Shown: positions 1 through 64,000 of the stretch, piece by piece | Numbering within the stretch: the first letter of the stretch is position 1 | How the letters are laid out: each line of letters opens with the position of its first letter | NCBI GenBank assembly: GCA_039091535.1 | Contig: JAWCLW010000002.1 | Coordinates: 46,690 to 110,689 of the forward strand | From: Candidatus Aenigmatarchaeota archaeon | GTDB lineage: Archaea; Aenigmatarchaeota; Aenigmatarchaeia; GW2011-AR5 | Direction of reading: 5' to 3' | Length of the DNA: 64,000 nucleotides | The notes under the pieces: model-generated | The model's database searches: none | What the model was told of the DNA's origin: nothing | Seen by the model: only the letters and a program-made list of their open reading frames with translations | Made by a program: the position numbers and the translations under genes

Positions 1-813
1 GCAGGATTACTAGCAAAAAAATTGTTTCAAGGTTCAAATTTTATGATTAAAGTAATATTTGATAAAATTGATTGTACATTCCCTAATAGAAATCCAGAAC
101 CAGAAGAGGATGACCTGATTGCATTAAAAAATAAAATAAAAGAAGAAAAGGCGGACATGGGCATTGCTTATGATGGTGATGGCGATAGAATGCTTATTTT
201 AGATGAAAAAGGGAGAAAACTTACCCCTGAGCAAACATCTTATCTTATTCTTTTAGAAGCAGTTAAAGAAAAAGGGCCTATTGTTGCAAATGTAGAATGC
301 ACAAAACTTATAGATGATATAGCAAAAAAGTTTAATAAAAATATTATACGCTCTCCAGTAGGTCATACATTTCTTGTAAATGCTACAAAGGTACATAATG
401 CATGTTTTGGCCTTGAAGCATCGGGTCACTATGTTTTGCCATTTTTATTTCCATTTGATGATTCGCTTGCTGTAAGCTTATATGCTGCTTATGTGCTTTC
501 AAATACAAATAAAAAATTATCTGAAATTGCCGATGAAGTAAAACCATATCCATTTGAAAGAATAAACTTTAATGTAGACGATAGAAAGAAATTTAAAATA
601 ATAGAAAAATTGATAGTTCGATTTAAAAAAGAATATAAAAATGTTAATACAATGGACGGTATAAGAATCGATTTTGATAATGGTTTTATCCTAATCCGAG
701 CATCGAACACCTCACCAATTATAAGACTAACAGTTGAAGGAAATACAGAAAAAGATTTCATTGAATTAAAAAATAAATTTATGGAAATAATAAAAAATGA
801 AATAAAGAAATAA
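1..813 (+). CDS. alpha-D-phosphohexomutase (phosphoglucosamine/phosphomannomutase family), C-terminal part; the 5' end lies outside the window
   Basis: The frame is open from base 1. It contains the Mg-binding loop GIAYDGDGDR, the sugar-binding GLEASGH motif and the phosphate-binding RASNTSP loop. Confidence 0.85.
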   Translation, partial: AGLLAKKLFQGSNFMIKVIFDKIDCTFPNRNPEPEEDDLIALKNKIKEEKADMGIAYDGDGDRMLILDEKGRKLTPEQTSYLILLEAVKEKGPIVANVECTKLIDDIAKKFNKNIIRSPVGHTFLVNATKVHNACFGLEASGHYVLPFLFPFDDSLAVSLYAAYVLSNTNKKLSEIADEVKPYPFERINFNVDDRKKFKIIEKLIVRFKKEYKNVNTMDGIRIDFDNGFILIRASNTSPIIRLTVEGNTEKDFIELKNKFMEIIKNEIKK

Positions 814-843
814 ATTTATAATCTTAAGATAATTTAATAATTT

Positions 844-1761
844 ATGACACGAATTGAAATAACATTTCTTGGAACAACTGCAGGTATACCAACAAAACTG
901 AGAAATCATACTGCATTATATTTAAGATATCAAAGTGAAAATGAATTCTGTTATTTGTTTGACTGTGGTGAAGGAACACAGCGTCAGATTTTTTATTCTG
1001 GATTAAATTTCATGCGCATAAATGAAATTTTTATTACACATTGGCATGCTGATCATTTTGCTGGTTTACTAGGTTTATTAGAGACAATGAGTTTAGAAAA
1101 CAGAAAAGAACCTCTTACGATATTTGGGCCAGAGGCAGAAAAATTTGTTGATATAATTCTTGAATTGGGATACTCCACAAAGAATTTCGATGTTATTCCA
1201 AAAAATGTTAATTTTGAAGGTTCAGAGATAGAAAAATTATTAGAAACAAATGAATTCTATATTGCTTCTATTCCTGTAAGGCATAGTATACCGGCTGTTG
1301 GATATGCATTCATTGAGAAAGACAGAATAAAGATAGATAAAGATAAAATAAAAAAATTTGATCTCCCACCAAAAAGTATTATTTATAAAAAAATAAAGGA
1401 AACTGGTGAAGTGATTTTTAAAGGTAAAAGAATAAGACTTGAAGACATATCCATAATAGAAAAAGGTAAAAAAGTTGTATACTCTGGTGATACTATGGTT
1501 TGCAGAAATATCATAAAACTTTCTAAGGATGCAGATTTATTAATTCATGATTCCACTTTTTTTAAAGAAGATATATTTGATAATACTTATAAACACACAA
1601 CATTTGAGGATGTAATAAAAATAGCAAAAGAGGCAAATGTCAAAAATATAATATTAACGCATATCAGCAGACGATATCAGAACTTTGAAGAATTAAAAGA
1701 AAAAATAAAGGATTATTCTAATGTTAGAATTGCAAAAGATTTTATGAAAGTTATAGTTTGA
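844..1761 (+). CDS. rnz: ribonuclease Z (tRNA 3' endonuclease, short form)
   Basis: Metallo-beta-lactamase signature THWHADHFAG, N-terminal ITFLGTTAG, about 305 aa. Confidence 0.85.
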   Translation: MTRIEITFLGTTAGIPTKLRNHTALYLRYQSENEFCYLFDCGEGTQRQIFYSGLNFMRINEIFITHWHADHFAGLLGLLETMSLENRKEPLTIFGPEAEKFVDIILELGYSTKNFDVIPKNVNFEGSEIEKLLETNEFYIASIPVRHSIPAVGYAFIEKDRIKIDKDKIKKFDLPPKSIIYKKIKETGEVIFKGKRIRLEDISIIEKGKKVVYSGDTMVCRNIIKLSKDADLLIHDSTFFKEDIFDNTYKHTTFEDVIKIAKEANVKNIILTHISRRYQNFEELKEKIKDYSNVRIAKDFMKVIV

Positions 1762-2002
1762 TTTTATTTTTTTATTCACAACCTCAAAAATTCCATTTTA
1801 CGATAAATCTTCACTATAGAGGATTAGCAATATACATCTATATAAATTCTTTTTTTTAACTAATTCATTCCTATTATATTTTTCAAAACTTCTTATTAAG
1901 TTTATATGAGAAATAAAATTAAGATTTTTAATGTTTTAATTCATAAACATTAAGAATAACATTAATTTAAACAAAATCATGTTTGTTCGGGATTGAATAT
2001 TT

Positions 2003-4633
2003 ATGCAAAACAAAGAATGGTATAAACTCACTGCAGAAGAGACTATAAAAGAGCTTGGAAGCGATATTTATGGTCTAACCGAGCAAGAGGCTAAGGAAAG
2101 ATTTAAAAAATATGGGCCAAATGAATTAAAGGAAAAAAAGACAAAATCTTATGTTCAAATATTTCTTGAACAATTTAAAAGTTTTCTTATTTTAATTCTT
2201 ATTTTTGCAACTATTATATCTATTTTTCTTGGTGAAATTTTAGATGCTATAGTCATTTTTATTATTATTATTATAAACGCATTTATTGGCTTTTATCAAG
2301 AAAGAAAAGCAAAGAAAGCAATAGAATCATTAAAAAAATTAGCATCACCACAGACTGATGTTATACGTGACAAAAAAATAAAGACAATATTTGCTAGAGA
2401 ACTTGTTCCAGGTGATATAATAATTCTCGAATCCGGAAAGAAAGTTCCAGCTGATGCAAGAATTATAGAATCTATGAATTTACAAGTTGATGAATCTATT
2501 TTAACAGGTGAATCTATACCTGTAGAAAAAGATAATTTAGTATTAAAAAAAAATCTACAAATATCAGACAGAAAGAATATGCTTTTTTCTGGTACAACGG
2601 TAACGTATGGAAGATGCAAAGCAATTGTTGTTAACACTGGTATGAAAACAGAAATAGGAAAAATTGCTGATATGATTCAAGAAAAAGAAAAACCAACAAT
2701 TCTTCAACTCAGATTGGAGAAACTTGGTAAACAGCTTGGTATAATAGTAATTATAATATGCGCATTGATATTCTTTCTCGGATTTTTACATGGAAAAGAA
2801 TTATTTGATACATTTCTTACAGCGGTCGCCTTAGCTGTTGCAGCAATTCCAGAAGGTATGCCAGCAATTGTTACAATAGCATTAGCAATAGGTGTTCAAA
2901 AAATGGCAAAAAGAAACGCAATCATAAGAAGAATACATTCTGTAGAGACATTGGGATGTACAGATGTTATATGTACAGACAAGACAGGTACATTAACTAT
3001 AAACAAAATGACAGCAAGAAAGATATATATAAATGAAAAATTTATAGATGTCACCGGGGAAGGTTACAATATAGAAGGAAAATTCTTATACAATGGTCAT
3101 AAATTTGAAATTGATAATGATACGAGGCTTCTTTTGCATACATGTTTGTTATGTAATGATGCACAGCTACAAGATGAAAGCATTATTGGGGATCCGACTG
3201 AGGTAGCATTAATTGTTGTTGCATTGAAAAGTGTAAGTGATGTTCGAGATAAATATAAACGCATAGATGAAATACCTTTTGATTCTTCGAGAAAGATGAT
3301 GACAACAATAAATGTTGTTAATAATAAAAAAATAGCTTATTCAAAAGGTGCTCCTGAAATACTTTTGGATAAATGTAGTTTTATTCTAAAAAATGGAAAT
3401 GTTAGAAGAATGACAAAAAAAGATAGAGATGAGATTTTAAAGGCAAATAATAAAATGACTAATGATGCTATGCGTGTTCTTGCATTTGCATACAAAGAGC
3501 TGCATGAAAACTATATGAAAGAATGGGTAGAGAAGAATATGATTTTTATAGGATTGATAGGTTGTATGGATCCGCCAAGAAAAGAAGCGAAAGAGTCTAT
3601 AAATCTTTGCAAAAAAGCAGGGATAAATGTTATTATGATAACAGGTGACCATAAGAATACAGCAATAGCAATAGCGAAAGAACTTGGAATTTATGATGAA
3701 AATAAAAAAGTTCTTACAGGTGAAGAGCTAGATAAAATTAGTGATACAGAATTTAATAAAATTGTTGACGATGTTACAATATATGCACGTGTCTCGCCAG
3801 AACATAAACTCAAAATAATTAATGCATTAAAAGCAAAGAAACATATTGTTTCAATGATAGGTGATGGTATTAATGATGCACCAGCATTAAAAAAATCAGA
3901 TATAGCTGTTTCTGTTGGTTCAGGGACAGATGTTGCTAAAGATGTTAGCGATATGATTTTAATGGATAATAACTTTGTTACAATTGTTTCAGCAGTTGAA
4001 GAGGGACGTGGGCTTTATGATAACATAAAAAAGACAATTAACTATCTTTTGGCATGTAATTTTGGTGAAATATTAACGATCTTCACGGCAATCATACTAA
4101 ATCTTCCAACACCACTGTTACCAATACAGATACTTTGGATGAATCTTGTCACGGATGGCTTGCCAGCACTCGCGCTAGGTGTTAATCCACCAGATCCAGA
4201 TATAATGGAGAGAAAACCAAGAATTAGAGACGAAAAAATATTGAATAAACAAACCATTTTATTCATATTATCAGTTGGTATTGTGATGTGCATTGCAACA
4301 ATATTTTTATTTATTCAAGCATTAGATAAAAGTTTTACAAAAGCTAGTACAATTGCATTTACAATGCTTATTTTTACGCAGATGGTTTTTGCATTAATAA
4401 CAAGATCTGAAAGATATTCAATAATTAAACTAGGTATATTCTCGAACAAGAAATTAATAATAGCAATAGCTATTTCAATTATACTTCAATTTATGATAAT
4501 TTATATCCCGTTCTTCAACTCTATATTTGGTACAATACCATTAAATCTATCAGAATTGACAATAATAATTTTCTCAACAATTATAATATTTTTTATATTT
4601 GAGATAATAAAAATAATCAAAAAATTATGGTGA
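2003..4633 (+). CDS. P-type cation-transporting ATPase, type II (Ca2+-ATPase-like)
   Basis: DKTGTLT phosphorylation site, AIPEGMPA (M4), TGDHKNTA, GDGINDAPAL hinge, multiple C-terminal TM helices. Confidence 0.9.
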   Translation: MQNKEWYKLTAEETIKELGSDIYGLTEQEAKERFKKYGPNELKEKKTKSYVQIFLEQFKSFLILILIFATIISIFLGEILDAIVIFIIIIINAFIGFYQERKAKKAIESLKKLASPQTDVIRDKKIKTIFARELVPGDIIILESGKKVPADARIIESMNLQVDESILTGESIPVEKDNLVLKKNLQISDRKNMLFSGTTVTYGRCKAIVVNTGMKTEIGKIADMIQEKEKPTILQLRLEKLGKQLGIIVIIICALIFFLGFLHGKELFDTFLTAVALAVAAIPEGMPAIVTIALAIGVQKMAKRNAIIRRIHSVETLGCTDVICTDKTGTLTINKMTARKIYINEKFIDVTGEGYNIEGKFLYNGHKFEIDNDTRLLLHTCLLCNDAQLQDESIIGDPTEVALIVVALKSVSDVRDKYKRIDEIPFDSSRKMMTTINVVNNKKIAYSKGAPEILLDKCSFILKNGNVRRMTKKDRDEILKANNKMTNDAMRVLAFAYKELHENYMKEWVEKNMIFIGLIGCMDPPRKEAKESINLCKKAGINVIMITGDHKNTAIAIAKELGIYDENKKVLTGEELDKISDTEFNKIVDDVTIYARVSPEHKLKIINALKAKKHIVSMIGDGINDAPALKKSDIAVSVGSGTDVAKDVSDMILMDNNFVTIVSAVEEGRGLYDNIKKTINYLLACNFGEILTIFTAIILNLPTPLLPIQILWMNLVTDGLPALALGVNPPDPDIMERKPRIRDEKILNKQTILFILSVGIVMCIATIFLFIQALDKSFTKASTIAFTMLIFTQMVFALITRSERYSIIKLGIFSNKKLIIAIAISIILQFMIIYIPFFNSIFGTIPLNLSELTIIIFSTIIIFFIFEIIKIIKKLW

Positions 4634-4637
4634 TACA

Positions 4638-5933
4638 ATGAAAAAACATAAACATATAACATTAAAAAGAGAATTGGGTTTGATCGAAACAACAATGTGT
4701 GGTGTAGGAATAATACTTGGTGCTGGTATTTATGCACTGGTTGGCAAGGCAGCTGGTATCGCAGGAAATGCTGTATGGATTTCATTTCTTCTTGGTGCGA
4801 TTGTTGCTGCGCTTACTGGATTAAGCTATGCAGAACTTTCTTCGATGTTTCCAAAAGCAAGCGCAGAATATGAATATATAAGAAAATCTTTTGGAAAAAG
4901 AATAGCATTTATTATTGGCTGGCTTATAATATTTAGTGGTGCAATAGCAGGTGCTACTGTTGCTCTTGGATTTGCTGGATATTTTAATTCATTATTTAGC
5001 ATACCAATAATTCCAATGGCGATTATTCTCATAATTCTATTATCGTTTATTATTTTTTATGGTATAAAGCAATCAGCAGGAGTTGCAATAATATTAACAA
5101 TTATAGAGGCATTAGGACTTTTTATTATAATATATATTGGTTTGCCATTTTTAGGTAAGATAAATTATTTTGATACACCAAAAATAGATGGTATTTTTTC
5201 TGCGTCTGCTTTAATCTTTTTTGCATTCATAGGATTTGAAGAGATTGTTAAATTATCAGAAGAAACAAAAAATCCAAAAAGAACGATACCAAGGGCTCTA
5301 ATACTTTCAATAATAATTACAACAATAATTTATATATTTGTTTCAGTTTCTGCTGTAAGTGTTCTTGGTTGGCAAAGATTAAGCAAATCTTCTGCTCCAT
5401 TAGCTGATGTAGCATCTGTTGCTTTTGGAAGTAATGCTTTTATGATAATCTCTATTGCTGCTTTGTTCTCTACAACAAACACAGTGCTGCTTGTTCTCCT
5501 TGCATCAACAAGGATAACATATGGTATGGCAAAATCGTGTTCACTGCCAAAAAAGCTTTCTTTAATACATAAAAAAAGAAGAACACCATGGACTGCAATT
5601 ATTCTAATAGCATTAATTTCAATATTATTTATTTTTACTGATATAGAAATTGCTGCAAGTGTAACCGATTTTACGATATTTGTTACATTTATTATAATTA
5701 ATGCATCCGTAATAATTCTAAGATACAAAGAACCAAAAACAAGACGAATATTTAAAGTACCGATACACATTGGAAAAATGCCAATACTACCAATATTTGG
5801 TTCAATATTTAGTTTTCTTTTACTGGTAAGCCTTAAATTTGATGCAATATTGTATGGATTGGTTCTTTTGTTTACTGGTTTTATAGTTTATGAGCTGATG
5901 TTATTGAAAAAAGAAAATAATGCAAAGGTATAA
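4638..5933 (+). CDS. amino acid/polyamine (APC superfamily) permease
   Basis: 431 aa and polytopic, with a Gly-rich TM1 (CGVGIILGAGIYALVG) and an FxGFE motif (AFIGFEE) typical of APC transporters. Confidence 0.8.
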   Translation: MKKHKHITLKRELGLIETTMCGVGIILGAGIYALVGKAAGIAGNAVWISFLLGAIVAALTGLSYAELSSMFPKASAEYEYIRKSFGKRIAFIIGWLIIFSGAIAGATVALGFAGYFNSLFSIPIIPMAIILIILLSFIIFYGIKQSAGVAIILTIIEALGLFIIIYIGLPFLGKINYFDTPKIDGIFSASALIFFAFIGFEEIVKLSEETKNPKRTIPRALILSIIITTIIYIFVSVSAVSVLGWQRLSKSSAPLADVASVAFGSNAFMIISIAALFSTTNTVLLVLLASTRITYGMAKSCSLPKKLSLIHKKRRTPWTAIILIALISILFIFTDIEIAASVTDFTIFVTFIIINASVIILRYKEPKTRRIFKVPIHIGKMPILPIFGSIFSFLLLVSLKFDAILYGLVLLFTGFIVYELMLLKKENNAKV

Positions 5934-6003
5934 TATATATTCAAAATAATCATCAATAATTATAGTTAAGAAATATATATACCTAAATAACCAAAAATAA
6001 ATT

Positions 6004-6927
6004 ATGATATTCACATTTATTCTATTGATTATAGGGTTAGTTTTGTTAATAAAATTTAGCGACCTAACCATAAAAAATTGTGTTAAATTTTCAAAGCTCA
6101 TTGGAATAAGTCAGATAGTAATTGGTTTTATTTTTATAGCTGTTGCAACATCTCTTCCAGAGTTAGCGATTGCTATAATGTCGTCCATTCGTGGTGAAGG
6201 TATTTTAAGTTTTGGAAATCTTGTTGGTGCAAATGTATCAAATATAACTCTAATATTTGGTATACTTGCATTATTTGGATTTGCTATAAACAAAAAAGAA
6301 TTTCCTGAAATCGTTGATGCAATAACATTGACAACAATAATAGCATTTTTCTTGTTATTTTTGAATGTAGTTGATGCAGTATTTGGAATATTTAGTCTTA
6401 TACTTTTCTTTGCATTTTCAAATCTTGTTATGAAGAGTGGAATAAAAATTAAAAATTATAGCAAAGGAATAAAGATTATTAAGATTGTGGAATCGATTTC
6501 TCTTATTCTCATATCAATTGCTTTTGTAATAGTTGGTGCACATCTCACAACAGATTCTGCAATAAAGATATCTGAGTTTTTTGGTGTATCAGAAACCATC
6601 ATAGGCGCATCAATACTTTCAATAGGAACTACGCTTCCTGAACTAAGCATCGGGATAGCAGCAATAAGAAAAGGAAATGTAGATTTGGCTGTAGGTGATA
6701 GTATTGGTTCTATTGTTACAAACTTGACATTGATACTTGGTATAGTAGTATTAATTAGACCAATTTCATTTAATTATGTTTCAAATATTTTGCTTATTTC
6801 ACTAATTTTAATTAATATGATATTTCTTATTCTTGCAAGTAGAATGAAATTTGACAAAAAAGAAGGAATAATCTTACTAATAATTTATACAATTTATCTT
6901 TTTATAATTTTTATGCCATTATTTTAA
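6004..6927 (+). CDS. Ca2+/cation antiporter (CaCA family, YrbG/NCX-like)
   Basis: Two alpha-repeats, GNLVGANVSNITLIFG and GDSIGSIVTNLTLILG, in a roughly 10-TM protein. Confidence 0.85.
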   Translation: MIFTFILLIIGLVLLIKFSDLTIKNCVKFSKLIGISQIVIGFIFIAVATSLPELAIAIMSSIRGEGILSFGNLVGANVSNITLIFGILALFGFAINKKEFPEIVDAITLTTIIAFFLLFLNVVDAVFGIFSLILFFAFSNLVMKSGIKIKNYSKGIKIIKIVESISLILISIAFVIVGAHLTTDSAIKISEFFGVSETIIGASILSIGTTLPELSIGIAAIRKGNVDLAVGDSIGSIVTNLTLILGIVVLIRPISFNYVSNILLISLILINMIFLILASRMKFDKKEGIILLIIYTIYLFIIFMPLF

Positions 6928-6952
6928 TAAATATAAAATAAAATAATTATTT

Positions 6953-8818
6953 ATGCTACAATTAAAGAAAACAATAGGTAGAAAAACACTTTTGTTTCTT
7001 ATGCTTAATGCAATACTTGGCACGGGAATATTCTTTTTACCAGCAATAGGTGCGCGATATGCAGGCCCCGCGTCATTGATTTCTTGGATAATTATGTCTC
7101 TTATTGCTATTTTGATTTCTTTATACTTTGCAGAACTTGTTTCTATGTTTCCAAAATCGGGTGGTGTTTATGAATTTATAAGGAAGGCTTATGGTGAATT
7201 TTTATCATTTATTATTGGATGGACAGCATGGATAATAGCAAATATTACAATTGCGATGCTTATTGTAGGTTCATTAGATTATTTATTTGCAAGTTATTCA
7301 TTCTTTTTTAATTTAATTACAGCCATTATAATAATTTTAATGTTCAATTATATAAGTTACAGAGGAATAGACATTTCAACAAAACTTTTACTATTTTTCG
7401 GTATAATTACAATTGCTTCGATATTGATTTTGATAATTCCTGGTTTTATGTATATAAATCCAAAAAATTTTGATCCATTTTTTGTTACATCAATTCCTTC
7501 TATTTTTCTTGCTATATATTTTATAGCAGAAACATTCTTTGGTTGGGAGACGGCAACATATCTTTCTGAAGAGGTAAAGAATGCAAGAAAAGTTATACCA
7601 AAAGTAATGATACAGGCAACTGTTATAATAGCAATAATAAGCATTGCCCTCGTTTTTGTATCACTTGGTGTTGTGAATTGGCATATATTTGGAAAGCAAG
7701 AAGTACCATTATTATATCTTTCAAATATATTGTTTGGTAATGAAATTACAAAATTATTTGCTTTAATTATTTTTATTCCACTAATAGGTACTGCTGCCTC
7801 ATGGATTGTTTCATCACCAAGACTACTTTTTGCAATGTCACGTGATAAGGTTCTTGTTCCAAGATTCAAAAAAATTCATAAAAAATATCAGACTCCATAC
7901 AATGCGATTCTGTTTCAGACAATTGTTACCTGCATTGTTACAGTAGTAGGTCTTGCAAACTTCAAGATATTATTATCGTTGCTTGTACCACTTGTTTTTA
8001 TTTTATATTCATTTATTATGTTTTCATTTCTAAAACTAAGGAAAATAAAATCAAATGTAAAGAGATATTATAAAGCCCCTCTTGGTAGAATTGGACCAAT
8101 TTTCATAATTTTATTTAATGTATTTCTTCTTTTTGTTTGGTTATTCGAAGTTTTGGATGCTATCTTAACGTTATTACTTGTTTTTATTCTTATATTCTTA
8201 GGTACACCATTATACATAATAATAAAACTTCAGACAGATGAAAAATTTATAGAAAAGTTTTTTAATAAAATTTCATTATTATGGGATAAATTGTTCCCGT
8301 TATGGTATGGGATAGAGGAGAGAAAAAAAGTTGTGGATAGACTAAAATTAAAAAATGGAGATAATGTTCTAGATTTTGGTTGTGGTTCTGGTATAACAAC
8401 ATATGAAATAGCAAAAAGAATACCAAATGGTACAATCGTTGCTCTAGATTTGAGTGAAAAACAATTAGAGAAAGCGATAAAGAAAATAAAAAAGTTAGAA
8501 TTGCCAAATGTTATTTTTATAAAAGAGCATCAATTAAAATTTAAGAAATGTTATTTTGATGCGATTTCTGCTGTAGGCGTTCTTGAATATATGGATGATC
8601 CAAAGAAAACGATAAGGAAGCTCATAAAACTTCTAAAAAAAGGTGGAAGATTTTCATTTTTGTCATTTGGTAAAAGTTTTGGGATACCAGCTCCTGAATT
8701 TTTAGAAAATAGAGAGAAAACCAAAAAATTATTTTCCAAACTAAATGTTAATGTTCATATTAAAATAGAAAAAAAGAAATTTACTGAATATTATTATATA
8801 TGGGGTAAGAAAAAATAA
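6953..8818 (+). CDS. fusion protein: N-terminal APC-type permease plus C-terminal class I SAM-dependent methyltransferase domain
   Basis: Residues 1 to about 430 are polytopic with APC-like TM1 (LNAILGTGIFFLPA). Residues from about 440 to 621 carry SAM motif I VLDFGCGSG, post-I ALDLS and a VGVLEYMDDP...LKKGGRF region. Confidence 0.8.
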   Translation: MLQLKKTIGRKTLLFLMLNAILGTGIFFLPAIGARYAGPASLISWIIMSLIAILISLYFAELVSMFPKSGGVYEFIRKAYGEFLSFIIGWTAWIIANITIAMLIVGSLDYLFASYSFFFNLITAIIIILMFNYISYRGIDISTKLLLFFGIITIASILILIIPGFMYINPKNFDPFFVTSIPSIFLAIYFIAETFFGWETATYLSEEVKNARKVIPKVMIQATVIIAIISIALVFVSLGVVNWHIFGKQEVPLLYLSNILFGNEITKLFALIIFIPLIGTAASWIVSSPRLLFAMSRDKVLVPRFKKIHKKYQTPYNAILFQTIVTCIVTVVGLANFKILLSLLVPLVFILYSFIMFSFLKLRKIKSNVKRYYKAPLGRIGPIFIILFNVFLLFVWLFEVLDAILTLLLVFILIFLGTPLYIIIKLQTDEKFIEKFFNKISLLWDKLFPLWYGIEERKKVVDRLKLKNGDNVLDFGCGSGITTYEIAKRIPNGTIVALDLSEKQLEKAIKKIKKLELPNVIFIKEHQLKFKKCYFDAISAVGVLEYMDDPKKTIRKLIKLLKKGGRFSFLSFGKSFGIPAPEFLENREKTKKLFSKLNVNVHIKIEKKKFTEYYYIWGKKK

Positions 8819-9068
8819 ATTATATTAATTTTTTAAGATTGTTTCTATAACTATTATTTTATTTTTATCTTTTCTTTCTTCTATATATTTGGGGTGTAAC
8901 AACTCTCTTATATATTGAATTACATTTCCAAATTTATAACTTACAGAATATCTTAATAAATTATAAATTAAAGATTTTTTTCTTTTGAAGAATTCTTTAG
9001 AATAATTTGTAACATAGAGGTGAGAAAGACTAAAAAATTATAAAAATAAAATTCTATACATATTTAAA

Positions 9069-10217
9069 ATGCATACTACAATAAATAAGTGTGATGCTAT
9101 GACAAAAATGATTGTAACACCATGGGAGGTTAGTGGTGAAATAGATTATAAAAAACTTATAAAGCAATTTGGTACAGAACCGATTACAGATAAATTGCTG
9201 AAAAGAATAGAGAAAATTACTGGCGATCTTCACTTTATGATTCGCAGAAAATTATTTTTCTCACACCGCGATTTGGATTGGATTCTTAATGAATATGAAA
9301 AGGGAAATAAATTTTTCCTTTATACAGGTCGAGGACCTTCTGGTCATACACATCTTGGTCATCTTGTGCCATGGATTTTTACAAAATGGTTACAAGAAAA
9401 ATTTGAGGCAGAATTATATTTTCAAATGACAGATGATGAAAAATTTTTATTTAATGAAAACCTTGAACTAGAAGAGGCTAATAGGTTTTCTTATGAAAAT
9501 GCGTTAGATGTTATAGCATTAGGTTTTGATGAAGAGAAAACATACATATTTTCTGATATAGATTATGCAAAAACACTTTATAGAGAGGCAATTAAAGTTG
9601 CTAAGAAATTAACATTTTCAACAACAAGAGCGGTTTTTGGTTTCAAGAATGAAGACAATGTTGGAAAGATATTCTTTACATCAATGCAGAGTGTTCCTGC
9701 ATTTTTACCATCTATTAAAAAAGGAAAAAATATACCATGCTTGATACCACATGCAATTGATCAAGATCCACATTTTCGAATATCTAGAGATATTTTACCA
9801 AAATTGGGATTTTATAAACCAGCAGCAATTCACTGCATGTTCTTACCAAGTTTGCATGGTCCTGGAAGCAAAATGAGTGCAAGTGACCCATATTCTGCAA
9901 TATTTACAACAGATCCACCAGACCTTGCAAGGAAAAAAATAATGAAGGCGTTTTCTGGTGGTGCAGGAACATTAAAGGAACATAAAGAAAAGGGAGGCAA
10001 CCCAGACATAGATGTTGCATGTCAATATCTTCTATATATGTTTGAAGAGGATGACGATAAAATTAAAGAAATATTTTCTGGTTATAGGAATGGCTCAATA
10101 ACGAGCGGAGAAGTAAAAAATATTCTTGCTGACAAGGTTGAAAAATTTTTGAAAGAACATCAGAAAAAAAGAGAGGAAGCCAAAAAGAAGTTAGATAAAT
10201 TTATTTTGAAGGATTGA
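9069..10217 (+). CDS. trpS: tryptophanyl-tRNA synthetase (archaeal/eukaryal type)
   Basis: Class I motifs GRGPSGHTHLGH and KMSASDP. The true start may be the internal Met at 9099 (MTKMIVTPWEV). Confidence 0.85.
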   Translation: MHTTINKCDAMTKMIVTPWEVSGEIDYKKLIKQFGTEPITDKLLKRIEKITGDLHFMIRRKLFFSHRDLDWILNEYEKGNKFFLYTGRGPSGHTHLGHLVPWIFTKWLQEKFEAELYFQMTDDEKFLFNENLELEEANRFSYENALDVIALGFDEEKTYIFSDIDYAKTLYREAIKVAKKLTFSTTRAVFGFKNEDNVGKIFFTSMQSVPAFLPSIKKGKNIPCLIPHAIDQDPHFRISRDILPKLGFYKPAAIHCMFLPSLHGPGSKMSASDPYSAIFTTDPPDLARKKIMKAFSGGAGTLKEHKEKGGNPDIDVACQYLLYMFEEDDDKIKEIFSGYRNGSITSGEVKNILADKVEKFLKEHQKKREEAKKKLDKFILKD

Positions 10218-10530
10218 AATTTATAGCCTGCAATGTATTGTTCTCTTAAAGGATATCTTTATAAGATAATTGTTTTGTTGCTATTTTGCTTCTTGATATC
10301 CGAATTAAATAATTATCGATACGTATTTATCATATTTGTTCTCTAAGTCTAATATGGCAGTGATGTCTCTTAATTTCTTCATCTCTTGGTTCATTCGGAA
10401 AAATATCCCTATCTAATAAATAAAAAAACATGATAAATTTTTAATATTAATAATGGATTTTGATACAAACCTAAAGACGATATCTTTAAAACAATAGATA
10501 ATTTAATAATCAATATAAATTTATAGTGAG

Positions 10531-12693
10531 GTGGTCAAATTCAAAAAAATAATAACTGTAACATCTGCATTACCTTATGTAAATGGTGTAAAACATTTAG
10601 GGAATATTGTAGGCTCTATACTTCCTGCTGATATATTTCATAGGTTTCTGGATTTGCTTGGTATTGAAAATATTTACATATGTGGAACAGATGAACATGG
10701 GACAGCTGTAGAGATCTCTGCATTGGAAGAAGGACTTACACCAGATGAGTATTCAAAAAAATATCATGAAATACAAAAAACAATATATAAAAATTGGAAT
10801 TTTGATTTTACATTTTTTGGAAGAACATCATCAAAAAATAATCACAAAATTACACAAGATCTATTTTTATCTATGTATAAAAATGGTTATATAAAAAAAC
10901 AAAAGATAATTATACCATATTGTAATAATTGCAGAAAATTTCTTCCAGATAGATATATAATTGGTATTTGTCCTTATTGCTACTATGATAATGCGAGAGG
11001 CGATCAGTGTGAGATATGCGGAAAGATTTTGGATCCAATAGAACTTAAAAACCCAAAATGCAATATATGTAAAAATTCTGGTATCGAATTTAAAGAAGAA
11101 GAACATTTATTTTTAGATCTGACAAAATTACAGAAAAAATTAAAAAAATGGATCTTAAGAAATAAACATTGGCCAGAAAATACAAGAAATTTTGCTCTTA
11201 GTTGGATTAAGGAAGGTTTGAAACCAAGATGTATAACAAGAAACTTAGAATGGGGTGTAAAAGTTCCAATAAATGGATTTAATCATCTTGTATTTTATGT
11301 GTGGTTTGATGCACCTATTGGATACATATCAATAACAAAAGATGCTGCAGACAAAAAAATAATAAAAAATTGGAAAAAGTTCTGGACAAAATCAAAAATA
11401 TATCATTTTCTTGGGAAAGATAATATTCCATTCCACACTATAATATGGCCTGGTATGCTAATAGCTGCAAAAAAATATACATTACCATATTTTATTCAAG
11501 GATACGAATATCTAAATTGGGAAGGCCAAAAATTTTCAACATCAAAAGGTATAGGATTATTTAGTGATGAGGTATTAGAACTATTTCCAACAGATTATTG
11601 GCGTTTCTATTTGTCATCAATTTTACCAGAAAATAAGGATTCAAATTTTGATTGGAATGACTTTAGGAATAAAATTAACAATGAGCTTATAGGAAATTAT
11701 GGAAACTTATTTTATCGTGTAACTCATTTTATAGAAAATAATTTTAATGGCATTGTTCCTAACGGAAATATAAGTAAAAAAGAAAAAGATTTACAGAAAA
11801 AAATAACAAAAACAATAAATAATGTAGAAAAATGTATATGGCATGTTAAATTAAAGGATGCATTAAAAGAGATTATGCTTCTTGCTTCTGAAACAAATAA
11901 ATACTTTCAACAAAAAGAACCGTGGGAAAAAATCAAAACAGACAAAAAAGATTGCGAGACAACACTTTATACAACAATTAATGTTTTACGTATAATCTCT
12001 ATTTTGTTGTATCCGTTTATACCAGAAACGAGCAAAAAAGCATTAGATGCATTGAACATAAAAATTTGTAAATGGAAAGATATAAACAAATTTACAATAA
12101 AACAAGGTCAAAAAATAACTGCTAAAATCCTATTTAAAAAAATAGAAGATAGCGAATTAGAGAAGGCAAAGAAATATATAACAAAATATGCAAAAAAAGA
12201 AATAAGTGAAAAAAGAATAGAAGATGCTAAAGTAAAAATTCCTGATATGTGTATCGGTACGATTATAGATGTATACGATCATCCAAATGCTGATAAATTA
12301 TATATTTTGGACGTTGAGCTTGGCAGAGAAAAAAGAAGATTAGTTGCAGGATTAAAAAATGTTTACAAAAAACATGAACTATTAGGCAAGCAAATAATTG
12401 TCGTCACGAACTTAGAACCCAGAACAATTCGTGGAATAGAAAGTAAGGGCATGCTTCTTGCTGCAGAAGATGGCATAATTTTATCTCCGAGAGAAAATGT
12501 TGAGAATGGAAAACATATAGATGGTTTTGAGTCATCAACCAAAATAACATTTGAGGAATTTAAAGAAAATGATATACATGTTGAAGATAGTGCCGATGGC
12601 CAAATTGTTGTTTGTAATGGTAAAATATTGAAGATTGACAACGTTTTAATTTCTCCAATTAAAAAAGTGTCAAACGAAGCAAAGGTTATGTGA
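10531..12693 (+). CDS. metG: methionyl-tRNA synthetase with C-terminal OB-fold tRNA-binding (Trbp111/EMAP-like) domain
   Basis: GTG start. Contains ALPYVNGVKHLGN, KFSTSKG (KMSKS) and CxxC zinc knuckles (CNNC/CPYC, CEIC/CNIC). The C-terminal HPNADKLYILDVELG region marks the tRNA-binding domain. Confidence 0.9.
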   Translation: MVKFKKIITVTSALPYVNGVKHLGNIVGSILPADIFHRFLDLLGIENIYICGTDEHGTAVEISALEEGLTPDEYSKKYHEIQKTIYKNWNFDFTFFGRTSSKNNHKITQDLFLSMYKNGYIKKQKIIIPYCNNCRKFLPDRYIIGICPYCYYDNARGDQCEICGKILDPIELKNPKCNICKNSGIEFKEEEHLFLDLTKLQKKLKKWILRNKHWPENTRNFALSWIKEGLKPRCITRNLEWGVKVPINGFNHLVFYVWFDAPIGYISITKDAADKKIIKNWKKFWTKSKIYHFLGKDNIPFHTIIWPGMLIAAKKYTLPYFIQGYEYLNWEGQKFSTSKGIGLFSDEVLELFPTDYWRFYLSSILPENKDSNFDWNDFRNKINNELIGNYGNLFYRVTHFIENNFNGIVPNGNISKKEKDLQKKITKTINNVEKCIWHVKLKDALKEIMLLASETNKYFQQKEPWEKIKTDKKDCETTLYTTINVLRIISILLYPFIPETSKKALDALNIKICKWKDINKFTIKQGQKITAKILFKKIEDSELEKAKKYITKYAKKEISEKRIEDAKVKIPDMCIGTIIDVYDHPNADKLYILDVELGREKRRLVAGLKNVYKKHELLGKQIIVVTNLEPRTIRGIESKGMLLAAEDGIILSPRENVENGKHIDGFESSTKITFEEFKENDIHVEDSADGQIVVCNGKILKIDNVLISPIKKVSNEAKVM

Positions 12694-12698
12694 AAATT

Positions 12699-12995
12699 TT
12701 AAAGTATGCTTAATTTTCCAAATTTTCCAATATTCAATTGTAACATGCCACCCCACTCTGTAACATAGCCATTCTCTATCTTTATTGTATCCCCTTCATT
12801 TATTTTATTTGCTTCATCTCCCCAAAGAACAAGAATGATATCCCCAGTTTCATCTTCGATTACGGCATTCGTGACTATACTTTTTCCAAAGCGTGTGTTC
12901 ACCTCACGTGGCTCCCTCTTTTCAATAACCTTTGCAATTATATTTACTTTTCTACTATTAATATCGATTTCGGAGATTTTCAATCTTATCACCAA
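12699..12995 (-). CDS. single OB-fold nucleic-acid-binding (SSB/RPA-like) protein
   Basis: 98 aa. The pattern VNIIAKV...VTNAVIEDETGDIILVLWGDEA...GDTIKIENGYV is typical of small archaeal OB-fold ssDNA binders. Confidence 0.6.
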   Translation of the reverse strand: MVIRLKISEIDINSRKVNIIAKVIEKREPREVNTRFGKSIVTNAVIEDETGDIILVLWGDEANKINEGDTIKIENGYVTEWGGMLQLNIGKFGKLSIL

Positions 12996-13056
12996 TCTAA
13001 ATAATTACTTTAGTAAAAACTTAAAAAATGATTTTTTTATGAATCTGATTGAAAAA

Positions 13057-13806
13057 TCAAGCCAACTTATTTTTCTTTTTAATGAATTCTCTTGCAGCAT
13101 CTAATGAATTAAAATCTCCTATATCAAACCAATCACCATTATAAGGATAAACGAATAAACTATATCTTTTATATAACCATTGAAGGAAAAAACCAGGCGC
13201 ATCTTTAGAATTTCCCTCATTCAGATAAATAGAAAATAGATTTAGATAATTTTTCGGAAACAGATAACAACCCATGCTAATAAATGTTGTTTTTGGTTTT
13301 TCTGGTTTTTCAATAAAATCAATAACTTTTTTGTTTTTGTCAAATATTATTGTACCAAATAAGCGAGCTCTTTCTTTTGTTTTAACATCAAAACCACATA
13401 CAATAGGAGCATTTTTTTCTTTGAAAAAATTTATTACATCAGAAAAATCAAATTTCTCATCAAATAGGTTATCACCATTTACAATTATGATGTCATCATT
13501 AATATTCTCTTTATTTATCAAAAAATTTATACTGCCTATTGCGCCTAATTTTTCTTCTTCGCATCTTGATTCCTCAACAACAAGTTTTATATTAAAATTA
13601 TATTTTTCCTTCCATCTAATAAAGTCCTGCTCAAATTTTTTGTTTGTCGAAATAAAAATTTTATCTATTTCTTTTAATTTCAATAGTTTTTCTATTAAAT
13701 AATTTATTACCGGCTTACCACCAATATCTATTAATGGTTTCGCTTGTTCTTTTGTTAACGGCCACAACCGCTTCGCAAATCCACCTGCGAGTACAATAGC
13801 TTTCAT
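13057..13806 (-). CDS. sugar-phosphate nucleotidyltransferase (NTP_transferase family)
   Basis: N-terminal MKAIVLAGGFAKRLWPLT (GxGxR-type motif), about 250 aa. Confidence 0.75.
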   Translation of the reverse strand: MKAIVLAGGFAKRLWPLTKEQAKPLIDIGGKPVINYLIEKLLKLKEIDKIFISTNKKFEQDFIRWKEKYNFNIKLVVEESRCEEEKLGAIGSINFLINKENINDDIIIVNGDNLFDEKFDFSDVINFFKEKNAPIVCGFDVKTKERARLFGTIIFDKNKKVIDFIEKPEKPKTTFISMGCYLFPKNYLNLFSIYLNEGNSKDAPGFFLQWLYKRYSLFVYPYNGDWFDIGDFNSLDAAREFIKKKNKLA

Positions 13807-13829
13807 ATAAATAATTTTTTATAGAAAAC

Positions 13830-14198
13830 TTAAATTATTTTTATTGATGTAGCAACAATCTCTAGTTCATTTTTATATAATTGTATCTTACCTCTTATTT
13901 CAATTGTATTGTTCTTCTCTATATAATAAACCAAAGGATTATTTTTTGCTTCGTTCTCAAACATCACAACTTTTATCGTTCCTGTAGAATCTTTTGCATC
14001 GATAAAAATATGTCCATCATTTGAAAAATAAGATTCAACATTAGCTCTTAATAAAACAATCTGCCCAATCATATCTTTATTTATTTTTCCTATTTCTATT
14101 TCTTTTGGTCCTATAAAATGGACAATTAAAAATAGCGCTATTAGTCCTATAAGTGTGATTGTAAGTGATATCTTGATTAGTGAATTATCTGATATCAT
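13830..14198 (-). CDS. membrane-anchored OB-fold protein
   Basis: One N-terminal TM helix (LIKISLTITLIGLIALFLIVHFI) followed by an OB-like segment (GQIVLLRANV...GTIKVVMFEN...IEIRGKIQLYKNELEI). Confidence 0.5.
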   Translation of the reverse strand: MISDNSLIKISLTITLIGLIALFLIVHFIGPKEIEIGKINKDMIGQIVLLRANVESYFSNDGHIFIDAKDSTGTIKVVMFENEAKNNPLVYYIEKNNTIEIRGKIQLYKNELEIVATSIKII

Positions 14199-14738
14199 TT
14201 ACCCCAACTCAAAGATTTTTATATCCTCATATATAGGACCTTTTGGTGTTAAGGTTGATTTTTTTAGTTTTATTTTATTTACTTTCATCTTCCCAAGCCA
14301 TATATGTTTATTTTTATTCACAAAATCTGCCAACTCTTTTTTATGTTTTGGTGTCCTTACCCTTGCTATTGTAAGATGTGGTTTTGGTTCCTCTTTTTTA
14401 AAGATATCTGATAATTCATTTTCTATAGTATTTTGTAGGTTAAATAATTCTTTATTTTCAACACCAACCCAAATAACACGTATGTAATTTATACTAGGGA
14501 ACACCCCAATACCATAAAAACCTATTTCAAAAGGAGAATGATTTTTTGCGATGTTTTGTAATTTTTCTTTTATAATTTCTATTGTTTGTTTACTAATTTC
14601 ACCAAGAAATTTTAGTGTGAAGTGAAGATTTTTTTCTTCAACTAATTTTACGTCATAATCTTTTATTTCAATTTGTAGTTTAATAATTTCATTTTTTATC
14701 TTTTCATCATCAACATCAATAGCTATGAAACAACGCAT
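14199..14738 (-). CDS. thpR: RNA 2',3'-cyclic phosphodiesterase (ThpR/LigT, 2H phosphoesterase)
   Basis: Two HxT motifs (HFTLKFLG and HLTIARV) at the spacing typical of the 2H family. Confidence 0.8.
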   Translation of the reverse strand: MRCFIAIDVDDEKIKNEIIKLQIEIKDYDVKLVEEKNLHFTLKFLGEISKQTIEIIKEKLQNIAKNHSPFEIGFYGIGVFPSINYIRVIWVGVENKELFNLQNTIENELSDIFKKEEPKPHLTIARVRTPKHKKELADFVNKNKHIWLGKMKVNKIKLKKSTLTPKGPIYEDIKIFELG

Positions 14739-14860
14739 AAATTAAAAATAAATAGAAATTTATTAAAAACCAATTTGTGTGAGTATTGATGGATATCGTT
14801 CGAAAAGTCTAAAATTTTGAGGTTTTTTGCTATAAAAATTATAAAAAACTTTAAGTTTAC

Positions 14861-15193
14861 ATGTGTTCAAAATATCTTATTGTGATATTTATGGGTCGAA
14901 AAAAAGGCTTTGATAATAAGAAAATAGGTATTATAATATCTATACTTTTAGCAAACCCAGATGGTATATGGTTGAGGAGAATAGCTGAAGAGGCGAAATT
15001 GTCTCCGGCAACAGTAGCACACTACATAGAAACAGTACTTGTGCCTTTTGTGGAGGATGTAAGCATAGGTAAAGAAGGTAAACCATTGTTACGTGTCATA
15101 AGACTCAAACCTTTTGTAGCTGAGAGACTTAAAGAAGGAAAAAGTCTAAATCAAATTATGAAATTCCTTGGAATTTTGAGAAAAATTGAATAA
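14861..15193 (+). CDS. small winged-helix DNA-binding protein (hypothetical)
   Basis: 110 aa with an HTH-like segment, IWLRRIAEEAKLSPATVAHYIE. Confidence 0.45.
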   Translation: MCSKYLIVIFMGRKKGFDNKKIGIIISILLANPDGIWLRRIAEEAKLSPATVAHYIETVLVPFVEDVSIGKEGKPLLRVIRLKPFVAERLKEGKSLNQIMKFLGILRKIE

Positions 15194-15310
15194 TTCGTAA
15201 AAATAAAATTTTAAAATATGTATTTTTAAACCATGAAAAGGCTAAAATTTTGTTTTTTTTATATAAAAATCTAAAAATTTGAAATTTAATTTTTAAAATA
15301 AATAAAAATA

Positions 15311-15690
15311 TACTCACAAAATTTTATTAATTTCTCACGAATAAAAATAGGTTTCGTGAACATTATATGAACATCCGTGAACTTTGTGAACATTTCCGTG
15401 AACATAATATGAATATTAATGAATATATTTTTTGAAGTCTCACAAATTATAATTAAGAAAACAAAAGATCTCACAATTTGGCAAATTTATTCATAAAATA
15501 TTCATAAAATATTCATAAAATATTCATAAAACATATATCATGTTCATATAAATATCTTTATGAATATTCGTGAACTTCATATGAAATTAAAATATTATTT
15601 AAAATATTGTGAATATTTTTGTGAATTTAATGAACATATATAAATTTTTCAAAAAATTTCATGAATAAATATGTGAACTTTATGAAATAA
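15311..15690. repeat. dense array of [G/A]TGAA[C/T] hexamers in both orientations with about 10.5-bp phasing; candidate origin or iteron region
   Basis: Forward copies start at 15356, 15367, 15377, 15386, 15398, 15409 and 15419. Further forward copies start at 15560, 15570, 15581, 15609, 15621, 15630, 15661, 15673 and 15682. Inverted copies include the tandem block and GTTCAT at 15542. A CTCAC[A/G]A variant occurs at 15313, 15334, 15439 and 15470. Confidence 0.85.
15489..15532. repeat. four perfect tandem copies of the 11-bp unit ATTCATAAAAT
   Basis: ATTCAT starts at 15489, 15500, 15511 and 15522, a period of exactly 11 bp. The unit contains the reverse complement of the ATGAAT core. Confidence 0.95.
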
Positions 15691-15726
15691 AAGCTTAAAA
15701 ATACAAAAAAATAAAATAAAACTAAT

Positions 15727-16917
15727 ATGACAGAAAATAATGATATTATACCAATACCAGAATATTTCGAAGAGAATGAGACTACTAAAAAAACCAGTAG
15801 TGAAACACCTATTGAAAAACAAGAAAAACCAATAATTCAGATGCCTAAGACACAAGAAGAAAGTATAAAAAACAATGTTAGATTGTGGTTTAAAAAAATA
15901 GGCTGGAGTGAAAATCCATTTACGTTTAATATATTACCATCACTTTTTGTAGGTTATAAAGAGCAAATAATACGCGCTTTAATGGCCATAGATGAAAAAC
16001 ATAAAATTATTTTTATATCAGGGCCTACGGGTTCTGGGAAAACTACATTTCTAAAATGGATTTCTAATAACATAAATGCAAAAAAATTTGAAATATTTTA
16101 TATTCCTAAACCACCAAAAAGTGCGAATGAATTTGTAGATCTATTTAATAATAGATTTAAAAGTGGCATTTTAAGGTTTTTCTTACCTAACATAAAAAAT
16201 ATTTATCAAATACCGAATTTTATTGAAAGGAAAATAAAAAATAGACATCTAATTATTATGATTGATGAAGTGCATGAATCTGACATAGAAATTTTAGAGT
16301 GGCTTAGAGTTTTGTGCGACCAAGTAAATAATATTTCTATTATAATTTCTGGTCTACCGATTTTTGAAGATAAAATAAGAGACAAGCTAGAAACATTTAG
16401 AAAAAGAATTTCTGTTAGAATAGAGCTTTTATCTCTAACAAAGGAAGAGACAATAGAACTGATAAGAAAAAGAATACAAAATGTGGGTGGCAATGGAAAC
16501 GAATTTGATGATGTTATAGATTTTATATATACAAAAACAGCAGGATTTCCACGTGAGGTTTTGCGTATTTGTGATGAGATTTTAAATAAGGCAATTTCAC
16601 AAGGAACAATAGAAATAACAAAAGATCTACTTGAAGAAGAGGCTAAAGGAGAAATGGTATCAACAACTATTCTCAATGAAATGACACCTATGCAAAGAGA
16701 GATTATCGAGCTACTTGCAAAAGGCCCACAAACACCAGGACAGATAGCGGATTCTATTAACCTAGAAAAATATAAATCAAGACAACATGCTGTGAGGTCT
16801 GTAAATAACATAATGAAAAAACTTTATGAAGATGGTTTTATTGAGAGAAGGAAAGTAGATAAAGCATTTGTTTATTCATTGTCAGGAAGATTAAAAACAA
16901 TTGTTGTAAAAGCATAA
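15727..16917 (+). CDS. AAA+ ATPase with C-terminal winged helix; Orc1/Cdc6-like candidate
   Basis: Walker A GPTGSGKTT and Walker B LIIMIDEVHE. The lid-like AGFPREVLRICDEILNKAI resembles the GDAR-type segment of Orc1/Cdc6. The C-terminal wHTH is MQREIIELLAKGPQTPGQIA...GFIERRKV. An AAA_22/ExeA-type ATPase cannot be excluded by eye. Confidence 0.45.
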   Translation: MTENNDIIPIPEYFEENETTKKTSSETPIEKQEKPIIQMPKTQEESIKNNVRLWFKKIGWSENPFTFNILPSLFVGYKEQIIRALMAIDEKHKIIFISGPTGSGKTTFLKWISNNINAKKFEIFYIPKPPKSANEFVDLFNNRFKSGILRFFLPNIKNIYQIPNFIERKIKNRHLIIMIDEVHESDIEILEWLRVLCDQVNNISIIISGLPIFEDKIRDKLETFRKRISVRIELLSLTKEETIELIRKRIQNVGGNGNEFDDVIDFIYTKTAGFPREVLRICDEILNKAISQGTIEITKDLLEEEAKGEMVSTTILNEMTPMQREIIELLAKGPQTPGQIADSINLEKYKSRQHAVRSVNNIMKKLYEDGFIERRKVDKAFVYSLSGRLKTIVVKA

Positions 16918-16985
16918 ATTATAGTTAATCTAAATAACATTTATATCTAACATAAGAAATTTATACAACAAATTGAAAAATAAAT

Positions 16986-17258
16986 TTAAACAATCTCTTT
17001 TTCCGAAATTATTACAAAATCACCAATACTTTTCACAGATGAAAATGGAATTAGAAATCTATTATTTTCATCTTTCTCTAATGTTAAATCACTCACATGT
17101 TTTGTAGGTTCTACAAGGACAATATTTAAAAGTTCACCACTATCGGCTATAAAATTTATATCACCAACAACACCAAATTTTCTTCCAGTCTCTTCTGAAA
17201 CAACAATTTTACCTATAACATCTTTACCTCTACTTTTAATCATTATATCACCTCTCAT
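16986..17258 (-). CDS. PRC-barrel domain protein
   Basis: 90 aa with the pattern VIGKIVVSEETGRKFGVVGDINF...IPFSSVKSIGDFVII. Confidence 0.6.
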   Translation of the reverse strand: MRGDIMIKSRGKDVIGKIVVSEETGRKFGVVGDINFIADSGELLNIVLVEPTKHVSDLTLEKDENNRFLIPFSSVKSIGDFVIISEKEIV

Positions 17259-17290
17259 TTATTTATATCTTCATAAATTTAAATACATTT

Positions 17291-18304
17291 TTAATCACTT
17301 ATTCCTCTTTCACTTAATTTGAAAACAGCTTCTCCTTCTGGAAGATTTGGTGCATCTATTAATCTTGCTATCCTTATGTTCGCCTTACTTTTTCGTAGAT
17401 ATAATCTATATGTTGCTGCATGACCAAGAACATGACCACCTATTGCAGCAGTTGGGTCACCAAACAATATATCTGGCCTCGCCATTACCTGGTTTGTTAC
17501 ATATATTGCAACATTATATGTATCAGCAATCTTTTGCAACATATGCAGATGTCTATTTAATTTTTGTTGTCTTGATGCAAGTTCACCCCTTCCTGTATAA
17601 TCAGAACGAAAATGCGATGTCAATGAATCAACAATTATTAATTTTACATTTTTTTCTTTTATTATTTCTTTTGCTTTTTCAACCAAAACAATCTGATGAT
17701 CTGAGTTATATGCCTTAGCAACAAATATATTTTTTAAAACTTTTTTGGGATCAAGACCCATGGCTTCTGCTATCTGATTTATTCTTTCAGGGCGGAATGT
17801 AGATTCTGTATCTATAAAAACACAGGTACCGTTCAATCCACCGCCTTCTTTTGGTAGTTGAACATTTACTGCTAATTGAAATCCTAATTGTGATTTTCCA
17901 GAACCAAATGCCCCATGTGCTTCTGTAATCGCTTGTGTTTCAACACCACCACCAAGCAAATCGTCTAGAGCCTTACTACCTGTTTTTATTTTTCCAATTT
18001 CTTTTCTTTTTTCAAGAACATCTGCAGCTGTCTTAAATCCCATATCAAGCATATTTCTTGCAGATGCAATTATTTTTTCAGCAGTTGTTTCACCAATCTC
18101 ACACGCCGCAGATAATTCTCCAGCAGATGCAGCGGCAATTGATATCAAATCTTCGTATCCAGCTTCTTTTAATTTTTGAGCACCTTTTGGTCCTACGCCA
18201 GGCAAATCTTCTATTGAGATCTCATTTTTTGTCTTCTTCTTTTCTGTAACCTCTTCTAATTTTTCAACCATTTCTTCAACGACTTCTGCAGTTCTTTTTG
18301 GCAT
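17291..18304 (-). CDS. radA: DNA repair and recombination protein RadA
   Basis: N-terminal HhH ([17 protein letters not shown]), Walker [10 protein letters not shown] and Walker B LIIVDS. Confidence 0.95.
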
Positions 18305-18316
18305 AAAATCATCTCA

Positions 18317-19273
18317 TTATTCTAATTTTTCGATAATCATCTCTATTTCTTTCTTAACATCAACATTTTTAACATTATTAACTATGAATTCTAAACGATC
18401 AAAAAACTCATTTCTACGAACACGGCCCTCGAATATAAAATCCTTCCCAAGTGGAATTTTTTCTAATATTACAGATACTTTTTTCTTTTGATCGAAAAGC
18501 CTTTTCATTTCATTTTTTTTCATACCAATTAGTTTTTCAACATTTTCATTAAAAATCACAAATCTTATGTTTCCGGTACCATCATCTAAAATACCAGAAA
18601 TAGCAACATTGTAATCAGGTTCAACTATACCATGTTGTTCACATCTAAAACCTTTTTCATCTTCTTTTAATCTTAAACCACAATTTGGACATATCTCATA
18701 AAAAACATTTGATTCGAAAATTTGAACAATTGGAGATCTTATCTCTTTGTAAAGACCCTCTCTTAATTCATCTATTTGTGATCTCTCAACCCTTCTAGTT
18801 ACAATAACATTTTCTATTTTTTCATCACTTTTTGTTATACTTCCATACTTCCCAATTCTTAATTCTGGTCCAAATAGACCTTCTTTAACTAATCCACGCA
18901 CACGAATAACATCACCTTCACTCAGTCCACTAATTTTTTCTATTTCATTATCCCATAATGGTAGTCTTATGCTTCCTGTACTATCAGAAATAAAAATACT
19001 CATAAATTTTTTACCATTATATTCTCTTATAGGTGTAATCTTTGTAATCTTTCCAACAATATCTATGTTTTGCATTCCTGGTATAATATTCTCTATGTTA
19101 AGTTGTTCAGTTTGTCTTAATCTAACACCAAGCTCTTTTGCAACAATATATGCAGCACCTTCCTCAGAAATAAGGTTTGATAACTCTAATCGCTTTTCTT
19201 CAATCATTCTTTTTATTTCATCTTCATTTAAACCTGTTTCAGAAGAAATTTTTTCAATAATTTCATTTATCAT
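18317..19273 (-). CDS. replication protein A (RPA)-like ssDNA-binding protein with OB folds and a zinc finger
   Basis: OB-like segments (NIDIVGKITKI..., IRLPLWDNE...GDVIRVRG) and a CPNCG...CEQHG zinc ribbon. It is adjacent to radA. Confidence 0.7.
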   Translation of the reverse strand: MINEIIEKISSETGLNEDEIKRMIEEKRLELSNLISEEGAAYIVAKELGVRLRQTEQLNIENIIPGMQNIDIVGKITKITPIREYNGKKFMSIFISDSTGSIRLPLWDNEIEKISGLSEGDVIRVRGLVKEGLFGPELRIGKYGSITKSDEKIENVIVTRRVERSQIDELREGLYKEIRSPIVQIFESNVFYEICPNCGLRLKEDEKGFRCEQHGIVEPDYNVAISGILDDGTGNIRFVIFNENVEKLIGMKKNEMKRLFDQKKKVSVILEKIPLGKDFIFEGRVRRNEFFDRLEFIVNNVKNVDVKKEIEMIIEKLE

Positions 19274-19335
19274 ACCTATCTAAAATTAATATTGCAGAAA
19301 AATGTTTAAAGTAATGTTATGATGGAAATATTTAG

Positions 19336-19554
19336 TTATTCTTTCAAATTCTTAATAGCCATTTTTATATCTCTTTTCATTACTGTTCTTCTTCCAGAAT
19401 ATTCTGAAAGACGTTTTGCCTCTAAAATTATATCCTTTGCTTTAGCCTCTAATATTTTTCCAAGCTCTTCTGCAGCTTTATCAGATACACGCTTTGCACC
19501 AGCTTTTTTAAAAAATCTTCTTAATGGCTGTAGAGTTAAAAACATAAGTCTCAC
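19336..19554 (-). CDS. archaeal histone (HMf family)
   Basis: Histone-fold pattern KKAGAKRVSDKAAEELGKILE...SGRRTVMKRDIKMAI. The start may be the internal Met (MFLTLQP). Confidence 0.8.
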   Translation of the reverse strand: MRLMFLTLQPLRRFFKKAGAKRVSDKAAEELGKILEAKAKDIILEAKRLSEYSGRRTVMKRDIKMAIKNLKE

Positions 19555-19839
19555 AATTTATTTTATCTTTTTTATTTACTTAAAATCTTCTGTATAAATT
19601 TTGTGAGTGTTAATTTATTTACTACAAATAATTTTTTTTAAAAAATATTATTTAAAAAATTTTTTACTTAATATTTTTTTTAGTATATAAATATTATATA
19701 TAAAATATTTTACGAAATAAATATTTTAATATATATTAAAATTTATATTTATTTTGTACGTTTATATCTAACATAAACAATTGATTGAATTTATAAAAAA
19801 TTATTTAAAGTAGGAAATGTATAAGAAATATAGATTAAA

Positions 19840-20136
19840 ATGATAGAAAAAATGGAATTAGATGAATTATTTTTGAGAAAGAAGCCTGTTAAATTATTAT
19901 TAAATATAAAAATTGGAAATTCTCCAAAATATGTTTCTGTTCTTGCAAAAGAAACAGATTGTACCTATTCTCATACTGTAAAGCTTTTGGAACTTTTTAA
20001 AAATTTGGGCATAGTAGATTTTGAAAAACATGGAAGAATAAAGTTTGTAAAACTTACAGAAGATGGTATTAGCCTGGCAAATGATTTTGAATCTGTAATG
20101 AGGAAATTTTCAAAACTTAAACCAAAGAAAAAATAA
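19840..20136 (+). CDS. small winged-helix transcription regulator (hypothetical)
   Basis: 98 aa with YVSVLAKETDCTYSHTVKLLELFKNLGIVDF...GRIKFVKLTEDG (wHTH pattern). Confidence 0.5.
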   Translation: MIEKMELDELFLRKKPVKLLLNIKIGNSPKYVSVLAKETDCTYSHTVKLLELFKNLGIVDFEKHGRIKFVKLTEDGISLANDFESVMRKFSKLKPKKK

Positions 20137-20761
20137 ATTAAGAATAGTAAAATCATAATCATAAACCCATTTGGGTTGGAAGGAATTTGAAAGATGACAT
20201 TTTTGAGGGTTTACCAAAAAAGAGACTATAAAATACGCCTACCTGAATCCGATTGGTTTGACATATGGGATATGCTGAAAGAACATTTAGATAAAATAGA
20301 AGAAAATTTAAAAGTTTATAAACCAACGGAATAAAGGGGTTGCGTGATCAAATTCTTGCTCTCTTACTTACTGATTGGTATAGGATTTCAAAAATTGAAC
20401 TAAAAATATAAATCCTATAAAATTCTGAAAAATTTTACACGATCTCTAACATAAAAATTTGAAAAAATATCTTACTCCAATATATTTCAATAATTATTAC
20501 CAAATATAGAAAAAAATAAAAATTCCAAGCTCAGATAATGTTAATACATGGGAGAGATTATGCGACAAATATATTGAAAATATAGTATTTTATAAATTTA
20601 CTCCAATTAAATTATGATAATGTTTTATTAACTCTAAATAAAAGAATTTTTAGTTTATGTCAAAAAAAGTATTTTTATCGAATTTACCCCCATTTTGATT
20701 ATGAATTTTCCGGAAATGGATTACCAAAACAGATTAAAACCTTGAATAAGAATGATATTTT

Positions 20762-21238
20762 ATGTCGCGTCCAAGCTGGGATGAATACTTCTTAGGTATA
20801 GTTAATGAGGTTGCAAAGCGTGCAACATGTGATCGCGGCCGTGCCGGTTGTATTATTGTAAAAGATAAGAGAATTTTAGCCACAGGATATGTTGGTTCTC
20901 CATCCGGTCTGCCGCATTGTGATGAAGTAGGTCACATGATGAAAAAAGTAATTCATGAAAATGGTGAAGTGACTCAACACTGTGTTAGAACAATACATGC
21001 AGAGCAAAATGCAATCTGTCAAGCAGCAAGATTTGGTATATCATTAGACGGTGCAACTTTATATTGCAAAATGGTGCCTTGTTTTACATGTGCAAAAATG
21101 ATAATTAATGCTGGTATAAAAAGAGTAGTATGCGAAAAAAGATACCATGCAGACAAAGATACAATAGAAATTTTTAAACAAGCAGACATAAAATTGGATA
21201 TAAAAGAAGATGTAATTGAAAAGTATGATAATCAATGA
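20762..21238 (+). CDS. deoxycytidylate (dCMP) deaminase
   Basis: Zinc motifs HAEQNAI and PCFTCAK in a 158-aa cytidine/deoxycytidylate deaminase fold. Confidence 0.9.
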   Translation: MSRPSWDEYFLGIVNEVAKRATCDRGRAGCIIVKDKRILATGYVGSPSGLPHCDEVGHMMKKVIHENGEVTQHCVRTIHAEQNAICQAARFGISLDGATLYCKMVPCFTCAKMIINAGIKRVVCEKRYHADKDTIEIFKQADIKLDIKEDVIEKYDNQ

Positions 21239-21253
21239 ATGGTGTGAGAAAAT

Positions 21254-21775
21254 ATGAAGAAAAAATTATCTGACATTGTCTTTCAAAGAATTTCGCCACC
21301 TGATCATAAAACGGATCTGAATATATACGATTTATCAAATGTTATTGTTAGGAGGTTGGGTCTTAAGAGAAAAGAATCAAAAGCAAGGCATGATAAACTG
21401 CTTCTTGAGTTATTGAAATATAGAAAAGAAAACATACCTCTAGAAATAGATAAAATTTCACAAATATTAGAGGTCTCACAATCACAAACATATGAGGAAA
21501 TTAGAAAATGGCGTACTTTAGGATTGTTAGAGTTTGTGAAAATACCGAGTGGTATGGGTTTTGCTAAAGGTTATATGCTTACAGCCCCTACTGTGAATAG
21601 ATTGCTTGATCGTGTTGAATCATCAACAAAATCTTTTATGAGAAAAACACGTAGAATTGCAAAGGATTTTGACGATCTTCTTATGTTAGAGGTTGCACGC
21701 TCTGGAAAAGAAGAAAAAACAACAGAGAACATAGAAAAAGAGCAGGAAAATCAAGAAGAAACCGATAAAGATTGA
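21254..21775 (+). CDS. hypothetical protein with a possible wHTH and an acidic C-terminal tail
   Basis: A clean 173-aa ORF immediately downstream of the deaminase gene, with no recognisable catalytic motif. Confidence 0.4.
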   Translation: MKKKLSDIVFQRISPPDHKTDLNIYDLSNVIVRRLGLKRKESKARHDKLLLELLKYRKENIPLEIDKISQILEVSQSQTYEEIRKWRTLGLLEFVKIPSGMGFAKGYMLTAPTVNRLLDRVESSTKSFMRKTRRIAKDFDDLLMLEVARSGKEEKTTENIEKEQENQEETDKD

Positions 21776-22108
21776 TCAATTTTTAATCAATTTACGCAAT
21801 TTTTTATGTTAGAGATAATTATTATTTAAATAAATTATTAAATATATATTATAAAAAATATATTGTTAAAGATTTTATAAAAAATATTTTATAAATAAAA
21901 TATATTAAATTAAATCAATTTAAAAATATATTTTGTGGTTATATTAATATACTATGTTAAAAATATATTACATAATATCTATTAAAATATATTTAATTTT
22001 AAATATATTTTATATAATACAAATGAAACACTCATCAATTGTGAGAGTTTAAGTTGAATACTATATTATATGGATAGAAATTAAATCTTTATTATCTGAT
22101 TAAATTTT

Positions 22109-22993
22109 ATGACATTAGAAAGATATTACAAGATTTTGAAGAATGAAGTAAAGGCAAAATTCTTAATAGCCAAAGAAAATAAAGTATTAGACAAAAAAAT
22201 AAAAGATGCATATGAGATTCTTAAGAACTGTGAACTATGTGAAAGAAAATGTAAAGTAAATCGCAAAGAAAAATTAGGAGAATGTAAAGTTGATAATAAA
22301 CCGATTATATCTTCTGCATTTGTTCATTTAGGTGAAGAATATTTCTTCATACCATCTTTTACAATATTTTTTATGGGTTGTAATTTTCATTGCCAATTTT
22401 GTCAAAATTATTCTATATCCCAATGGCTTGAAATCGGAAAAACTGTTACAACAAAATATATTGCAAACATTATAAACAATCATAAAGATTGCAGGAATGT
22501 AAATTTTGTTGGCGGAGAACCAACACCAAATCTACCATTTATTTTAAAGACTTTGAAATATGTAAAAATAAACATACCTATTATATGGAACAGCAATTTC
22601 TATATGTCTGAAAAATCTATGGATCTATTAAAAGATATTGTTGATGTTTATTTATCCGATTGGAAATATGGAAATGATAAATGCGCACTTAAATTATCAA
22701 AAGCCCCAAATTATTGTGAAATAATAAAAAGAAATCATGATTTTGCATTTAAAGACAGCGAATTAGTAATACGTCATCTGATTTTACCAAATCATTTCGA
22801 GTGTTGTGCAAAACCAATTCTAAATTATATTTCTGAAAATTACGAAGATAAAGTAATTGTAAATATTATGGATCAATACTATCCATGTTTTAATGCAAAT
22901 AAATATAAAGAAATCAATAGAAGAATCACAAACGAAGAGCTTGAAAATACGATAAAATTAGCGAAAGAATTGGGATTAAATTTTATAACTTAG
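22109..22993 (+). CDS. radical SAM protein, PflX-like (homolog of pyruvate formate-lyase activating enzyme)
   Basis: CNFHCQFCQN (CxxxCxxC) cluster plus an N-terminal CELCERKC Cys motif. Confidence 0.75.
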   Translation: MTLERYYKILKNEVKAKFLIAKENKVLDKKIKDAYEILKNCELCERKCKVNRKEKLGECKVDNKPIISSAFVHLGEEYFFIPSFTIFFMGCNFHCQFCQNYSISQWLEIGKTVTTKYIANIINNHKDCRNVNFVGGEPTPNLPFILKTLKYVKINIPIIWNSNFYMSEKSMDLLKDIVDVYLSDWKYGNDKCALKLSKAPNYCEIIKRNHDFAFKDSELVIRHLILPNHFECCAKPILNYISENYEDKVIVNIMDQYYPCFNANKYKEINRRITNEELENTIKLAKELGLNFIT

Positions 22994-23406
22994 TTTCCTT
23001 CGCTTTTTGGTTGTACTACTGGGAATCTTATTGGTGGCGGCAATCTTAATTCATCTGATATCTCTGCTGCTTTTGTTAGACAACGTCTAAAAATAGTATT
23101 CAATACGTCAACAGCAATTTTATCATCTAATTTTTTTTCATCTTTCCATACTTTCAATATTTTTTTGATATCTTCTGTTTGATACAATATTTCGCCTTCA
23201 AAATTTATTTCACCAATTTTTGGTTCGTATATTGTCTTGAATCCGAATTGTATTGAAATAACATCTTTGATCAAATCTAGATCCTTCTTTTCTACATTCT
23301 TTATTATTGGTGTGCTGCTTATGTTTATTTCACCTTTTACTATCTTTTCCTCATTTTTGGCATTTATAGAGTTTAAATTAAAACCAACTATAGGCACTAT
23401 TATCAC
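22990..23406 (-). CDS. hypothetical protein
   Basis: 138-aa ORF convergent with the radical SAM gene and overlapping it by 4 nt. No motif recognised. Confidence 0.4.
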   Translation of the reverse strand: MIIVPIVGFNLNSINAKNEEKIVKGEINISSTPIIKNVEKKDLDLIKDVISIQFGFKTIYEPKIGEINFEGEILYQTEDIKKILKVWKDEKKLDDKIAVDVLNTIFRRCLTKAAEISDELRLPPPIRFPVVQPKSEGN

Positions 23407-23628
23407 CTTTTTTTGTATTCTTTCATAAAAAGAAATAAAAAGTTATGTTTTTGGATTCTGTTAGGTGGTTGGGCGATTTTGTTGTATTATGAATATGATT
23501 GCTCGTCAAAAGAAAACATAATCAATTAATGTCATACCTTATTCTTAACTTATATCTGATTTAATTAAAAAGACATTTTTAACAAAAATATACTAACCTT
23601 TAGAACTATACAGAATTCAATTTGATAG

Positions 23629-23760
23629 ACCTACTTTATCAAAATTATAAAAAATTATGTCGATGAAAAAGGAACAGAAGCTGCTGCCACAACTGCTATT
23701 GGTATGATGGGAAGTGCTGCGCAAAGAAATGTATTTAGAGCACCCAAACTAATAAATTAG
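23629..23760 (+). pseudogene. remnant of a serpin gene (reactive-centre-loop hinge plus truncated C-terminus)
   Basis: The short open frame translates TYFIKIIKNYVDEKGTEAAATTAIGMMGSAAQRNVFRAPKLIN*. VDEKGTEAAATTA matches the serpin hinge consensus (V-[ND]-E-[EK]-G-T-E-A-A-A-x-T). There is no upstream serpin body. Confidence 0.5.
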
Positions 23761-23848
23761 TTGCAAAATTCATAAAATAATTATTTTTAACTCTATACAC
23801 TTCAGCATATAAACGCTTAAATAAAAAAACGATGATTAAAATAAACTG

Positions 23849-24388
23849 ATGCTTATGAAGGCATTAGTTTTGTTTGCAGATGGTTTTGAAGAGATAGAAG
23901 CATTTACTGTAGTAGATGTTCTTAGACGTGCTAATGTTGATGTTACGACTGTTGGTTTAACATCCACAGTTGTAGAAGGTGCACACAAAATAAGATTTAT
24001 AGCTGACAAAAAGATAATGGACATCAATCCAAACGATTTCGATGCATTAATACTTCCAGGTGGTCCGGGGTATAAAAATTTAGCAAATAGTAATTCTGTT
24101 TTAGAGATGATAAACGATTTCAACAAAAAGAAAAAAATCATAGGAGCTATATGTGCCTCACCAGCTGTATTAGCAAAAGCAGGAATTCTCGAAGATAAAA
24201 TTGCTACAATATATCCAGGTATGGAAAGTGAATTGCCAAGACCAAGAGATGCAAAAGTAATTGTTGCAGAGAATGTTGTGACATCAAGAAGTCCTGGGAC
24301 AGCAATGGAATTTGCATTTAAACTTGCTGAAATACTTGCTGGAAAAAATGCAGCAAGAAAAATTAGAGAATCATTTTTAATAGAATAG
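23849..24388 (+). CDS. DJ-1/PfpI (ThiJ) family protein
   Basis: Nucleophile-elbow motif GAICASPAVLA and ILPGGPG, in 179 aa. Confidence 0.85.
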   Translation: MLMKALVLFADGFEEIEAFTVVDVLRRANVDVTTVGLTSTVVEGAHKIRFIADKKIMDINPNDFDALILPGGPGYKNLANSNSVLEMINDFNKKKKIIGAICASPAVLAKAGILEDKIATIYPGMESELPRPRDAKVIVAENVVTSRSPGTAMEFAFKLAEILAGKNAARKIRESFLIE

Positions 24389-24396
24389 GTGATTAA

Positions 24397-24633
24397 ATGC
24401 TTAACAAATCTGAAATTAAAGTATTGAAAAAAATTGCTGAGTGCCAGTTAATAACAAAAATAGAACTAAAAACATATATGCAAAATAATGGTGGAGAAAT
24501 AAGCGATTCAACAATAGATACAATTACACGTAATCTTATAGAGAAAAATCTAATAACAAAGATAAATCCTGTCGGCTCTACATGTTTTATAATAACAAAA
24601 AAGGGATCACAAGTACTAAAAGAAATGGATTAA
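24397..24633 (+). CDS. small winged-helix protein (hypothetical)
   Basis: 78 aa with the wHTH-like pattern VLKKIAECQLITKIELKTYM...LIEKNLITKI. Confidence 0.4.
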   Translation: MLNKSEIKVLKKIAECQLITKIELKTYMQNNGGEISDSTIDTITRNLIEKNLITKINPVGSTCFIITKKGSQVLKEMD

Positions 24634-24640
24634 AATACTA

Positions 24641-24985
24641 TCAACAAGTTATATGAATTCTAGCAACTACTTTTTTTCCTTTTTTTACTAATTCTTCAAA
24701 TTTTTTAATAGCGTCTGGCGTTGGTAATGCATATAACTCTATGTTTGATTTTTTTGCCAAAACAAAAACATCGTTATCGATTTTTACTGCGTTGTTAAAT
24801 CCCAAAGATATTATGATTATTTCTGGTTCTTTTAACATCATATGCTCAAAATCCTTTTTACTAACTCTATGAGACTTTTCAGTCGGTTCGACACCATCAT
24901 AAAATAAAAATAAGTCGTGATCACTATAAACCTCATCGTTCACTTGTATGTTTCCAAACTCTACTTTTTTTATTTTCGGTCTCAT
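24641..24985 (-). CDS. Mth938-like (DUF498) domain protein
   Basis: 114 aa. The pattern FGNIQVNDEVYSDHDLFLF...EIIIISLGFNNAVKI resembles the MTH938 family. Confidence 0.5.
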   Translation of the reverse strand: MRPKIKKVEFGNIQVNDEVYSDHDLFLFYDGVEPTEKSHRVSKKDFEHMMLKEPEIIIISLGFNNAVKIDNDVFVLAKKSNIELYALPTPDAIKKFEELVKKGKKVVARIHITC

Positions 24986-25023
24986 AAAAAGAATTAGTTT
25001 AGAAAAATATAAAAGATAATTAT

Positions 25024-25108
25024 AGCCCCGGCAGGATTCGAACCTACGTCAACTGGTTTCTTCCAATTGACCAGAGCCAGTTATGCTTGTCCGCTACACC
25101 ACGGGGCT
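25024..25108 (-). tRNA. tRNA-Gln(CUG) with a 13-nt intron at the canonical 37/38 position
   Basis: The reverse complement reads AGCCCCG-TG-GTGT-AGCGGACAA-GCAT-A-ACTGG-[CTCTGG+TCAATTGGAAGAA+A]-CCAGT-TGAC-GTAGG-TTCGAAT-CCTGC-CGGGGCT. The acceptor stem has all 7 pairs. Confidence 0.85.
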
Positions 25109-25170
25109 ATCGATTAATAAAATTAAATGAAAATTAATAAATTTATATGTAATAAATGAAATGATACATT

Positions 25171-25638
25171 ATGAAAAAAACAACAAAAAAGAAATTGATG
25201 GTCATAACCATAATATTAATTTTTGGAATGTCAACAATCGCATTTGTTGCAACAAATATAATGATACCAACAGAGATAAAAAAATTGGAAAATCCAATAA
25301 TAGTTGGAGAAATTGATACAAATACGGAATATCATTATATCCAAAATGGTTATACATTTTTTAGATTTTATTATGAAAACGAAATACCAAGCTATATTGA
25401 TGATTTACCATATATATTTGTTACAAATATTAATCAAATTCAACTTTTTGTACTTAAGATCCCGGCAAATGAAACATACATAAAAATTAGGAATCTCAAC
25501 GGAGAAATAGAAATTTTCAATATAACAATGGAAGATATATACGATGCACTTTGTGAAACATTAATTGTTACACCATCAGAATGTGGATTAAGGCAGATGA
25601 TAAATAGGACAACAGAAAAAACAAATACAACTGAATAA
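25171..25638 (+). CDS. hypothetical signal-anchored protein
   Basis: N-terminal KK-rich segment followed by a TM helix (LMVITIILIFGMSTIAFVA). Confidence 0.4.
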   Translation: MKKTTKKKLMVITIILIFGMSTIAFVATNIMIPTEIKKLENPIIVGEIDTNTEYHYIQNGYTFFRFYYENEIPSYIDDLPYIFVTNINQIQLFVLKIPANETYIKIRNLNGEIEIFNITMEDIYDALCETLIVTPSECGLRQMINRTTEKTNTTE

Positions 25639-25681
25639 TTTTATTAAAGAATTTAAAGTATTCAATAAAATAATTTCTACT

Positions 25682-27436
25682 ATGAAAGCTGATGAATTGA
25701 AAAAAAAATATATAGAATTTTTTAAAGAAAAAAATCATAAAGAAATACCGAATGTATCACTTATTCCTGAGCATGACCCAACTGTTTTATTCACAACAGC
25801 AGGCATGCATCCTCTTGTACCATTTTTACTTGGTCAAGAACATCCATTAGGGAAGAGACTTGTTAATGTTCAAAGATGTCTTAGAACCGATGATATAGAT
25901 GAAATTGGTGATAACTTTCATCTAACATTTTTTGAAATGCTTGGAAATTGGAGTCTTGGAGACTACTTCAAAAGAGAAGCAATAGAATATGCATATGAAT
26001 TTCTCACAGACAAAAAATGGCTCAATCTCGACCCTGAAAAAATGAATATAACTGTTTTCGCAGGAGATAAAGATGCTCCACGTGATGATGAATCTGCAAA
26101 AATATGGATGAATTTAGGTATTCCAAAAGAAAAGATTTTTTACAATCCAAAAAGGGACAATTGGTGGGGTCCTGCTGGAAAGACTGGGCCATGCGGTCCT
26201 GATACAGAAATATTTTTTGACACAGGTAAAGAAAAATGTTCAAAAGATTGTAGACCAGGATGCAACTGTGGAAAATATAATGAAATATGGAATTTAGTTT
26301 TTATGGAATATAATAAAACAAACGAAAGTAAATATGAATTATTAAAACAGAAAAATGTTGATACGGGAATGGGAGTTGAACGTACATGTGCAATTTTACA
26401 AAAAAAGAACAATATATATGAAACAGAATTATTTATACCAATAATAAAAAAGATAAGAGAGATTTCAAACAAGATAAATATAAAATCTGAGAGGATTGTT
26501 GCAGACCATATGCGTGCTGCTGTTTTTATTCTTGGCGATGAACGAGCAATAACACCTTCAAACCTCGGCCAGGGTTATATACTAAGAAGACTTATAAGAA
26601 GGGCTATAAGGCATGCAAGATTGCTTGGTATAGAGGAAAATTTTTGCGTAGATATTTCAAAAATTATAATAAATACGTATAAGAAAAATTATTCTATTTT
26701 GAAAAAAAATAAAGAATTTATTATAAATGAAATAGAAAAAGAAGAAAATCGTTTCAAAAAGATGTTGGAAATAGGAATAAATAAGTTTGAGGAATTGAAA
26801 CCAAAAAATAATATAATTAGTGGAAAGGATGCGTTTTTATTATATTCATCATATGGTTTTCCAATAGAAATGACAGAAGAACTTGCAGCTGAAAAAAATT
26901 TAGTTGTTGACAAAAAAGGGTTTGAAGAAGAGTTCAGAAAACATCAGGAATTAAGTAGAAAAAGTATGGAAGGTATTTTTAAAAGCGGTTTGATGGATCA
27001 TAGTGAAAAAACAATAAAATATCATACAGCAACACATTTATTACATCAAGCATTAAGAGAAGTTTTAGGATCAGATGTAATGCAAAAAGGAAGTAATATA
27101 ACACCTGAAAGATTAAGATTTGATTTTTCATTTAATAGAAAAATGACTGATACAGAAATAAAAAGAGTTGAAGATATTGTAAATGAAAAAATTGAAGAAG
27201 GTCTTGATGTTAAAAGGGAAGAAATGAGTCTAAAAGAAGCAAAAAAATCAGGTGCTCTTGGTTTTTTTGAATCTAAGTATGGTGAAAAGGTTTCTGTTTA
27301 TAGTATAGGAAATTTTTCAAAAGAGATATGTGCAGGTCCACATGTAAAAAATACAAAAGAACTTGGTAGATTTAAGATTTTGAAAGAGGAAGCTGTTTCT
27401 TCAGGTATTAGGAGAATAAAGGCTATATTAATATGA
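25682..27436 (+). CDS. alaS: alanyl-tRNA synthetase, bacterial-type, short form (catalytic plus editing domains, no C-Ala domain)
   Basis: Contains DPTVLFTTAGM, HLTFFEMLGNWSLGDYF, GPCGPDTEIF and VDTGMGVERT, plus the editing-site HTATHLLHQAL and CAGPHV. The protein ends at 584 aa. Confidence 0.85.
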   Translation: MKADELKKKYIEFFKEKNHKEIPNVSLIPEHDPTVLFTTAGMHPLVPFLLGQEHPLGKRLVNVQRCLRTDDIDEIGDNFHLTFFEMLGNWSLGDYFKREAIEYAYEFLTDKKWLNLDPEKMNITVFAGDKDAPRDDESAKIWMNLGIPKEKIFYNPKRDNWWGPAGKTGPCGPDTEIFFDTGKEKCSKDCRPGCNCGKYNEIWNLVFMEYNKTNESKYELLKQKNVDTGMGVERTCAILQKKNNIYETELFIPIIKKIREISNKINIKSERIVADHMRAAVFILGDERAITPSNLGQGYILRRLIRRAIRHARLLGIEENFCVDISKIIINTYKKNYSILKKNKEFIINEIEKEENRFKKMLEIGINKFEELKPKNNIISGKDAFLLYSSYGFPIEMTEELAAEKNLVVDKKGFEEEFRKHQELSRKSMEGIFKSGLMDHSEKTIKYHTATHLLHQALREVLGSDVMQKGSNITPERLRFDFSFNRKMTDTEIKRVEDIVNEKIEEGLDVKREEMSLKEAKKSGALGFFESKYGEKVSVYSIGNFSKEICAGPHVKNTKELGRFKILKEEAVSSGIRRIKAILI

Positions 27437-27459
27437 AAAATTAAAATTAAATAAAAAAA

Positions 27460-27756
27460 TCATCCAAACAAAGATGCTAGCCCACTTGCTGCTTCCTCAA
27501 CTTTTTTCTCAATTTCCTCTTCTTTTGGTTTCTCTTCTTTTTTCTCTTCTCCCGGAACAGTTGTTACAGGCATTATTGTAGGCATTGCTGCTTTGCTTAT
27601 AACCTCATCTATGTTTACACCCTCTAGTGCAGCGACCAATGCTTTTATTCTAGATTCATCAGGCTGCTCTATAGCTGAAATAATTTTTTTTACATTTTCT
27701 TCGTTTATCTCTTTTCCAGCGCTGTGCAGCAATAACACAGAGTATATATAGTTCAT
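27460..27756 (-). CDS. rpl12: ribosomal stalk protein P1 (aL12)
   Basis: N-terminal [17 protein letters not shown], a KE-rich linker and the C-terminal ASGLASLFG. Confidence 0.9.
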
Positions 27757-27768
27757 ATTCCCTACCTC

Positions 27769-28611
27769 CTAAGATGAAATATTTATTTTTTCTTCTAGAT
27801 TTTTAGCTTCTGAGATTGCTTTTATTAAAATTTCATCTATGAAATTTTTTTCTAATATGTTTGCATTAACACAAATTGATTTAGCTTCTACAAAAGCCTT
27901 TTGTAACATTAATTTTATTGTTAGTTTTGTCGGATATCCTATGTTTAATGATAAGTTTATTCCATTTTGTATACATTTGACCATATCATTCATATATTTA
28001 TCTAAATCTATATCCAGGATATTTTTGTCATAAATTATACCATTTTCATATGCAGCAATAAGATCTAGACCTAATTCCATAGGCTCAATTTTTAATAATG
28101 AAAATACATTAACCATATCCTCTGTTATTTTTTCATTAGCTTTACAAATGACTTTATCAGATAAAATAACTATTTTACCACTTTGCACAGATGTTTTCAA
28201 TCCAACTTTCTGTAGTGTTGATATTGCAGGACCTGGTGGCAGATTTGTCGGACCTTTTTGGATTACAATATCTTTTTTCGCAATATCACCAACCTTAGCA
28301 CTAGCAGGCATTCTATTTTCTTTCAAAATTTTAAAAATTTTGAATGGATTTTCATTTGTTAGTAAAAGCGCTGGTTCACCTGATATTTTTTCAATAAGAT
28401 TTTTTATATTTTTTCTTTCTAGTTCATTAAGTGCTTTTATGATCATACTCTTCTTACTCATTCTTATTATGGCGATATCTGCTATCATTTTTTTTATTTT
28501 TTGTAGCTGTTTTGCTGGAAGTTTATGCATATTTAAGATGCATATAACATTATATTTTGATATAATCTCTTTAAGTTTTGCTAATTCATTAGGTTTATCC
28601 CTTTTCAACAT
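27769..28611 (-). CDS. rplP0: ribosomal protein uL10 (P0)
   Basis: 280 aa, positioned between L1 and P1, with an uL10-like N-terminal domain. Confidence 0.85.
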   Translation of the reverse strand: MLKRDKPNELAKLKEIISKYNVICILNMHKLPAKQLQKIKKMIADIAIIRMSKKSMIIKALNELERKNIKNLIEKISGEPALLLTNENPFKIFKILKENRMPASAKVGDIAKKDIVIQKGPTNLPPGPAISTLQKVGLKTSVQSGKIVILSDKVICKANEKITEDMVNVFSLLKIEPMELGLDLIAAYENGIIYDKNILDIDLDKYMNDMVKCIQNGINLSLNIGYPTKLTIKLMLQKAFVEAKSICVNANILEKNFIDEILIKAISEAKNLEEKINISS

Positions 28612-28613
28612 AT

Positions 28614-29219
28614 TTAAACACCTATTCTTACGGGTTTACTCATTGTAAGTTTAATGTATATATTTTTTATCTGGGCCTTTTGTGGTAGTGATTTTTTAAT
28701 CTCTTCCAAAACCTTTTCTATGTTATCTCTTATTTGATTATCTTCCATTTTTTCTGTACCAACAGAAACTTGTATTGTTGGTGAATCACGTAATCTTATT
28801 CTTACAGTATTTTTTATTTCATCTATAACAGATTTTAAATCCTTCCCAGGTGGTAGGAGTTTTGGCATTTTATTTTTTGGGGCAAGATATTTTCCAAGAA
28901 TTTTACCAACCAAAGGCATTAATGGTGCTTCGCAGACAAAGAAATCATATTTTTTTGCAAGTTCTTTTGCCTTTTTCTTATTAGTACCAAGTTCTTCTAT
29001 GTCTGATCTCTTTATATCACCATTTTCTGAAATAATACAGATTTTTATATCTTTTCCACGACCATGAGGAAGTATTAAATCTTTAGAGAATTTGTTTTCT
29101 GGTTTTTTTGTATCTATATTCTTTAAAGTAACTATCAAATCAAATGATTGTATAAAATTCCTTTTTTTACTATTTTCTTTTAAGTATTTTATTGCATCTA
29201 TTATTGTGTATTTATCCAT
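28614..29219 (-). CDS. rpl1: ribosomal protein uL1
   Basis: 201 aa, conserved operon position, with an FxQSFDL-like segment (FIQSFDLIVTLK). Confidence 0.9.
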   Translation of the reverse strand: MDKYTIIDAIKYLKENSKKRNFIQSFDLIVTLKNIDTKKPENKFSKDLILPHGRGKDIKICIISENGDIKRSDIEELGTNKKKAKELAKKYDFFVCEAPLMPLVGKILGKYLAPKNKMPKLLPPGKDLKSVIDEIKNTVRIRLRDSPTIQVSVGTEKMEDNQIRDNIEKVLEEIKKSLPQKAQIKNIYIKLTMSKPVRIGV

Positions 29220-29231
29220 AATAATACCCTC

Positions 29232-29253
29232 CTACAAGAAGAAACACTTGTAG
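29232..29253 (-). promoter_or_regulatory. 7-bp inverted repeat (CTACAAG/CTTGTAG) immediately 5' of the uL1 start codon
   Basis: The minus-strand RNA would read CTACAAG-TGTTTCTT-CTTGTAG-GAGGGTATTATT-ATG. The stem-loop abuts a GAGG-like SD. Function unknown. Confidence 0.25.
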
Positions 29254-29314
29254 TGTTCGGGTTTTATTTAATTGAAGAATAAAGTATTAAAAGATTTCAG
29301 AAAATATAATTTTT

Positions 29315-29797
29315 TTAATTTTTTCTTTTTTCCTCAGCAGATATATTAAGAATATTTTCAATTGTGTTAAGTCTCTCGTCTACAGCACTATATGCTGCGC
29401 CTAAAGTTCTCTTAACTATATTAAGCTTGTTTTCAACATCGATTATCTTTTTTACTAGTTCATCATATTTTTTCTCTAACTCTTCTTTGTTATAATTTTT
29501 AATTTCCTCTAATTTATTTTGTGTATCACTCACGTTCTTATCTATTATAATTTTGATATTTTCTATGCTATTCAAAAACATATCAAGCCTATTTGTTATC
29601 ATTTCTATTAGTTTATCTTTTCCTTTCGTAAGACTTTCAAAACTATTATCAAAATATATTTTTTGTACGAGTGATATTACTAACATAATCATTAATACTA
29701 TTGATAAACTCCATATACTCGAAAATTCTAATATGATAAGCACAAGTACAATCCCATACAGTAACAATAGTAATACATCCAGACGCATTATAACCAC
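29315..29797 (-). CDS. hypothetical membrane plus coiled-coil protein inserted between the uL11 and uL1 genes
   Basis: Two N-terminal TM helices followed by a heptad-like KE/N-rich region. Confidence 0.45.
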   Translation of the reverse strand: MVIMRLDVLLLLLYGIVLVLIILEFSSIWSLSIVLMIMLVISLVQKIYFDNSFESLTKGKDKLIEMITNRLDMFLNSIENIKIIIDKNVSDTQNKLEEIKNYNKEELEKKYDELVKKIIDVENKLNIVKRTLGAAYSAVDERLNTIENILNISAEEKRKN

Positions 29798-29839
29798 TTA
29801 TAAGTTATTAATATATAAAAGTTTTTAAAGGTTAAGAAA

Positions 29840-30322
29840 TCATTTAATTATGATTTTTTCATCATCTATTTCTTTTATAATATCTTTAGGATTTTTTCCA
29901 TCAATAGTTACACCGCAACTTACGCACGTTCCAAGAATTTGTTTTACTTTTGATTTTAAATCGCCATAAAGAACATCTTCTTTACATTTTGCTATCTCTA
30001 TTATTTTTTTGAATGATATATCACCAGCTAATTTTCTTGTATTGCTTTCATCAATGGTTGCAAGTTTATCCTTACCTAATTCTTTTTTTAAAATAGATGA
30101 AACTGGTGGTGTTCCTACAATAATTGTAAAATTTTTATTTCCATCAATAATTATTTTTACAGGTATATCCATACCTTCAAACATTTTTGTTTTTTCATTT
30201 ATCTGATTTATGACATCAGTTATATTTACACCCAAAGGTCCTAATGCAGGGCCAAGTGGTGGTGCAGCAGATGCATGTCCACCCTTTATCAAAGCTTCAA
30301 CTATTTCTGGCATAAAACTCAC
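29840..30322 (-). CDS. rpl11: ribosomal protein uL11
   Basis: PPLGPALGPLGVN motif, 160 aa. Confidence 0.95.
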   Translation of the reverse strand: MSFMPEIVEALIKGGHASAAPPLGPALGPLGVNITDVINQINEKTKMFEGMDIPVKIIIDGNKNFTIIVGTPPVSSILKKELGKDKLATIDESNTRKLAGDISFKKIIEIAKCKEDVLYGDLKSKVKQILGTCVSCGVTIDGKNPKDIIKEIDDEKIIIK

Positions 30323-30768
30323 TTCTTTTTTTCATAAAGTCTTACAGAATTTATAGAAATTGTAACAGGTATCGGAATAGCTGCTTCCAGTAACTCTACT
30401 ATAATTTCATTTTTACTTTCATCTACACGTGTTATTCTAGCCTTTTCACCCTTAAACGGTGAACCTATTATTTCGACTATATCACCAACTTCCAATTTAA
30501 CTTCACTTTTTTCAGGTATTAAAAATCTTTCTATGTCATTGATGTTTGCACTTTTTTTAATAAGACCTCTTGCATGTGGAATGTTTTTGATGGCCTCTTC
30601 TATATCGTTAAATTCACCCTCTATAAATACATATCCACGGAGCTCCTCTGGATGAAAAACAGATTTTATAGGTATGTTATGAGTCTGAACTCTTGATATT
30701 ATAGAATCTATTACTATACTTTCTTTTCCTGTTGTTGTTCTTATTATTCCTATCATTTTATATGCCAC
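30319..30768 (-). CDS. spt5: transcription elongation factor Spt5 (NusG)
   Basis: GTG start, NGN domain, and KOW motif GDIVEIIGSPFKGEKARITRVD. It overlaps the uL11 start by 4 nt. Confidence 0.9.
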   Translation of the reverse strand: MAYKMIGIIRTTTGKESIVIDSIISRVQTHNIPIKSVFHPEELRGYVFIEGEFNDIEEAIKNIPHARGLIKKSANINDIERFLIPEKSEVKLEVGDIVEIIGSPFKGEKARITRVDESKNEIIVELLEAAIPIPVTISINSVRLYEKKK

Positions 30769-30928
30769 CTATTAACTGAAATATAAGGAATATTATAAAT
30801 CCTATTATGCCTATAATTACAAAACCTATACCAGTTATTTTTATAGATTGCTTATATTCCTCTTTGTCCGGCTTTGTTGAAACAAGTAAAACGCGTCTTA
30901 TATGCTCGATAATTTCTCTTATGTTCAT
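30758..30928 (-). CDS. secE: protein translocase subunit SecE (Sec61-gamma)
   Basis: A 56-aa ORF not in the supplied track: MNIREIIEHIRRVLLVSTKPDKEEYKQSIKITGIGFVIIGIIGFIIFLIFQLIGGI. It has the KP[DT]xxEY motif plus a single TM, sits in the conserved position upstream of spt5, and overlaps spt5 by 11 nt. Confidence 0.8.
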   Translation of the reverse strand: MNIREIIEHIRRVLLVSTKPDKEEYKQSIKITGIGFVIIGIIGFIIFLIFQLIGGI

Positions 30929-31066
30929 CAAAGCACCTCTAAAATTACATAAAATTTTATTTATAAACGAAATATTTAAATGCTCATAGATTTAAATCCC
31001 TAACTTAGGTTCATTTAATTATAAGAATAGAAAATAGTTTATAGAAATAAAATAATAAAAATTTAT

Positions 31067-32158
31067 TTATTTTTCGATAAAGTCTATCCCAAATATTTTT
31101 TCTCTTTCTGTTTTTTTCTCTTTTACACTAGTAATCTGTGGGAATGTTACTATAGGTGAATTTACACCAGTAACAATTAGCATAGTTCTTATAGAATCTC
31201 CAAGTTCTTTTAAAATTTGTGCACCCCAAATTATTTTTGCATCTGGACTTAATCTTGTTGCTACTGTTTCCACTATTTTATTGCATTCTCTTATTGTAAT
31301 ATCTACACCACCAGATACGTTAATCAAAGCTCCTTTAGCTCCATCTATATCTACATCGAGTAATGGATTATTTAATGCACGTTCTACAGATTCTAATGCC
31401 CTATTTTCTGAATCTGAATCACCCATCCCAATCATTGCAAGACCGCCATTACTCATTACAGCCCTTATATCGGCAAAATCTAAGTTAACTAATCCAGGTC
31501 TTGTCACAAGTTCTGTAATTCCTTTAACTGCATTTACTAATATCTCATCTGCAACCTTGAACGCTGTTGTTAGAGAGACATCTGGAACTATTTCTAGTAG
31601 TTTATCGTTTGGTATAACTATTAATGTATCTACAACCTTCTGTAATTTTTCTAAACCTTCCCTTGCATTATTCATTCTTTGTCTTCCTTCCATAGTGAAT
31701 GGTAGTGTCACAATACCCACAGTAAGTGCACCAAGTTTTTTTGCTATATCAGCTACGACTGGAATTGAACCGGTGCCTGTACCACCACCAAGTCCACATG
31801 TTACAAAAATCATATCAGCTCCTTCAAGAGATTTTTTTATTTCATTTTTACTTTCTTTTGCAGATTCTTCTCCTATTTTTGGGTCAGCACCTGCACCAAG
31901 ACCACCAGTTATTTCTTTTCCGATTAATATTTTTGTATCAGCATCTGTATAAAGTAAATCCTGTGCATCTGTATTGATAGCAATAGTTTCTGCACCAACA
32001 ACCCCGACTTGCATTAATCTAGAAATAGTATTACCACCGGCCCCACCAGCACCTAAAATTTTAATATTAGCTTTTTTTGATTCTAAAATCTTTTTTAATT
32101 CTTCATCAGCTGGTGTTGTACCAACATCTTTTGTACTAAGAATACCCATGTTCATCAC
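31067..32158 (-). CDS. ftsZ: cell division protein FtsZ
   Basis: Tubulin signature GLGGGTGTGS, plus NTDAQ. Confidence 0.95.
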   Translation of the reverse strand: MMNMGILSTKDVGTTPADEELKKILESKKANIKILGAGGAGGNTISRLMQVGVVGAETIAINTDAQDLLYTDADTKILIGKEITGGLGAGADPKIGEESAKESKNEIKKSLEGADMIFVTCGLGGGTGTGSIPVVADIAKKLGALTVGIVTLPFTMEGRQRMNNAREGLEKLQKVVDTLIVIPNDKLLEIVPDVSLTTAFKVADEILVNAVKGITELVTRPGLVNLDFADIRAVMSNGGLAMIGMGDSDSENRALESVERALNNPLLDVDIDGAKGALINVSGGVDITIRECNKIVETVATRLSPDAKIIWGAQILKELGDSIRTMLIVTGVNSPIVTFPQITSVKEKKTEREKIFGIDFIEK

Positions 32159-32287
32159 CGTTTTATTTTTATTAAATAAATATATCTGAAAAAATATTTA
32201 AACATTCAAAAAAATGGTTAAACAACAACAAACGAAACCTTTTTAAGTTTGATAATAGTAATAGTATGAGTAGTAATAGGTGAAGAT

Positions 32288-32410
32288 ATGAGACTCAAAT
32301 GCATTCATTGTAATCATGTGTGGGATACTCGAAAAGATGCTATATCAAAGCTTTGTCCATACTGTAAATATTCTACATATTATCACAGACCTATTGTTAT
32401 AAAAAAGTGA
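32288..32410 (+). CDS. small zinc-ribbon protein (40 aa)
   Basis: An ORF not in the supplied track: MRLKCIHCNHVWDTRKDAISKLCPYCKYSTYYHRPIVIKK, with two CxxC pairs. Confidence 0.45.
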   Translation: MRLKCIHCNHVWDTRKDAISKLCPYCKYSTYYHRPIVIKK

Positions 32411-32416
32411 TATGAT

Positions 32417-33064
32417 ATGAAGAAGGGTGATTTCATAAGAATAAACTATATAGGACGATTGGATAGTGGGGAGATTTTTGATTTAACAGATGCAGAAATA
32501 GCAAAGAAAGAAAATGTTTATAATCCCAATATAAAGTATGGGCCAATACCAATAATTGTTGGTGAAGGTTTTTTGTTAAAGGGGTTAGATGATGCGTTAT
32601 TTGATATGGATGTTGGCGAAAAGAAAAAAATAGAAATAAAACCAGAATACGGATTTGGGCAAAGGAAACCAGAGCTTATTAAAATACTACCTAAAAAGAT
32701 ATTCAAGAGTCAGAATATTGAACCAAAACCTGGCATGGTTATAGATTTTTCAGGAACAAAAGGAAGAATACAAAGTATAAATGCTGGCCGCGTACGTGTA
32801 GATTTTAACAATCCATTAGCCGGAAAAACCTTGCATTATGAAATTGAAATAAAAGAAAAAATAGAGGATGTAACAGAAAAGATAAAATCTATATTTGAGT
32901 TCTTTGGTATTGATAATGCTAAAATAAAAGTCGATGAGGATAATGTAACAATAGACATGATTAAACTACCACAAGAACTGAAAAATAAAATAAGTTCATT
33001 AATTCTAAATAACATAAATGAAATCAAAAGGGTAACATTCTTAGAAACATTTGAGAGAAAATAA
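32417..33064 (+). CDS. FKBP-type peptidyl-prolyl cis-trans isomerase (archaeal long type with IF insert)
   Basis: FIRINYIGRLDSGEIFD, GEGFLLKGLDDALFDMDVGEKK and NPLAGKTLHYEIEI. Confidence 0.85.
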   Translation: MKKGDFIRINYIGRLDSGEIFDLTDAEIAKKENVYNPNIKYGPIPIIVGEGFLLKGLDDALFDMDVGEKKKIEIKPEYGFGQRKPELIKILPKKIFKSQNIEPKPGMVIDFSGTKGRIQSINAGRVRVDFNNPLAGKTLHYEIEIKEKIEDVTEKIKSIFEFFGIDNAKIKVDEDNVTIDMIKLPQELKNKISSLILNNINEIKRVTFLETFERK

Positions 33065-33142
33065 ATTACAATAAAATTACTATTAAATCACATTTTTCCA
33101 TTCCCATTTGTTTTTTATAATTTATTATAATAGAAAATAAAT

Positions 33143-33439
33143 GTGATATCTATGTTATTCAAAACAGTAAGAGATTGGAAGCAGTTCTTAGCAATAGATG
33201 ATGAAGAAAAATTAAATGAAATTTTGAGAAAAGTTGCAAAGCATCGGGGCGCATATAGAAATGCAGATGAAGTCAAAATTGCCCAATTATGGTGTGCAAT
33301 TCTAGAATTAAGAAAAGAAAATCTTATTTTGCAGAAAAGACTGAATGCGATGGAAGATATATTTGATGCCATATTTGAAAAACAACGAAGAAAAGAACAA
33401 GAAAATAGAGAATTGATAAGAAGTCTTGAAAGATTCTAG
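33143..33439 (+). CDS. hypothetical coiled-coil protein
   Basis: 98-aa charged helical sequence. The antisense ORF 33115..33372 looks like low-complexity noise. Confidence 0.35.
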   Translation: MISMLFKTVRDWKQFLAIDDEEKLNEILRKVAKHRGAYRNADEVKIAQLWCAILELRKENLILQKRLNAMEDIFDAIFEKQRRKEQENRELIRSLERF

Positions 33440-33530
33440 GCAATAAATTAATAAATTGCATATTTTATTTATATTGAGATTTATTTTTTATCAATAATTT
33501 TTAGAGAAAAAAACAATATAACAGATTAAT

Positions 33531-36356
33531 TTATTCAAGATAGATACCAAACTTTTGTGGTGTAGCAGATTTTGCTTTAGGGTTTTCAGATTTTTCTGAG
33601 TCTAATACTTCTATTTTACATTTAGTTTCATCTTCAAGAAATTTTTTACATTCATTTAATATTTGAAATTGTTTATTTCTTGATAATATGGGTTTTATCT
33701 CATTTATGTTTTTATAGAGAGATTGAATAAACATAACTGTTGCTTTTCCATATATCTTCATATCACTTCTCATTATTTCATCAGTTATTTCATTTATATT
33801 TTTGTTTTTATTCTTTAAAACAAATTGATATAATTTAAATTTCCAATCCTCTGCAACAAAGAGTGATATTTTTTTTGGCTTTATTTTTGCAAGTTTTTTT
33901 ATTTCTATTATATCATTTATTGTACGTTTTATTAGTTCTTCGGACAATTCCGCTTCCTCATTTATTAAGGTTTCATCTGGTTTTGGCCATTGTTCTGTTG
34001 AAATGAATTTATTATTTCCAAGCATACACCACAATTCTTCACAAAGATGTGGTGTGATCGGAGAAAGCATTTTTACAATATTTTTTATTGAATCTTTGAC
34101 TATTTTTCTGTTTGCATTTTTCAATCCAACCCTTTTTATGTACCATTTCAAATCATTTATACAATCAAATAACGCATATTGAATGGCAGACCTAAATTTC
34201 ATTATTTCAAAGTTCTTAGTTGCATATGTTATGTTTTTTTGCATCTTACTCTGTAAATAAAGATCTATATTTCGTATATTTTTACATTCCATTCTTTTTA
34301 GATTTTTAATTATATCAAACAAGAATTCATATCGCGAGCGATAACCTCTTATATTTTCTACACTCCAATTCGCGTCGTCCATCTCTTCACTTGAACATAT
34401 TATATTTATTCTTGTCATATCAACTCCATAATTATTTAGACATTCTCTTAATGATATAATATTTCCTTTAGATTTACTCATTTTTTCCTTTTCTACATTT
34501 ACATAACCATTCACAGCAATTGCTTTTGGCCAATATTTTTCTGGAAATATTGCTGTGTGATGGAATATGTAAAAAATAAGATGATGCTGCAGCAAATCCT
34601 TTCCGCTAGTTCTTAAATCTACAGGGTAAAAATATTCAAATTCATTTTTCATATCCATAATTATTTTTTTATTTATTTTTGATTCTTTTGATATTTTGTT
34701 TAAATCACCCTTACCAAGAAATATGAAATCAAAAATATCATCTGTAAGTTTTTTTGCAGGAATCTTGTTTTTGTTAATTATTCTTGATATAGTGTAATAT
34801 GCCATATATATCGTAGAATCACTTAATGTTTCTATTATCCATTCTTTATCCCATGGTAATGGTGTTCCCAAACCTGTTTTTCTTGTACAAGCCTTATCAT
34901 GAAGCCAATCTATTGTATTGTTAATGTTATTTCTGGCTTCTTCAGGATATATTTTCATTCTCGAAACACATCTTCTTACTTGTTTTTTCCAATTCTCATC
35001 AGAAAATTTAAGGAACCATTGATTTTCAAGAATCTTTACATGACATTTTGTTGTACATCTACATATCACATTAGTACAATCCCACATAACATCTGCAACA
35101 TTTTTTTCTATAAATTCAATACTTAACTTTTCTTTACAACCTGAAACCTTTAAACCAGAATATTCGCTACAATTATCTTTCAATACACCGAGATGAAATT
35201 CCTTTTTATAAACAATTTTTGTAGCTTCATCCAATTCTTTTTCTTGTTTTAGCGAACTTATTTTCATTTTTTCACATATCTCTTTTGCTGGATGTTCACC
35301 AAATCCTTGTGTTTCTATAATAGATATTGGTTCCAGTTCATTTTTTTCAACACCAAATTTTTCTAAATCATTAGACTCTATTAACTCCTTTATTGCTATC
35401 CAATCATATGGGGCATGAGCTGGAACACTCATGACAATGCCTGTCGCGCTATCCGGATCAACAAATTTTGATGGCAAAATTGGAATATTTTTTCTACTTA
35501 TTGGATTTTCACATCTCATACCAATTATTTCGTTCAGTTCGATATCATCAATAAATTCAATATTTTTCATTTGGTCTCTTAGTTTTTCAAAGCATTTTTT
35601 ACTTACAATCCATATTTGATCATTTACTTTTATCTTAACATAACTTGCATCTGGATTTATCCATATGTTCGTGACTCCATATATTGTTTCTGGTCTTAAT
35701 GTTGCTGCAGGTAAAAACATTTCATTTAATTTGAATTTAATTAAGATATATTCTATTGGAGATTCACCTTCACCTTTAAGACGATCATGATCACCAGTAG
35801 GACTTTGACATTTAGGGCACCATATAACAGGATGAGTGCCCTGAATTACATAACCTTTTTTCTTTAATGTATTATATTGCCATTCTATGAACCGCGAATA
35901 TGTTGGAGTTAGTGTCGTTGTTACAAAAGTTCTTCTCCAATCGATAGAAACACCAGAAAGTTTTAAATCCTCTATCCATCTTTTCATATAAAACTGTACA
36001 AGAAATTTTGGATCCTTTATAAATTTTTTTATATCGCTATCTTTTGCTCCAAAATTTTTGAGTGTATCTATTTGAATTTTATCATTTTTCTTTAATCTTT
36101 CTATAACACCAAGTATTGGTTCACCTGTTGCATGAAATCCTTGTGGGAACAATACATTAAATCCTTGCATGCGTTTAAATCTTGCGTATGCATCACCTCT
36201 GAACCATGTATAACCATTTCCTATATGTGGCGCACCATTTACATAAGGATAAGGAATAGTAATGAAAAATTTTTTTCTTTTTTCTGGATTTGATTCAAAT
36301 ACTCTAGCTTTTTCCCATTTTTTTTGCCACTTCTTTTCTATTTTTTTGAATTCCAT
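33531..36356 (-). CDS. leuS: leucyl-tRNA synthetase (archaeal type)
   Basis: PYPYVNGAPHIGNGYT (HIGH) and KMSKSKGN, in 941 aa. Confidence 0.95.
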   Translation of the reverse strand: MEFKKIEKKWQKKWEKARVFESNPEKRKKFFITIPYPYVNGAPHIGNGYTWFRGDAYARFKRMQGFNVLFPQGFHATGEPILGVIERLKKNDKIQIDTLKNFGAKDSDIKKFIKDPKFLVQFYMKRWIEDLKLSGVSIDWRRTFVTTTLTPTYSRFIEWQYNTLKKKGYVIQGTHPVIWCPKCQSPTGDHDRLKGEGESPIEYILIKFKLNEMFLPAATLRPETIYGVTNIWINPDASYVKIKVNDQIWIVSKKCFEKLRDQMKNIEFIDDIELNEIIGMRCENPISRKNIPILPSKFVDPDSATGIVMSVPAHAPYDWIAIKELIESNDLEKFGVEKNELEPISIIETQGFGEHPAKEICEKMKISSLKQEKELDEATKIVYKKEFHLGVLKDNCSEYSGLKVSGCKEKLSIEFIEKNVADVMWDCTNVICRCTTKCHVKILENQWFLKFSDENWKKQVRRCVSRMKIYPEEARNNINNTIDWLHDKACTRKTGLGTPLPWDKEWIIETLSDSTIYMAYYTISRIINKNKIPAKKLTDDIFDFIFLGKGDLNKISKESKINKKIIMDMKNEFEYFYPVDLRTSGKDLLQHHLIFYIFHHTAIFPEKYWPKAIAVNGYVNVEKEKMSKSKGNIISLRECLNNYGVDMTRINIICSSEEMDDANWSVENIRGYRSRYEFLFDIIKNLKRMECKNIRNIDLYLQSKMQKNITYATKNFEIMKFRSAIQYALFDCINDLKWYIKRVGLKNANRKIVKDSIKNIVKMLSPITPHLCEELWCMLGNNKFISTEQWPKPDETLINEEAELSEELIKRTINDIIEIKKLAKIKPKKISLFVAEDWKFKLYQFVLKNKNKNINEITDEIMRSDMKIYGKATVMFIQSLYKNINEIKPILSRNKQFQILNECKKFLEDETKCKIEVLDSEKSENPKAKSATPQKFGIYLE

Positions 36357-36506
36357 ATTGATCTCCTAATGATTATTATAATTTAAGAAAATATGATAAT
36401 TTGAAAACTTTTAATTTCATTAGGTATGTAATTAAAGATGGAAAATTCAAGTATTTTTTCTATAAAATATATATTTTAAATTATTATTCTAATTATTTAA
36501 TGATAT

Positions 36507-36597
36507 GGGCGCGTAGCTCAGCTTGGATAGAGCATCTATCAAATCGAGTGCAAGCCTTCTAAGCAGAGGGTCGCGGGTTCGAATCCCGTCGCGCCCA
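36507..36597 (+). tRNA. tRNA-Arg(UCU) with a 16-nt intron inside the 5' strand of the anticodon stem (about position 29/30)
   Basis: GGGCGCG-TA-GCTC-AGCTTGGATA-GAGC-A-TCT[ATCAAATCGAGTGCAA]GC-CTTCTAA-GCAGA-GGGTC-GCGGG-TTCGAAT-CCCGT-CGCGCCC-A. The anticodon stem pairs only after the 16 nt are removed. Confidence 0.75.
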
Positions 36598-36654
36598 TTC
36601 AATTGAGAAATAAAACATTTTAAATGTTCAACATCATAATTATATTGTGGTTTG

Positions 36655-37422
36655 ATGACTAGAATTATAACAATAATTTCTGGAAAAGGTGGTGTTGGAA
36701 AAACTACGCTTGTTGCAAATCTCGGTGCATTACTCGCATCCATGGGGAAAGATATTATAATTTTTGATACAAATTTGACAACACCAAATCTTGGTTTGCA
36801 TTTAGGCATACCATTATTTCCTATAACACTCCATGACGTTTTAAAGGGAAATGCAAATATAAAGGATGCAGTTTATTGGCACGAGAGTGGTTTAAAAATC
36901 GTACCGGCAGGTTTGTCTCTAAAAGATTTGCGTGGCGTTGATGTGAGAGAGTTACCAAATGCATTACTCGATCTTCTTGGCAGTACAGAGATAATACTAC
37001 TTGACGCATCTGCTGGTCTTGGTCGTGAGACACTTGCAGCAATGGAGTCATCAGACGAAATAATAATTGTTACAAATCCAGATCTACCATCTGTAACAGA
37101 TGCACTAAAGGCTGCAAAGCTTGCAGAACAGATTGGTATAAAAGTTTCTGGTGTTGTAATAAATAGAAGAACAGGAAAAGATCATGAAATGAAAACACAG
37201 GAAATTGCTAGTATGCTAGACGGATTAGAAATACTTGCAGAAATCCCTGAAGATATCGCAGTTCAACGTGCTATATCAAAAAGAATTCCTGTTGTTCATT
37301 ACGCACCAAAATCACCAGCAAGCAAAGAAATAAAAAAGTTAGCAGCAAGACTCATAGGCCAAGAATATAAAACAAAAGACTCCTGGTATAGAAAATTATT
37401 TGGATTTATTTTAAGGAGATAA
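36655..37422 (+). CDS. minD: MinD/ParA-family P-loop ATPase
   Basis: Deviant Walker A SGKGGVGKTT. ATG at 36655 (the track began at the preceding TTG). Confidence 0.85.
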   Translation: MTRIITIISGKGGVGKTTLVANLGALLASMGKDIIIFDTNLTTPNLGLHLGIPLFPITLHDVLKGNANIKDAVYWHESGLKIVPAGLSLKDLRGVDVRELPNALLDLLGSTEIILLDASAGLGRETLAAMESSDEIIIVTNPDLPSVTDALKAAKLAEQIGIKVSGVVINRRTGKDHEMKTQEIASMLDGLEILAEIPEDIAVQRAISKRIPVVHYAPKSPASKEIKKLAARLIGQEYKTKDSWYRKLFGFILRR

Positions 37423-37539
37423 AATATTTACACTCTTCTTTTTGGCTTCCATTCTATTGGTTTTATATCTCTTTCTTCATCTTCTTCAAAAAACCTTTTT
37501 TTCTTCTTTTTTAGTTCTGGGATAATCCTTCTCACAAAA

Positions 37540-39201
37540 TCAACCAATTATTTCAATAATTTTATTCAAATTTATTTCAAATGCAACAACAGGTTTTTCT
37601 AACTTCCAGTTATTCAAAACCTTAGGATGTATTTCACCTATTATTCCTATGGATTCATTATTTATTTTAATTTCTGCACATCTTCCTGAGATGAAGCTAG
37701 GATGTTCTTTTTTTACTAGATTATATTTTAATCCCAAATTCCTCATTATTGCATCAAGATACGATGAGATTTGTTCATAGTTTGAGATATTATCACTCAA
37801 AGCAATTGCTAATTTTTTTATATCCATAGTTCTTGTTTCTTGACTCTCGTCAATAATAACAACATTACCTATTTCAAATATTTTTTGTGGATAGTCGATA
37901 TGTTTATTTTGTGCAAGAAAATCTAATAAACTTGGCAAAAGCCAATTTCTGAAAACACACCAATTTGTTGAAACAAAATTTTCTATTTCTGCAACTTTTT
38001 CTTCTTCTAATTCCATTTTTTCAAAGAGATTGTTTTTATTTGTTAATGTATATGAGAGAATTTCCTGCAATCCAAGTCCTATTAATATTTCCGTTATTTT
38101 ATTTACAAATATCTCTAATTTACTTCCTCTTCCAACTGTTGGAAGTTTAGGTATATTTGGCTCTACGTTATTATACCCATATGAAATTAATACATCTTCA
38201 ACTATATCTCGTTGATGCATTATATCCTGCCTATATGCAGGATAGAGTAATTCAATATTTCTTCCTATTGTTTTCGTTTTATAGCCAGCTTTTTTCAATA
38301 GATTACATATCTGTTTTACTGTAAGATTTAGTCCAGATATTTTATTTATATAATCTATATTTACTGAAAACTTTTTTGGCTTAAGGTCAGGTGTAATAAT
38401 AGTTTTATCTGGATAGACTACATTCACAGAATATATTTTTCCATTACGCTCTGCTAATGCAGCAACTATGACATTCAATGCTGGTATTAAAAATTTCAGA
38501 CTAAAACCACTGCACTCAATAAATACATCATTTGTTTTTTTTGTAACTTTTCCTGTATAATCAGAATTTATAATTGGTGGCATAGAGAGTACATTTTTTT
38601 CATTATCAATAAATATTGGATATTCTTCATAATCTTTTAGAAGATGACCAAATTCTTTTCCTTTTGGATGTTTTTCTAAAATTTCTTTTGGTGTCATTTT
38701 TTCATTAAAATCTAAAGGAACAAATTTTATTTCATCTGGTTTTACTGTTGTATATCTTATAGGTTGTTTTATTTTATGTAAATCATATATTCCAATAGCA
38801 ACTTCTTTTCTATTTCTTCCAAATGTTCCAGAAACTTTTTCCTGAAGTTGTATTATCTGCGAAAGCGCATCATCATCAAATTTTAAATTTCTAACAACAG
38901 CACATACAGTATAAGGTCTTACATTTTTTACTTTTTTATCTACTAATACAACAATACTTGATTTTCTAATTTTATATTCTATAAATCTTGGATTATATCT
39001 ATTTCTAATCTCTCGTGCTATACCTTCTACAGACCATAGATCAGGTCTGTTTGTATCTTTGATATCAATTTTTAATATGTCCTTATTAATTTCATCTATT
39101 TCACCTTTTGCATAAAGTATATCTTCTTTCAGTTTTTCTATTGATATTTTTTTTCTTATTAGTTTGCATAAATCTTTATACGAAACTTCTATTGTTGGCA
39201 T
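37540..39201 (-). CDS. pheT: phenylalanyl-tRNA synthetase beta subunit
   Basis: Archaeal PheT-like. The likely start is MPTIEVSYKDL at 39201, which overlaps the pheS stop by 1 nt (TAATG). The track ORF extends to 39228. Confidence 0.9.
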   Translation of the reverse strand: MPTIEVSYKDLCKLIRKKISIEKLKEDILYAKGEIDEINKDILKIDIKDTNRPDLWSVEGIAREIRNRYNPRFIEYKIRKSSIVVLVDKKVKNVRPYTVCAVVRNLKFDDDALSQIIQLQEKVSGTFGRNRKEVAIGIYDLHKIKQPIRYTTVKPDEIKFVPLDFNEKMTPKEILEKHPKGKEFGHLLKDYEEYPIFIDNEKNVLSMPPIINSDYTGKVTKKTNDVFIECSGFSLKFLIPALNVIVAALAERNGKIYSVNVVYPDKTIITPDLKPKKFSVNIDYINKISGLNLTVKQICNLLKKAGYKTKTIGRNIELLYPAYRQDIMHQRDIVEDVLISYGYNNVEPNIPKLPTVGRGSKLEIFVNKITEILIGLGLQEILSYTLTNKNNLFEKMELEEEKVAEIENFVSTNWCVFRNWLLPSLLDFLAQNKHIDYPQKIFEIGNVVIIDESQETRTMDIKKLAIALSDNISNYEQISSYLDAIMRNLGLKYNLVKKEHPSFISGRCAEIKINNESIGIIGEIHPKVLNNWKLEKPVVAFEINLNKIIEIIG

Positions 39202-40454
39202 TAGATTATCACCTGATTTCTTATCCATTCAAGGTTTCGTGAGAATAAATATCTTATATCATTTATCCCAAGTTTATACATAGCCAATCTATCTATCCCG
39301 AATCCCCATGCAATAACAGGAAGATCTATGCCTAATGGTTTTAGCATCTCTTCCCTAAATATACCTGCTCCAGCCATCTCCATCCAACCAAGTTTTGGAT
39401 GTTTTGCAGATATCTGGACACTTGGTTCTGTAAATGGGTAATAATCAGAAAAGAATTTTACCTCCTTTATACCAGTTATTTCATAAACAAACATTTTAAG
39501 CAAACCTAATAGATGTTTAAAGTTCAAATTTTCTGCAATAACAAACCCACCCATTTGATTGAATTCTACACCATGTGTAGCATCTATTACATCAGGTCTG
39601 TAACATCTAACTATGCTAAAATATTTTCCTGGGATTTCCACACCCTTTGATAAATATCTTGGAGATATAGCAGTATCATGTGCACGTGGCATTAGTTGTG
39701 ATGCTTTTTTTGGGTTCCATTTATATTGCCAACCTGTACTTTCTGTTTTCCATCCATTTTCATGTGTAGATTTAACATTTCTGACCAATTCTTTATTTGG
39801 TAATGAACCATATTTCGGATATTTTAATGAATATGTTTGTGTCCAGTCTCTTGATGGATGATTTTGTGGTTGAAATAATGCATCAAAATTCCAAAATTCT
39901 GTTTCTATTGTCGGGCCTTCCATTTCTATAAAACCAATCTCAATTAATTTTTGTCTCACATCTGCCAAGAATTTGGAATATGGTTGTCTTTTACCTGGAT
40001 ATATTTTTCTTCCAACAATTTCAACATTATATGGTCTAAACTTTACATCCTTCCATTTACCTGTTTTAATTAATTCCTCTGTAAGATTTGTAATATCCAT
40101 ATTAACAAGCTTTTCTGCTTTTTTAAGAATCGTTTCTCTTTCTTTATCAATTAATTTTCTTTGTATTAGAATAGAGAGTATTCTTTCATCTGCATTTCGA
40201 CCTTCTTCTATATCCCTTAACGCTAATTCTTCTGGTACTATTTTTGGTTTATTCTTTAAAAATATTTTATTATTTTTTATTTCAATCCAATTATTTTTTT
40301 TAGCCCATTGAATTGCTATTGAGAAATTTTCAATCTGATTTTTTGCTTTATTTAGATCGATTGGGCCATTTAATAATAATTTGACTAGATTTTTTTCGGG
40401 TAACCCATTGATTAAATATTTTTTTCCCTCTTCTGTCAAAATATACTTAGACAT
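39201..40454 (-). CDS. pheS: phenylalanyl-tRNA synthetase alpha subunit
   Basis: Class II motifs FQPQNHPSRD and GFGIDRLAM. Confidence 0.9.
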   Translation of the reverse strand: MSKYILTEEGKKYLINGLPEKNLVKLLLNGPIDLNKAKNQIENFSIAIQWAKKNNWIEIKNNKIFLKNKPKIVPEELALRDIEEGRNADERILSILIQRKLIDKERETILKKAEKLVNMDITNLTEELIKTGKWKDVKFRPYNVEIVGRKIYPGKRQPYSKFLADVRQKLIEIGFIEMEGPTIETEFWNFDALFQPQNHPSRDWTQTYSLKYPKYGSLPNKELVRNVKSTHENGWKTESTGWQYKWNPKKASQLMPRAHDTAISPRYLSKGVEIPGKYFSIVRCYRPDVIDATHGVEFNQMGGFVIAENLNFKHLLGLLKMFVYEITGIKEVKFFSDYYPFTEPSVQISAKHPKLGWMEMAGAGIFREEMLKPLGIDLPVIAWGFGIDRLAMYKLGINDIRYLFSRNLEWIRNQVII

Positions 40455-40533
40455 AATTATTCACTATATTAATTTTTATTTAAGAATATAATTAGAATTT
40501 AAACTTTTAAAATCAAAAACCTAATGATTATTT

Positions 40534-42021
40534 ATGAAAAATGAAAATAGAATAGAAGAAATAGCTAAGCGCCGTGGTTTTTTTTGGCAATCGTCAGAGA
40601 TTTATGGTGGTCTTTCTGGATTCTATGATTATGCACATTTAGGTACATTGATGAAAAAAAAGTTGGAAAACATATGGAGAAAATATTTTCTTAATTTGGA
40701 TGATAATTTTTATGAGATAGAAACAACAAATATAATGCCTGAAAATGTCTTTCGTGCATCTGGTCATATTCAATCATTTGTTGACCCAATTGTAAAATGC
40801 AAGAAGTGTGGAAATATAGAAAGGGCTGATCAATTGATAGAGGAAGAATTAAAAGAAACTTTCGAAGGTCTTACGTCAGAAGAATTATTAAATATAATAA
40901 AAAAACATAACATAAAATGTAATAAATGTAATGGATCATTAGAAGAAATCGGAACATTCAATTTAATGTTTTCACTTATGGTTGGAAATAATATAAAAGC
41001 ATATCTAAGACCAGAAACAGCACAAGGTGTTTATATCAATTTTAAAAGAGAATTTGAATGTCTAAGAAAAAAACTACCTTTTGGTTTAGCAATAATTGGT
41101 AAAGCGTTTAGAAATGAGATAAGTCCAAGAAACTTATTGATGCGTATGCGTGAATTTACACAGGCAGAGTTACAGATATTTTTTGACCCAGAAAAAATAA
41201 ATGAACATAAAAATTTTGATGAGATGAAGAACTATAAATTGAGAATATTTCCTGTTTCAAATAGAAAAACAAAAAAAATAGAAGAAATGTCATGTGATGA
41301 CGTTAATAAAAAATTGCATCTTCCAAAATTTTATGTTTATTATATGGGAAAAATACAACAATTTTATCTTGATATATTAAAATTTCCATATGAGAAATTT
41401 AGATTCTATGAATTGAGCGATGAAGAAAAAGCATTTTACAATAAATATCACTGGGATATAGAATTAGAGTTTTCGTTTGGATGGAAAGAGGTTGCTGGTT
41501 TGCATTATAGAACAGATAACGACCTAATAGGACATCAGAAAGTATCGAAACAAGATTTATCAATATTTTTTAATGGTAGAAAATTTATTCCACATGTTGT
41601 TGAGCTTTCATTTGGTATTGATAGAAATATACTTGCCCTCTTAGATATTTTTTATAAAGAAGAAAAAGAAAGAACAATATTTTTATTCCCAAGATTGCTT
41701 GCGCCTTTTGATTGTGCTGTTTTTCCATTGATAAAAAGATATGATTTAGAAAAAAAAGCAGAAGAAATAAAAAAGATTCTTAATAGTATGAACTATATTG
41801 TATTCTATGATGATTCGGGTTCAATTGGACGCAGATATAGGAGAATGGATGAAATTGGTGTTAGTTGTTGTATAACTATTGATCATAAGACGTTAGAAGA
41901 TAATACAGTAACAATACGAGATAGAGATTCAATGAAACAAATTAGAGTGAAAATAAATGATTTATGTGTAGCACTTTTCAAATTTTTGAATGGCGAAAAA
42001 TTAGAAAAGTTGGGGATTTAA
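40534..42021 (+). CDS. glyS: glycyl-tRNA synthetase (archaeal/eukaryal alpha2 type)
   Basis: RGFFWQSSEIYGGLSGFYDY, RPETAQG and SFGIDR, with a C-terminal anticodon-binding domain. Confidence 0.9.
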   Translation: MKNENRIEEIAKRRGFFWQSSEIYGGLSGFYDYAHLGTLMKKKLENIWRKYFLNLDDNFYEIETTNIMPENVFRASGHIQSFVDPIVKCKKCGNIERADQLIEEELKETFEGLTSEELLNIIKKHNIKCNKCNGSLEEIGTFNLMFSLMVGNNIKAYLRPETAQGVYINFKREFECLRKKLPFGLAIIGKAFRNEISPRNLLMRMREFTQAELQIFFDPEKINEHKNFDEMKNYKLRIFPVSNRKTKKIEEMSCDDVNKKLHLPKFYVYYMGKIQQFYLDILKFPYEKFRFYELSDEEKAFYNKYHWDIELEFSFGWKEVAGLHYRTDNDLIGHQKVSKQDLSIFFNGRKFIPHVVELSFGIDRNILALLDIFYKEEKERTIFLFPRLLAPFDCAVFPLIKRYDLEKKAEEIKKILNSMNYIVFYDDSGSIGRRYRRMDEIGVSCCITIDHKTLEDNTVTIRDRDSMKQIRVKINDLCVALFKFLNGEKLEKLGI

Positions 42022-42068
42022 TATAATTTGTTTTACTTTATATTTTTAATGATATATTTGATTTAAAT

Positions 42069-42578
42069 ATGCAATTAAAATTAAACTTTAATATGAAAAA
42101 CAAAATAATATTTTTGATTATTATAGTTATAGTTGTTGGAATTATGGAAATCTATTTCTTGCAAAAATTAAATGAATCAATAGAATCTTCCAATTTTCAG
42201 GATATTGTCTTTTTTTCTTTAGTGAAAGGATGTGCTGAAACTGATAAAGGAATGGCAACCAAATTGATAAATGAAACAGAGCAAGAACCAAAAATAGAAG
42301 TTTATGGAAATGAGATTTTATATTCAAGAGCTATAAAACATCTTTGTTGTAGAAAAGTAGAGATTGAAAAAGAAATAGCAAAACCAGTTATAAATATCTA
42401 CGAAGTATGGAGTGGTAACGGTTGTAGATGTATATGCTTTTCTGAAATACAGGCAAAACTCCAGATTGTACCTTCGGGATTCTATGTTATAAATGTTTAC
42501 GAGAAAGGGACACAACCTGAAAGTGGAGAGCCAATGAATCAAACAACAATTATTTCTCAAAATATTATTATTCAATAA
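42069..42578 (+). CDS. hypothetical Cys-containing exported/membrane-anchored protein
   Basis: N-terminal TM (IIFLIIIVIVVGIMEIYFL) and several Cys residues (CC, CRCIC). Confidence 0.35.
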   Translation: MQLKLNFNMKNKIIFLIIIVIVVGIMEIYFLQKLNESIESSNFQDIVFFSLVKGCAETDKGMATKLINETEQEPKIEVYGNEILYSRAIKHLCCRKVEIEKEIAKPVINIYEVWSGNGCRCICFSEIQAKLQIVPSGFYVINVYEKGTQPESGEPMNQTTIISQNIIIQ

Positions 42579-42670
42579 TTAGATTATATTTTTTCTAGTG
42601 AGATATAAATCTGTTTTTATGTTCTAAAAAACTACTATACAAGAACTAATTTGATAAAAATATAAAAATA

Positions 42671-43810
42671 TTAAAATCTTCTTTTCATCTTACTTCTCCT
42701 TTGTAGTTGTTGGTTTTTCAATTTTTCATATTTTTTGAGTACTTCTCTTTCCAATTTGTTAAATGCAATTTGTATAATATTTATTGGTTGCCATCCCCAC
42801 GCATGAGATACAAATAAACCAAAAGGTGTTTTAAACCTCACTCTTATAGAGTATTTTATCTTTTTACCACCTTTTTGCATTTTTTCAATATGAATAAAAA
42901 GATATTCAATGTTTTCAATTAATTTTCCAAATTTTTGAATAAACTCATTGACCTGTTGGTCCATCTTTACTTTAAATTCTATATTCTCATTTTGCATACC
43001 TGTAATTTGAACATAAATACCACGTTTTGGTTGAGAGACAAACAACTCTAAAATATCTTTTGGTGTAACTATGCATATAGAACCATTTTGTACTATTATC
43101 TCTTCATATTTCTGAAGCATGGATATAATATCTTTCAGTTTTTTATCACTGCTGACTACAATTGGTTCAGACATTATGGCCTCTGCCGGTGTAATGTTAA
43201 TTCTAAGTTTCTCTTTTGTACCAGCTTCTTTAAGTTTTCCCCCACGAGCATCCATCCGTTCCATACCCTCATAAAGCTTTATCAAATCTAATGTATCAAC
43301 AACACCAATAATTTTGTCTTTTTCGATTACAGGAACCCTTGAAATATTATTTTCTCTCATAATTTTTTTTATTTTTCCGACATTATCATATTTATTTACA
43401 AACAAACATTTTGTTGCTATTTCTGAAATATTTTTATTTGTGTCAAAGAACTTATCAGCTACTTTTAGGATATCTGTTTCAGATATTATACCAATAATCT
43501 TATTTTTTTCAACTACAGGCAATGCACGCAACCCCGAATTAAGAAGCAATTCTATACATTTTTCTATGTTCTCGTCCTTGTTTATTGTTGGCACATTTGT
43601 TATCAATGTATGGATCTTTGTTTTTGGATTCAAATCTTTTGTAACAATTTTTTTAATTTCAAGCATACCCATAAATTTATTTTCATCCATCACAACCAAT
43701 TGATGTATTTTATTATTTTTCATTATTCCAAGAGCCTTACTTATTGTATCGTTTGGTGAAATATATTTTACATCCTTTATCATTATATCTTCGACTTTCA
43801 TACAGATCAC
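42671..43810 (-). CDS. four-CBS-domain protein fused to a C-terminal HPF/RaiA (S30AE)-like domain
   Basis: Four CBS repeats in the N-terminal ~250 aa. The C-terminal IYVQITGMQNENIEFKVKMDQQVNEFIQKFGKLIENIEYLFIHIEK...KYSIRVRFKTPFGLFVSHAWGWQPINIIQIAFNKLEREVLKKYEKLK follows the beta-alpha-beta-beta-beta-alpha pattern and the xKLxRQxxKxKxK tail of HPF. Confidence 0.55.
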   Translation of the reverse strand: MICMKVEDIMIKDVKYISPNDTISKALGIMKNNKIHQLVVMDENKFMGMLEIKKIVTKDLNPKTKIHTLITNVPTINKDENIEKCIELLLNSGLRALPVVEKNKIIGIISETDILKVADKFFDTNKNISEIATKCLFVNKYDNVGKIKKIMRENNISRVPVIEKDKIIGVVDTLDLIKLYEGMERMDARGGKLKEAGTKEKLRINITPAEAIMSEPIVVSSDKKLKDIISMLQKYEEIIVQNGSICIVTPKDILELFVSQPKRGIYVQITGMQNENIEFKVKMDQQVNEFIQKFGKLIENIEYLFIHIEKMQKGGKKIKYSIRVRFKTPFGLFVSHAWGWQPINIIQIAFNKLEREVLKKYEKLKNQQLQRRSKMKRRF

Positions 43811-44446
43811 TTAAGGTTTATGGCGGGTAACCATATAATAAGTACAATCTCCTTCGTTATCAACAATTGCCCAAAGCATGCGTGCTCTTATGTTATGAGC
43901 TAATCTTACAGAACGTGACATTTCTTGCCATGAGCAAGTATAATCTTCAGGAACAGCAAACACAATCCATTTTGTATGTTCTTTTGCAGATTTTGGACCT
44001 TTTTTTAATTGAACACCTCGTTCATAAACACGAAAATCACAACCAAATTTAAAACCAGTTCTTACCAATAATCCACGCTCTCTCAGATCTTCATAAACAC
44101 GATATCTCTCAGGAAATCTTCTATCTATTGATGTTGCATGATTATATAAGTCTTGGAATGTCATGATTTTCCCATCTTTTAGAATACGTATGCGGCCCCG
44201 CTTCAATAAAAGTAACGCTTCCACAAGTGCAAGCTCTAATCTATCGCCAATAATTTTTCCATAGTATCCCGGTTCATAAACATGTTCCTTATTTTCAATA
44301 GCAATAACTTTATTTTCTTCTAAAAATGTATCAACAACAACTTTAATCTTTTCAGGTTCAATATATTCTGGTTTCTTTTCTAGTTCCTCTATTATTTCTT
44401 CTTTCTTTTTTTTGCTCATAATACCACTAAATGTATTACTATACAA
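43811..44446 (-). CDS. endA: tRNA-splicing endonuclease (EndA), single-unit size class
   Basis: C-terminal catalytic-domain pattern RGLLVRTGFKFGCDFRVYERG...HTKWIVFAV...VRLAHNIRARMLWAIV, with a KE-rich N-terminal extension. Confidence 0.8.
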   Translation of the reverse strand: MYSNTFSGIMSKKKKEEIIEELEKKPEYIEPEKIKVVVDTFLEENKVIAIENKEHVYEPGYYGKIIGDRLELALVEALLLLKRGRIRILKDGKIMTFQDLYNHATSIDRRFPERYRVYEDLRERGLLVRTGFKFGCDFRVYERGVQLKKGPKSAKEHTKWIVFAVPEDYTCSWQEMSRSVRLAHNIRARMLWAIVDNEGDCTYYMVTRHKP

Positions 44447-44766
44447 AAAGAGTTTAAAAACATTAGTATGATTTAAGTTGGTATTTACTATATAAAATAA
44501 AAATTAACTATAAGTTTGAAATGAAATTAATAACTAATCTCACCTGTTGTGCGGTTGATTGTATAATTTCCAATATTTTATTTTTATTTATAATATCCCA
44601 GTTTCTTATGATACCATCACGTATATCAGCATTAACTAACAGCATATTGATTCTTTTTTTAGTATTTATGTCATTGATCATCAATTCCATATTTTTTTTT
44701 ATTTTTTGTTTAAGCTCTAAAATCTGATTTTCAATACAATTTTATTTTATAGAAAAATTTAAATGA

Positions 44767-44896
44767 TGGGACGAGTGGGATTTTCAGTTCTACTGTAAAT
44801 TCTACAACAGCAGTACATTTGAACCCACGACAGCACGGTCTTTAGCCCAACTTTATATGTTCAGCCGTGTGCTCTCCCGGACTGAGCTATCGTCCC
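44767..44896 (-). tRNA. tRNA-Phe(GAA) with two introns (19 nt in the anticodon loop, 37 nt in the T-loop)
   Basis: The reverse complement reads GGGACGA-TA-GCTC-AGTCCGGGA-GAGC-A-CACGG-[CTGAA+19 nt+GA]-CCGTG-CTGTC-GTGGG-[TTCAAAT plus 37 nt]-CCCAC-TCGTCCC-A. All stems are Watson-Crick. Confidence 0.75.
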
Positions 44897-44898
44897 AA

Positions 44899-45015
44899 CG
44901 CCCCCGGTCGGAAATTCGCAATTATGCTTTATGCATCTTTCTGTCTCGAACCGACGACCTTCTGGTTTCAATTATATTTAACAGCCAGATGCTCTACCAA
45001 CTGAGCTACAGGGGC
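44899..45015 (-). tRNA. tRNA-Asn(GUU) with two introns (12 nt at 37/38, 32 nt in the T-loop)
   Basis: The reverse complement reads GCCCCTG-TA-GCTC-AGTTGGTA-GAGC-A-TCTGG-[CTGTTA+12 nt+A]-CCAGA-AGGTC-GTCGG-[TTCGA+32 nt+TT]-CCGAC-CGGGGGC-G. It is separated from tRNA-Phe by 2 nt. Confidence 0.75.
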
Positions 45016-45056
45016 GTATTCTATTGTATAGAAGAATGAGAATTTAAAAATATTTG

Positions 45057-46130
45057 TTAATCCAAAAATTCTCTTCTTTTCAGTTTTTGTGGGAGATATT
45101 CTTCACTCATGAACTTTAGTCCACGGTGTGATAGGGCTTCGATTTCTGCTTTAATACCTTTTTGTATCATTAAATTTATCTCTTTTTGCCAATATGGTTT
45201 TTTGAACCATTCGTAGTTTAATAATTCTTTTGCACGTTTTATATCAACATCTTTTGCCTTGATTATACATTTTTTTAAATTATATTCAAAAATATCTGAA
45301 ACTGTAAGACCTATAAATTTTGCACTAGGTGTGGCAATTCTATCAGATATATGAGCCAAGCTAATAGATCCAAATTTTATAACAGAATAAATATACCATC
45401 CATAGCTATCCGCATCTGTCATAACGTAAACTGGCAATTTGTATTCTTGATTTAATCTTTGTATAAGTAATCTTGTTCCCCTCGATGGTTGACCACCTGT
45501 CCCAATAAGTATACATTTATTTTTTTGCCAAAATTTATCTTCATGTAGACGCTCAAAACCAGCATTTTTCTCAACAACTAAAACAAAGTTTGCATTTACT
45601 TTTTTAAATTCTATTTCATCCACAGTTGATGGTATTGACCAACCACCACTTCCCAATTTTGACCAGTCTATTCTATCACCACGGTCTTGTATTATTACAT
45701 CACCAGCAACTATGCCCTTTCTGTCTGTTGTTAAATGTAATTGCTCTCGTAATATATCTAAAGCAACCTCTAGATCAATTACTAATGAATCTGATTCACT
45801 CTGCTCATCTATTGTGTTTTCATTACTTTCAGGCAAGGTTCTCTTTAAGTTATAATACATATCTCTTATACTTGCATGTATTTTTTCATCTATTAATGAT
45901 TTACAGAATGATGCAACCATTAAAGTTTGCATGAATTTTTTTGCATATGCAACATTGAAAAAATATCTTTTTGCAGTTTTATCACCCAATGTAAGTTGGC
46001 CCGTTTTTTTATCAAATATTACGTTTGATAAGGCACGTATAGGTATCTCTATGCTTGGATTTTCATTATTGTTAATATCTCTTAAAATCTTTTCACCAAG
46101 TATCTGTAATTCTTTTTTTACATCTTTCAT
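45057..46130 (-). CDS. top6A: DNA topoisomerase VI subunit A (Spo11 family)
   Basis: Toprim acidic motif VYVMTDADSYGW, 357 aa, adjacent to top6B. Confidence 0.9.
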   Translation of the reverse strand: MKDVKKELQILGEKILRDINNNENPSIEIPIRALSNVIFDKKTGQLTLGDKTAKRYFFNVAYAKKFMQTLMVASFCKSLIDEKIHASIRDMYYNLKRTLPESNENTIDEQSESDSLVIDLEVALDILREQLHLTTDRKGIVAGDVIIQDRGDRIDWSKLGSGGWSIPSTVDEIEFKKVNANFVLVVEKNAGFERLHEDKFWQKNKCILIGTGGQPSRGTRLLIQRLNQEYKLPVYVMTDADSYGWYIYSVIKFGSISLAHISDRIATPSAKFIGLTVSDIFEYNLKKCIIKAKDVDIKRAKELLNYEWFKKPYWQKEINLMIQKGIKAEIEALSHRGLKFMSEEYLPQKLKRREFLD

Positions 46131-46160
46131 AATTATTCACCTATAGGAATTTGTTTATAT

Positions 46161-47861
46161 TTATTCTTCTTCATTTTCAGATTCTTCTTTATTCTCTTTT
46201 TTTGTCTCAAATTTTTTATTTTCAGTTTTTTTGTTTTTAACTTCAACACTATTTTCGTCTTTCGTAATAATCTCTTCTTCGGAATCTTTAATTTTTGCCT
46301 TTATTTCTATCAATTCTTTTAATTTTTTTTCAATATCTTTTTTGTCCCTTCCCGTAAGTATTGATAATGACTGTGCAACCTCACCAGCATATCGTTCAAA
46401 GATTTGTAATCTTCTTTTTTGTTCACCTGCACGTCGTTTTCCTGATAAATATAATAATAATTTTCTTCCAGCATCTTGTAATGCTAATTTCATCTCTTTT
46501 ACTATTTCAGGATAAGGAGCAATAGCTTCTTTGCTCTCAGATATAAATGGAACCCATACAGATGCCATATGAACAACAAGTATCATAGGACCTATTGGTA
46601 TGTTATTCCCTGATTGTTGAAGTCCATATCTTTTCCAATCGATATCTTTTACAGCCTCTGTTATAGCACAAGCACCCGCTTGGTACATTAAAGGTACTCT
46701 ATTTGCGAAGCGAAAAACTTCTATTTGACTATCTTGTTTTCCAACTCCATATACAATACCAACTTCTATCTGAAATGGATTACCTCTATAGACACTAGGT
46801 TCTCTTGTCACAGTACATACAAATTCTGCTTCTGGATATTCTTTCTTAAGACTTTTTTCTAGATCTTTTTCTCCTATTGGCGATAAACAATCTAATGGTG
46901 GTCTTTGGACCTTAACATTTTGCATGGCGTTTAGCAATTTTTCTATTTGGTCACGTGTAAGAGAGTTAGGTTTTAGATTAGGATTTAGTTTTGCAACTTT
47001 ACAAATTTCTTTAGCTGTTTTTGATCCAATAGAAGAAAATTCATTTGTAAGGAATGATTGAAGTGTTTTTGAATTTGTTTTTATAAGAAATCTTTGTAAT
47101 ATTCCAAACTCTACACCATATGGATGTAATTTTATTTCTTTTGGTGGTTTTGGAAGCGATTCTGTACTCCTCTGAAATATTGTTTTTGTTCCATCAGGTG
47201 CGCTATATATTATTTTTACAAATGGATTTGCAATTGATGTTTGTTTTAAATAATCATCAATCCCCTGAACCTTCCTATATCTACCTAAAATATCCATCTC
47301 AACACGCAATCCATGACCCTCACTAAAATTGTCCTTGTCTAAAAATTCCTCTTTTACAATCTCTGGTTCATTTTTTGCAGTATTTAAAAATAGTTCACAA
47401 TAATATGTTTTTGTTTTTTCACTAGTCTTAGACCAAACACGTGTTGGGTTTCCTGTTGTAAGTTGTGAGTATAGTAAAACAGCACTTATCCCAATGCCTT
47501 GTTGGCCTCTTGATTGACGTAATCTATGAAATTTTGAACCATAAAGCAATTTTCCAAATATTTTCGGGACTTGCTCTTTTACTATACCTGGTCCATCATC
47601 TTGTACAGATACACGAAATTTATCCCCACCAATATTTTTTACTTTAATGATTATGTCTGGAAGGATACCAGCCTCCTCTCCTGCATCTATGCTATTATCT
47701 ACCGCTTCTTTTACTGCCATCAATAATGCCTTTGTTGGATTATCAAAACCTAATAAATGTTTATTCTTTTCAAAAAATTCTGAAATACTTATTTCTTTCT
47801 GTTCCTTTGCAAACTCTTCTGCTGTTTTCTTTAAAGTTTCGGCCACAAAATCACCTATCAT
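46161..47861 (-). CDS. top6B: DNA topoisomerase VI subunit B (GHKL ATPase)
   Basis: Bergerat-fold motifs EAVDNSIDA, VQDDGPGI and SRGQQGIGIS, with a KE-rich C-terminal tail. Confidence 0.9.
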   Translation of the reverse strand: MIGDFVAETLKKTAEEFAKEQKEISISEFFEKNKHLLGFDNPTKALLMAVKEAVDNSIDAGEEAGILPDIIIKVKNIGGDKFRVSVQDDGPGIVKEQVPKIFGKLLYGSKFHRLRQSRGQQGIGISAVLLYSQLTTGNPTRVWSKTSEKTKTYYCELFLNTAKNEPEIVKEEFLDKDNFSEGHGLRVEMDILGRYRKVQGIDDYLKQTSIANPFVKIIYSAPDGTKTIFQRSTESLPKPPKEIKLHPYGVEFGILQRFLIKTNSKTLQSFLTNEFSSIGSKTAKEICKVAKLNPNLKPNSLTRDQIEKLLNAMQNVKVQRPPLDCLSPIGEKDLEKSLKKEYPEAEFVCTVTREPSVYRGNPFQIEVGIVYGVGKQDSQIEVFRFANRVPLMYQAGACAITEAVKDIDWKRYGLQQSGNNIPIGPMILVVHMASVWVPFISESKEAIAPYPEIVKEMKLALQDAGRKLLLYLSGKRRAGEQKRRLQIFERYAGEVAQSLSILTGRDKKDIEKKLKELIEIKAKIKDSEEEIITKDENSVEVKNKKTENKKFETKKENKEESENEEE

Positions 47862-48342
47862 TAGATTCTAAAAATTTGTATACATTTTTATGTGATACAC
47901 CATTTATCAATTTTTCTATTGCCTTTCTTGCTTTTTCAATATTATCATATTCTCCTATTATTGATACAGTTTTACCATATACACAAATATATGTTTTTGT
48001 AAACATTTCTATTTTTTTTCTACATTTTCCTTTTGTTCCTATTATTCTTGATTTTATTCTTTTTAGTTTATTTTCGTTTTTTGGTAAAACTATAATATAC
48101 AAATCCTTATTTTCATCAATAAGATTTTTGGCAATATCAGGTGAAAATCCACGACCTATTGCTCTAATTATATTTTCTGCACACATTACATTTATTGGAT
48201 CACCACTTATACTGATTTCATCATTAATTATTATTTTTGTTTTTGTCATTTTTTCTATTTGTTTTTTTGTTTGTCCATTTTTCCCTATGAGAACAGATAT
48301 CCTTTCTTCTGGTATGCGCATCATTTTTATCATAAATACCAA
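47851..48342 (-). CDS. KH-domain RNA-binding protein (Dim2/Pno1-like)
   Basis: Two KH GxxG-type motifs (VLIGKNGQTKKQIE and IIGTKGKCRKKIE). It lies next to aIF-1A, as in many archaea. Confidence 0.75.
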   Translation of the reverse strand: MVFMIKMMRIPEERISVLIGKNGQTKKQIEKMTKTKIIINDEISISGDPINVMCAENIIRAIGRGFSPDIAKNLIDENKDLYIIVLPKNENKLKRIKSRIIGTKGKCRKKIEMFTKTYICVYGKTVSIIGEYDNIEKARKAIEKLINGVSHKNVYKFLESNDR

Positions 48343-48396
48343 CTATTTTTTAAATATGTATATTGAAATTTTTATTTAGTCTTAGTAATAGCACCA

Positions 48397-48693
48397 TTAA
48401 TAACTTAATGTTAAAATGCCTTTTTTCTGAAGCCAATTAGCTTGTGTTGCTGTATATTTGAATATTATATCACCATTTTTTTCACTTTGTATTTTCCATG
48501 GCTTTATAAGTACTATATCACCCTCTTGTATCCATATTCGTTTTCTCATACTTCCTGGTATTCTACATATACGCATTCGTCCATCTTGACACCTAACATT
48601 TAGTCTGTTTGCACCAAGCATAGATTCTACAATACCAAGTATTTCATCTTTTTTCGGTATTCTTACTTTCATTTCCTCTTCCATAAAAATCAC
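48397..48693 (-). CDS. eif1a: translation initiation factor aIF-1A
   Basis: S1/OB pattern GANRLNVRCQDGRMRICRIPGSMRKRIWIQEGDIVLIKPW. Confidence 0.9.
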   Translation of the reverse strand: MIFMEEEMKVRIPKKDEILGIVESMLGANRLNVRCQDGRMRICRIPGSMRKRIWIQEGDIVLIKPWKIQSEKNGDIIFKYTATQANWLQKKGILTLSY

Positions 48694-48770
48694 AAATGTA
48701 AAAATTATACATTATTGTATATTTATAATTAATTTTTTGTAGTTTAGAAAATAGATATATAATTTTATCT

Positions 48771-49454
48771 TTATGAATTCTGCAAAGCTATTAATTTATT
48801 TTTTGGTCTTATAGCATAATAGTTTCTATATAATTTTTCCCCCTTTTTCTCTCCAATAAGTTTATATGTTTCTTTTACAGAAAAATATTTTCTTAATCTA
48901 TTTGCAAGATTTGCCGCTTGTTTTTTATCAATAAATTTTATATTGTATCCATTTTTTGTTTTTTCGATTCCTGAAACAATTATATTATCAGAAATTTCTT
49001 TAATTTTATTCATTATTTTTTCTGGTTCATCCCTAACTTGAAAAACAGCTTCATAATAACTACCAGAAAGCTTTTTGCATGTTTGACATAACATATTTCT
49101 TAATATTACTAATATCTTTTTTTCTTCTTTCTTCATTTTTTTGCAAGGCCTTATATAACCTAAACAAATAATAGAAGCATAAATTCTATTTCCAACAGTT
49201 TTAGTTTTTATATTAATTTCTTTAATTTTATTATTGCTTTTAATTCTATTTTTAATACTTTCTTTAATATCTATTTTTTTATCATTATCAAAAATAGATT
49301 TACACATATTACAAAATTTCAATTCATAGTTTCCTATATCAAATAATTTTTCTTTTTCTAAGAAACAATCTTCACAGAAAGTTTTTATTGTTGCTTTTTT
49401 GCCACATCTTATGCAGAACATAAATATAGTATGAATAAGAAATTTATTTAACAT
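48771..49454 (-). CDS. NMD3-family protein (ribosome large-subunit biogenesis)
   Basis: N-terminal CxxC pairs (CIRCG...CEDC, CNMCKS) and a later CQTC...SYYEAVFQVR segment characteristic of NMD3. Confidence 0.55.
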   Translation of the reverse strand: MLNKFLIHTIFMFCIRCGKKATIKTFCEDCFLEKEKLFDIGNYELKFCNMCKSIFDNDKKIDIKESIKNRIKSNNKIKEINIKTKTVGNRIYASIICLGYIRPCKKMKKEEKKILVILRNMLCQTCKKLSGSYYEAVFQVRDEPEKIMNKIKEISDNIIVSGIEKTKNGYNIKFIDKKQAANLANRLRKYFSVKETYKLIGEKKGEKLYRNYYAIRPKNKLIALQNS

Positions 49455-49457
49455 AAT

Positions 49458-50471
49458 CTAATATATTGTCCAAACCGTTAGAATAAGTTCATATACATCT
49501 TCGTCAAATAAAATATAACTTATTTTTTCATATTTAGATGGAAGTATTTTTTTATATAAATCCATTTTGTAGTTTTCTCCTGATGCCCACATAATTGTTG
49601 CTTTTGTCAAATTATTTATGGCTTCATTGTTTATATAATTTGAAAACCAGACAGTTCTACCATTACCTTTAATTATATTTTTGTTTATTTTTACAAGTGA
49701 ACTTTTAAGATTAGAGCTTATTATAATCGTTCTATTATCAATAGATATTTTGTTCATATTATTGAAATTTGAAAATATAGTATTGTCTGACATCCCAGAT
49801 ATGTTAACAAAATATTTTGCTATGTTATAAGACGGTTTATCTGGGTCCATTGTATCATAAAATATTCCGGAACTAGACGTGCTCAGAGAATCGTTCCATG
49901 ACAATCCAAATGTTTCATTAAATATACCATCATTAACTTGATTTTTTGTAAGATCAGCAAAAACAAAAATTGCCCCACCTCTATTAAGAAAATCATATAA
50001 TTTTGTTTTATATGGAGTCATATTCTTATATCCAAAAATAAAGAGTATATTTGTCTCTTCATGTATATTTTCTATTGATTCGTTCTGTATTAGTATATTT
50101 ATTTTTTTATTCTTATATGTGAAGTTTAATGGATTCAAAATCGATTTCAGTCTATTTATTTCATCATTTGTGCAATTGCATCCTATGAATATCTCTGGAT
50201 TTGGTATACCTTTTATAGTAATGGAAAAGTCTACTGTCCTTAAAAAAATTTTTGTAAGTTCATTATTAAGACCATCTTTATTATTATCCTTTATCAGGCT
50301 GATTAATGTATTATTTTTATAAAGACTTGCAATAACATCCTTGCTTTGAATTAGTATATTTGCATCAGACCATTCAGATTCGATAACATCAAGTTTAAAA
50401 AAATATGTTAGCGAAGCTAGTATAATAATAGATGCAATAATTGCCTCTAATATTCTTATAAAACCTTTCAT
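49458..50471 (-). CDS. large type IV pilin-like protein (class III signal peptide), sequon-rich
   Basis: Starts MKG-FIRILEAIIASIIILASL. It has many N-x-S/T sequons and is the last gene of the pilus-like operon. Confidence 0.55.
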   Translation of the reverse strand: MKGFIRILEAIIASIIILASLTYFFKLDVIESEWSDANILIQSKDVIASLYKNNTLISLIKDNNKDGLNNELTKIFLRTVDFSITIKGIPNPEIFIGCNCTNDEINRLKSILNPLNFTYKNKKINILIQNESIENIHEETNILFIFGYKNMTPYKTKLYDFLNRGGAIFVFADLTKNQVNDGIFNETFGLSWNDSLSTSSSGIFYDTMDPDKPSYNIAKYFVNISGMSDNTIFSNFNNMNKISIDNRTIIISSNLKSSLVKINKNIIKGNGRTVWFSNYINNEAINNLTKATIMWASGENYKMDLYKKILPSKYEKISYILFDEDVYELILTVWTIY

Positions 50472-50968
50472 ATTATTACACCTACATTAAATTTTACAAT
50501 ATATTTTATTCCAGAAATATCTACAACTGCTGCCCTCGATATACTGGATTCTGATCTTAATCTTGTTTTTACTTTTGGCGTACAAGAAAAAAGTATAGAA
50601 CCATCAATATAAGTCATGTTCATTATAATATCTGTTTTATAATCTTGACCTAGAAACTCTTTTACACGCTCATAGTTTGTCGAACATAGATTTCTAAGAT
50701 TATTTATTTTATTAATATCTAAAATATAAAAATCACCAGATGATAATCCAAGCGCTTTTACATTAAACTTATTCCAATTTTTTGGTTCACCTTCACTAAA
50801 AATCAAATATTCAGATATTTGATACGCTCTTGATTTTGAATCTTCTAAGATGGATGTCTTATGCAATGTTGGCATAATGTCCAATGCTATGATAAATATA
50901 CAAAATGCTATTACACTCATAAAAACCATCACAGATAAAATAAATTCTATATCCAAAAACCCTTTCAC
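50468..50968 (-). CDS. type IV pilin-like protein (class III signal peptide)
   Basis: Starts MKG-FLDIEFILSVMVFMSVIAF. It has a 4-nt overlap with the downstream gene. Confidence 0.55.
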   Translation of the reverse strand: MKGFLDIEFILSVMVFMSVIAFCIFIIALDIMPTLHKTSILEDSKSRAYQISEYLIFSEGEPKNWNKFNVKALGLSSGDFYILDINKINNLRNLCSTNYERVKEFLGQDYKTDIIMNMTYIDGSILFSCTPKVKTRLRSESSISRAAVVDISGIKYIVKFNVGVII

Positions 50969-51007
50969 AAAATCACAGATATAATTTATTCTTGATAATA
51001 TTAATTT

Positions 51008-51949
51008 TTATATGATACCCATCTTTATTACAAACATATATATAAATAATCCAGAAAGCAACATTAACAAACTATGCTTTACACCAGCTATAACAGAATC
51101 TGATCCTATCTGTCCTGCTATCAAACCAGAGAATAGACCTTGAATCAATATCATAGCAAAGAATAAAGATTTGTAATATGCCCCAGGGTCATCTCTTGTA
51201 CCAAAATCAAATACTTCTGAGATTGCAAAAAATATATCACATCCTATGCATGCTTGATCTTGTCTTTCAAGACATATAGAACATGGATTCGCATTAAAAC
51301 CTAAACCAAATCCTCCTGTTTGTGCCTGTGTTTGTAGCATAGGAACCAAGAATTTTATTAATGCTATTGATATACCCAAAAATATGAAAAATATCGCGTA
51401 CATCATTAATACTTGCTGGTTCATTAGTAAATTCTTCTCAGCCTGAACATCTTTTAGTGATTCTATATTTGATGCTAATGAGTCCATTGTATCTTCTATA
51501 TTTCCACCCGATTTATTTGCCTGCTCTATTATCGTCAACGACCTTGTAATTATTTTACTTTTTTTCATTCTTTTTTTAAAATTTTCGAGCACCTTTTCTA
51601 ATGGTATATTCCAGCTTAATTGATTATTCATTTTATGTATCTCTTTTGTAAGTGGTCCATAATCAGATTTTTCAACAGCTTGTATAGCTTGTATCAATGT
51701 GAGACCAGCACGCTGTGATTCTGCAAGGTCACGTAAAAAATTTGGAAAAACAAGTTCATATGCTTTTATTTTTTTGAACTCAAAAAACCTATATATGCTA
51801 AAAGGCACTACAAAGATAATTATTCCAAGAAAAATAAGATTTACTGCTATTGCAAAGTTGCTTGAAAAATAAAATGCTAGAAAAAGAAGTAATAAAAATA
51901 TAACTCCTGACACAATTATTATTTTTGTTTCGACGTCCATCCAAATCAC
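51008..51949 (-). CDS. T2SSF-type pilus platform membrane protein (TadC/FlaJ C-half-like) with a CxxC...CxxC insert
   Basis: Polytopic, with a cytoplasmic helical domain (LRDLAESQRAGLTLIQAIQAV) typical of TadB/C, PilC and FlaJ. It carries the insert PCSICLERQDQACIGC. Confidence 0.65.
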   Translation of the reverse strand: MIWMDVETKIIIVSGVIFLLLLFLAFYFSSNFAIAVNLIFLGIIIFVVPFSIYRFFEFKKIKAYELVFPNFLRDLAESQRAGLTLIQAIQAVEKSDYGPLTKEIHKMNNQLSWNIPLEKVLENFKKRMKKSKIITRSLTIIEQANKSGGNIEDTMDSLASNIESLKDVQAEKNLLMNQQVLMMYAIFFIFLGISIALIKFLVPMLQTQAQTGGFGLGFNANPCSICLERQDQACIGCDIFFAISEVFDFGTRDDPGAYYKSLFFAMILIQGLFSGLIAGQIGSDSVIAGVKHSLLMLLSGLFIYMFVIKMGII

Positions 51950-52806
51950 TCTAATGGTGACAATGATTTTATTAGTATTATAAAACCTATCGATAGTAAC
52001 GGTAATAAAATAAAGACAATGAAACTTTGAATTAATATGGTCTCAACACCAATAGATAGAGCGGATATTACAGATGATAAAACTATAAAAAATATAGAAC
52101 CTGTTATAATAAGAGTTAAATAAATTTCGACAAATAAAGAAAGGTCTTGTGAATATTTTCTTATTCTTCTTCTGTAATCAGCCATAAGTTCTTCACTTTT
52201 TTGCTTTAAGAATGTTGTAAGATCTCCACCGGTTGTTATTAATATGTTCATGCTCCATAATAGTTCTCTCAATTCTTTGGATGGTGTTCTTTTTGCTTGT
52301 TTTTTTATGGCTGATGTTGTAGTCATACCGAACATATCTACATATCTTACTATATTTTTCGCTTCTTTTGCTACCTCACCATATTCATCAAATTCACTTA
52401 TAGTCCTAAAAAGAACTATTGGTTGAACTTTAGAACTAGACATTGTTGCTAAATATGAAACAGCAAATGGAAGAACCTTTTTTATGTTATTTTCCTTTGT
52501 TTTTGCAATTGCTGCGGGATACGAATAAAAAAGAAAGAAAATAAAACTGGATATTGTTAATGAAAGTAATAACCCAAGTAAAAGTGCAAGAATTGGGTCA
52601 AATACAATAATACCAAAAATAAATGATAACAATACAATCTCTGAAATAAATGTTATAGTTGTTGTTAATAATGCTATTGAAAGATATTCTTCCAGTGTAT
52701 ACATTAACCCAGCTCTATTTAGATCCTCTTTTATATCTAAGAAATATATTCTCAAAGATTTGCTAATGTCACCAAATAATTTGAATGACAGACTAGCATA
52801 ACTCAT
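51946..52806 (-). CDS. T2SSF-type pilus platform membrane protein (TadB/FlaJ N-half-like)
   Basis: Polytopic, 286 aa, overlapping the ATPase gene and the second platform gene by 4 nt each. Confidence 0.65.
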   Translation of the reverse strand: MSYASLSFKLFGDISKSLRIYFLDIKEDLNRAGLMYTLEEYLSIALLTTTITFISEIVLLSFIFGIIVFDPILALLLGLLLSLTISSFIFFLFYSYPAAIAKTKENNIKKVLPFAVSYLATMSSSKVQPIVLFRTISEFDEYGEVAKEAKNIVRYVDMFGMTTTSAIKKQAKRTPSKELRELLWSMNILITTGGDLTTFLKQKSEELMADYRRRIRKYSQDLSLFVEIYLTLIITGSIFFIVLSSVISALSIGVETILIQSFIVFILLPLLSIGFIILIKSLSPLE

Positions 52807-54545
52807 AATTCACCCTCAATTTTTCTTAATAGAAAATCGGGAGATGTATAGTATAAATTTATCACAGAAGATATTTTTTTATAATCGATTATGTTGTGTT
52901 TGACCATCCACTTAAGTATTTTTGCTCTTTGTTCTATACTCTTTTTTATATCATTTTCATTCATACCTGTCATGGTTGATATCTTATATAAAAGAAAACT
53001 TTTATTTACGGTATTAAATGTATCTTTTATAGGATCCCAGACCATTACCTCATTTGTTATTGGTACTTTGTTTTCTACATCATATCCAACAATTTCAATA
53101 ACAGATTCTGCCCTTCTTTGATATTTTCTTCCTTTTCTGACTCTTTTTACGAAAACAATTAAATCAACATTTTGTATTAAGTTTGCAGGTAAGTTTATAG
53201 GTGGTGTTGTCAATCTGTCTATAAGCTTTGGAAAATTTTCTGCATGTATTGTTGATAAACCAGAATGACCAACCGCCATTTGTTGAAATAAAACATATGC
53301 TTCACGTCCTCTGACTTCACCAACTATGATATAATCAGGTCTTTGCCTCAATGATTCTTTCAGCAGTTCAAACATATCAACTTTACCTTCTTCTGATACA
53401 GGCGTTCTTGCTATTTCTGGTACCCAATGTGAATGCGGTAGTCTTAGTTCTGCTGTGTCTTCTATGCTTACTATTTTCATTTGAGGTTTTATGAAAAGTG
53501 ATAATACATTAAGTAGAGATGTCTTTCCTGTAGCAGTCCCACCAGATATTATAATTGAAAACCCATGCTCAACAAGAAGCCAGAAATATGCCATCATTTT
53601 TAGGTCGCATGTGCCAAATTTTATAATATCAACTGGTGTCAATGGTCTTTCTGTAAACATACGAATTGTAAAGTTGCTACCATGTCTTGCTATATCACTG
53701 CCTAATGTTGCCTGCACACGTGAACCATCTGGTAAGGTACCATCAAGGAGAGGTCTTGCAACAGATATGGTTTTTCCACACCTTTCAGCCAATTTATTGA
53801 CAAAAGAATCTAATTCATCTTTCGTAGAAAAAACTATATTTGTTTTAAGAGAACCAAATCTAGGATCTCTATGGTAAACAAATATTGGTATATTAATACC
53901 ATCACATGATATATCCTCTATCATTTTATCTTGTATTAATGGTTCTATCTTTTCCAAACCAATAAAATCTCTTAGTACATAATACCTAAGAATATCTATG
54001 TCTGATTTTACTTTGAAATATCCTATTGCTTTATCAAATATTTTTATTAGATAATCTATTGCATCCTTTTTTCTGACCTGAGCAAAATTTATATCTATTT
54101 TTTCTTGTATATAGTCCTTGATCTCATTTAATATCGCTATTTTGTTTTTATCTAAAACTGGTTCAACAACATTATATACCAATTCATTTGTTTTTGTATC
54201 AAAAAAGATATTAGCATATGCAAATATTTTTTCACCTTTTTTTGGCTCACGTGGTATCAGTGGATACATTAAATTTATCTTGCTAAGTTCTTCAACATCC
54301 TCGATTTCTATTTTTTCTGTTTCTATTTTTGGTATTTCTATACCTTCTTTTAGCTCTAATTTCTTTTCAAAGGTTTTTTTTTCTGGTTGTTGCATTATTT
54401 GTGTTATCGGAACACCTATACCTATATAACCTGTTTGAATTTCCTTTTTTTCGGGAGGTTTGATATTTATTTTTATTAATTTACTTCCATGTTTAGCTCT
54501 ATATCTAAGTAGAATAGATTTATTATTCTCAATATTTTCGTCCAT
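52803..54545 (-). CDS. type II/IV secretion-family ATPase (archaeal FlaI/PilB-like)
   Basis: Walker A SGGTATGKTS, Walker B PDYIIVGEVRG, a His-box-like GHSGLSTIHA, and an N-terminal extension. Confidence 0.9.
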   Translation of the reverse strand: MDENIENNKSILLRYRAKHGSKLIKINIKPPEKKEIQTGYIGIGVPITQIMQQPEKKTFEKKLELKEGIEIPKIETEKIEIEDVEELSKINLMYPLIPREPKKGEKIFAYANIFFDTKTNELVYNVVEPVLDKNKIAILNEIKDYIQEKIDINFAQVRKKDAIDYLIKIFDKAIGYFKVKSDIDILRYYVLRDFIGLEKIEPLIQDKMIEDISCDGINIPIFVYHRDPRFGSLKTNIVFSTKDELDSFVNKLAERCGKTISVARPLLDGTLPDGSRVQATLGSDIARHGSNFTIRMFTERPLTPVDIIKFGTCDLKMMAYFWLLVEHGFSIIISGGTATGKTSLLNVLSLFIKPQMKIVSIEDTAELRLPHSHWVPEIARTPVSEEGKVDMFELLKESLRQRPDYIIVGEVRGREAYVLFQQMAVGHSGLSTIHAENFPKLIDRLTTPPINLPANLIQNVDLIVFVKRVRKGRKYQRRAESVIEIVGYDVENKVPITNEVMVWDPIKDTFNTVNKSFLLYKISTMTGMNENDIKKSIEQRAKILKWMVKHNIIDYKKISSVINLYYTSPDFLLRKIEGEL

Positions 54546-54548
54546 TCT

Positions 54549-54971
54549 TCAAAGCCTCTTTGATCTTTTTATTTTTATTTCATTATTTTCGTTAACTATC
54601 TCTATAAATTTGGCCATGCTTACAACTTCTGTATTAATACTATAACTTTGACTTATATTAAAAAGTTGTCTTACGATATATACGCCTGTCTTTAGAGACG
54701 AAATTCTAATTTCATCATTTTTTATCGATATTTTATACTCTTCGTTTGATATCTTTTCGGGTATAGATAATTTTATTGTAGAATTTATGTTCATTGAAGA
54801 TTTTATTAAACCATTCAAAATAAGATTTGCGATATCATTCATGTTATCCTTCATTGTAATATTCATCATAACTTCCTGTACATTACCAAAACTTATTACA
54901 ATATAACTTGTTATAGAAAGTCCTATTGCAAATAACATTATTTCGGTTATTATTCTATATTGTCCTTTCAT
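54549..54971 (-). CDS. type IV pilin-like protein (class III signal peptide)
   Basis: Starts MKG-QYRIITEIMLFAIGLSITSYIV. Confidence 0.55.
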   Translation of the reverse strand: MKGQYRIITEIMLFAIGLSITSYIVISFGNVQEVMMNITMKDNMNDIANLILNGLIKSSMNINSTIKLSIPEKISNEEYKISIKNDEIRISSLKTGVYIVRQLFNISQSYSINTEVVSMAKFIEIVNENNEIKIKRSKRL

Positions 54972-55546
54972 ATAATACTAATTTCTATTATTGTGTTTAT
55001 TAAGTTTCTATCACTGATTGTTCCTTTGTTCTCAATAATTATATAATGATCCCGACCACCAGAATTAGCATTTCCTATAAGATCTATTCTATATGTTTTT
55101 GTCCCAGTTGTAAGATTTATGTATCTTAAACTAAATACAGTCTTGTACATATCTTCAGACAATCCAATACTTTTAACATTTATAACTTCAGGATCATTTA
55201 TACCCCATATCCCAGTTGTTGCAGTGCTTGGATTTTTACCAAGAGATATTTCTGCATCTTTTGCATATATTGTTCCATATGTTTCTGCGATAAGATCAAT
55301 TGTTTTATCTGGATTAAACTTTATCAACACAGGTAATGTTATTTTTATTTCATCACGACCGCCATAGTTTGCTATATATTTTATTTTTTCATTCAAATTT
55401 TTCATGAAACTTTCAGAATTTTCTAATAATGCTATATCTTTATTTTTTTGAATAAGCGGTAATCCCCAAAAATAAACAGAACCAACAACCCCAATAAGAA
55501 TTCCAGATATCATTATTATGGATAAGGCTTCATGCTGTCCTTTCAT
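54968..55546 (-). CDS. type IV pilin-like protein (class III signal peptide)
   Basis: Starts MKG-QHEALSIIMISGILIGVVGSVYF. Confidence 0.55.
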   Translation of the reverse strand: MKGQHEALSIIMISGILIGVVGSVYFWGLPLIQKNKDIALLENSESFMKNLNEKIKYIANYGGRDEIKITLPVLIKFNPDKTIDLIAETYGTIYAKDAEISLGKNPSTATTGIWGINDPEVINVKSIGLSEDMYKTVFSLRYINLTTGTKTYRIDLIGNANSGGRDHYIIIENKGTISDRNLINTIIEISII

Positions 55547-55560
55547 TAAAACACCAATAA

Positions 55561-55953
55561 TTAGAATTTTGTAGGTTGTCTTAACTTTGTTCTTGCCATA
55601 GTAGATATCAATAAAGCGTTTATGCGTTTTTCTAATTTATCTAATCTTTTATTATACTCTTCGATATCTTTGTTTTCTATTTTTTCACTCTCACCAACAA
55701 CCTCTAATCTATTCATAAAATCATTTATTTTACTTGAAAGTTGAGATATAGATGAAGACAACTCTGAAACCTTATTTATCATTTCAGAATTTACTCTAAC
55801 TATGTCATCAACGACCTGTTGATTTGTTCTTACAACATCTACAAGTTCTTTTATCATTTCTGTGCTTATTCCAGATCTCTCAAGTTTTTCGATTCTTTTT
55901 TCAATTTTTCTAATAGGATTAAGTGGCACAAGCTCATATTCCTCTTCTTCCAT
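55561..55953 (-). CDS. hypothetical coiled-coil protein, first gene of the pilus-like operon
   Basis: 130 aa, acidic N-terminus, heptad-rich (LSSSISQLSSKINDFMNRLE). Confidence 0.4.
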   Translation of the reverse strand: MEEEEYELVPLNPIRKIEKRIEKLERSGISTEMIKELVDVVRTNQQVVDDIVRVNSEMINKVSELSSSISQLSSKINDFMNRLEVVGESEKIENKDIEEYNKRLDKLEKRINALLISTMARTKLRQPTKF

Positions 55954-56177
55954 TCCAACACCTCTAATAACAAAAGGGCGAACAGTATATAAAAATTGTT
56001 CGCCTATTACTTTATTGATTATTTGTTTGAGTAGGTATAAAAAGATTACTAAGAATTTATAAAATGTTCCAACAAATAATTATGAAAATTTGGTTCGAAT
56101 CTTTCATTTTGAATTCTATATCTTATAAAAGATAAAAAATATGCAAAAATGCTGGTACATTTATGAAATTTCAATTC

Positions 56178-57818
56178 TTACTCAAACTCCTCTTCGCCTG
56201 CTCCACCACTCATTCCACTAGATGGTTGTGATGATCCTGTTGATTTTGATGTTATAACGTCATCTATGCGCAATATCATTTCTGCTGCCTCACATGCTGA
56301 TTTTATTGCTTGTGTTTTTATTTTTAATGGTTCTATAACACCATAGACCTTCATATCAGCAACACAACCATTGAATACATCAACACCATAGTTTATTTTA
56401 CCTTTCTCGTGTTGTGTTCTTAGATCAACAAGTATATCAATTGGGTCTTTTCCTGTTGACTCTGCAAGCGTCCTTGGAATTATTTCTATAGCTTCTGCAA
56501 ATGCATTTATTGCTAATTGTTCTCTACCACCAACGGTTTCTGCGTATTCTTTTAGTCTTCTTGCCAATTCTATTTCAGTTGCTCCACCACCAGGAACAAC
56601 CTTACCAACCTCTAAAGCAACTGCAACACCAAGCACAGCATCATCCATTGCACGCTTTGCCTCTTCTACCACATGCTCTGTCCCACCACGAACAAGTATT
56701 GATACCGCTTTCGGATCTTTGCATTCTCTTACAAATATCATCTTCTCGCCTGCAATTGTTTGCTCTTCTACAAGACCAGCATAACCCAAATCATCTTCTG
56801 AAAGTTCGTCTACATTTGATACTATATTCCCACCAGTTGCTTTTGCTAGTTTTTCCATATCACTTTTCTTAACGCGTCTCGCTGCCATTATTCCCTCCTT
56901 TGCAAGATAGTGCTGTGCTAAATCATCTATACCCTTCTGACAAAAAACTACATTACACCCAGATGCAACAACCTTTTTGACCATTTCTTTTAGCATCTTT
57001 GATTCTTGGTCTAAAAATGCTTGTAATTGTTCTGGTGATGTAATTCTTATCTCTGCATTTGTTTCTGTTTCTTTGACCTCTAATGCACAATCAAGTAAGG
57101 CGATTTTTGCATTCCTTACCTCCTTAGGCATGTTTGGGTGTACAACTTCTTTATCTATTACAAGACCTTTTATTAGCTCTGTATCGTCAATAGAACCACC
57201 TTGCTTTTTTTCTATTTGAATATTTTCTTTGTCGACAAATATTTTTTTATTTCGCTCCTCTGCAACCATTTTTATAGCATTTACAGCAATTTCAGCAAGT
57301 GAGTCTTTTGCCGCTTCACTGCCTTTTCCTGTCATAGCTGTCATTGCTATCTTTTTTAAATTCTCTACATCATCTATGTCTATATCTTCTGCTATTTGAT
57401 CTAATATTTCTAACGATTTGTTTTTTGCAATTCTAAAACCACGAATAATCATTGTTGGATGTATATTTTGGTCTAGCAAGGATTCAGCCTTTTTCAATAA
57501 TTCACCTGTAATAACAACAGCAGTTGTAGTGCCATCACCAACTTCATCTTCTTGTGTTTTTGCAACTTCTATAACCATCTTTGCGGCAGGATGCTCTATA
57601 TCCATTTCATTTAATATGGTAGCACCATCATTTGTTATCGTAATATCACCTATACTATCAACTAACATCTTATCCATACCTTTTGGTCCTAATGTAGAGC
57701 GGATAGCATCGGCAACTGCCTTTGCTGCCATAATATTTCTTGCTTGTGCGTCCTTTCCAGTAGAACGCAAAGTACCTTCTGGTAAAATCAATATAGGTTG
57801 ACCACTTAATTGATTCAT
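56178..57818 (-). CDS. ths: thermosome subunit (group II chaperonin)
   Basis: [19 protein letters not shown] and VPGGGATE motifs, with a GGM-like acidic C-tail. Confidence 0.95.
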
Positions 57819-57923
57819 AATAACACCCCCAAAATTTAATCATATGTATATGAAAGTATACTATTGTTCGAAATCTTTATAAATTTTTTTGAAAGTTATA
57901 CCCTCAAAACCAAATAAAATTTT

Positions 57924-58853
57924 TTACCAATTTTTAACAATATTTTTAATGTCTTTTGTATCCATATATCTTAATTCATTTTCACTTATTACTGGAACAT
58001 CAAGATTGTATTCCTTATCTGTTATTATAAGCGCGTATTTTTTACTTATTTTCATAAAACCTTTCAGATACGGCAAAGTTATTTCTATTCTTTTTTGTGA
58101 TTTTTCTGCATTTAAAAAAATCATAAAATTATTATCTATTTCATCTGCTATTATATTGAATGGCGTTTGGTGTATTAAATCTGTTTTAAATCCCATCTTT
58201 TCTAAGTTATCTGATACTTTCTTTTCAAAAATATTTTTTGGTAAATTTTTTACATTTTCATATTTTATAAATAAATCATATGGCCTAGAAACACTTCCAA
58301 TTATATTTTCAATTTTTTCTACAATTTCATAAGATGCACTCATGACTCTTGACTCATGTTCATATATACTCTTTTTTGTTACACCAACCATTCTTGCAAG
58401 TTGGGCTTGTGTAAGATTTGCCATCTCTCTATTTTTTCTGAGTTTTTCTGGATCTATTTTTACAAACAAACCACCTCTGAACCTGTGAACAAAAGGTATA
58501 TGATGTGTTAATATATTTTCTAATGTATTAGGTGTGATTGTTGGTATTTCGAATCTTTCATAAATTATGTTATTTTTTAGTTTTTCTTTTCTTGTTCTTA
58601 TACCTAATAAAAATGCCAATGCATTGAGATTTTTTGACAATATTTTTAGATTATTTGCCTGCTCAAACTGAAAAGAATCAACGTTATAAAGTATTTTTAA
58701 TAGAAGTATATAATTCTTTTTTGCAATTATATCAAGACAACCAGTACACTCAAAATAATCAAAGTCATTCTCATTTAATATTTTTTTAACACAATCTTTT
58801 AGTATTTTCATATTTAGACATTTACTAAAAAAGTTTAAAAATATAATAATCAA
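57924..58853 (-). CDS. archaeal XRE-type HTH transcription regulator (COG1395-like)
   Basis: Central HTH_3 segment LTQAQLARMVGVTKKSIYEHESR in a ~300-aa protein. The start is probably the internal Met (MKILKDCVKK). Confidence 0.65.
   Translation of the reverse strand: MIIIFLNFFSKCLNMKILKDCVKKILNENDFDYFECTGCLDIIAKKNYILLLKILYNVDSFQFEQANNLKILSKNLNALAFLLGIRTRKEKLKNNIIYERFEIPTITPNTLENILTHHIPFVHRFRGGLFVKIDPEKLRKNREMANLTQAQLARMVGVTKKSIYEHESRVMSASYEIVEKIENIIGSVSRPYDLFIKYENVKNLPKNIFEKKVSDNLEKMGFKTDLIHQTPFNIIADEIDNNFMIFLNAEKSQKRIEITLPYLKGFMKISKKYALIITDKEYNLDVPVISENELRYMDTKDIKNIVKNW
58834..58846 (+). promoter_or_regulatory. putative BRE/TATA element for tRNA-Ile
   Basis: AAAAAG-TTTAAAAATATAA is centred about 29 nt upstream of the mature tRNA 5' end, consistent with archaeal TATA placement. 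Confidence 0.3.
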
Positions 58854-58868
58854 AACATAGGATTACAT

Positions 58869-58990
58869 GGGCCGGTAGCTTAGCTCGGAAACCACACAAG
58901 TGGTTGTGAAATAGAGCACCAGTCTTATAAGACAGCTAAGCAAAAAACTAAGCTAACTGGGGGTCATGAGTTCAAATCTCATCCGGCCCA
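58869..58990 (+). tRNA. tRNA-Ile(UAU) with two introns (about 22 nt in the D-loop, 25 nt at 37/38)
   Basis: GGGCCGG-TA-GCTT-[AGCTCGG+AAACCACACAAGTGGTTGTGAA+ATA]-GAGC-A-CCAGT-[CTTATA+25 nt+A]-ACTGG-GGGTC-ATGAG-TTCAAAT-CTCAT-CCGGCCC-A. Confidence 0.75.
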
Positions 58991-59071
58991 TATCTCTTTT
59001 CTTTAAAAATAAAAATTAAATGTAATTTAAATATGAATAGAAGGAAGAATACAAATATGGTAACATTTATT

Positions 59072-59533
59072 TTATCCATGATAGTATGTTCTTTCTGTGC
59101 TAAACTTTAGATTATTCCACCCAATAGAAAGTTTTTTACACAGGTTTGTAAGTTCGAATTCTAATTCGTTATTCCAAAAGCTCCATGTTTTTTTTATCCA
59201 TTCTATTGTTTTTTTCTCGTTTGGATGTAATAATAAAAGATTATTTTCCCATTTCAAGACTTGTATTTTTTTATAAATTTCAAATAATTTCATTCTTTCA
59301 TTATTTGAAAGCATATCTTGTTCAAAGAAGCAGCAGAATGATTCTGGCTGACCTATTAATGGCTCTAAAATCTTTTCTGTTAAGTTAAAGATTCTATCAG
59401 AAATTTCATTTCTTATATTCTCAAACAATTTCTCATCATTTTTTATCTCTATGTTAAATGTTTCTTTAAGTTTTTGAATGTGTGGAAGACCAAATTTTTC
59501 TTGAATTTTTCTGTACTTTTCATTAATTTCCAT
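59072..59533 (-). CDS. hypothetical protein
   Basis: A clean 153-aa ORF with no recognised motif. Confidence 0.4.
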   Translation of the reverse strand: MEINEKYRKIQEKFGLPHIQKLKETFNIEIKNDEKLFENIRNEISDRIFNLTEKILEPLIGQPESFCCFFEQDMLSNNERMKLFEIYKKIQVLKWENNLLLLHPNEKKTIEWIKKTWSFWNNELEFELTNLCKKLSIGWNNLKFSTERTYYHG

Positions 59534-59611
59534 TTTTCATCGTTTAAAAATATTTTACAGAAAATATAAAAGATTAATTGTGCAAAAATTTTTATCATCA
59601 AAAAAAGAAAA

Positions 59612-60271
59612 ATGGTATTATTTATGAAAATTGTAATAAAAATTGGAGGATCTATGGCTTTTGATGAAAATGGTCCTAAAATTAGGTATCTTGAAAAACT
59701 TGTTCCTATATTGAAAAAAATAAAAAATAAGAATCAGTTAATTGTTTCTATTGGCGGAGGTAAATTTATAAGAAAATATTTAAAAAATGTAAAAGGAAAA
59801 ATATCAAATGAAGAAATAGAATGGATTTTTGTTGATCTATTAAAAGCAAATGTAAGATTGCTTTCCAATTTACTTAATATGAAACCTATTTTTGATTTAA
59901 AGAGCGTAAATAAAAAAACGAGTGGGGTTATCGGAGGTATAATGCCAGGCCGTTCTACTGATGCAAATGCAGCAATATGTGCTGAAAAAATAAATGCAGA
60001 TTTGTTTATTAAATTAACAAATGTATCTGGTATTTATGATAAGGACCCAAATAAATACAAGCGAGCAAAAAAATTAAAAAAGATCTTATTTTCTGATTTG
60101 AATAAATTGAAAACAAAAACATCGCCAGGGAATTATGGCATTCTCGATCCAATGGCAATAGATATCATAAGAAAAAATAGAATAAGGACAATCATAATTA
60201 ATGGTAAAAATCCAAAAAACATCTTAGATGTTATTCATGGAAAAAATATTGGAACTGTGATAAGTGATTAA
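59612..60271 (+). CDS. pyrH: uridylate kinase (archaeal PyrH, amino-acid-kinase fold)
   Basis: IKIGGS, SIGGGKFIRKY, PGRSTDANAAICAE and TNVSGIYDKDP. It lacks the HGGGSFGH motif of isopentenyl phosphate kinase. Confidence 0.75.
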   Translation: MVLFMKIVIKIGGSMAFDENGPKIRYLEKLVPILKKIKNKNQLIVSIGGGKFIRKYLKNVKGKISNEEIEWIFVDLLKANVRLLSNLLNMKPIFDLKSVNKKTSGVIGGIMPGRSTDANAAICAEKINADLFIKLTNVSGIYDKDPNKYKRAKKLKKILFSDLNKLKTKTSPGNYGILDPMAIDIIRKNRIRTIIINGKNPKNILDVIHGKNIGTVISD

Positions 60272-60425
60272 AATCATAAAATATAATAGAGCAACACCAA
60301 AAATATAACTATTATAAAAAATGTGGTCCATTTTTCTTCTTTGCTAAGTTTTACACTTTTCATATTATTCACAATAATATTTTATATTCTTAGTTTAAAA
60401 AGATTTTTTATAAAATTTATTTTGT

Positions 60426-60545
60426 GGGCCTGTTGTCTAGTGGCTATAATTATAGATAATTAAAATATTGATTTGAAGAATTCAAACCATATATGACGCA
60501 ACCTTCACACGGTTGAGGTCGCAGGTTCGATTCCTGCCAGGCCCA
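60426..60545 (+). tRNA. tRNA-Val(CAC) with a ~47-nt intron in the D-arm (about 21/22) and no anticodon-loop intron
   Basis: GGGCCTG-TT-GTCT-AGTGGCTA-[about 47 nt, AT-rich, with palindromes CTATAA/TTATAG and TTTGAA/TTCAAA]-TGAC-G-CAACC-TTCACAC-GGTTG-AGGTC-GCAGG-TTCGATT-CCTGC-CAGGCCC-A. Confidence 0.7.
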
Positions 60546-60547
60546 TT

Positions 60548-61606
60548 ATGGATCCAGAAATAGTTACAAAAATTAAAAATATAATCCAAGAAAAAAATCT
60601 TGATTTAATAATCATTAAAAACTCTAACAAAATCGATCCAACATTTTTCTGGTTGACAGGAATAGATAAAGGTAGTTTTGAGTATTCTGATCTATTTGTT
60701 CAGTTAAATAGAATAAAATTAATTGTATCCCATTTTGATATACATATTGCAAATCAATGGAACATTCCAACAATTATAAGTAAAAAAGGCATATTTGAAA
60801 GACATCTTAAATTATATAAATATAAAAGAATAGGAGTAAATTATAGTGCTATAACAAAATCAGATTTCGATAATATAAAAAAATTGACAAGAGCAAAGTT
60901 GATCGATATTTCAAAACCTTTAAGTTTTGCACGTGGTATAAAGACTCGACAGGAAATAAAAAGAATAAAAAAGGCATGTAAAATTTCTTCGTCGATAATG
61001 GAGCAAATTTCAAATTTTATAATTCCTGGACAAAGAGAAAATCAAATAGCTGCAAAAATACAACAACTTATTTTGGAAAATGGTTGTATATCATCATTTG
61101 ACCCAATTGTTGCAAGTGGTTCAAATAGTGCATATATGCACCATTCAATAACAACTAGAAAAATAAGGCATGGTGATTTGATACTTATAGACTTTGGTGT
61201 GATGTATAAGAAATATTGTTCAGACATTAGTCGCACATTTGTTCTTGGAAGACCAAATACCAAACAGAAAAAAATGTTTGATGTTGTGCAGATTGCACAA
61301 CAATTAGCATTTGATAAGCTAAAATCTGGTGTTGATGGTAAAATAATATACGATTCTGTTAAAAGATTTCTTGATAGTAAATATCCAAAATGTTTTATAC
61401 ACAGTCTTGGTCATGGTATTGGTATAGATGTACACGATTTTCCAAGAGATATTGGAAAAACAAATTTGAAAACTAATATGATTTTCACAATTGAGCCTGG
61501 AGTTTATATCCCACATTTTGGTGGAATAAGACTTGAGGATGTTGTACTTATAACAAAAAATAGATATAAATTATTAACAAAGCCAGATGTAGAATTTATT
61601 ATATGA
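60548..61606 (+). CDS. Xaa-Pro aminopeptidase / prolidase (M24B family)
   Basis: Metal-ligand segments DFGVMYKKYCSDISRT, HSLGHGIGIDVHD, IEPGVY and IRLED. The ATG lies 2 nt after the tRNA-Val discriminator base. Confidence 0.85.
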   Translation: MDPEIVTKIKNIIQEKNLDLIIIKNSNKIDPTFFWLTGIDKGSFEYSDLFVQLNRIKLIVSHFDIHIANQWNIPTIISKKGIFERHLKLYKYKRIGVNYSAITKSDFDNIKKLTRAKLIDISKPLSFARGIKTRQEIKRIKKACKISSSIMEQISNFIIPGQRENQIAAKIQQLILENGCISSFDPIVASGSNSAYMHHSITTRKIRHGDLILIDFGVMYKKYCSDISRTFVLGRPNTKQKKMFDVVQIAQQLAFDKLKSGVDGKIIYDSVKRFLDSKYPKCFIHSLGHGIGIDVHDFPRDIGKTNLKTNMIFTIEPGVYIPHFGGIRLEDVVLITKNRYKLLTKPDVEFII

Positions 61607-62149
61607 CTATTGTTTTCTATATTTAACAATTTTCTCAATAATAAATTCTGTAAAATCCCAATTTCACATATGTTTTGCATTTTTGTAAATCCAATCATTA
61701 CGAAGTAAATATCTTACCTTAAAGAACATATATGCATCATCCAATTTCTCATATGAAACATGCCCTTTTAAGTTTAGAAATGGATCTGTATAGAATCTAT
61801 AAACTATACTATGAGTTTTACATTTAATCCGATACTTTTATCAAGCTTCCTGGCACCATGGGCAAAATCATTTGGATTACACTTTTGAAAACTATATTTA
61901 TAAATGTCTTTTTCAGACTATTTTCTATTATCATTCTGAAAATTTATAGAGCCTTATTTTCACCAAATTCTCTTTTAAGAACAAGAAATGTATTTTCATA
62001 CCAAACCAAAAAAATGCTTTATTATGTTTCATATTTTTTTAATTTAAAAACTTTTAATAATATATTTAAATAAATTAAAGTGTAAATACCAAGAAAAAAA
62101 AGAACGGATAGAAGTTTCAAATAAACTTAATTCACTATGAGGTCTTTTT

Positions 62150-63139
62150 ATGAAAGCAACTGCAATAGCAAATGCAAATATAGCTCTTGTAAAATATTGG
62201 GGGAAAAGAAACAAAGAACTTATACTTCCATATAATGGGAGTATATCAATGACAGTTGATGGCTTATCAACAATAACAACTGTCGAATTTTCTGATCAAT
62301 ATGAAAAAGATATTATAATTATAAATGATGAGGAATTAAAAAAAGATGAGAAAGATATAATTGGTCACATTGAAAGAATAAGAAAGATGGCCGGTATAAC
62401 ACAAAAAGCAAAGGTTGTTTCAGAGTCAAATTTTCCTGTGGCAGCTGGTCTTGCTTCTTCTGCTTCTGGATTAGCAGCTTTAACATTAGCAGCAGCAAAA
62501 GCAGCTGGGTTAAATCTGAATAAAAAACAATTATCTATACTTGCAAGGCAAGGTTCTGGCTCTGCTTGTAGATCAATCTTTGGTGGTTTTGTTGAATGGA
62601 AAAAAGGGAAAAAGGAAGATGGAAGTGATTCTTTTGCAAAGCAGATTGCTGGTAAAAACTATTGGCCAGAATTCAGAATGATTACAACAATTGTTACAGA
62701 AGCAAAGAAAAAAGTAGGAAGCCGTGCAGGGATGGCACAGACTGTTGATACATGCCCATTTTATAAATCATGGGTAAAAACAGCAAATCAAGATTTGAAA
62801 ATTATAAGAAAAGGGATTAAAAAAAGAGATTTCACAACAGTAGGCTCTCAGTCAGAATATAATTGCCTTAAGATGCATGCAACAATGATTACAACAAAAC
62901 CACCCATAATATATTGGATTCCTACAACAATGGAAATAATTCAGAGTGTACTTGCATGGAGAGAAGAAGGATTAGAATCCTATTTTACAATTGATGCAGG
63001 ACCTAATGTTAAAGTTATGTGCCTAGAAAAAGACGAAAACGAAATAAACAAAAGATTACAGGAATTGAATGGTGTAATAAAAACAATCATATGCAAACCA
63101 GGTGACGATGCAAAATTGATTGATAAGCATTTGTTTTAG
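62150..63139 (+). CDS. mvaD: mevalonate (di)phosphate decarboxylase family protein (GHMP superfamily)
   Basis: NIALVKYWGKRN, AAGLASSASG and GSGSACRSIFGGF. The substrate (MVAPP, MVAP or another) cannot be told from the sequence. Confidence 0.85.
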   Translation: MKATAIANANIALVKYWGKRNKELILPYNGSISMTVDGLSTITTVEFSDQYEKDIIIINDEELKKDEKDIIGHIERIRKMAGITQKAKVVSESNFPVAAGLASSASGLAALTLAAAKAAGLNLNKKQLSILARQGSGSACRSIFGGFVEWKKGKKEDGSDSFAKQIAGKNYWPEFRMITTIVTEAKKKVGSRAGMAQTVDTCPFYKSWVKTANQDLKIIRKGIKKRDFTTVGSQSEYNCLKMHATMITTKPPIIYWIPTTMEIIQSVLAWREEGLESYFTIDAGPNVKVMCLEKDENEINKRLQELNGVIKTIICKPGDDAKLIDKHLF

Positions 63140-63144
63140 GTTTT

Positions 63145-63908
63145 ATGATGAAAATAAAACAAATAGAACAATTTGTCAAAAATAAAACAAAAAATGTTTT
63201 TTCTGTTACACATAATTTCGGGCATCTTAAAAGAACAGCAGTTGGTGCAAAATGGTTTGTAAAAATTCTTGGTGGAACAAAAGAAGAAGAAAAGTTAGCA
63301 TATATTGCTGGTTTATTACATGATATAAAAAGACCAACAACAGAAAAGATTTGTCATGCAAAAGCAAGCGCTGAAAGTGCAAGAAAAATTCTTAAAAAAT
63401 TCAAATTAAAAAAGATGATATAGAAAAAATAATTTCTGCAATAGCAACACATAGAGATATAACTAAATGCAAAACAATTTTGCAAAAATCTATTATTTTT
63501 TCTGATAAAATTTTTGAGCAGATGGGTGCTTTTATTGTTTTCAGACGATGTGCATATATTGGTGAATGTGTTGAGTATAAAAACAGAGAATTTAAAGAAG
63601 TTATAATCTCACACTTTGAGAAACGCCTTTCTAAATATAATCCAAATGAATTTCCTCGAAAATTTTCAAAACTTGTGAATTATCTCTATCAATATCCAAA
63701 AAACTTTTTGGAGGCTTTTAAAAATAATGAAGAATGGGCAAAAGAAATTGCTAGATATTTCTATAATTGCGGAAGGAATAAAATGAAATTTGAGAAATGC
63801 ATTAAAAGCTTCAGACCAAAATTTAAAGAAAGCGAGCTATACAAAAAAGAAGCTTTAGATTATGTTAATGGCAAATTAATTAAAGAATTTGAGAAGATGA
63901 TAAAATGA
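63145..63908 (+). CDS. HD-domain phosphohydrolase, split into two frames by a -1 shift at an A_AAA_AAG heptamer (63408-63414)
   Basis: ORF1 (63145..63423) has H...HLKR...[10 protein letters not shown] (HD motif). The -1 frame is open from 63396 and continues ...[17 protein letters not shown]... into ORF2 (to 63908). Confidence 0.6.
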
Positions 63909-64000
63909 TAACTGTATCATCACCAGGTAAAGTTCATTTGATTGGCGAACATGCAGTTGTTTATGGTGAACCAGCAATAATAGCTGCAATTGGTAAAAGA
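63905..64000 (+). CDS. mvk: mevalonate kinase, N-terminal fragment (continues beyond the window)
   Basis: [32 protein letters not shown] matches the GHMP/MVK N-terminal motif. Its start overlaps the previous stop (ATGA). Confidence 0.85.

Follow-up and report, generated by a model that had tools for sequence, protein, structure and literature searches.

The 533-bp spacer upstream of a 396-aa AAA+ ATPase gene (here AAA396) in a contig of Candidatus Aenigmatarchaeota archaeon is filled with a short GTGAA-type motif that recurs in step with the DNA helix, has no equal in the 64-kb window (the whole stretch of DNA analysed here, 64,000 nucleotides) or in the flanks of relatives' loci, and is conserved at the orthologous place across the phylum. 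This array is probably a protein-assembly site not previously described and not the replication origin, because the ordinary origin lies about 25 kb away in this contig (a distance estimated from accession order). The reading that we favour, tentatively, is that the ExeA-like AAA+/winged-helix ATPase encoded downstream assembles on the array as its cognate multi-site platform, which is near the origin and distinct from it, with a centromere-like or chromosome-organising function being the likeliest. A full-text literature search returned nothing on such an element or protein family.

Positions 15194–15726 contain 19 strict [GA]TGAA[CT] copies on the two strands, against 2.9 ± 1.6 (maximum 9) in 2000 dinucleotide-preserving shuffles. 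Across the window the strict motif averages 1.5 copies in 533 bp, with six at the next-densest place, so the array, which had been pointed out originally from the letters alone, is more pronounced than was claimed. Its elements are given in Table 1. All seven direct copies predicted for block A are present (starts at 15356, 15367, 15377, 15386, 15398, 15409 and 15419), the four perfect 11-bp units of block B were recovered by TRF (15488–15531, period 11, 4.0 copies, 100% match), and the inverted GTTCAT beyond them and the CTCAC[A/G]A variants said to flank the first block are where they were reported. Nine further direct copies had been listed for block C, seven of which fit the strict motif (15560, 15570, 15609, 15621, 15630, 15661 and 15673) and two of which are ATGAAA. 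The proposed helical phasing also holds, with a Rayleigh R at 10.5 bp of 0.93 for block A and 0.95 for the inverted block. ORFs in the spacer, noted originally as non-coding, are all short (53–68 aa), and an Rfam scan found just two tRNAs, elsewhere in the window, and no family matching the array region, so the spacer is not a known RNA.

Table 1. Features of the array and its two adjoining genes (window coordinates; residue numbers refer to the protein)
Feature	Coordinates	Strand	Remarks
wHTH110, gene for a small (100-aa) HTH protein	14891..15193	+	Probable start is the Met of MGRKKG; listed ORF starts at 14861
AT-rich tract, left edge of array	15194..15310	.	From sequence; candidate unwinding region or simply terminator plus spacer
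Two CTCAC[A/G]A variants, left bound of block A	15313..15339	-	15313–15319 and 15334–15339; from sequence and relatives
Block A, seven direct [GA]TGAA[CT] units	15356..15424	+	Spacings 11, 10, 9, 12, 11 and 10 bp
Two CTCACAA copies, spacer separating the opposed blocks	15439..15476	-	15439–15445 and 15470–15476; from sequence, kept in relatives
Block B, four perfect 11-bp units TATTCATAAAA plus GTTCAT at 15542	15488..15547	-	Motif on the opposite strand
Block C, seven direct units of the strict motif, ATGAAA near-copies at 15581 and 15682, short dyads	15560..15688	+	Reaches the putative promoter
TATA-like element CTTAAAAATA	15694..15703	+	24–33 nt before the ATG; read from sequence, promoter inferred
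AAA396, 396-aa ExeA-like AAA+ ATPase with C-terminal winged helix	15727..16917	+	MEM7819530.1; Walker A 99–106, Walker B D180-E181, arginines R227 and R276, winged helix ~318–396

The same arrangement was found at orthologous loci, where the original prediction had proposed to look for the repeats. Among 66 such loci the −750..+50 interval contains a median of 22 GTGAA/TTCAC cores, against 1.7 per 800 bp of flank, and the densest window adjoins the ATPase gene in 63; in the other three it begins ~1.1 kb upstream, with an apparent inserted ORF between (L060/L061). The genomes bearing the array span 28–52% GC, so its retention is no effect of composition. Each locus has 15 to 37 sites over 500–600 bp, most of them 100–600 bp upstream of the TATA box, and same-strand core spacings peak at 11, 21–22, 31–33, 42 and 52 bp with almost none between the peaks. 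Chains of at least three cores number 183 within the array zones and 7 in 684 kb of flank, and the palindrome TTCACGTGAA occurs 191 and 3 times, respectively; uniqueness was assessed in the 64-kb window and in ~12 kb flanks of the relatives' loci. An iteron-like, putative protein-binding site, as originally envisaged, fits this combination of uniqueness in the window, phylum-wide conservation and phasing.

In aligned relatives, conservation is limited to the motif cores, the CTCACAA copies and the TATA-like box, and array units are gained or lost in steps of ~10–40 bp. The block B units are the AT-rich counterpart of CCTTCACAAAA units in the relatives. The CTCACAA copies do not change position in an alignment of L007, L013, L014, L024 and L027, and these same relatives, whose GC content is ~50%, have an 80–100 bp tract of at least 70–80% AT at the place that matches the AT-rich tract of the window. 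That tract forms the left edge of the array and does not separate the opposed blocks; it may be part of a terminator or a promoter. The homologue of the TATA-like element, CTTTTTAAGCC, is invariant in five relatives at an unchanged distance, and from its sequence the element would be expected to act as a promoter.

The adjacent gene had been predicted to encode an Orc1/Cdc6-like AAA+ ATPase with a C-terminal winged helix. The AAA+ module and the winged helix were confirmed by Pfam (AAA_22, 3.7e-13, 50.4 bits against a cutoff of 27) and by an AF2 model (pLDDT 82), but the likeness to Orc1/Cdc6 holds for the fold and not for the sequence family. In Foldseek the top 20 PDB matches of the model are all Orc1/Cdc6/ORC (best 1w5t_A, 4.8e-14), and the AAA+ module with Walker A and B, conserved arginines and a lid, joined to a C-terminal winged helix in one chain, is the three-domain Orc1/Cdc6 architecture. 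Pfam and NCBIfam gave no WHD_Cdc6, Cdc6_lid or TIGR02928 match, and the best NCBIfam match is TIGR03015 (4.9e-22, 78.6 bits, far below its equivalog cutoff of 324). An hhalign comparison with an Orc1/Cdc6 profile (26 sequences, mostly Aenigmatarchaeota, four from other DPANN groups) reached a probability of 34% and aligned the AAA+ region alone; searches of PDB by sequence and by profile returned P-loop matches only and were uninformative. A single weak match to a haloarchaeal Orc1, found by BLAST, is collinear and includes the winged helix (318 aligned positions, 22% identity), the recognition helices in that comparison being RSVNNIMKKL and RTVRNYCSKL.

Profile, plasmid and representative searches, together with JGI "ExeA" names, group the ATPase module with ExeA/GspA and PEP-CTERM-type ATPases. 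Bacterial matches have 25–30% identity, with E down to 4e-16, and their alignments end before the winged helix; the profile search gave 9,990 representatives at E ≤ 1e-10, many of which match the ATPase module alone, and 109 at E ≤ 1e-30. The ExeA/GspA and XrtA/PEP-CTERM ATPases (AAA_22, TIGR03015; COG3267) are thus the closest sequence family, down to an N-terminal W..GW..NPF-type motif, but the bacterial proteins have ~290 aa and sit in polysaccharide (EPS) or secretion loci, whereas AAA396 adds a Cdc6-like winged helix and a DNA array and has no membrane- or peptidoglycan-binding C-terminus. Sequence and model comparisons therefore identify AAA396 as an AAA_22 ATPase of ExeA/GspA type that carries a fused winged helix and is Orc1/Cdc6-like in fold alone, which corrects the database names given to the family (T2SS/T4P ATPase or TadA at NCBI, ExeA at JGI). 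A confident non-initiator classification had been named beforehand as evidence against an origin, and the outcome lies between: the sequence places the protein in a family without known initiators, while the fold resembles Orc1/Cdc6.

The Walker motifs, R227 and R276 are invariant in 28 AAA396 sequences of 49–64% identity, as are the recognition-helix residues Y349, K350, R352–S358, N360 and N361. The gene is single-copy in 72 assemblies and diverges at about the rate of RPA (median identity 49% vs 50%). Viral contigs contain no real AAA396 homolog, so the module does not evidently come from a mobile element.

Around AAA396 lie genes for LigT, the HTH protein, a PRC-barrel protein, RadA and RPA, with no secretion or polysaccharide context; the RadA, RPA, Ssb-like OB protein and histone genes noted originally are all confirmed, and RadA, RPA and histone are conserved neighbours of the locus. 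The PRC-barrel protein is a conserved neighbour too, and its domain family is tied to archaeal cell division. The wHTH110 protein has a weak Pfam HTH_24 match, and BLAST finds its ortholog in 44 loci, in 40 of them on the same strand, at a median distance of ~880 bp ahead of the ATPase gene; the most divergent lineages, L068 and L046, have it too. Its gene is equally well placed as a candidate source of the array's binder.

The suggestion that the array is a replication origin found little support: by sequence AAA396 is ExeA-like, and a canonical origin maps elsewhere. In array-bearing genomes the canonical orc1/cdc6 gene stands at a separate locus 1.5–30 kb from the array, where inverted ORB boxes enclose an AT-rich unwinding region and DP1-like and PolB genes come next. 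In this contig the canonical orc1/cdc6 gene (MEM7819504.1) is 26 genes before MEM7819530.1, to the left of the window and outside it. ORB boxes are present at the canonical loci L077, L081, L083, L085 and L068; their consensus, TTTCCAnnnGAAAnnnnGGGG, is clearly unlike the array motif, and the canonical origin regions contain 0–2 GTGAA cores. Conversely, TTTCCAn(2-4)GAAA has no match in 15194–15726 and a single match in the window, inside a gene at 26858, which agrees with the original view that the motif does not resemble ORB or mini-ORB sequences; the GTGAA dyad and the ORB have only the outer TTC...GAA in common. The replisome of Aenigmatarchaeota is itself unusual in that DP1 is kept and DP2 is lacking (PMC12680538). 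Repeats beside an AAA+/winged-helix gene are, by this example, insufficient on their own for calling an origin.

If the array is a platform for AAA396, how might the two fit together? Binding by this protein is suggested by adjacency and by parallel conservation, since the GTGAA motif and the recognition helix of the ATPase are both invariant within the phylum. Each winged helix would read one (C)GTGAA core, and with cores every 10–11 bp there would be one protomer per helical turn, so that all protomers would lie on one face of the DNA. The AAA+ domains could then touch through a conserved arginine and the ATP site and form a continuous filament, much as DnaA does on phased boxes, on two opposed arrays bounded by the CTCAC variants; the small upstream HTH protein may assist assembly. 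The outcome would be one large origin-proximal complex, and because block C reaches the TATA box of the ATPase gene itself, the complex would be expected to control that gene's expression too.

Several known kinds of element resemble the array in part. In plasmid centromeres, such as R1 parC with its 11-bp repeats and ParR, or pBtoxis tubC with the winged-helix TubR and TubZ, clusters of at least 10 phased short repeats precede two genes, one for a small DNA-binding protein and one for an NTPase. These repeats extend over the promoter, each replicon has one such site, and the parS sites of bacterial chromosomes also lie close to the origin. The array has in common with these centromeres a cluster of short repeats in helical phase that precedes the system's genes and overlaps their promoter, but it is chromosomal and archaeal, and its NTPase is an AAA+ protein with a DNA-binding domain of its own, not ParA, ParM or TubZ. 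A Pfam scan of the neighbouring genes found none of these three types of partition NTPase, the AAA+ protein being the sole adjacent NTPase, and AAA+ ATPases are not known to serve as partition motors. Nonetheless, a centromere-like or chromosome-organising role near the origin seems the most likely one.

In bacterial oriC, another of these, opposed DnaA boxes with an 11-bp period (the low-affinity arrays of E. coli) guide a DnaA filament. The array resembles it in having two opposed arrays of short sites, one site per helical turn, and a putative reader of the AAA+ class, which has a separate DNA-binding domain and whose conserved arginine would link one protomer to another. The two differ in domain of life, in protein family (ExeA-like with a winged helix, not DnaA domain IV) and in motif, and the array is not the genome's recognisable origin. 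Should the ATPase polymerise on the phased sites, a DnaA-style solution would have arisen independently on an ExeA-type AAA+ scaffold. A bolder version, which we regard as possible but rather doubtful, is an unrecognised chromosome-maintenance module in which AAA396 polymerises DnaA-fashion on ~20 phased pentamers and builds a single complex near the origin, either to work as a chromosomal centromere or organiser or to initiate replication as a second system that is not of the Orc kind, in Aenigmatarchaeota and in a smaller form in other archaea that have related proteins. For most archaea little is understood of how chromosomes are segregated and replication is controlled, and for uncultured DPANN lineages essentially nothing is known; a precisely defined, phylum-wide pair of cis-element and protein, with a simple motif, strict phasing and a fixed place with respect to the canonical origin, offers a directly testable handle on them.

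We consider it unlikely that the array is a secondary or auxiliary origin, at which AAA396 as a dedicated initiator would oligomerise on the phased sites and open the AT-rich tract for MCM loading. Such a locus would resemble the origin-plus-own-initiator modules of multi-origin archaea, and it has much of the look of the archaeal oriC of Pyrococcus, Methanothermobacter and Sulfolobus: a long intergenic region full of a short repeat upstream of an AAA+/winged-helix gene, repeats in both orientations, an AT-rich tract nearby and replication genes around. Cooperative binding to multiple 13-bp mini-ORBs is described for M. thermautotrophicus (PMC1904270). Opposed arrays are typical of origins. 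The whole-length Orc1/Cdc6 fold, the collinear haloarchaeal match, the conserved position of the AT-rich tract and the conserved RadA, RPA and histone genes point the same way, and the dyad TTCACGTGAAC is loosely like TTCCAGTGGAAC, the mini-ORB of Pyrococcus, in which TTCC and GAA are conserved (PMC1904270). However, the motif is GTGAA and not TTCCA...GGAA with a G-string, the phasing at ~10.5 bp is strict, and the neighbouring ATPase is ExeA-like by sequence, with the low hhalign probability given above and no homolog on viral contigs. With a complete canonical origin so close in the same genomes, a second one would add little. Read directly, the L013 sequence (~50% GC) has no marked AT richness between the opposed arrays, and most genes in the window are oriented towards the array, not away from it. 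Window-scale skew tracks gene strand, and skew at four-fold sites split by gene strand does not switch at 15.5 kb, although few G/C sites are available and the counts are small.

It is less probable again that the array would be only an oversized autoregulatory operator, tuning the promoter of an ATPase that regulates transcription, such as that of the nearby recombination and replication genes. The conserved TATA-like box directly follows the last sites, the genes for RadA and RPA are retained nearby, and the few paired repeats before the genes of distant homologs are typical of autoregulators; in Sulfolobales, an Orc1/Cdc6 paralog (Orc1-2) is described as a transcription regulator in DNA damage (PMC6061795). 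The number of sites and the length of DNA that they cover are nevertheless far beyond what promoter control needs. Nor do clusters occur before RadA, RPA or other genes in the 684 kb of flanks, save one of three sites in the related L012–L014; a regulon was rejected for this reason, there being no other phased cluster in the window either.

Least credible among these alternatives is that the main binder would be another protein, either the 100-aa HTH protein or the canonical Orc1/Cdc6, with the ATPase a regulated or recruited partner, by analogy with TubR-tubC-TubZ. In plasmid partition, small HTH or RHH proteins coating phased iterons are the rule, and the order HTH gene, array, ATPase gene is kept across lineages including the most divergent. 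The putative recognition helix of the HTH protein is, however, far less conserved than the DNA core (T41 is the only invariant residue, and Y45 is at least 90% conserved), and distant ATPase homologs have repeats without an HTH neighbour. For Orc1/Cdc6, the outer TTC...GAA of the dyad is common to ORBs (PMC1904270), but we judge it unlikely as the reader because the ORB consensus of the same genomes is clearly different. Finally, AAA396 as the lineage's only, highly divergent Orc1/Cdc6, of the kind once supposed for Methanococcales (PMC3914693), is rejected by canonical orc1/cdc6 genes beside the L068 ortholog and on five further contigs, this one included.

The distant members of the ATPase family have no upstream HTH gene, and different short repeats precede their genes, with modest enrichment (top-6-mer shuffle fractions of 0.09, 0.002 and 0.02). 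TAACA repeats precede the gene in L091 and TAG[AT]CA pairs at 13 bp that in L092, while L088 and L089 have ATG[GT]AG repeats at 10–11 bp, and the proteins of these two loci have in common a different helix.

Within the 533-bp spacer between a 110-aa HTH gene and the 396-aa ATPase gene, the original prediction had described a helically phased motif array, and copy counts, TRF and phasing statistics all bear this out. Strict matching of [GA]TGAA[CT] on both strands gives 19 copies in the spacer (15194–15726), against a mean of 1.5 per 533 bp in the whole window (28.6% GC), whose second-densest place has 6, and against 2.9 ± 1.6 (maximum 9) in 2000 dinucleotide-preserving shuffles of the spacer. 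These 19 lie at the predicted positions, and two others that had been listed, at 15581 and 15682, read ATGAAA and are off-pattern. TRF delimits four perfect 11-bp units at 15488–15531, and phasing at 10.5 bp gives a Rayleigh R of 0.93 for the seven direct units of the first block, which is bracketed by four CTCAC[A/G]A variants, and 0.95 for the inverted block. A scan of the spacer against Rfam matched no family, and its ORFs are all short (53–68 aa).

The array is conserved across the phylum. When one genome per GTDB species was scanned, ATPase orthologs were found at 72 loci in 72 assemblies (one per assembly; GC 28–52%), and 66 of these loci have sufficient 5′ sequence for a count of GTGAA/TTCAC cores in the 800 bp preceding the gene: the median is 22 (range 2–37), compared with 1.7 per 800 bp in the flanks. 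The densest 600-bp window adjoins the ATPase gene in 63 of the 66 and starts ~1.1 kb upstream in the other three; in loci L060 and L061 an apparent inserted ORF, whose translation judged by eye reads like a LAGLIDADG homing endonuclease, parts the two. L060 and L061 are identical over the 680 bp compared despite the filing of L061 under a bacterial (Aminicenantia) bin, so L061 is probably mis-binned. Array zones contain 183 chains of at least three cores and the flanks (684 kb) contain 7, of which some are extensions of arrays. Across loci the sites follow the consensus (C)GTGAA(C/T)(A)T and often form dyads, for example TTCACGTGAA and GTGAAnnTTCAC, and pooled same-strand core spacings form a 10.5-bp lattice, with sharp peaks at 11, 21–22, 31–33, 42 and 52 bp and nearly none between. 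Many lineages share a seven-part layout: an AT-rich tract, two CTCAC copies, a block of direct units, one to three CTCAC copies, an opposite-strand block of units, a mixed block and the promoter. Among five aligned related arrays only the cores, the CTCACAA copies and a TATA-like CTTTTTAAGCC ~30 nt before the ATG are conserved, and the arrays differ by gains and losses of units in steps of about 10–40 bp. Synteny is kept with the array across relatives, in the order LigT, HTH gene, array, ATPase gene, PRC-barrel gene, RadA, RPA, histone and second HTH gene. The PRC-barrel protein has 71% median identity across loci, well above most neighbours; PRC-barrel proteins have been tied to archaeal cell division.

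The original prediction proposed the array as a candidate replication origin, and this part is largely unsupported, as the canonical origin maps to a separate nearby locus. With a haloarchaeal Orc1 as query, tblastn located a canonical orc1/cdc6 gene in L068, 1.5 kb 3′ of the ATPase ortholog. Homologs of this canonical gene carry the name orc1/cdc6 or Cdc6 in many MAGs of Aenigmatarchaeota, and on several contigs the canonical gene and the ATPase gene occur together. Textbook ORBs (TTTCCAnnnGAAAnnnnGGGG) lie inverted around a very AT-rich stretch of ~200–300 bp 5′ of this gene, and 3′ of it are a DP1-like Metallophos_2 gene and then PolB, which fits the report that Aenigmatarchaeota keep DP1 without DP2 (PMC12680538). 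These canonical regions contain 0–2 GTGAA cores. The ATPase and orc1/cdc6 genes are divergent on the four longer contigs for which distances were computed from record coordinates (Table). On the window's own contig (119,816 bp) accession order places orc1/cdc6 (MEM7819504.1) 26 genes from the 396-aa gene (MEM7819530.1), to the left of the window, and this orc1/cdc6 gene is not encoded within the 64 kb. Since the canonical gene and its ORBs occupy another locus, the array is distinct from the origin that can be recognised in this lineage, though it keeps close to that origin.

Positions of features in the window and in relatives' loci (L numbers), and distances from array to canonical orc1/cdc6 gene
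Sequence	Position	Feature	Detail
L081	2441–2780	canonical oriC (inverted ORBs)	
L077	9674–9850	canonical oriC (inverted ORBs)	
L083	2800–2900	canonical oriC (inverted ORBs)	
L085	2695–2905	canonical oriC (inverted ORBs)	
L068	8467–8575	canonical oriC (inverted ORBs)	array to orc1/cdc6 about 1.5–3 kb
JACPAH010000003.1		array to orc1/cdc6	about 13 kb
Ga0434947_000142		array to orc1/cdc6	about 19.5 kb
JANQNA010000007.1		array to orc1/cdc6	about 26 kb
JACPAG010000001.1		array to orc1/cdc6	about 30 kb
L088	2633–3047	repeats, distant AAA_22 + winged-helix relative	ATG[GT]AG, 10–11 bp spacing
L089	4879–4897	repeats, distant AAA_22 + winged-helix relative	ATG[GT]AG x2, 10 bp spacing
L092	3663–3920	repeats, distant AAA_22 + winged-helix relative	TAG[AT]CA pairs, exactly 13 bp
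L091	3437–3945	repeats, distant AAA_22 + winged-helix relative	TAACA
L060	5350–5990	coding insert	between array and ATPase gene
L061	3800–4440	coding insert	between array and ATPase gene
L012	4020–4046	secondary three-core GTGAA cluster	11-bp core spacing
L013	3926–3952	secondary three-core GTGAA cluster	11-bp core spacing
L014	1634–1657	secondary three-core GTGAA cluster	
Window	16986–17258 (−)	PRC-barrel gene	directly 3′ of, and convergent with, ATPase gene
Window	19612–19739	AT-rich tandem repeats, incl. 46-bp unit x2	5′ of second winged-helix gene
Window	19840–20136	second winged-helix gene	98 aa
Window	21820–22019	~15 degenerate copies of 14-bp AT-rich unit	between 173-aa and radical-SAM genes
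Window	25023–25108 (−)	tRNA match	86 nt
Window	36507–36597 (+)	tRNA match	91 nt

An NCBI protein from a Candidatus Aenigmatarchaeota MAG matches the 396-aa protein at 100% identity, and homologs at E ≤ 0.001 number >500; all organism-named hits among the best 120 are Candidatus Aenigmatarchaeota. The description of the 396-aa protein as Orc1/Cdc6-like stands for architecture and fails for family membership by sequence. The AF2 model (pLDDT 82) shows an AAA+ base with lid and winged helix, and the 20 PDB structures that match it best are without exception Orc1/Cdc6/ORC (1w5t_A at 4.8e-14, 2qby, 1fnn, 2v1u), followed by clamp loaders, RuvB, SSO1545 and MuB. Pfam reports AAA_22 (3.7e-13) but none of the Cdc6 domains, an hhalign comparison with 26 canonical Orc1/Cdc6 proteins (mostly of the same phylum) gives a probability of 34% over the AAA+ part only, and a collinear alignment that runs through the winged helix exists with one haloarchaeal Orc1, at 22% identity. 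By sequence the ATPase module falls with the ExeA/GspA-like group, and we therefore regard the protein as Orc1/Cdc6-like in architecture and not, by sequence, as a family member. Among NCBIfam models the PEP-CTERM-associated ATPase TIGR03015 matches best, though below its cutoff. When 1.84 billion representatives were searched by profile, 9,990 reached E ≤ 1e-10; many of the matches listed cover the ATPase module only, and in its close relatives transmembrane, zinc-ribbon or TPR extensions replace the winged helix. The nearest out-group (P0166, P0167, P0172 and P0183; E ~1e-50 to 1e-61) carries such extensions N-terminally and has no winged helix, so the core is also used in membrane-anchored proteins. 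Bacterial plasmid matches (25–30% identity) lie in polysaccharide loci. In public databases the protein bears the names of secretion ATPases (at NCBI “ATPase, T2SS/T4P/T4SS family” or “Flp pilus assembly complex ATPase component TadA”, at JGI “ExeA”), and these names appear to be misnomers from generic P-loop similarity. Invariant in a 28-sequence alignment are an N-terminal W..GW..NPF motif, Walker A GPTGSGKT, Walker B D180-E181, R227, a GFPR motif and a C-terminal helix YK.RQHAVRS.NN.

What, then, might the array do? Our leading reading is a complex with a centromere-like or organising role. The array is single, large, phased and origin-proximal, is flanked by small HTH protein and NTPase genes, and overlaps a promoter, features reminiscent of iteron-type centromeres and of origin-proximal parS sites; its NTPase, however, belongs to a class that is not known to drive partition. 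A second origin is a live rival, but with a complete origin only 1.5–30 kb away another seems of little use, and the lack of a skew switch in the window, where site counts are small, and the convergence (not divergence) of most window genes on the array argue weakly in the same direction. A plain autoregulatory operator, also a live rival, would not need 15–37 sites over 500 bp, and no regulon-like clusters were seen in the 684 kb of flanks. Iteron arrays paired with a cognate oligomerising ATPase are already known in general; the scaffold of this protein, the motif, its phasing and the fixed position relative to a canonical archaeal origin are not, and a full-text literature search returned nothing on the array or its ATPase family.

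The ATPase is the candidate binder, its recognition helix and the DNA core both being invariant across the phylum; the HTH protein encoded upstream varies more in its putative recognition helix. In distant members of the ATPase family the neighbouring HTH gene is missing and different short repeats, modestly enriched, precede the ATPase gene (Table). This supports self-locus DNA binding as a putative family trait. The L088 and L089 proteins share a different helix, and the repeats suggest recognition motifs specific to each subfamily. In the proposed mechanism each core would be bound by one winged helix, with the protomers all on one DNA face and their AAA+ domains in ATP-dependent contact through the conserved arginine; two opposed arrays would form, and the third block would occlude or activate the promoter.

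Several minor features were also seen. The secondary GTGAA clusters occur in three related genomes only, ~1.9–2.0 kb 5′ of the ATPase gene. The second winged-helix gene of the window is highly conserved (72% median identity across loci), and the two tRNA matches, which exceed the 71-position model in length, may contain introns.

Follow-up and report, generated by a model that had tools for sequence, protein, structure and literature searches.

The closest described relatives of the protein analysed here are archaeal ribosome hibernation factors. HibA, also called Hib or AHA, was reported by Madru et al. (Nat Commun 2026, PMC13324472; preprint October 2025, 10.1101/2025.10.11.676729), and AHA of Haloferax volcanii (HVO_2384) by Souza et al. 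(bioRxiv, February 2026, PMC12934967). According to these reports, the proteins silence ribosomes, protect them and bind AMP, and they occur in approximately 47% of archaeal genomes (PMC13324472, PMC12934967). The AHA family is reported from 17 archaeal phyla (PMC12934967), and the database of the HibA authors includes Aenigmatarchaeota genomes (PMC13324472). Binding to the tRNA and mRNA sites of the 70S ribosome, inhibition of translation and preservation of 70S ribosomes in stationary phase have been described only for HibA of P. abyssi and T. barophilus and for AHA of H. volcanii (PMC13324472, PMC12934967). P. abyssi HibA has been solved on the ribosome (chain 9sr9_H, PMC13324472). In AHA, the HPF domain occupies the A and P sites of the 30S subunit and the CBS tetrad lies on the 50S subunit, with the CBS3 loop in the peptidyl-transferase centre (PTC) and two AMP molecules carried at CBS3/CBS4 (PMC12934967). 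A second solved CBS-HPF protein is the haloarchaeal-looking PDB chain 9l96_a, which may or may not be AHA. A literature search for PDB 9L96 found no citing paper, so the two are not equated here.

Other known systems share one of the two parts. SriA-D/ARC of M. acetivorans (PDB 9ZNF/9ZNG/9ZNI) and Dri of Pyrobaculum (PDB 9E6Q/9E7F) have CBS tetrads and no HPF/RaiA domain. In published phylogenies, the CBS module of HibA/AHA is sister to CM-5/SriA-like modules (among others PMC12934967). AMPK gamma and MJ1225 contain a CBS-tetrad disk fold with adenylate sites. The bacterial and plastid factors HPF, RaiA (YfiA, pY) and PSRP1 contain the ribosome-binding fold.

The window is a stretch of 64,000 nucleotides from a Candidatus Aenigmatarchaeota (DPANN) genome. 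It contains a gene that is very probably (about 0.88) an orthologue of HibA. The features of the gene and its upstream neighbour are as follows.

42671..43801, minus strand: gene of the hibA/AHA type, with 376 codons followed by a stop at 42671-42673 and the ATG at 43801 adopted as start
[quoted passage not shown]
43196..43270, minus strand: long CBS3-CBS4 loop, residues ~178-202, EGMERMDARGGKLKEAGTKEKLRIN, corresponding in position to the "PTC loop" of HibA and "loop 3" of AHA
42716..43030, minus strand: HPF/RaiA-like domain, residues 258-362 (profile, AF2, Foldseek), with elements b1 263-267, a1 274-292, b2 300-309, b3 315-325, b4 328-336 and a2 from 339
42674..42715, minus strand: basic C-terminal tail, residues 363-376, NQQLQRRSKMKRRF (charge count and model)
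43805..43810, minus strand: Shine-Dalgarno-like GTGATC, preceding the hibA ATG by 3 nt and containing the GTG start of the mechanical call
43811..44446, minus strand: endA, tRNA-splicing endonuclease (PF01974 and PF02778), co-oriented with hibA

The mechanical open reading frame call covers 42671..43810 on the minus strand and gives 379 aa. The frame named in the earlier note exists, but its GTG at 43810 is probably not the start. This GTG lies immediately after the endA stop codon and within the GTGATC motif, which we take to be a complement of the anti-Shine-Dalgarno sequence at archaeal 16S 3' ends. Translation probably begins at the ATG at 43801 instead, giving 376 aa. A deposited protein of 376 aa (P0001), from a Candidatus Aenigmatarchaeota MAG, matches this shorter form with 100% identity. 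In public annotation, the DPANN orthologue is named only as a CBS domain-containing protein. A spurious frame or chance resemblance is next to impossible, even in an AT-rich genome with many long spurious opposite-strand frames, and is refuted by the 127 homologues (E down to 3.9e-236) with lengths kept at ~365-380 aa, the high-confidence structure models and the synteny kept in 11 genomes.

In the N-terminal 257 residues, the four CBS repeats that the earlier note had proposed are recovered both by Pfam (PF00571, E=1.9e-40, four stretches) and as four beta-alpha-beta-beta-alpha units in the AlphaFold (AF2) model of the full-length protein. The model has a pLDDT of 89.2, and most of the CBS module is above 90. 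In the full-length Foldseek search, the top matches are ribosome-bound SriA and SriD, followed by MJ1225, AMPK-gamma and Dri. The Sri/ARC and Dri tetrads are structurally closest (ranks 1, 2, 7 and 22) and share the long CBS3-CBS4 loop with the window protein, which differs from them in having an HPF/RaiA domain. By sequence, the CBS module scores 62-74 bits against HibA and 9l96_a and ~55 bits against the Sri proteins. The likeness to AMPK gamma and MJ1225 (Foldseek E ~1e-16 to 1e-19) concerns the sensor module only; the window protein has no kinase partner and is fused to a ribosome-binding domain.

Adenylate-site motifs were sought in the forms h-y-y'-h-P and G-h-h'-T/S-x-x'-D. CBS3 contains ISRVP and GVVDTLD, the latter with its T/S position shifted by one, and CBS4 contains CIVTPKD. 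CBS2 carries a canonical G-h-h-S-x-x-D motif, GIISETD. Across 67 homologues, S154, R155, P157, G166, T246 and D249 are nearly invariant. By analogy with the solved systems, AMP or other adenylates are probably bound where CBS3 meets CBS4.

The loop between CBS3 and CBS4 is ~25 residues long and has an AF2 pLDDT below 50 at residues 186-197. It aligns with residues 187-207 of P. abyssi HibA, and E197-K198 corresponds to E201-K202, a pair conserved in the family. The functions of the corresponding loops are described for HibA (PMC13324472) and AHA (PMC12934967). In P. abyssi HibA, Tyr195 stacks on a PTC adenine (PMC13324472); the window loop has no aromatic residue at the equivalent position.

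The last part of the protein is less easily recognised from a single sequence. PF02482 matches at 16-18.9 bits over profile positions 4-88 of 88, and the gathering score of 23.7 is not reached; TIGR00741 matches at 14.3-18.9 bits, below its cut-off of 40.9. On these scans alone, the sub-threshold matches leave the assignment undecided. In family-level comparisons, the HPF/RaiA-like domain read from the sequence by the earlier note is borne out. A profile of the family's C-terminal domains matches P. abyssi HibA (2.7e-17), 9l96_a (2.9e-8), E. coli RaiA (5.6e-7) and ~25 further HPF/RaiA/pY chains in the PDB, and 18 of 35 family domains match PF02482 at E<0.01 (best 2.4e-7), some homologues exceeding the curated cut-off. 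Because the CBS tetrad dominates the full-length Foldseek search, the C-terminal domain was modelled and searched alone. Its AF2 model, which the earlier note had suggested inspecting, has a pLDDT of 93.5 and b-a-b-b-b-a topology. In the Foldseek search, also suggested there, ranks 1-29 are all HPF/RaiA/pY hibernation factors (query-normalised TM 0.49-0.71). HibA structures are not listed in the full-length Foldseek results, whose library ends 2026-04-08 and probably predates the release of the 9SR* entries.

The fold and the order of its elements are as in bacterial and plastid HPF, RaiA and PSRP1, and the closing helix shares the K-L-E-R motif of bacterial HPF/RaiA. The closing helix and basic tail pointed out in the sequence are both present (NKLEREVLKKYEKLK and NQQLQRRSKMKRRF); the proposed I-x-I-x-G start of strand 1 reads V-Q-I-T-G. 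The tail is modelled as an extension of helix a2, and the last 15 residues (362-376) have a net charge of +7. Unlike bacterial HPF, the window protein is neither a stand-alone nor a long-HPF form. The long-HPF dimerisation domain is absent from it, and the HPF domain follows the 257-aa CBS tetrad and contains two insertions. Both archaeal-specific insertions are present, each ~3 residues longer than in YfiA (~4 in HibA). The segment lengths in the window protein, P. abyssi HibA and E. coli YfiA are 25, 26 and 21 (+1) for one and 19, 20 and 16 for the other. In HibA, the b1-a1 insertion is the one that contacts the tail of uS19; uS12 and the decoding centre are bound by the b2-b3 hairpin (PMC13324472). 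No second HPF-like or HibA-like gene was found within the window.

Over both domains, the best PDB match is P. abyssi HibA (PAB0961). HibA is also described from Thermococcus barophilus, and the HibA structures are PDB 9SR9-9SRF and 9T7H. In full-length phmmer searches, 9sr9_H (392 aa) matches with E=5e-29 over stretches 1-180, 3-56 and 247-366, and 9l96_a (406 aa) with E=2.3e-23; other CBS tetrads match at ~1e-14. HibA and the window protein share the CBS tetrad with adenosine motifs in CBS3 and CBS4, the long CBS3-CBS4 loop, the b-a-b-b-b-a domain, its two insertions and the C-terminal tail. The two-module design is also that of AHA. Profile, model, fold search and full-length homology to 9sr9_H and 9l96_a support the proposal that a CBS tetrad joined to an HPF/RaiA domain acts as an archaeal hibernation factor. 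The accompanying view of S30AE factors as confined to bacteria and plastids is outdated, as is the novelty it implied: the fusion is described as widespread in Archaea (PMC13324472, PMC12934967).

From its likeness to the solved factors, the window protein would bind ribosomes, inhibit translation and bind adenylates. Like bacterial HPF/RaiA, the basic HPF/RaiA domain would dock at the small-subunit A and P sites within the mRNA/tRNA channel, with the C-terminal tail extending in the direction of the mRNA exit channel. On the large subunit, vacant tRNA sites would be filled by the tethered CBS tetrad, and the long CBS3-CBS4 loop could enter the peptidyl-transferase centre. Translation would be blocked, the 30S and 50S subunits would be kept together as an idle 70S, and the functional centres would be shielded from degradation in starvation or stress.

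A stronger form of this reading, put forward in the earlier note, is that the protein is directly ligand-gated: occupation of the CBS tetrad by AMP as against ATP (or SAM) would toggle ribosome binding and so turn energy charge into translational shutdown. This is rather doubtful. The canonical adenosine-binding motifs of CBS2, CBS3 and CBS4, nearly invariant in the family, and the resemblance of the tetrad to AMPK-gamma in Foldseek are consistent with it, as are the two AMP molecules of ribosome-bound AHA (PMC12934967). The HibA CBS module (HibA-CM) binds AMP with a Kd of 12 uM, tighter than ADP or ATP, but 5 mM AMP or ATP left the binding and conformations of reconstituted HibA:70S complexes essentially unchanged in vitro, and native HibA:ribosome complexes contain no nucleotide (PMC13324472). 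The HibA authors suggest a sequestering partner or transcription (Phr) as the means of regulation instead (PMC13324472). Direct ligand gating is unproven, for HibA included, and is a question for the whole family that is not specific to this locus.

The window gene differs from that of P. abyssi HibA in belonging to a DPANN genome and in its operon-like arrangement with endA. The endA stop codon precedes the hibA ATG by 9 nt, and the two genes probably form one operon. In a locus search run with a 21-sequence alignment, tighter than the 67-sequence family alignment, endA and hibA are adjacent in all 11 Aenigmatarchaeota loci with an upstream flank. The gene block top6A-tRNAs-endA-hibA / glyS-pheST is conserved across Aenigmatarchaeota. 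The translation-gene context noted earlier is confirmed for GlyRS, PheRS alpha and beta and EndA, and tRNAs are present. Upstream of endA, there are two tandem double-intron tRNA genes that are missed by standard detectors.

The window protein (376 aa) is ~24% identical to P. abyssi HibA (392 aa). At the 81 HibA ribosome-contact residues, it is identical at 17 and similar at 17, and 6 fall in gaps. The HibA authors report that contact residues of the CBS module are poorly conserved (PMC13324472). The best-conserved residues of the C-terminal domain are those touching 16S rRNA in HibA, and the retained contacts include R322 (R336 in P. abyssi HibA), R352 (R366), Q265 (Q277) and G328 (G342). The b2-b3 hairpin, KGGKK, has one residue fewer than E323-V328 of HibA, the segment contacting the decoding centre and uS12, and differs from it in sequence. 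The CBS3-CBS4 loop is ~4 residues longer than that of HibA and lacks the tyrosine with which HibA stacks on the PTC adenine. The CBS2 motif is canonical in the window protein and lost in P. abyssi HibA (GVISDMA). The C-terminal domain is much more basic, with a net charge of +16 compared with +5.

These departures could also be taken to mean a lineage-specific form of silencing, regulated together with tRNA maturation and adjusted to adenylates that the host supplies, in place of an unchanged HibA mechanism. The Aenigmatarchaeota are genome-reduced and probably host-dependent. Such a reading assumes that hibA and endA are co-transcribed directly downstream of the multi-intron tRNA genes. It also invokes a divergence of HibA much faster than that of the neighbouring genes, the lineage-specific PTC loop that lacks an aromatic residue, the altered decoding-centre hairpin and the adenosine motifs in three CBS domains. 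It is improbable.

It is still less likely that the protein works off the ribosome, as a CBS-tetrad regulator of transcription (like the HhpR/CM-3 family) or a partner in replication or recombination, with the HPF-like domain as a generic nucleic-acid binder. In Thermococcales, pull-downs recovered HibA together with proteins of replication and recombination (PMC13324472), and ribosome-contact residues are just modestly conserved; those conserved most strongly in the C-terminal domain nevertheless touch 16S rRNA in HibA. The architecture and best PDB matches are those of HibA and the second CBS-HPF protein. A weak partial match to the NCBIfam HhpR model (3.8e-11, residues 125-179 only) covers a single CBS repeat and scores 42.7 bits against a cut-off of 520, and an HhpR-like transcription regulator is rejected. 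A dsRBD-like fold for the C-terminal domain is also rejected: dsRBD folds appear as weak Foldseek matches (rank 30, E 5.7e-3), behind structural neighbours that are exclusively ribosome-bound hibernation factors through rank 29.

The window protein is thus best read as an ordinary HibA orthologue, with a CBS-HPF fusion that was already described in 2025-2026. Because the fusion has been published as HibA/AHA, the interpretation in the earlier note is right yet no longer new. It recognised the fusion without tools, and three groups reported the same in 2025-2026 as a major archaeal hibernation factor. Real biology is therefore detectable by a sequence scan, though little new is added. What this locus contributes is a confidently assigned DPANN orthologue, an endA-hibA pair conserved in the phylum and a list of departures from the HibA contacts. 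In the HibA/AHA family, to which the protein is assigned, bacterial HPF is combined with energy sensing like that of AMPK-gamma.

The gene at 42671..43801 (-), here called hibA, encodes four CBS domains followed by a C-terminal domain that resembles the ribosome hibernation factor HPF/RaiA. The earlier note had proposed this CBS-HPF/S30AE fusion from the sequence; its observation is confirmed, and its interpretation is supported. Pfam recovers the four CBS repeats as four stretches (E=1.9e-40). In the single-sequence Pfam search, the C-terminal ~110 residues span positions 4-88 of the 88 in the PF02482 (Ribosomal_S30AE) profile, with a score of 16-18.9 bits that falls under the gathering score of 23.7. 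TIGR00741 (yfiA) gives 18.9 bits where its cut-off is 40.9. Both HPF profile scores are below threshold, and the single-sequence search alone therefore leaves the assignment undecided.

The HPF similarity is settled by three independent lines of evidence. A profile built from 35 homologous C-terminal domains and run against all PDB sequences matches Pyrococcus abyssi HibA (chain 9sr9_H, 2.7e-17), a second CBS-HPF protein (9l96_a, 2.9e-8), E. coli RaiA/YfiA (5.6e-7) and ~25 more HPF/RaiA/pY/PSRP1 chains. Within the family, 18 of the 35 C-terminal domains match PF02482 at E<0.01 (best E 2.4e-7). Two confident AlphaFold2 models, of the full protein (pLDDT 89.2) and of the C-terminal domain alone (pLDDT 93.5), give the domain the topology b1(263-267)-a1(274-292)-b2(300-309)-b3(315-325)-b4(328-336)-a2(339 onward). 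When this domain is searched with Foldseek, the first 29 ranks are all hibernation factors. Matches include M. smegmatis, Listeria, Thermus, Vibrio and S. aureus proteins, chloroplast pY/PSRP1 and E. coli HPF/RaiA, with a best E-value of 3.4e-5 and TM scores of 0.49-0.71 (query-normalised) or up to 0.79 (target-normalised). The outcome that the earlier note named as a refutation, a lack of S30AE/HPF similarity or a match to an unrelated fold, did not occur.

A literature search found that the CBS-HPF fusion is already described, as the HibA/AHA family. HibA (Madru et al., bioRxiv Oct 2025, 10.1101/2025.10.11.676729; Nat Commun Apr 2026, PMC13324472) was revealed by cryo-EM of P. abyssi ribosomes. 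It has 392 residues (CBS module 1-269, HPF/RaiA-like domain 270-392). Annotations had usually labelled it a CBS-domain protein, and 47% of archaeal genomes are reported to carry it. Its C-terminal domain lies in the mRNA/tRNA channel of the 30S subunit, and its CBS module occupies three positions on the 50S subunit (PTC, uL5 and L1 stalk), with loop 190-207 entering the PTC. HibA inhibits in vitro translation, for which the C-terminal domain is needed, and in T. barophilus a hibA deletion cuts the 70S pool by half and makes the lag phase twice as long (PMC13324472). The H. volcanii orthologue, AHA, was independently described by Souza et al., who count 3,160 homologues across 17 archaeal phyla and argue for kinship to AMPK-gamma (PMC12934967).

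The window protein is a member of this family with a probability of roughly 0.9. Its best PDB sequence matches over both modules are 9sr9_H (E=5e-29) and 9l96_a (2.3e-23); other CBS tetrads match at ~1e-14. For contact mapping, P. abyssi HibA (residues 1-387) was rebuilt from printed alignments, with 81/81 residue identities agreeing with the published contact table, and added to an alignment of 67 family sequences. Overall identity to the window protein is 23.7%. Of the 81 ribosome contacts of the HibA PTC state, 17 are identical, 17 are similar and 6 fall in gaps. The contacts that are kept are mostly to core 16S rRNA: R322 (= R336, h31), R352 (= R366, h44), Q265 (= Q277), Y263, T325 and G328.

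Both archaeal-specific HPF insertions are shared with HibA. The b1-a1 segment has 25 residues in the window protein, 26 in HibA and 22 in E. coli YfiA, and the b2-b3 segment has 19, 20 and 16, respectively. The b2-b3 hairpin, which contacts G530/A1492 and uS12 in HibA, has a different sequence (KGGKK). The CBS3-CBS4 loop is present (~25 residues, ~4 longer than in HibA; pLDDT <50 at 186-197) and retains the PTC-loop pair E197-K198 (= E201-K202), but it lacks an aromatic equivalent of Tyr195, which stacks on a PTC adenine in HibA. Nucleotide motifs occur in CBS3 (ISRVP, GVVDTLD) and CBS4 (CIVTPKD), and their key residues are nearly invariant among the 67 homologues. The canonical CBS2 motif GIISETD is kept in the window protein and lost in P. 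abyssi.

The window is AT-rich (GC ~28%) and contains archaeal housekeeping genes. Pfam confirms the genes that neighbour hibA, and the translation-gene setting described in the earlier note (GlyRS, PheRS, endA) holds:

37540-40454, (-): PheRS beta and alpha
40534-42021, (+): GlyRS
42069-42578, (+): ORF for a small predicted membrane protein, 169 aa
43811-44446, (-): EndA
45057-47861, (-): topo VI A/B
47851-49454, (-): two-KH-domain protein (Pno1/Dim2/KRR1-like) and NMD3-family protein

The last two genes come right after topo VI and share its strand, making the 64-kb window rich in translation and ribosome-handling genes. Both the Pno1/Dim2/KRR1-like and NMD3 families include ribosome-biogenesis and export factors. 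No second HibA or HPF gene is found within the window. The 169-aa ORF between glyS and hibA has an N-terminal hydrophobic segment and a sub-threshold Pfam match to 4HB_MCP_1, and tblastn finds no counterpart at the syntenic loci. It either encodes a small membrane protein specific to its lineage or is not a genuine gene.

The hibA ORF as called mechanically (43810 to 42671, 379 aa) begins with a GTG that adjoins the endA stop codon and opens a GTGATC motif; an ATG at 43801 follows this motif after 3 nt. Translation from the ATG gives a 376-aa product with 100% identity to a deposited Candidatus Aenigmatarchaeota MAG protein named only 'CBS domain-containing protein'. Because of this identity and the GTGATC-N3-ATG context, the ATG is taken as the start in place of the mechanically called GTG, and GTGATC is probably the Shine-Dalgarno site. 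The endA ORF opens with a TTG (44446), and its translation may really begin at residue 10, an ATG inside the ORF (MSKKKK...).

Among GTDB species genomes, a scan recovers 14 loci: 13 in MAGs of Aenigmatarchaeota or unclassified archaea, and a distant one in Thermoplasmata. The conserved gene order is top6A-endA-hibA-(glyS, opposite strand)-pheS-pheT. In all 11 loci with an upstream flank, endA is upstream of hibA, usually within 65 nt. This adjacency and the 9-nt junction in the window suggest co-transcription of endA and hibA. The fastest-evolving gene of the block is hibA (40-50% identity to orthologues in loci L002-L012); in the same genomes, EndA is ~79%, Top6A ~83% and GlyRS ~65% identical.

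In the 610-bp top6A-endA gap, ARAGORN and Rfam give nothing above threshold, and the only trace of a tRNA is a partial match of 26.7 bits. Manually proposed intron boundaries define two tandem tRNA genes directly upstream of endA on the same strand. Two tRNAs found by the detectors elsewhere in the window are unusually long:

45015..44899, (-): tRNA-Asn(GUU), introns of 12 nt (anticodon loop) and 32 nt (just after the T-loop)
44896..44767, (-): tRNA-Phe(GAA), introns of 19 nt (anticodon loop) and 37 nt (just after the T-loop)
36506-36598, (+): tRNA, 93 nt
25022-25109, (-): tRNA, 88 nt

With the proposed introns removed, ARAGORN calls clean cloverleaves of 73 nt (tRNA-Asn) and 74 nt (tRNA-Phe). 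Archaea are known to have tRNAs with several introns. Seven syntenic Aenigmatarchaeota loci carry matches to the spliced sequences upstream of endA. The tRNA-Phe match is broken in three of them, each time at a different position, which suggests that intron positions vary among loci. The 93- and 88-nt tRNAs are probably also intron-bearing, and their identities are therefore uncertain; for one, ARAGORN reports a 4-base anticodon, 'aatc', with no amino-acid assignment.

The window protein most likely works as HibA and AHA do, and would act as an anchored steric blocker of the ribosome. With its tail, the basic HPF domain (net charge +16) would close off the decoding region and mRNA path of the 30S subunit, the tethered CBS tetrad would fill the vacant 50S tRNA sites, and the CBS3-CBS4 loop would fill the PTC. 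Together these would stabilise and protect idle 70S ribosomes. The stronger reading in the earlier note, direct gating by a ligand, is a hypothesis for the whole family and is doubtful. The HibA CBS module binds AMP at the CBS3/CBS4 interface (12 uM, tighter than ADP or ATP; PMC13324472), and AHA holds two AMP at CBS3/CBS4 (PMC12934967). However, nucleotides did not alter ribosome binding by HibA, AMP and ATP had no clear effect on its complexes, and the authors prefer an indirect control, by a partner that sequesters HibA or by the Phr repressor (PMC13324472). A non-ribosomal, HhpR-like regulatory role, whose sole support is a sub-threshold HhpR match to a single repeat, is very unlikely. The 127 homologues, the conservation of synteny and the confidence of the models rule out an artefactual ORF.

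The fusion is already known as the HibA/AHA family, and the remaining interest is small. It lies in a DPANN orthologue that departs from HibA in its PTC loop and in the hairpin for the decoding centre, in the conserved endA-hibA pair, and in adenylate gating of HibA/AHA, a question for the whole family.

Follow-up and report, generated by a model that had tools for sequence, protein, structure and literature searches.

Among archaea, tRNA genes interrupted by several introns are best known from the Thermoproteales, and three introns are given as the maximum per tRNA gene in a 2014 review (PMC4033280), while the T-loop position 59/60 is listed as a non-canonical tRNA intron site (PMC4090602). 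For the DPANN archaea, Kaneta et al. 2018 (PMC5829648) linked an alpha4-type splicing endonuclease (EndA) carrying the 'L3' (Nanoarchaea/ARMAN-2) loop to more tRNA gene disruption and to incomplete tRNA predictions. The Aenigmatarchaeota are absent from that analysis (PMC5829648), and our literature search brought up no study of tRNA introns in this group.

Here we report a tandem of tRNA-Asn and tRNA-Phe genes in an Aenigmatarchaeota genome, and on the whole the pair belongs to the already known type of archaeal multi-intron tRNA genes with bulge-helix-bulge (BHB) junctions. The genome resembles those of the Thermoproteales (Pyrobaculum, Thermofilum, Caldivirga; PMC4033280, PMC4090602) in having several BHB introns per gene and non-canonical sites including 59/60, and also in that interrupted genes are the majority, that standard finders miss genes, and that introns are gained and lost between close relatives. 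However, it is a DPANN genome of 0.67 Mb and 28% G+C, and its EndA is a single-subunit, alpha4-like protein, unlike the (alpha-beta)2 type with a crenarchaeal loop in Thermoproteales. With the L3-loop DPANN archaea (PMC5829648) it shares a single endA closest to the alpha4 enzyme of M. jannaschii, a large number of disrupted tRNA genes and a predicted tRNA set that is incomplete. In addition, a Lys-rich insert of six residues in the studied EndA is a candidate counterpart of the L3 loop (PMC5829648), although this EndA differs from the L3-loop enzymes (PMC5829648) by an Ala at the position of the catalytic Lys.

Structure and detection of the two genes

The window analysed here is the whole stretch of 64,000 nt, and all plain coordinates below are positions in it. 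Two tRNA genes lie side by side on its minus strand, namely tRNA-Asn(GUU) at 45015..44899 (117 nt) and tRNA-Phe(GAA) at 44896..44767 (130 nt), with a 2-nt spacer, TT, which in the sequence separates the discriminator of Asn from nt 1 of Phe (44898..44897, minus). A preliminary description had proposed two adjacent genes with this spacer and with two insertions in each, and the coordinates are exactly as it claimed. The Asn gene consists of exon 1 (nt 1-37, 44979..45015), an intron of 12 nt at the canonical site 37/38 (44967..44978), exon 2 (nt 38-59, 44945..44966), an intron of 32 nt in the T-loop at 59/60 (44913..44944), and exon 3 (nt 60-73, 44899..44912), which ends in discriminator G without an encoded CCA. 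The Phe gene consists of exon 1 (nt 1-35 in standard numbering, 44861..44896), an intron of 19 nt within the anticodon at 35/36 (44842..44860), exon 2 (nt 36-59, 44818..44841), an intron of 37 nt in the T-loop at 59/60 (44781..44817), and exon 3 (nt 60-73, 44767..44780), with discriminator A and again without an encoded CCA. All of these segments are on the minus strand. Both first exons are assigned by a cloverleaf parser and by ARAGORN on the spliced sequence, to which the BHB scan is added for Phe, and exon 1 of Asn has 85-100% identity to intron-less orthologues. The second exons are assigned by the BHB scan, orthologue alignment and the parser, the third exons by the sequence together with the parser, and the introns by the BHB scan and folding, with additional support from the parser for the first Asn intron.

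Standard programs do not see these genes. ARAGORN calls neither of them on the unspliced sequence with introns allowed, Rfam misses both at the gathering score, and a permissive Rfam search aligns Asn only up to the T-loop, with 26.7 bits. A scan for G+C islands as tRNA exons returns 903 islands and is far too unspecific. We therefore rely on our own SPLITS-like cloverleaf parser, in which a segment is skipped only where its junction forms at least a relaxed BHB motif; the parser uses T-arm and acceptor prefilters, allows introns of up to 130 nt, and passes over genes whose introns interrupt nt 49-58 or the acceptor stem. From the raw sequence it parses Phe in one way only, placing a 19-nt intron after nt 35 and a 37-nt intron after nt 59, and it returns one parse of Asn length for Asn, where a 12-nt intron follows nt 37 and a 32-nt intron follows nt 59; two further Asn parses, of 193 nt, extend into the Phe gene. 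Both genes score 22, within the range of 18-25 of the 36 tRNA loci found in the whole-genome run, whereas the reversed, non-complemented genome yields through the same pipeline, as a chance control, six loci with a maximum of 15.0. Once the four segments are removed, all four stems are intact in both cloverleaves, U8, A14, G18G19, U33, R37, G53, U55, C56, A58 and C61 are all present according to the parser, and ARAGORN recognises the in-silico spliced sequences as tRNA-Asn(gtt) and tRNA-Phe(gaa). Cloverleaf, parser and spliced ARAGORN agree that Asn and Phe are true tRNA genes, each with two introns of archaeal type.

T-loop introns

We scanned every splice pair for an outer helix h, a 4-bp central helix H between two 3-nt bulges and an inner helix h', taking the cut after the second bulge nucleotide. 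Both T-loop junctions form strict hBHBh' motifs at 59/60: in Asn, H is TTCG/CGAA with 4/4 pairs, h is the 5-bp T-stem and h' has 3 bp, and in Phe, H is TTCA/TGAA with 4/4 pairs, h is again the 5-bp T-stem and h' has 2+7 bp. Folding of the Asn T-arm fragment gives this motif as the minimum-energy structure (-10.4 kcal/mol), and the Phe conformer, at -16.3 vs -16.6 kcal/mol, is 0.3 above the minimum. This bears out the earlier claim of one T-loop intron in each gene. As for its details in Asn, the 32-nt insertion is real, but the cut had been placed after TTCGA, while the BHB puts it one base further 3', after TTCGAG (59/60), which gives a mature T-loop of TTCGAGT. With all four junctions considered, a strict or a relaxed motif can be folded at every one, as the preliminary description had asked to be checked.

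Further evidence comes from a set of 28 independent 59/60 introns, 13 from the studied genome and 15 from relatives. Nucleotide 57 and its intron partner are G:C in 12 and A:T in 12, with mismatches in 4 and no cross combinations, and this covariation shows that the junction helix at 59/60 is under selection. A common origin of the Asn and Phe T-loop introns was also considered and is rejected, their alignment score being 10 vs a shuffled 99th percentile of 19. Elsewhere in the genome some T-loop introns of different genes are closer to one another than all shuffled controls, with scores of 42 for Ser/Gly and 35 for Ser/His (both at 59/60) and 33 for Trp/Leu (57/58 by the parser) vs a null maximum of 28; the loci are G000 C1:216867-217139, C11:3323-3474, C4:4287-4396, C1:227984-228236 and C1:215181-215407. 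These similarities are a hint that introns may have spread from gene to gene, as has been described for Thermoproteales.

Anticodon-loop introns

The introns of the anticodon loops have relaxed motifs. At Asn 37/38 the motif is hBH, in which H has 3/4 pairs with one U.U mismatch, h has 5 bp and the inner helix is absent; the 12-nt insertion claimed at this site is recovered by both the BHB scan and the parser. At Phe 35/36 the motif is HBh', with H of 4/4 pairs, h of 1 bp and h' of 2 bp. Actually, cuts at 34/35, 35/36 and 36/37 all yield the same mature Phe loop, CUGAAGA, and among these three equivalent cuts the BHB scan finds a central helix of 4/4 pairs only in the 35/36 register. The 35/36 fold melts two G:C pairs of the anticodon stem and has in isolation an unfavourable energy of +4.0 vs -7.7 kcal/mol for the minimum. 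We infer that the first Phe intron has a relaxed motif with the exact junction at 35/36.

Since 37/38 is by far the commonest site of archaeal tRNA introns, a Phe cut at this canonical position has to be weighed as well. It would leave C37 and the loop CUGAACA, and it can appeal to those Phe orthologues that possess an anticodon-loop intron, which they have at 37/38, and to ARAGORN, which likewise accepts the product spliced there. Nevertheless, every Phe orthologue has G37 and the loop CTGAAGA, and the central helix in the 37/38 register has 2/4 pairs by hand count vs 4/4 for 35/36, so that the canonical cut is very improbable. The cut must indeed precede nt 37, as had been proposed from the single sequence, and we keep the 35/36 junction.

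Introns in orthologues

The deduced mature Asn and Phe sequences were compared with related loci by a spliced aligner. The exon sequence is conserved among the orthologues, while the insertions vary in number from 0 to 5 and in position, and the intron-less orthologues match the exon-joined sequence of the studied genome. The unique Asn genes comprise 8 without introns, 14 with a single intron, 6 with two and 2 with four; for the unique Phe genes the corresponding counts are 25 without introns, 13 with one, 10 with two, 4 with three, 3 with four and 1 with five. The introns recur in the D-loop (14-16 and 20/21) and at 30/31, 37/38, about 42/43, and 59/60.

Some relatives apparently carry four or five introns in single Asn or Phe genes, namely L076 (Phe 934-1154, Asn 654-837), L017, L023 and L025, which would exceed the three allowed for in the 2014 review (PMC4033280). 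For the Phe gene of L076 a BHB-compatible parse with five introns exists, in which the junctions of the anticodon arm, in its 3' half, are uncertain. De novo parsing of genes with four or five introns has partial success, and the parser favours fewer introns.

The tRNA gene set of the genome

No other Asn or Phe gene is found in the 88%-complete assembly by BLAST with the mature sequences, ARAGORN, Rfam or the parser, and a search for GTT and GAA anticodon stem-loop motifs elsewhere gives just A+T-rich chance matches. The uninterrupted Asn or Phe gene elsewhere in the genome, which would have made the present pair suspect, is thus not present in the assembly. Among the 36 tRNA genes that can be parsed in the studied genome, 5 are uninterrupted, 11 contain a single intron, 13 contain two, 4 three and 3 four; that is, 31 are interrupted and 20 have two or more introns. 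A T-loop intron occurs in 15 of the 36, exactly at 59/60 in 13. Several anticodons of this inventory are ambiguous where introns adjoin the anticodon, and two loci with the unused anticodon AAA in the top parse have alternative parses (CGG and others).

One may ask whether the two genes are decaying pseudogenes with junk insertions, the functional copies being elsewhere or unassembled. The assembly is just 88% complete and both genes are rejected by standard finders, which would fit such decay. However, besides the lack of a second Asn or Phe copy in the assembly, all four cloverleaf stems are intact in both genes, the exons are conserved with respect to the orthologues whereas the insertions vary in site and sequence, the BHB helix covaries, and the same kind of interruption is found in 31 of 36 tRNA genes. 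Decay is therefore extremely improbable, and we regard the pair as functional. It is also typical for its genome and phylum, not exceptional. The arrangement had been called unusual, which does not hold with 59/60 introns in 13 and multiple introns in 20 of the 36 genes, and with the short-spacer tandem kept in relatives.

Co-transcription of Asn and Phe

The Asn-Phe order is conserved in related genomes, and the spacers in 29 unique related pairs are of 2-10 nt in 12, 11-50 nt in 5 and longer in 12; those of 2-10 nt are mostly CT, CTT, CTTAA and similar. Upstream of Asn, at -35..-26 of its nt 1, there is the box TTTTTAAATT (45041..45050, minus), likely the TATA/BRE promoter of the pair. This role is deduced from the recurrence of a TTTAAA-type box, which is present upstream of many tRNA genes of the genome at variable distance (-25 to -43). 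In addition, T is found at -1 in 27 and A at -2 in 25 of 35 tRNA genes of the studied genome. A T5 tract in the sequence 12 nt past Phe (44751..44755, minus) is likely an archaeal terminator. There is neither a T-tract between Asn and Phe nor a TTTAAA box upstream of Phe, inside Asn. In the relatives L006, L012 and L027, moreover, the spacer is of 2-5 nt and Asn has no T-loop intron, which leaves no room for a separate Phe promoter. Because of the lacking T-tract and TTTAAA box between the genes, the T5 tract after Phe and these relatives, co-transcription is the best reading and is likely, as had been suggested from the 2-nt spacer.

Alternatively, Phe could be transcribed alone from a promoter in the T-loop intron of Asn, without co-transcription and with a Phe transcript that is perhaps leaderless. 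The AT-rich Asn intron does supply the stretch ATAAAGCATAATT at -36..-24 of Phe nt 1, and RNase P RNA is undetected in the studied genome, but ATAAAGCATAATT is unlike the TTTAAA-type box found in front of other tRNA genes, the genome encodes Rpp29 and Rpp30, and RNase P RNA can be detected in 40 of the 61 related genomes. Furthermore, in the relatives with 2-5 nt spacers and an Asn gene without T-loop intron, only G+C-rich exon lies at -25..-35 of Phe. An internal promoter is thus quite unlikely, and the two genes are very probably transcribed together.

Closely spaced, co-transcribed tRNAs are found in the yeast tRNA-Arg/tRNA-Asp pair and in bacterial tRNA operons. The Asn-Phe precursor is like them in its spacing of a few nucleotides and its release by RNase P and 3' processing, and differs in that it would contain four BHB introns, including two in T-loops. 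The T-loop is normally used by RNase P and RNase Z for recognition. A second probable co-transcribed pair in the genome is located at G000 C1:75556-75836 (minus), where 38 nt separate tRNA-Asp(GUC) from a downstream tRNA with two introns and an ambiguous anticodon (UAC or UUU).

The splicing endonuclease and its neighbourhood

The gene endA for the tRNA-splicing endonuclease lies on the same strand about 320 nt downstream of Phe (43811..44446, minus; Pfam PF01974 and PF02778), and the ATG at 44419 is probably its real start. It is a single-copy gene, as PF01974 matches the genome only once at E<=10, and one copy is found in nearly all family-level relatives. In the sister family f7 a protein of 400-485 aa with two endonuclease catalytic domains occurs besides the normal endA (G042:C2:64588-65061, G048:C16:11421-11900, G052:C50:15116-15592), and this may be a fused second endonuclease. 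The studied EndA agrees with the alpha4 type in its size (about 180-210 aa) and in having both an N-terminal and a catalytic domain, and its best match among solved structures is the M. jannaschii alpha4 EndA; the single gene copy suggests a putative homotetramer (alpha4). Its six-residue Lys-rich insert is located between the catalytic Tyr and His and aligns without gaps to N. equitans EndA-alpha, and the insert motif K[KR]GPK is found in all Aenigmatarchaeota EndAs aligned (window 43811-44446; loci L038-L117). Where M. jannaschii has its catalytic Lys (K156), 78 of 83 aligned sequences have Ala and 2 have Ser, with Lys only in the two reference sequences included. The Tyr-His-Lys triad expected of an alpha4-type EndA is thus incomplete here, with Tyr and His invariant and Lys replaced. 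EndA must nevertheless be active because 31 of 36 tRNA genes need splicing, and we assume its activity from this necessity.

Of 80 Aenigmatarchaeota loci retrieved by way of the EndA protein, 49 have a tRNA-Phe gene upstream of endA in the same orientation, among them L064, L089, L102, L105, L109, L110, L114 and L117. The start of endA is at most 40 nt from the tRNA-Phe 3' end in 17 loci, and the gap is 1-4 nt in 7, mostly without a T-tract between. This layout suggests that, in the loci with gaps of 1-4 nt, tRNA and mRNA may be co-transcribed and a nearly leaderless endA mRNA may be produced by RNase Z. In the studied genome the gap from tRNA-Phe to endA is about 320 nt (44447-44766) and contains the T5 tract and a 60-codon ORF. 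The latter (MELMINDINTKKRIN...; 44508-44690, minus) is on the same strand as the genes on either side.

A more far-reaching reading starts from the many Aenigmatarchaeota in which tRNA-Phe and the endA start codon are 1-40 nt apart and have no terminator between them, and takes Asn-Phe-endA as an ancestral transcription unit of the phylum, in which RNase Z would free a nearly leaderless endA mRNA and EndA would work without the catalytic Lys, perhaps via the Lys-rich insert. Taken as a whole we find this rather doubtful, and the studied genome seems to have lost the link through a 320-nt insertion carrying the T5 tract. If the reading is true, endonuclease supply would be tied to the processing of the enzyme's own multi-intron substrates.

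Processing of the transcript

The genome encodes EndA, RtcB, RNase Z (window 856-1752), a CCA-adding enzyme and the RNase P proteins Rpp29 and Rpp30. RNase P RNA is undetected in the 88%-complete assembly, both with Rfam RF00373 and by nhmmer with the relatives' sequences, and is taken to be unassembled or too divergent. Another explanation, in which the organism would live without RNase P like Nanoarchaeum and Phe would have its promoter in the T-loop intron of Asn, was considered and rejected, given that Rpp29 and Rpp30 are present, that most relatives have RNase P RNA and that the intron has no TTTAAA box.

It is highly probable that the pair represents the only, functional genes for tRNA-Asn(GUU) and tRNA-Phe(GAA) of this genome, served by a joint pathway of transcription, splicing and end processing. 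In such a pathway, Asn and Phe would be transcribed together from the promoter of TTTAAA type some 30 nt before Asn, and transcription would end at the oligo-T tract just past Phe. The single-subunit EndA would excise the four introns, two with strict (59/60) and two with relaxed motifs (Asn 37/38 and Phe 35/36), and RtcB would join the exons. RNase P would cut the 5' end of Phe and RNase Z would cut after the Asn discriminator, whereby the UU spacer is released, and both 3' ends would be completed by the CCA-adding enzyme. After the first cut by RNase P or RNase Z, the other enzyme must remove the 2-nt extension. The order in which we have set out these steps is one that we infer. The ordered cascade of RNase P, RNase Z and endonuclease that had been read into the locus is implied by nothing tested here; the archaeal splicing endonuclease recognises local BHB structure, so that splicing may come before or after the end cuts.

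Implications

The Asn-Phe pair leaves the knowledge of tRNA introns in general unchanged. As a locus it is a compact natural substrate, in which one transcript would hold two tRNAs with a 2-nt spacer and four introns, some with strict and some with relaxed motifs. On it one could study how relaxed motifs are dealt with by a single-subunit endonuclease whose active site is unusual, and whether T-loop introns must go before RNase P and RNase Z act. For the organism itself, standard tools report 13-16 tRNA genes, whereas the actual number is at least 36. As standard tools miss intron-rich genes, the tRNA sets of Aenigmatarchaeota only seem to have gaps, which are artefacts of such genes.
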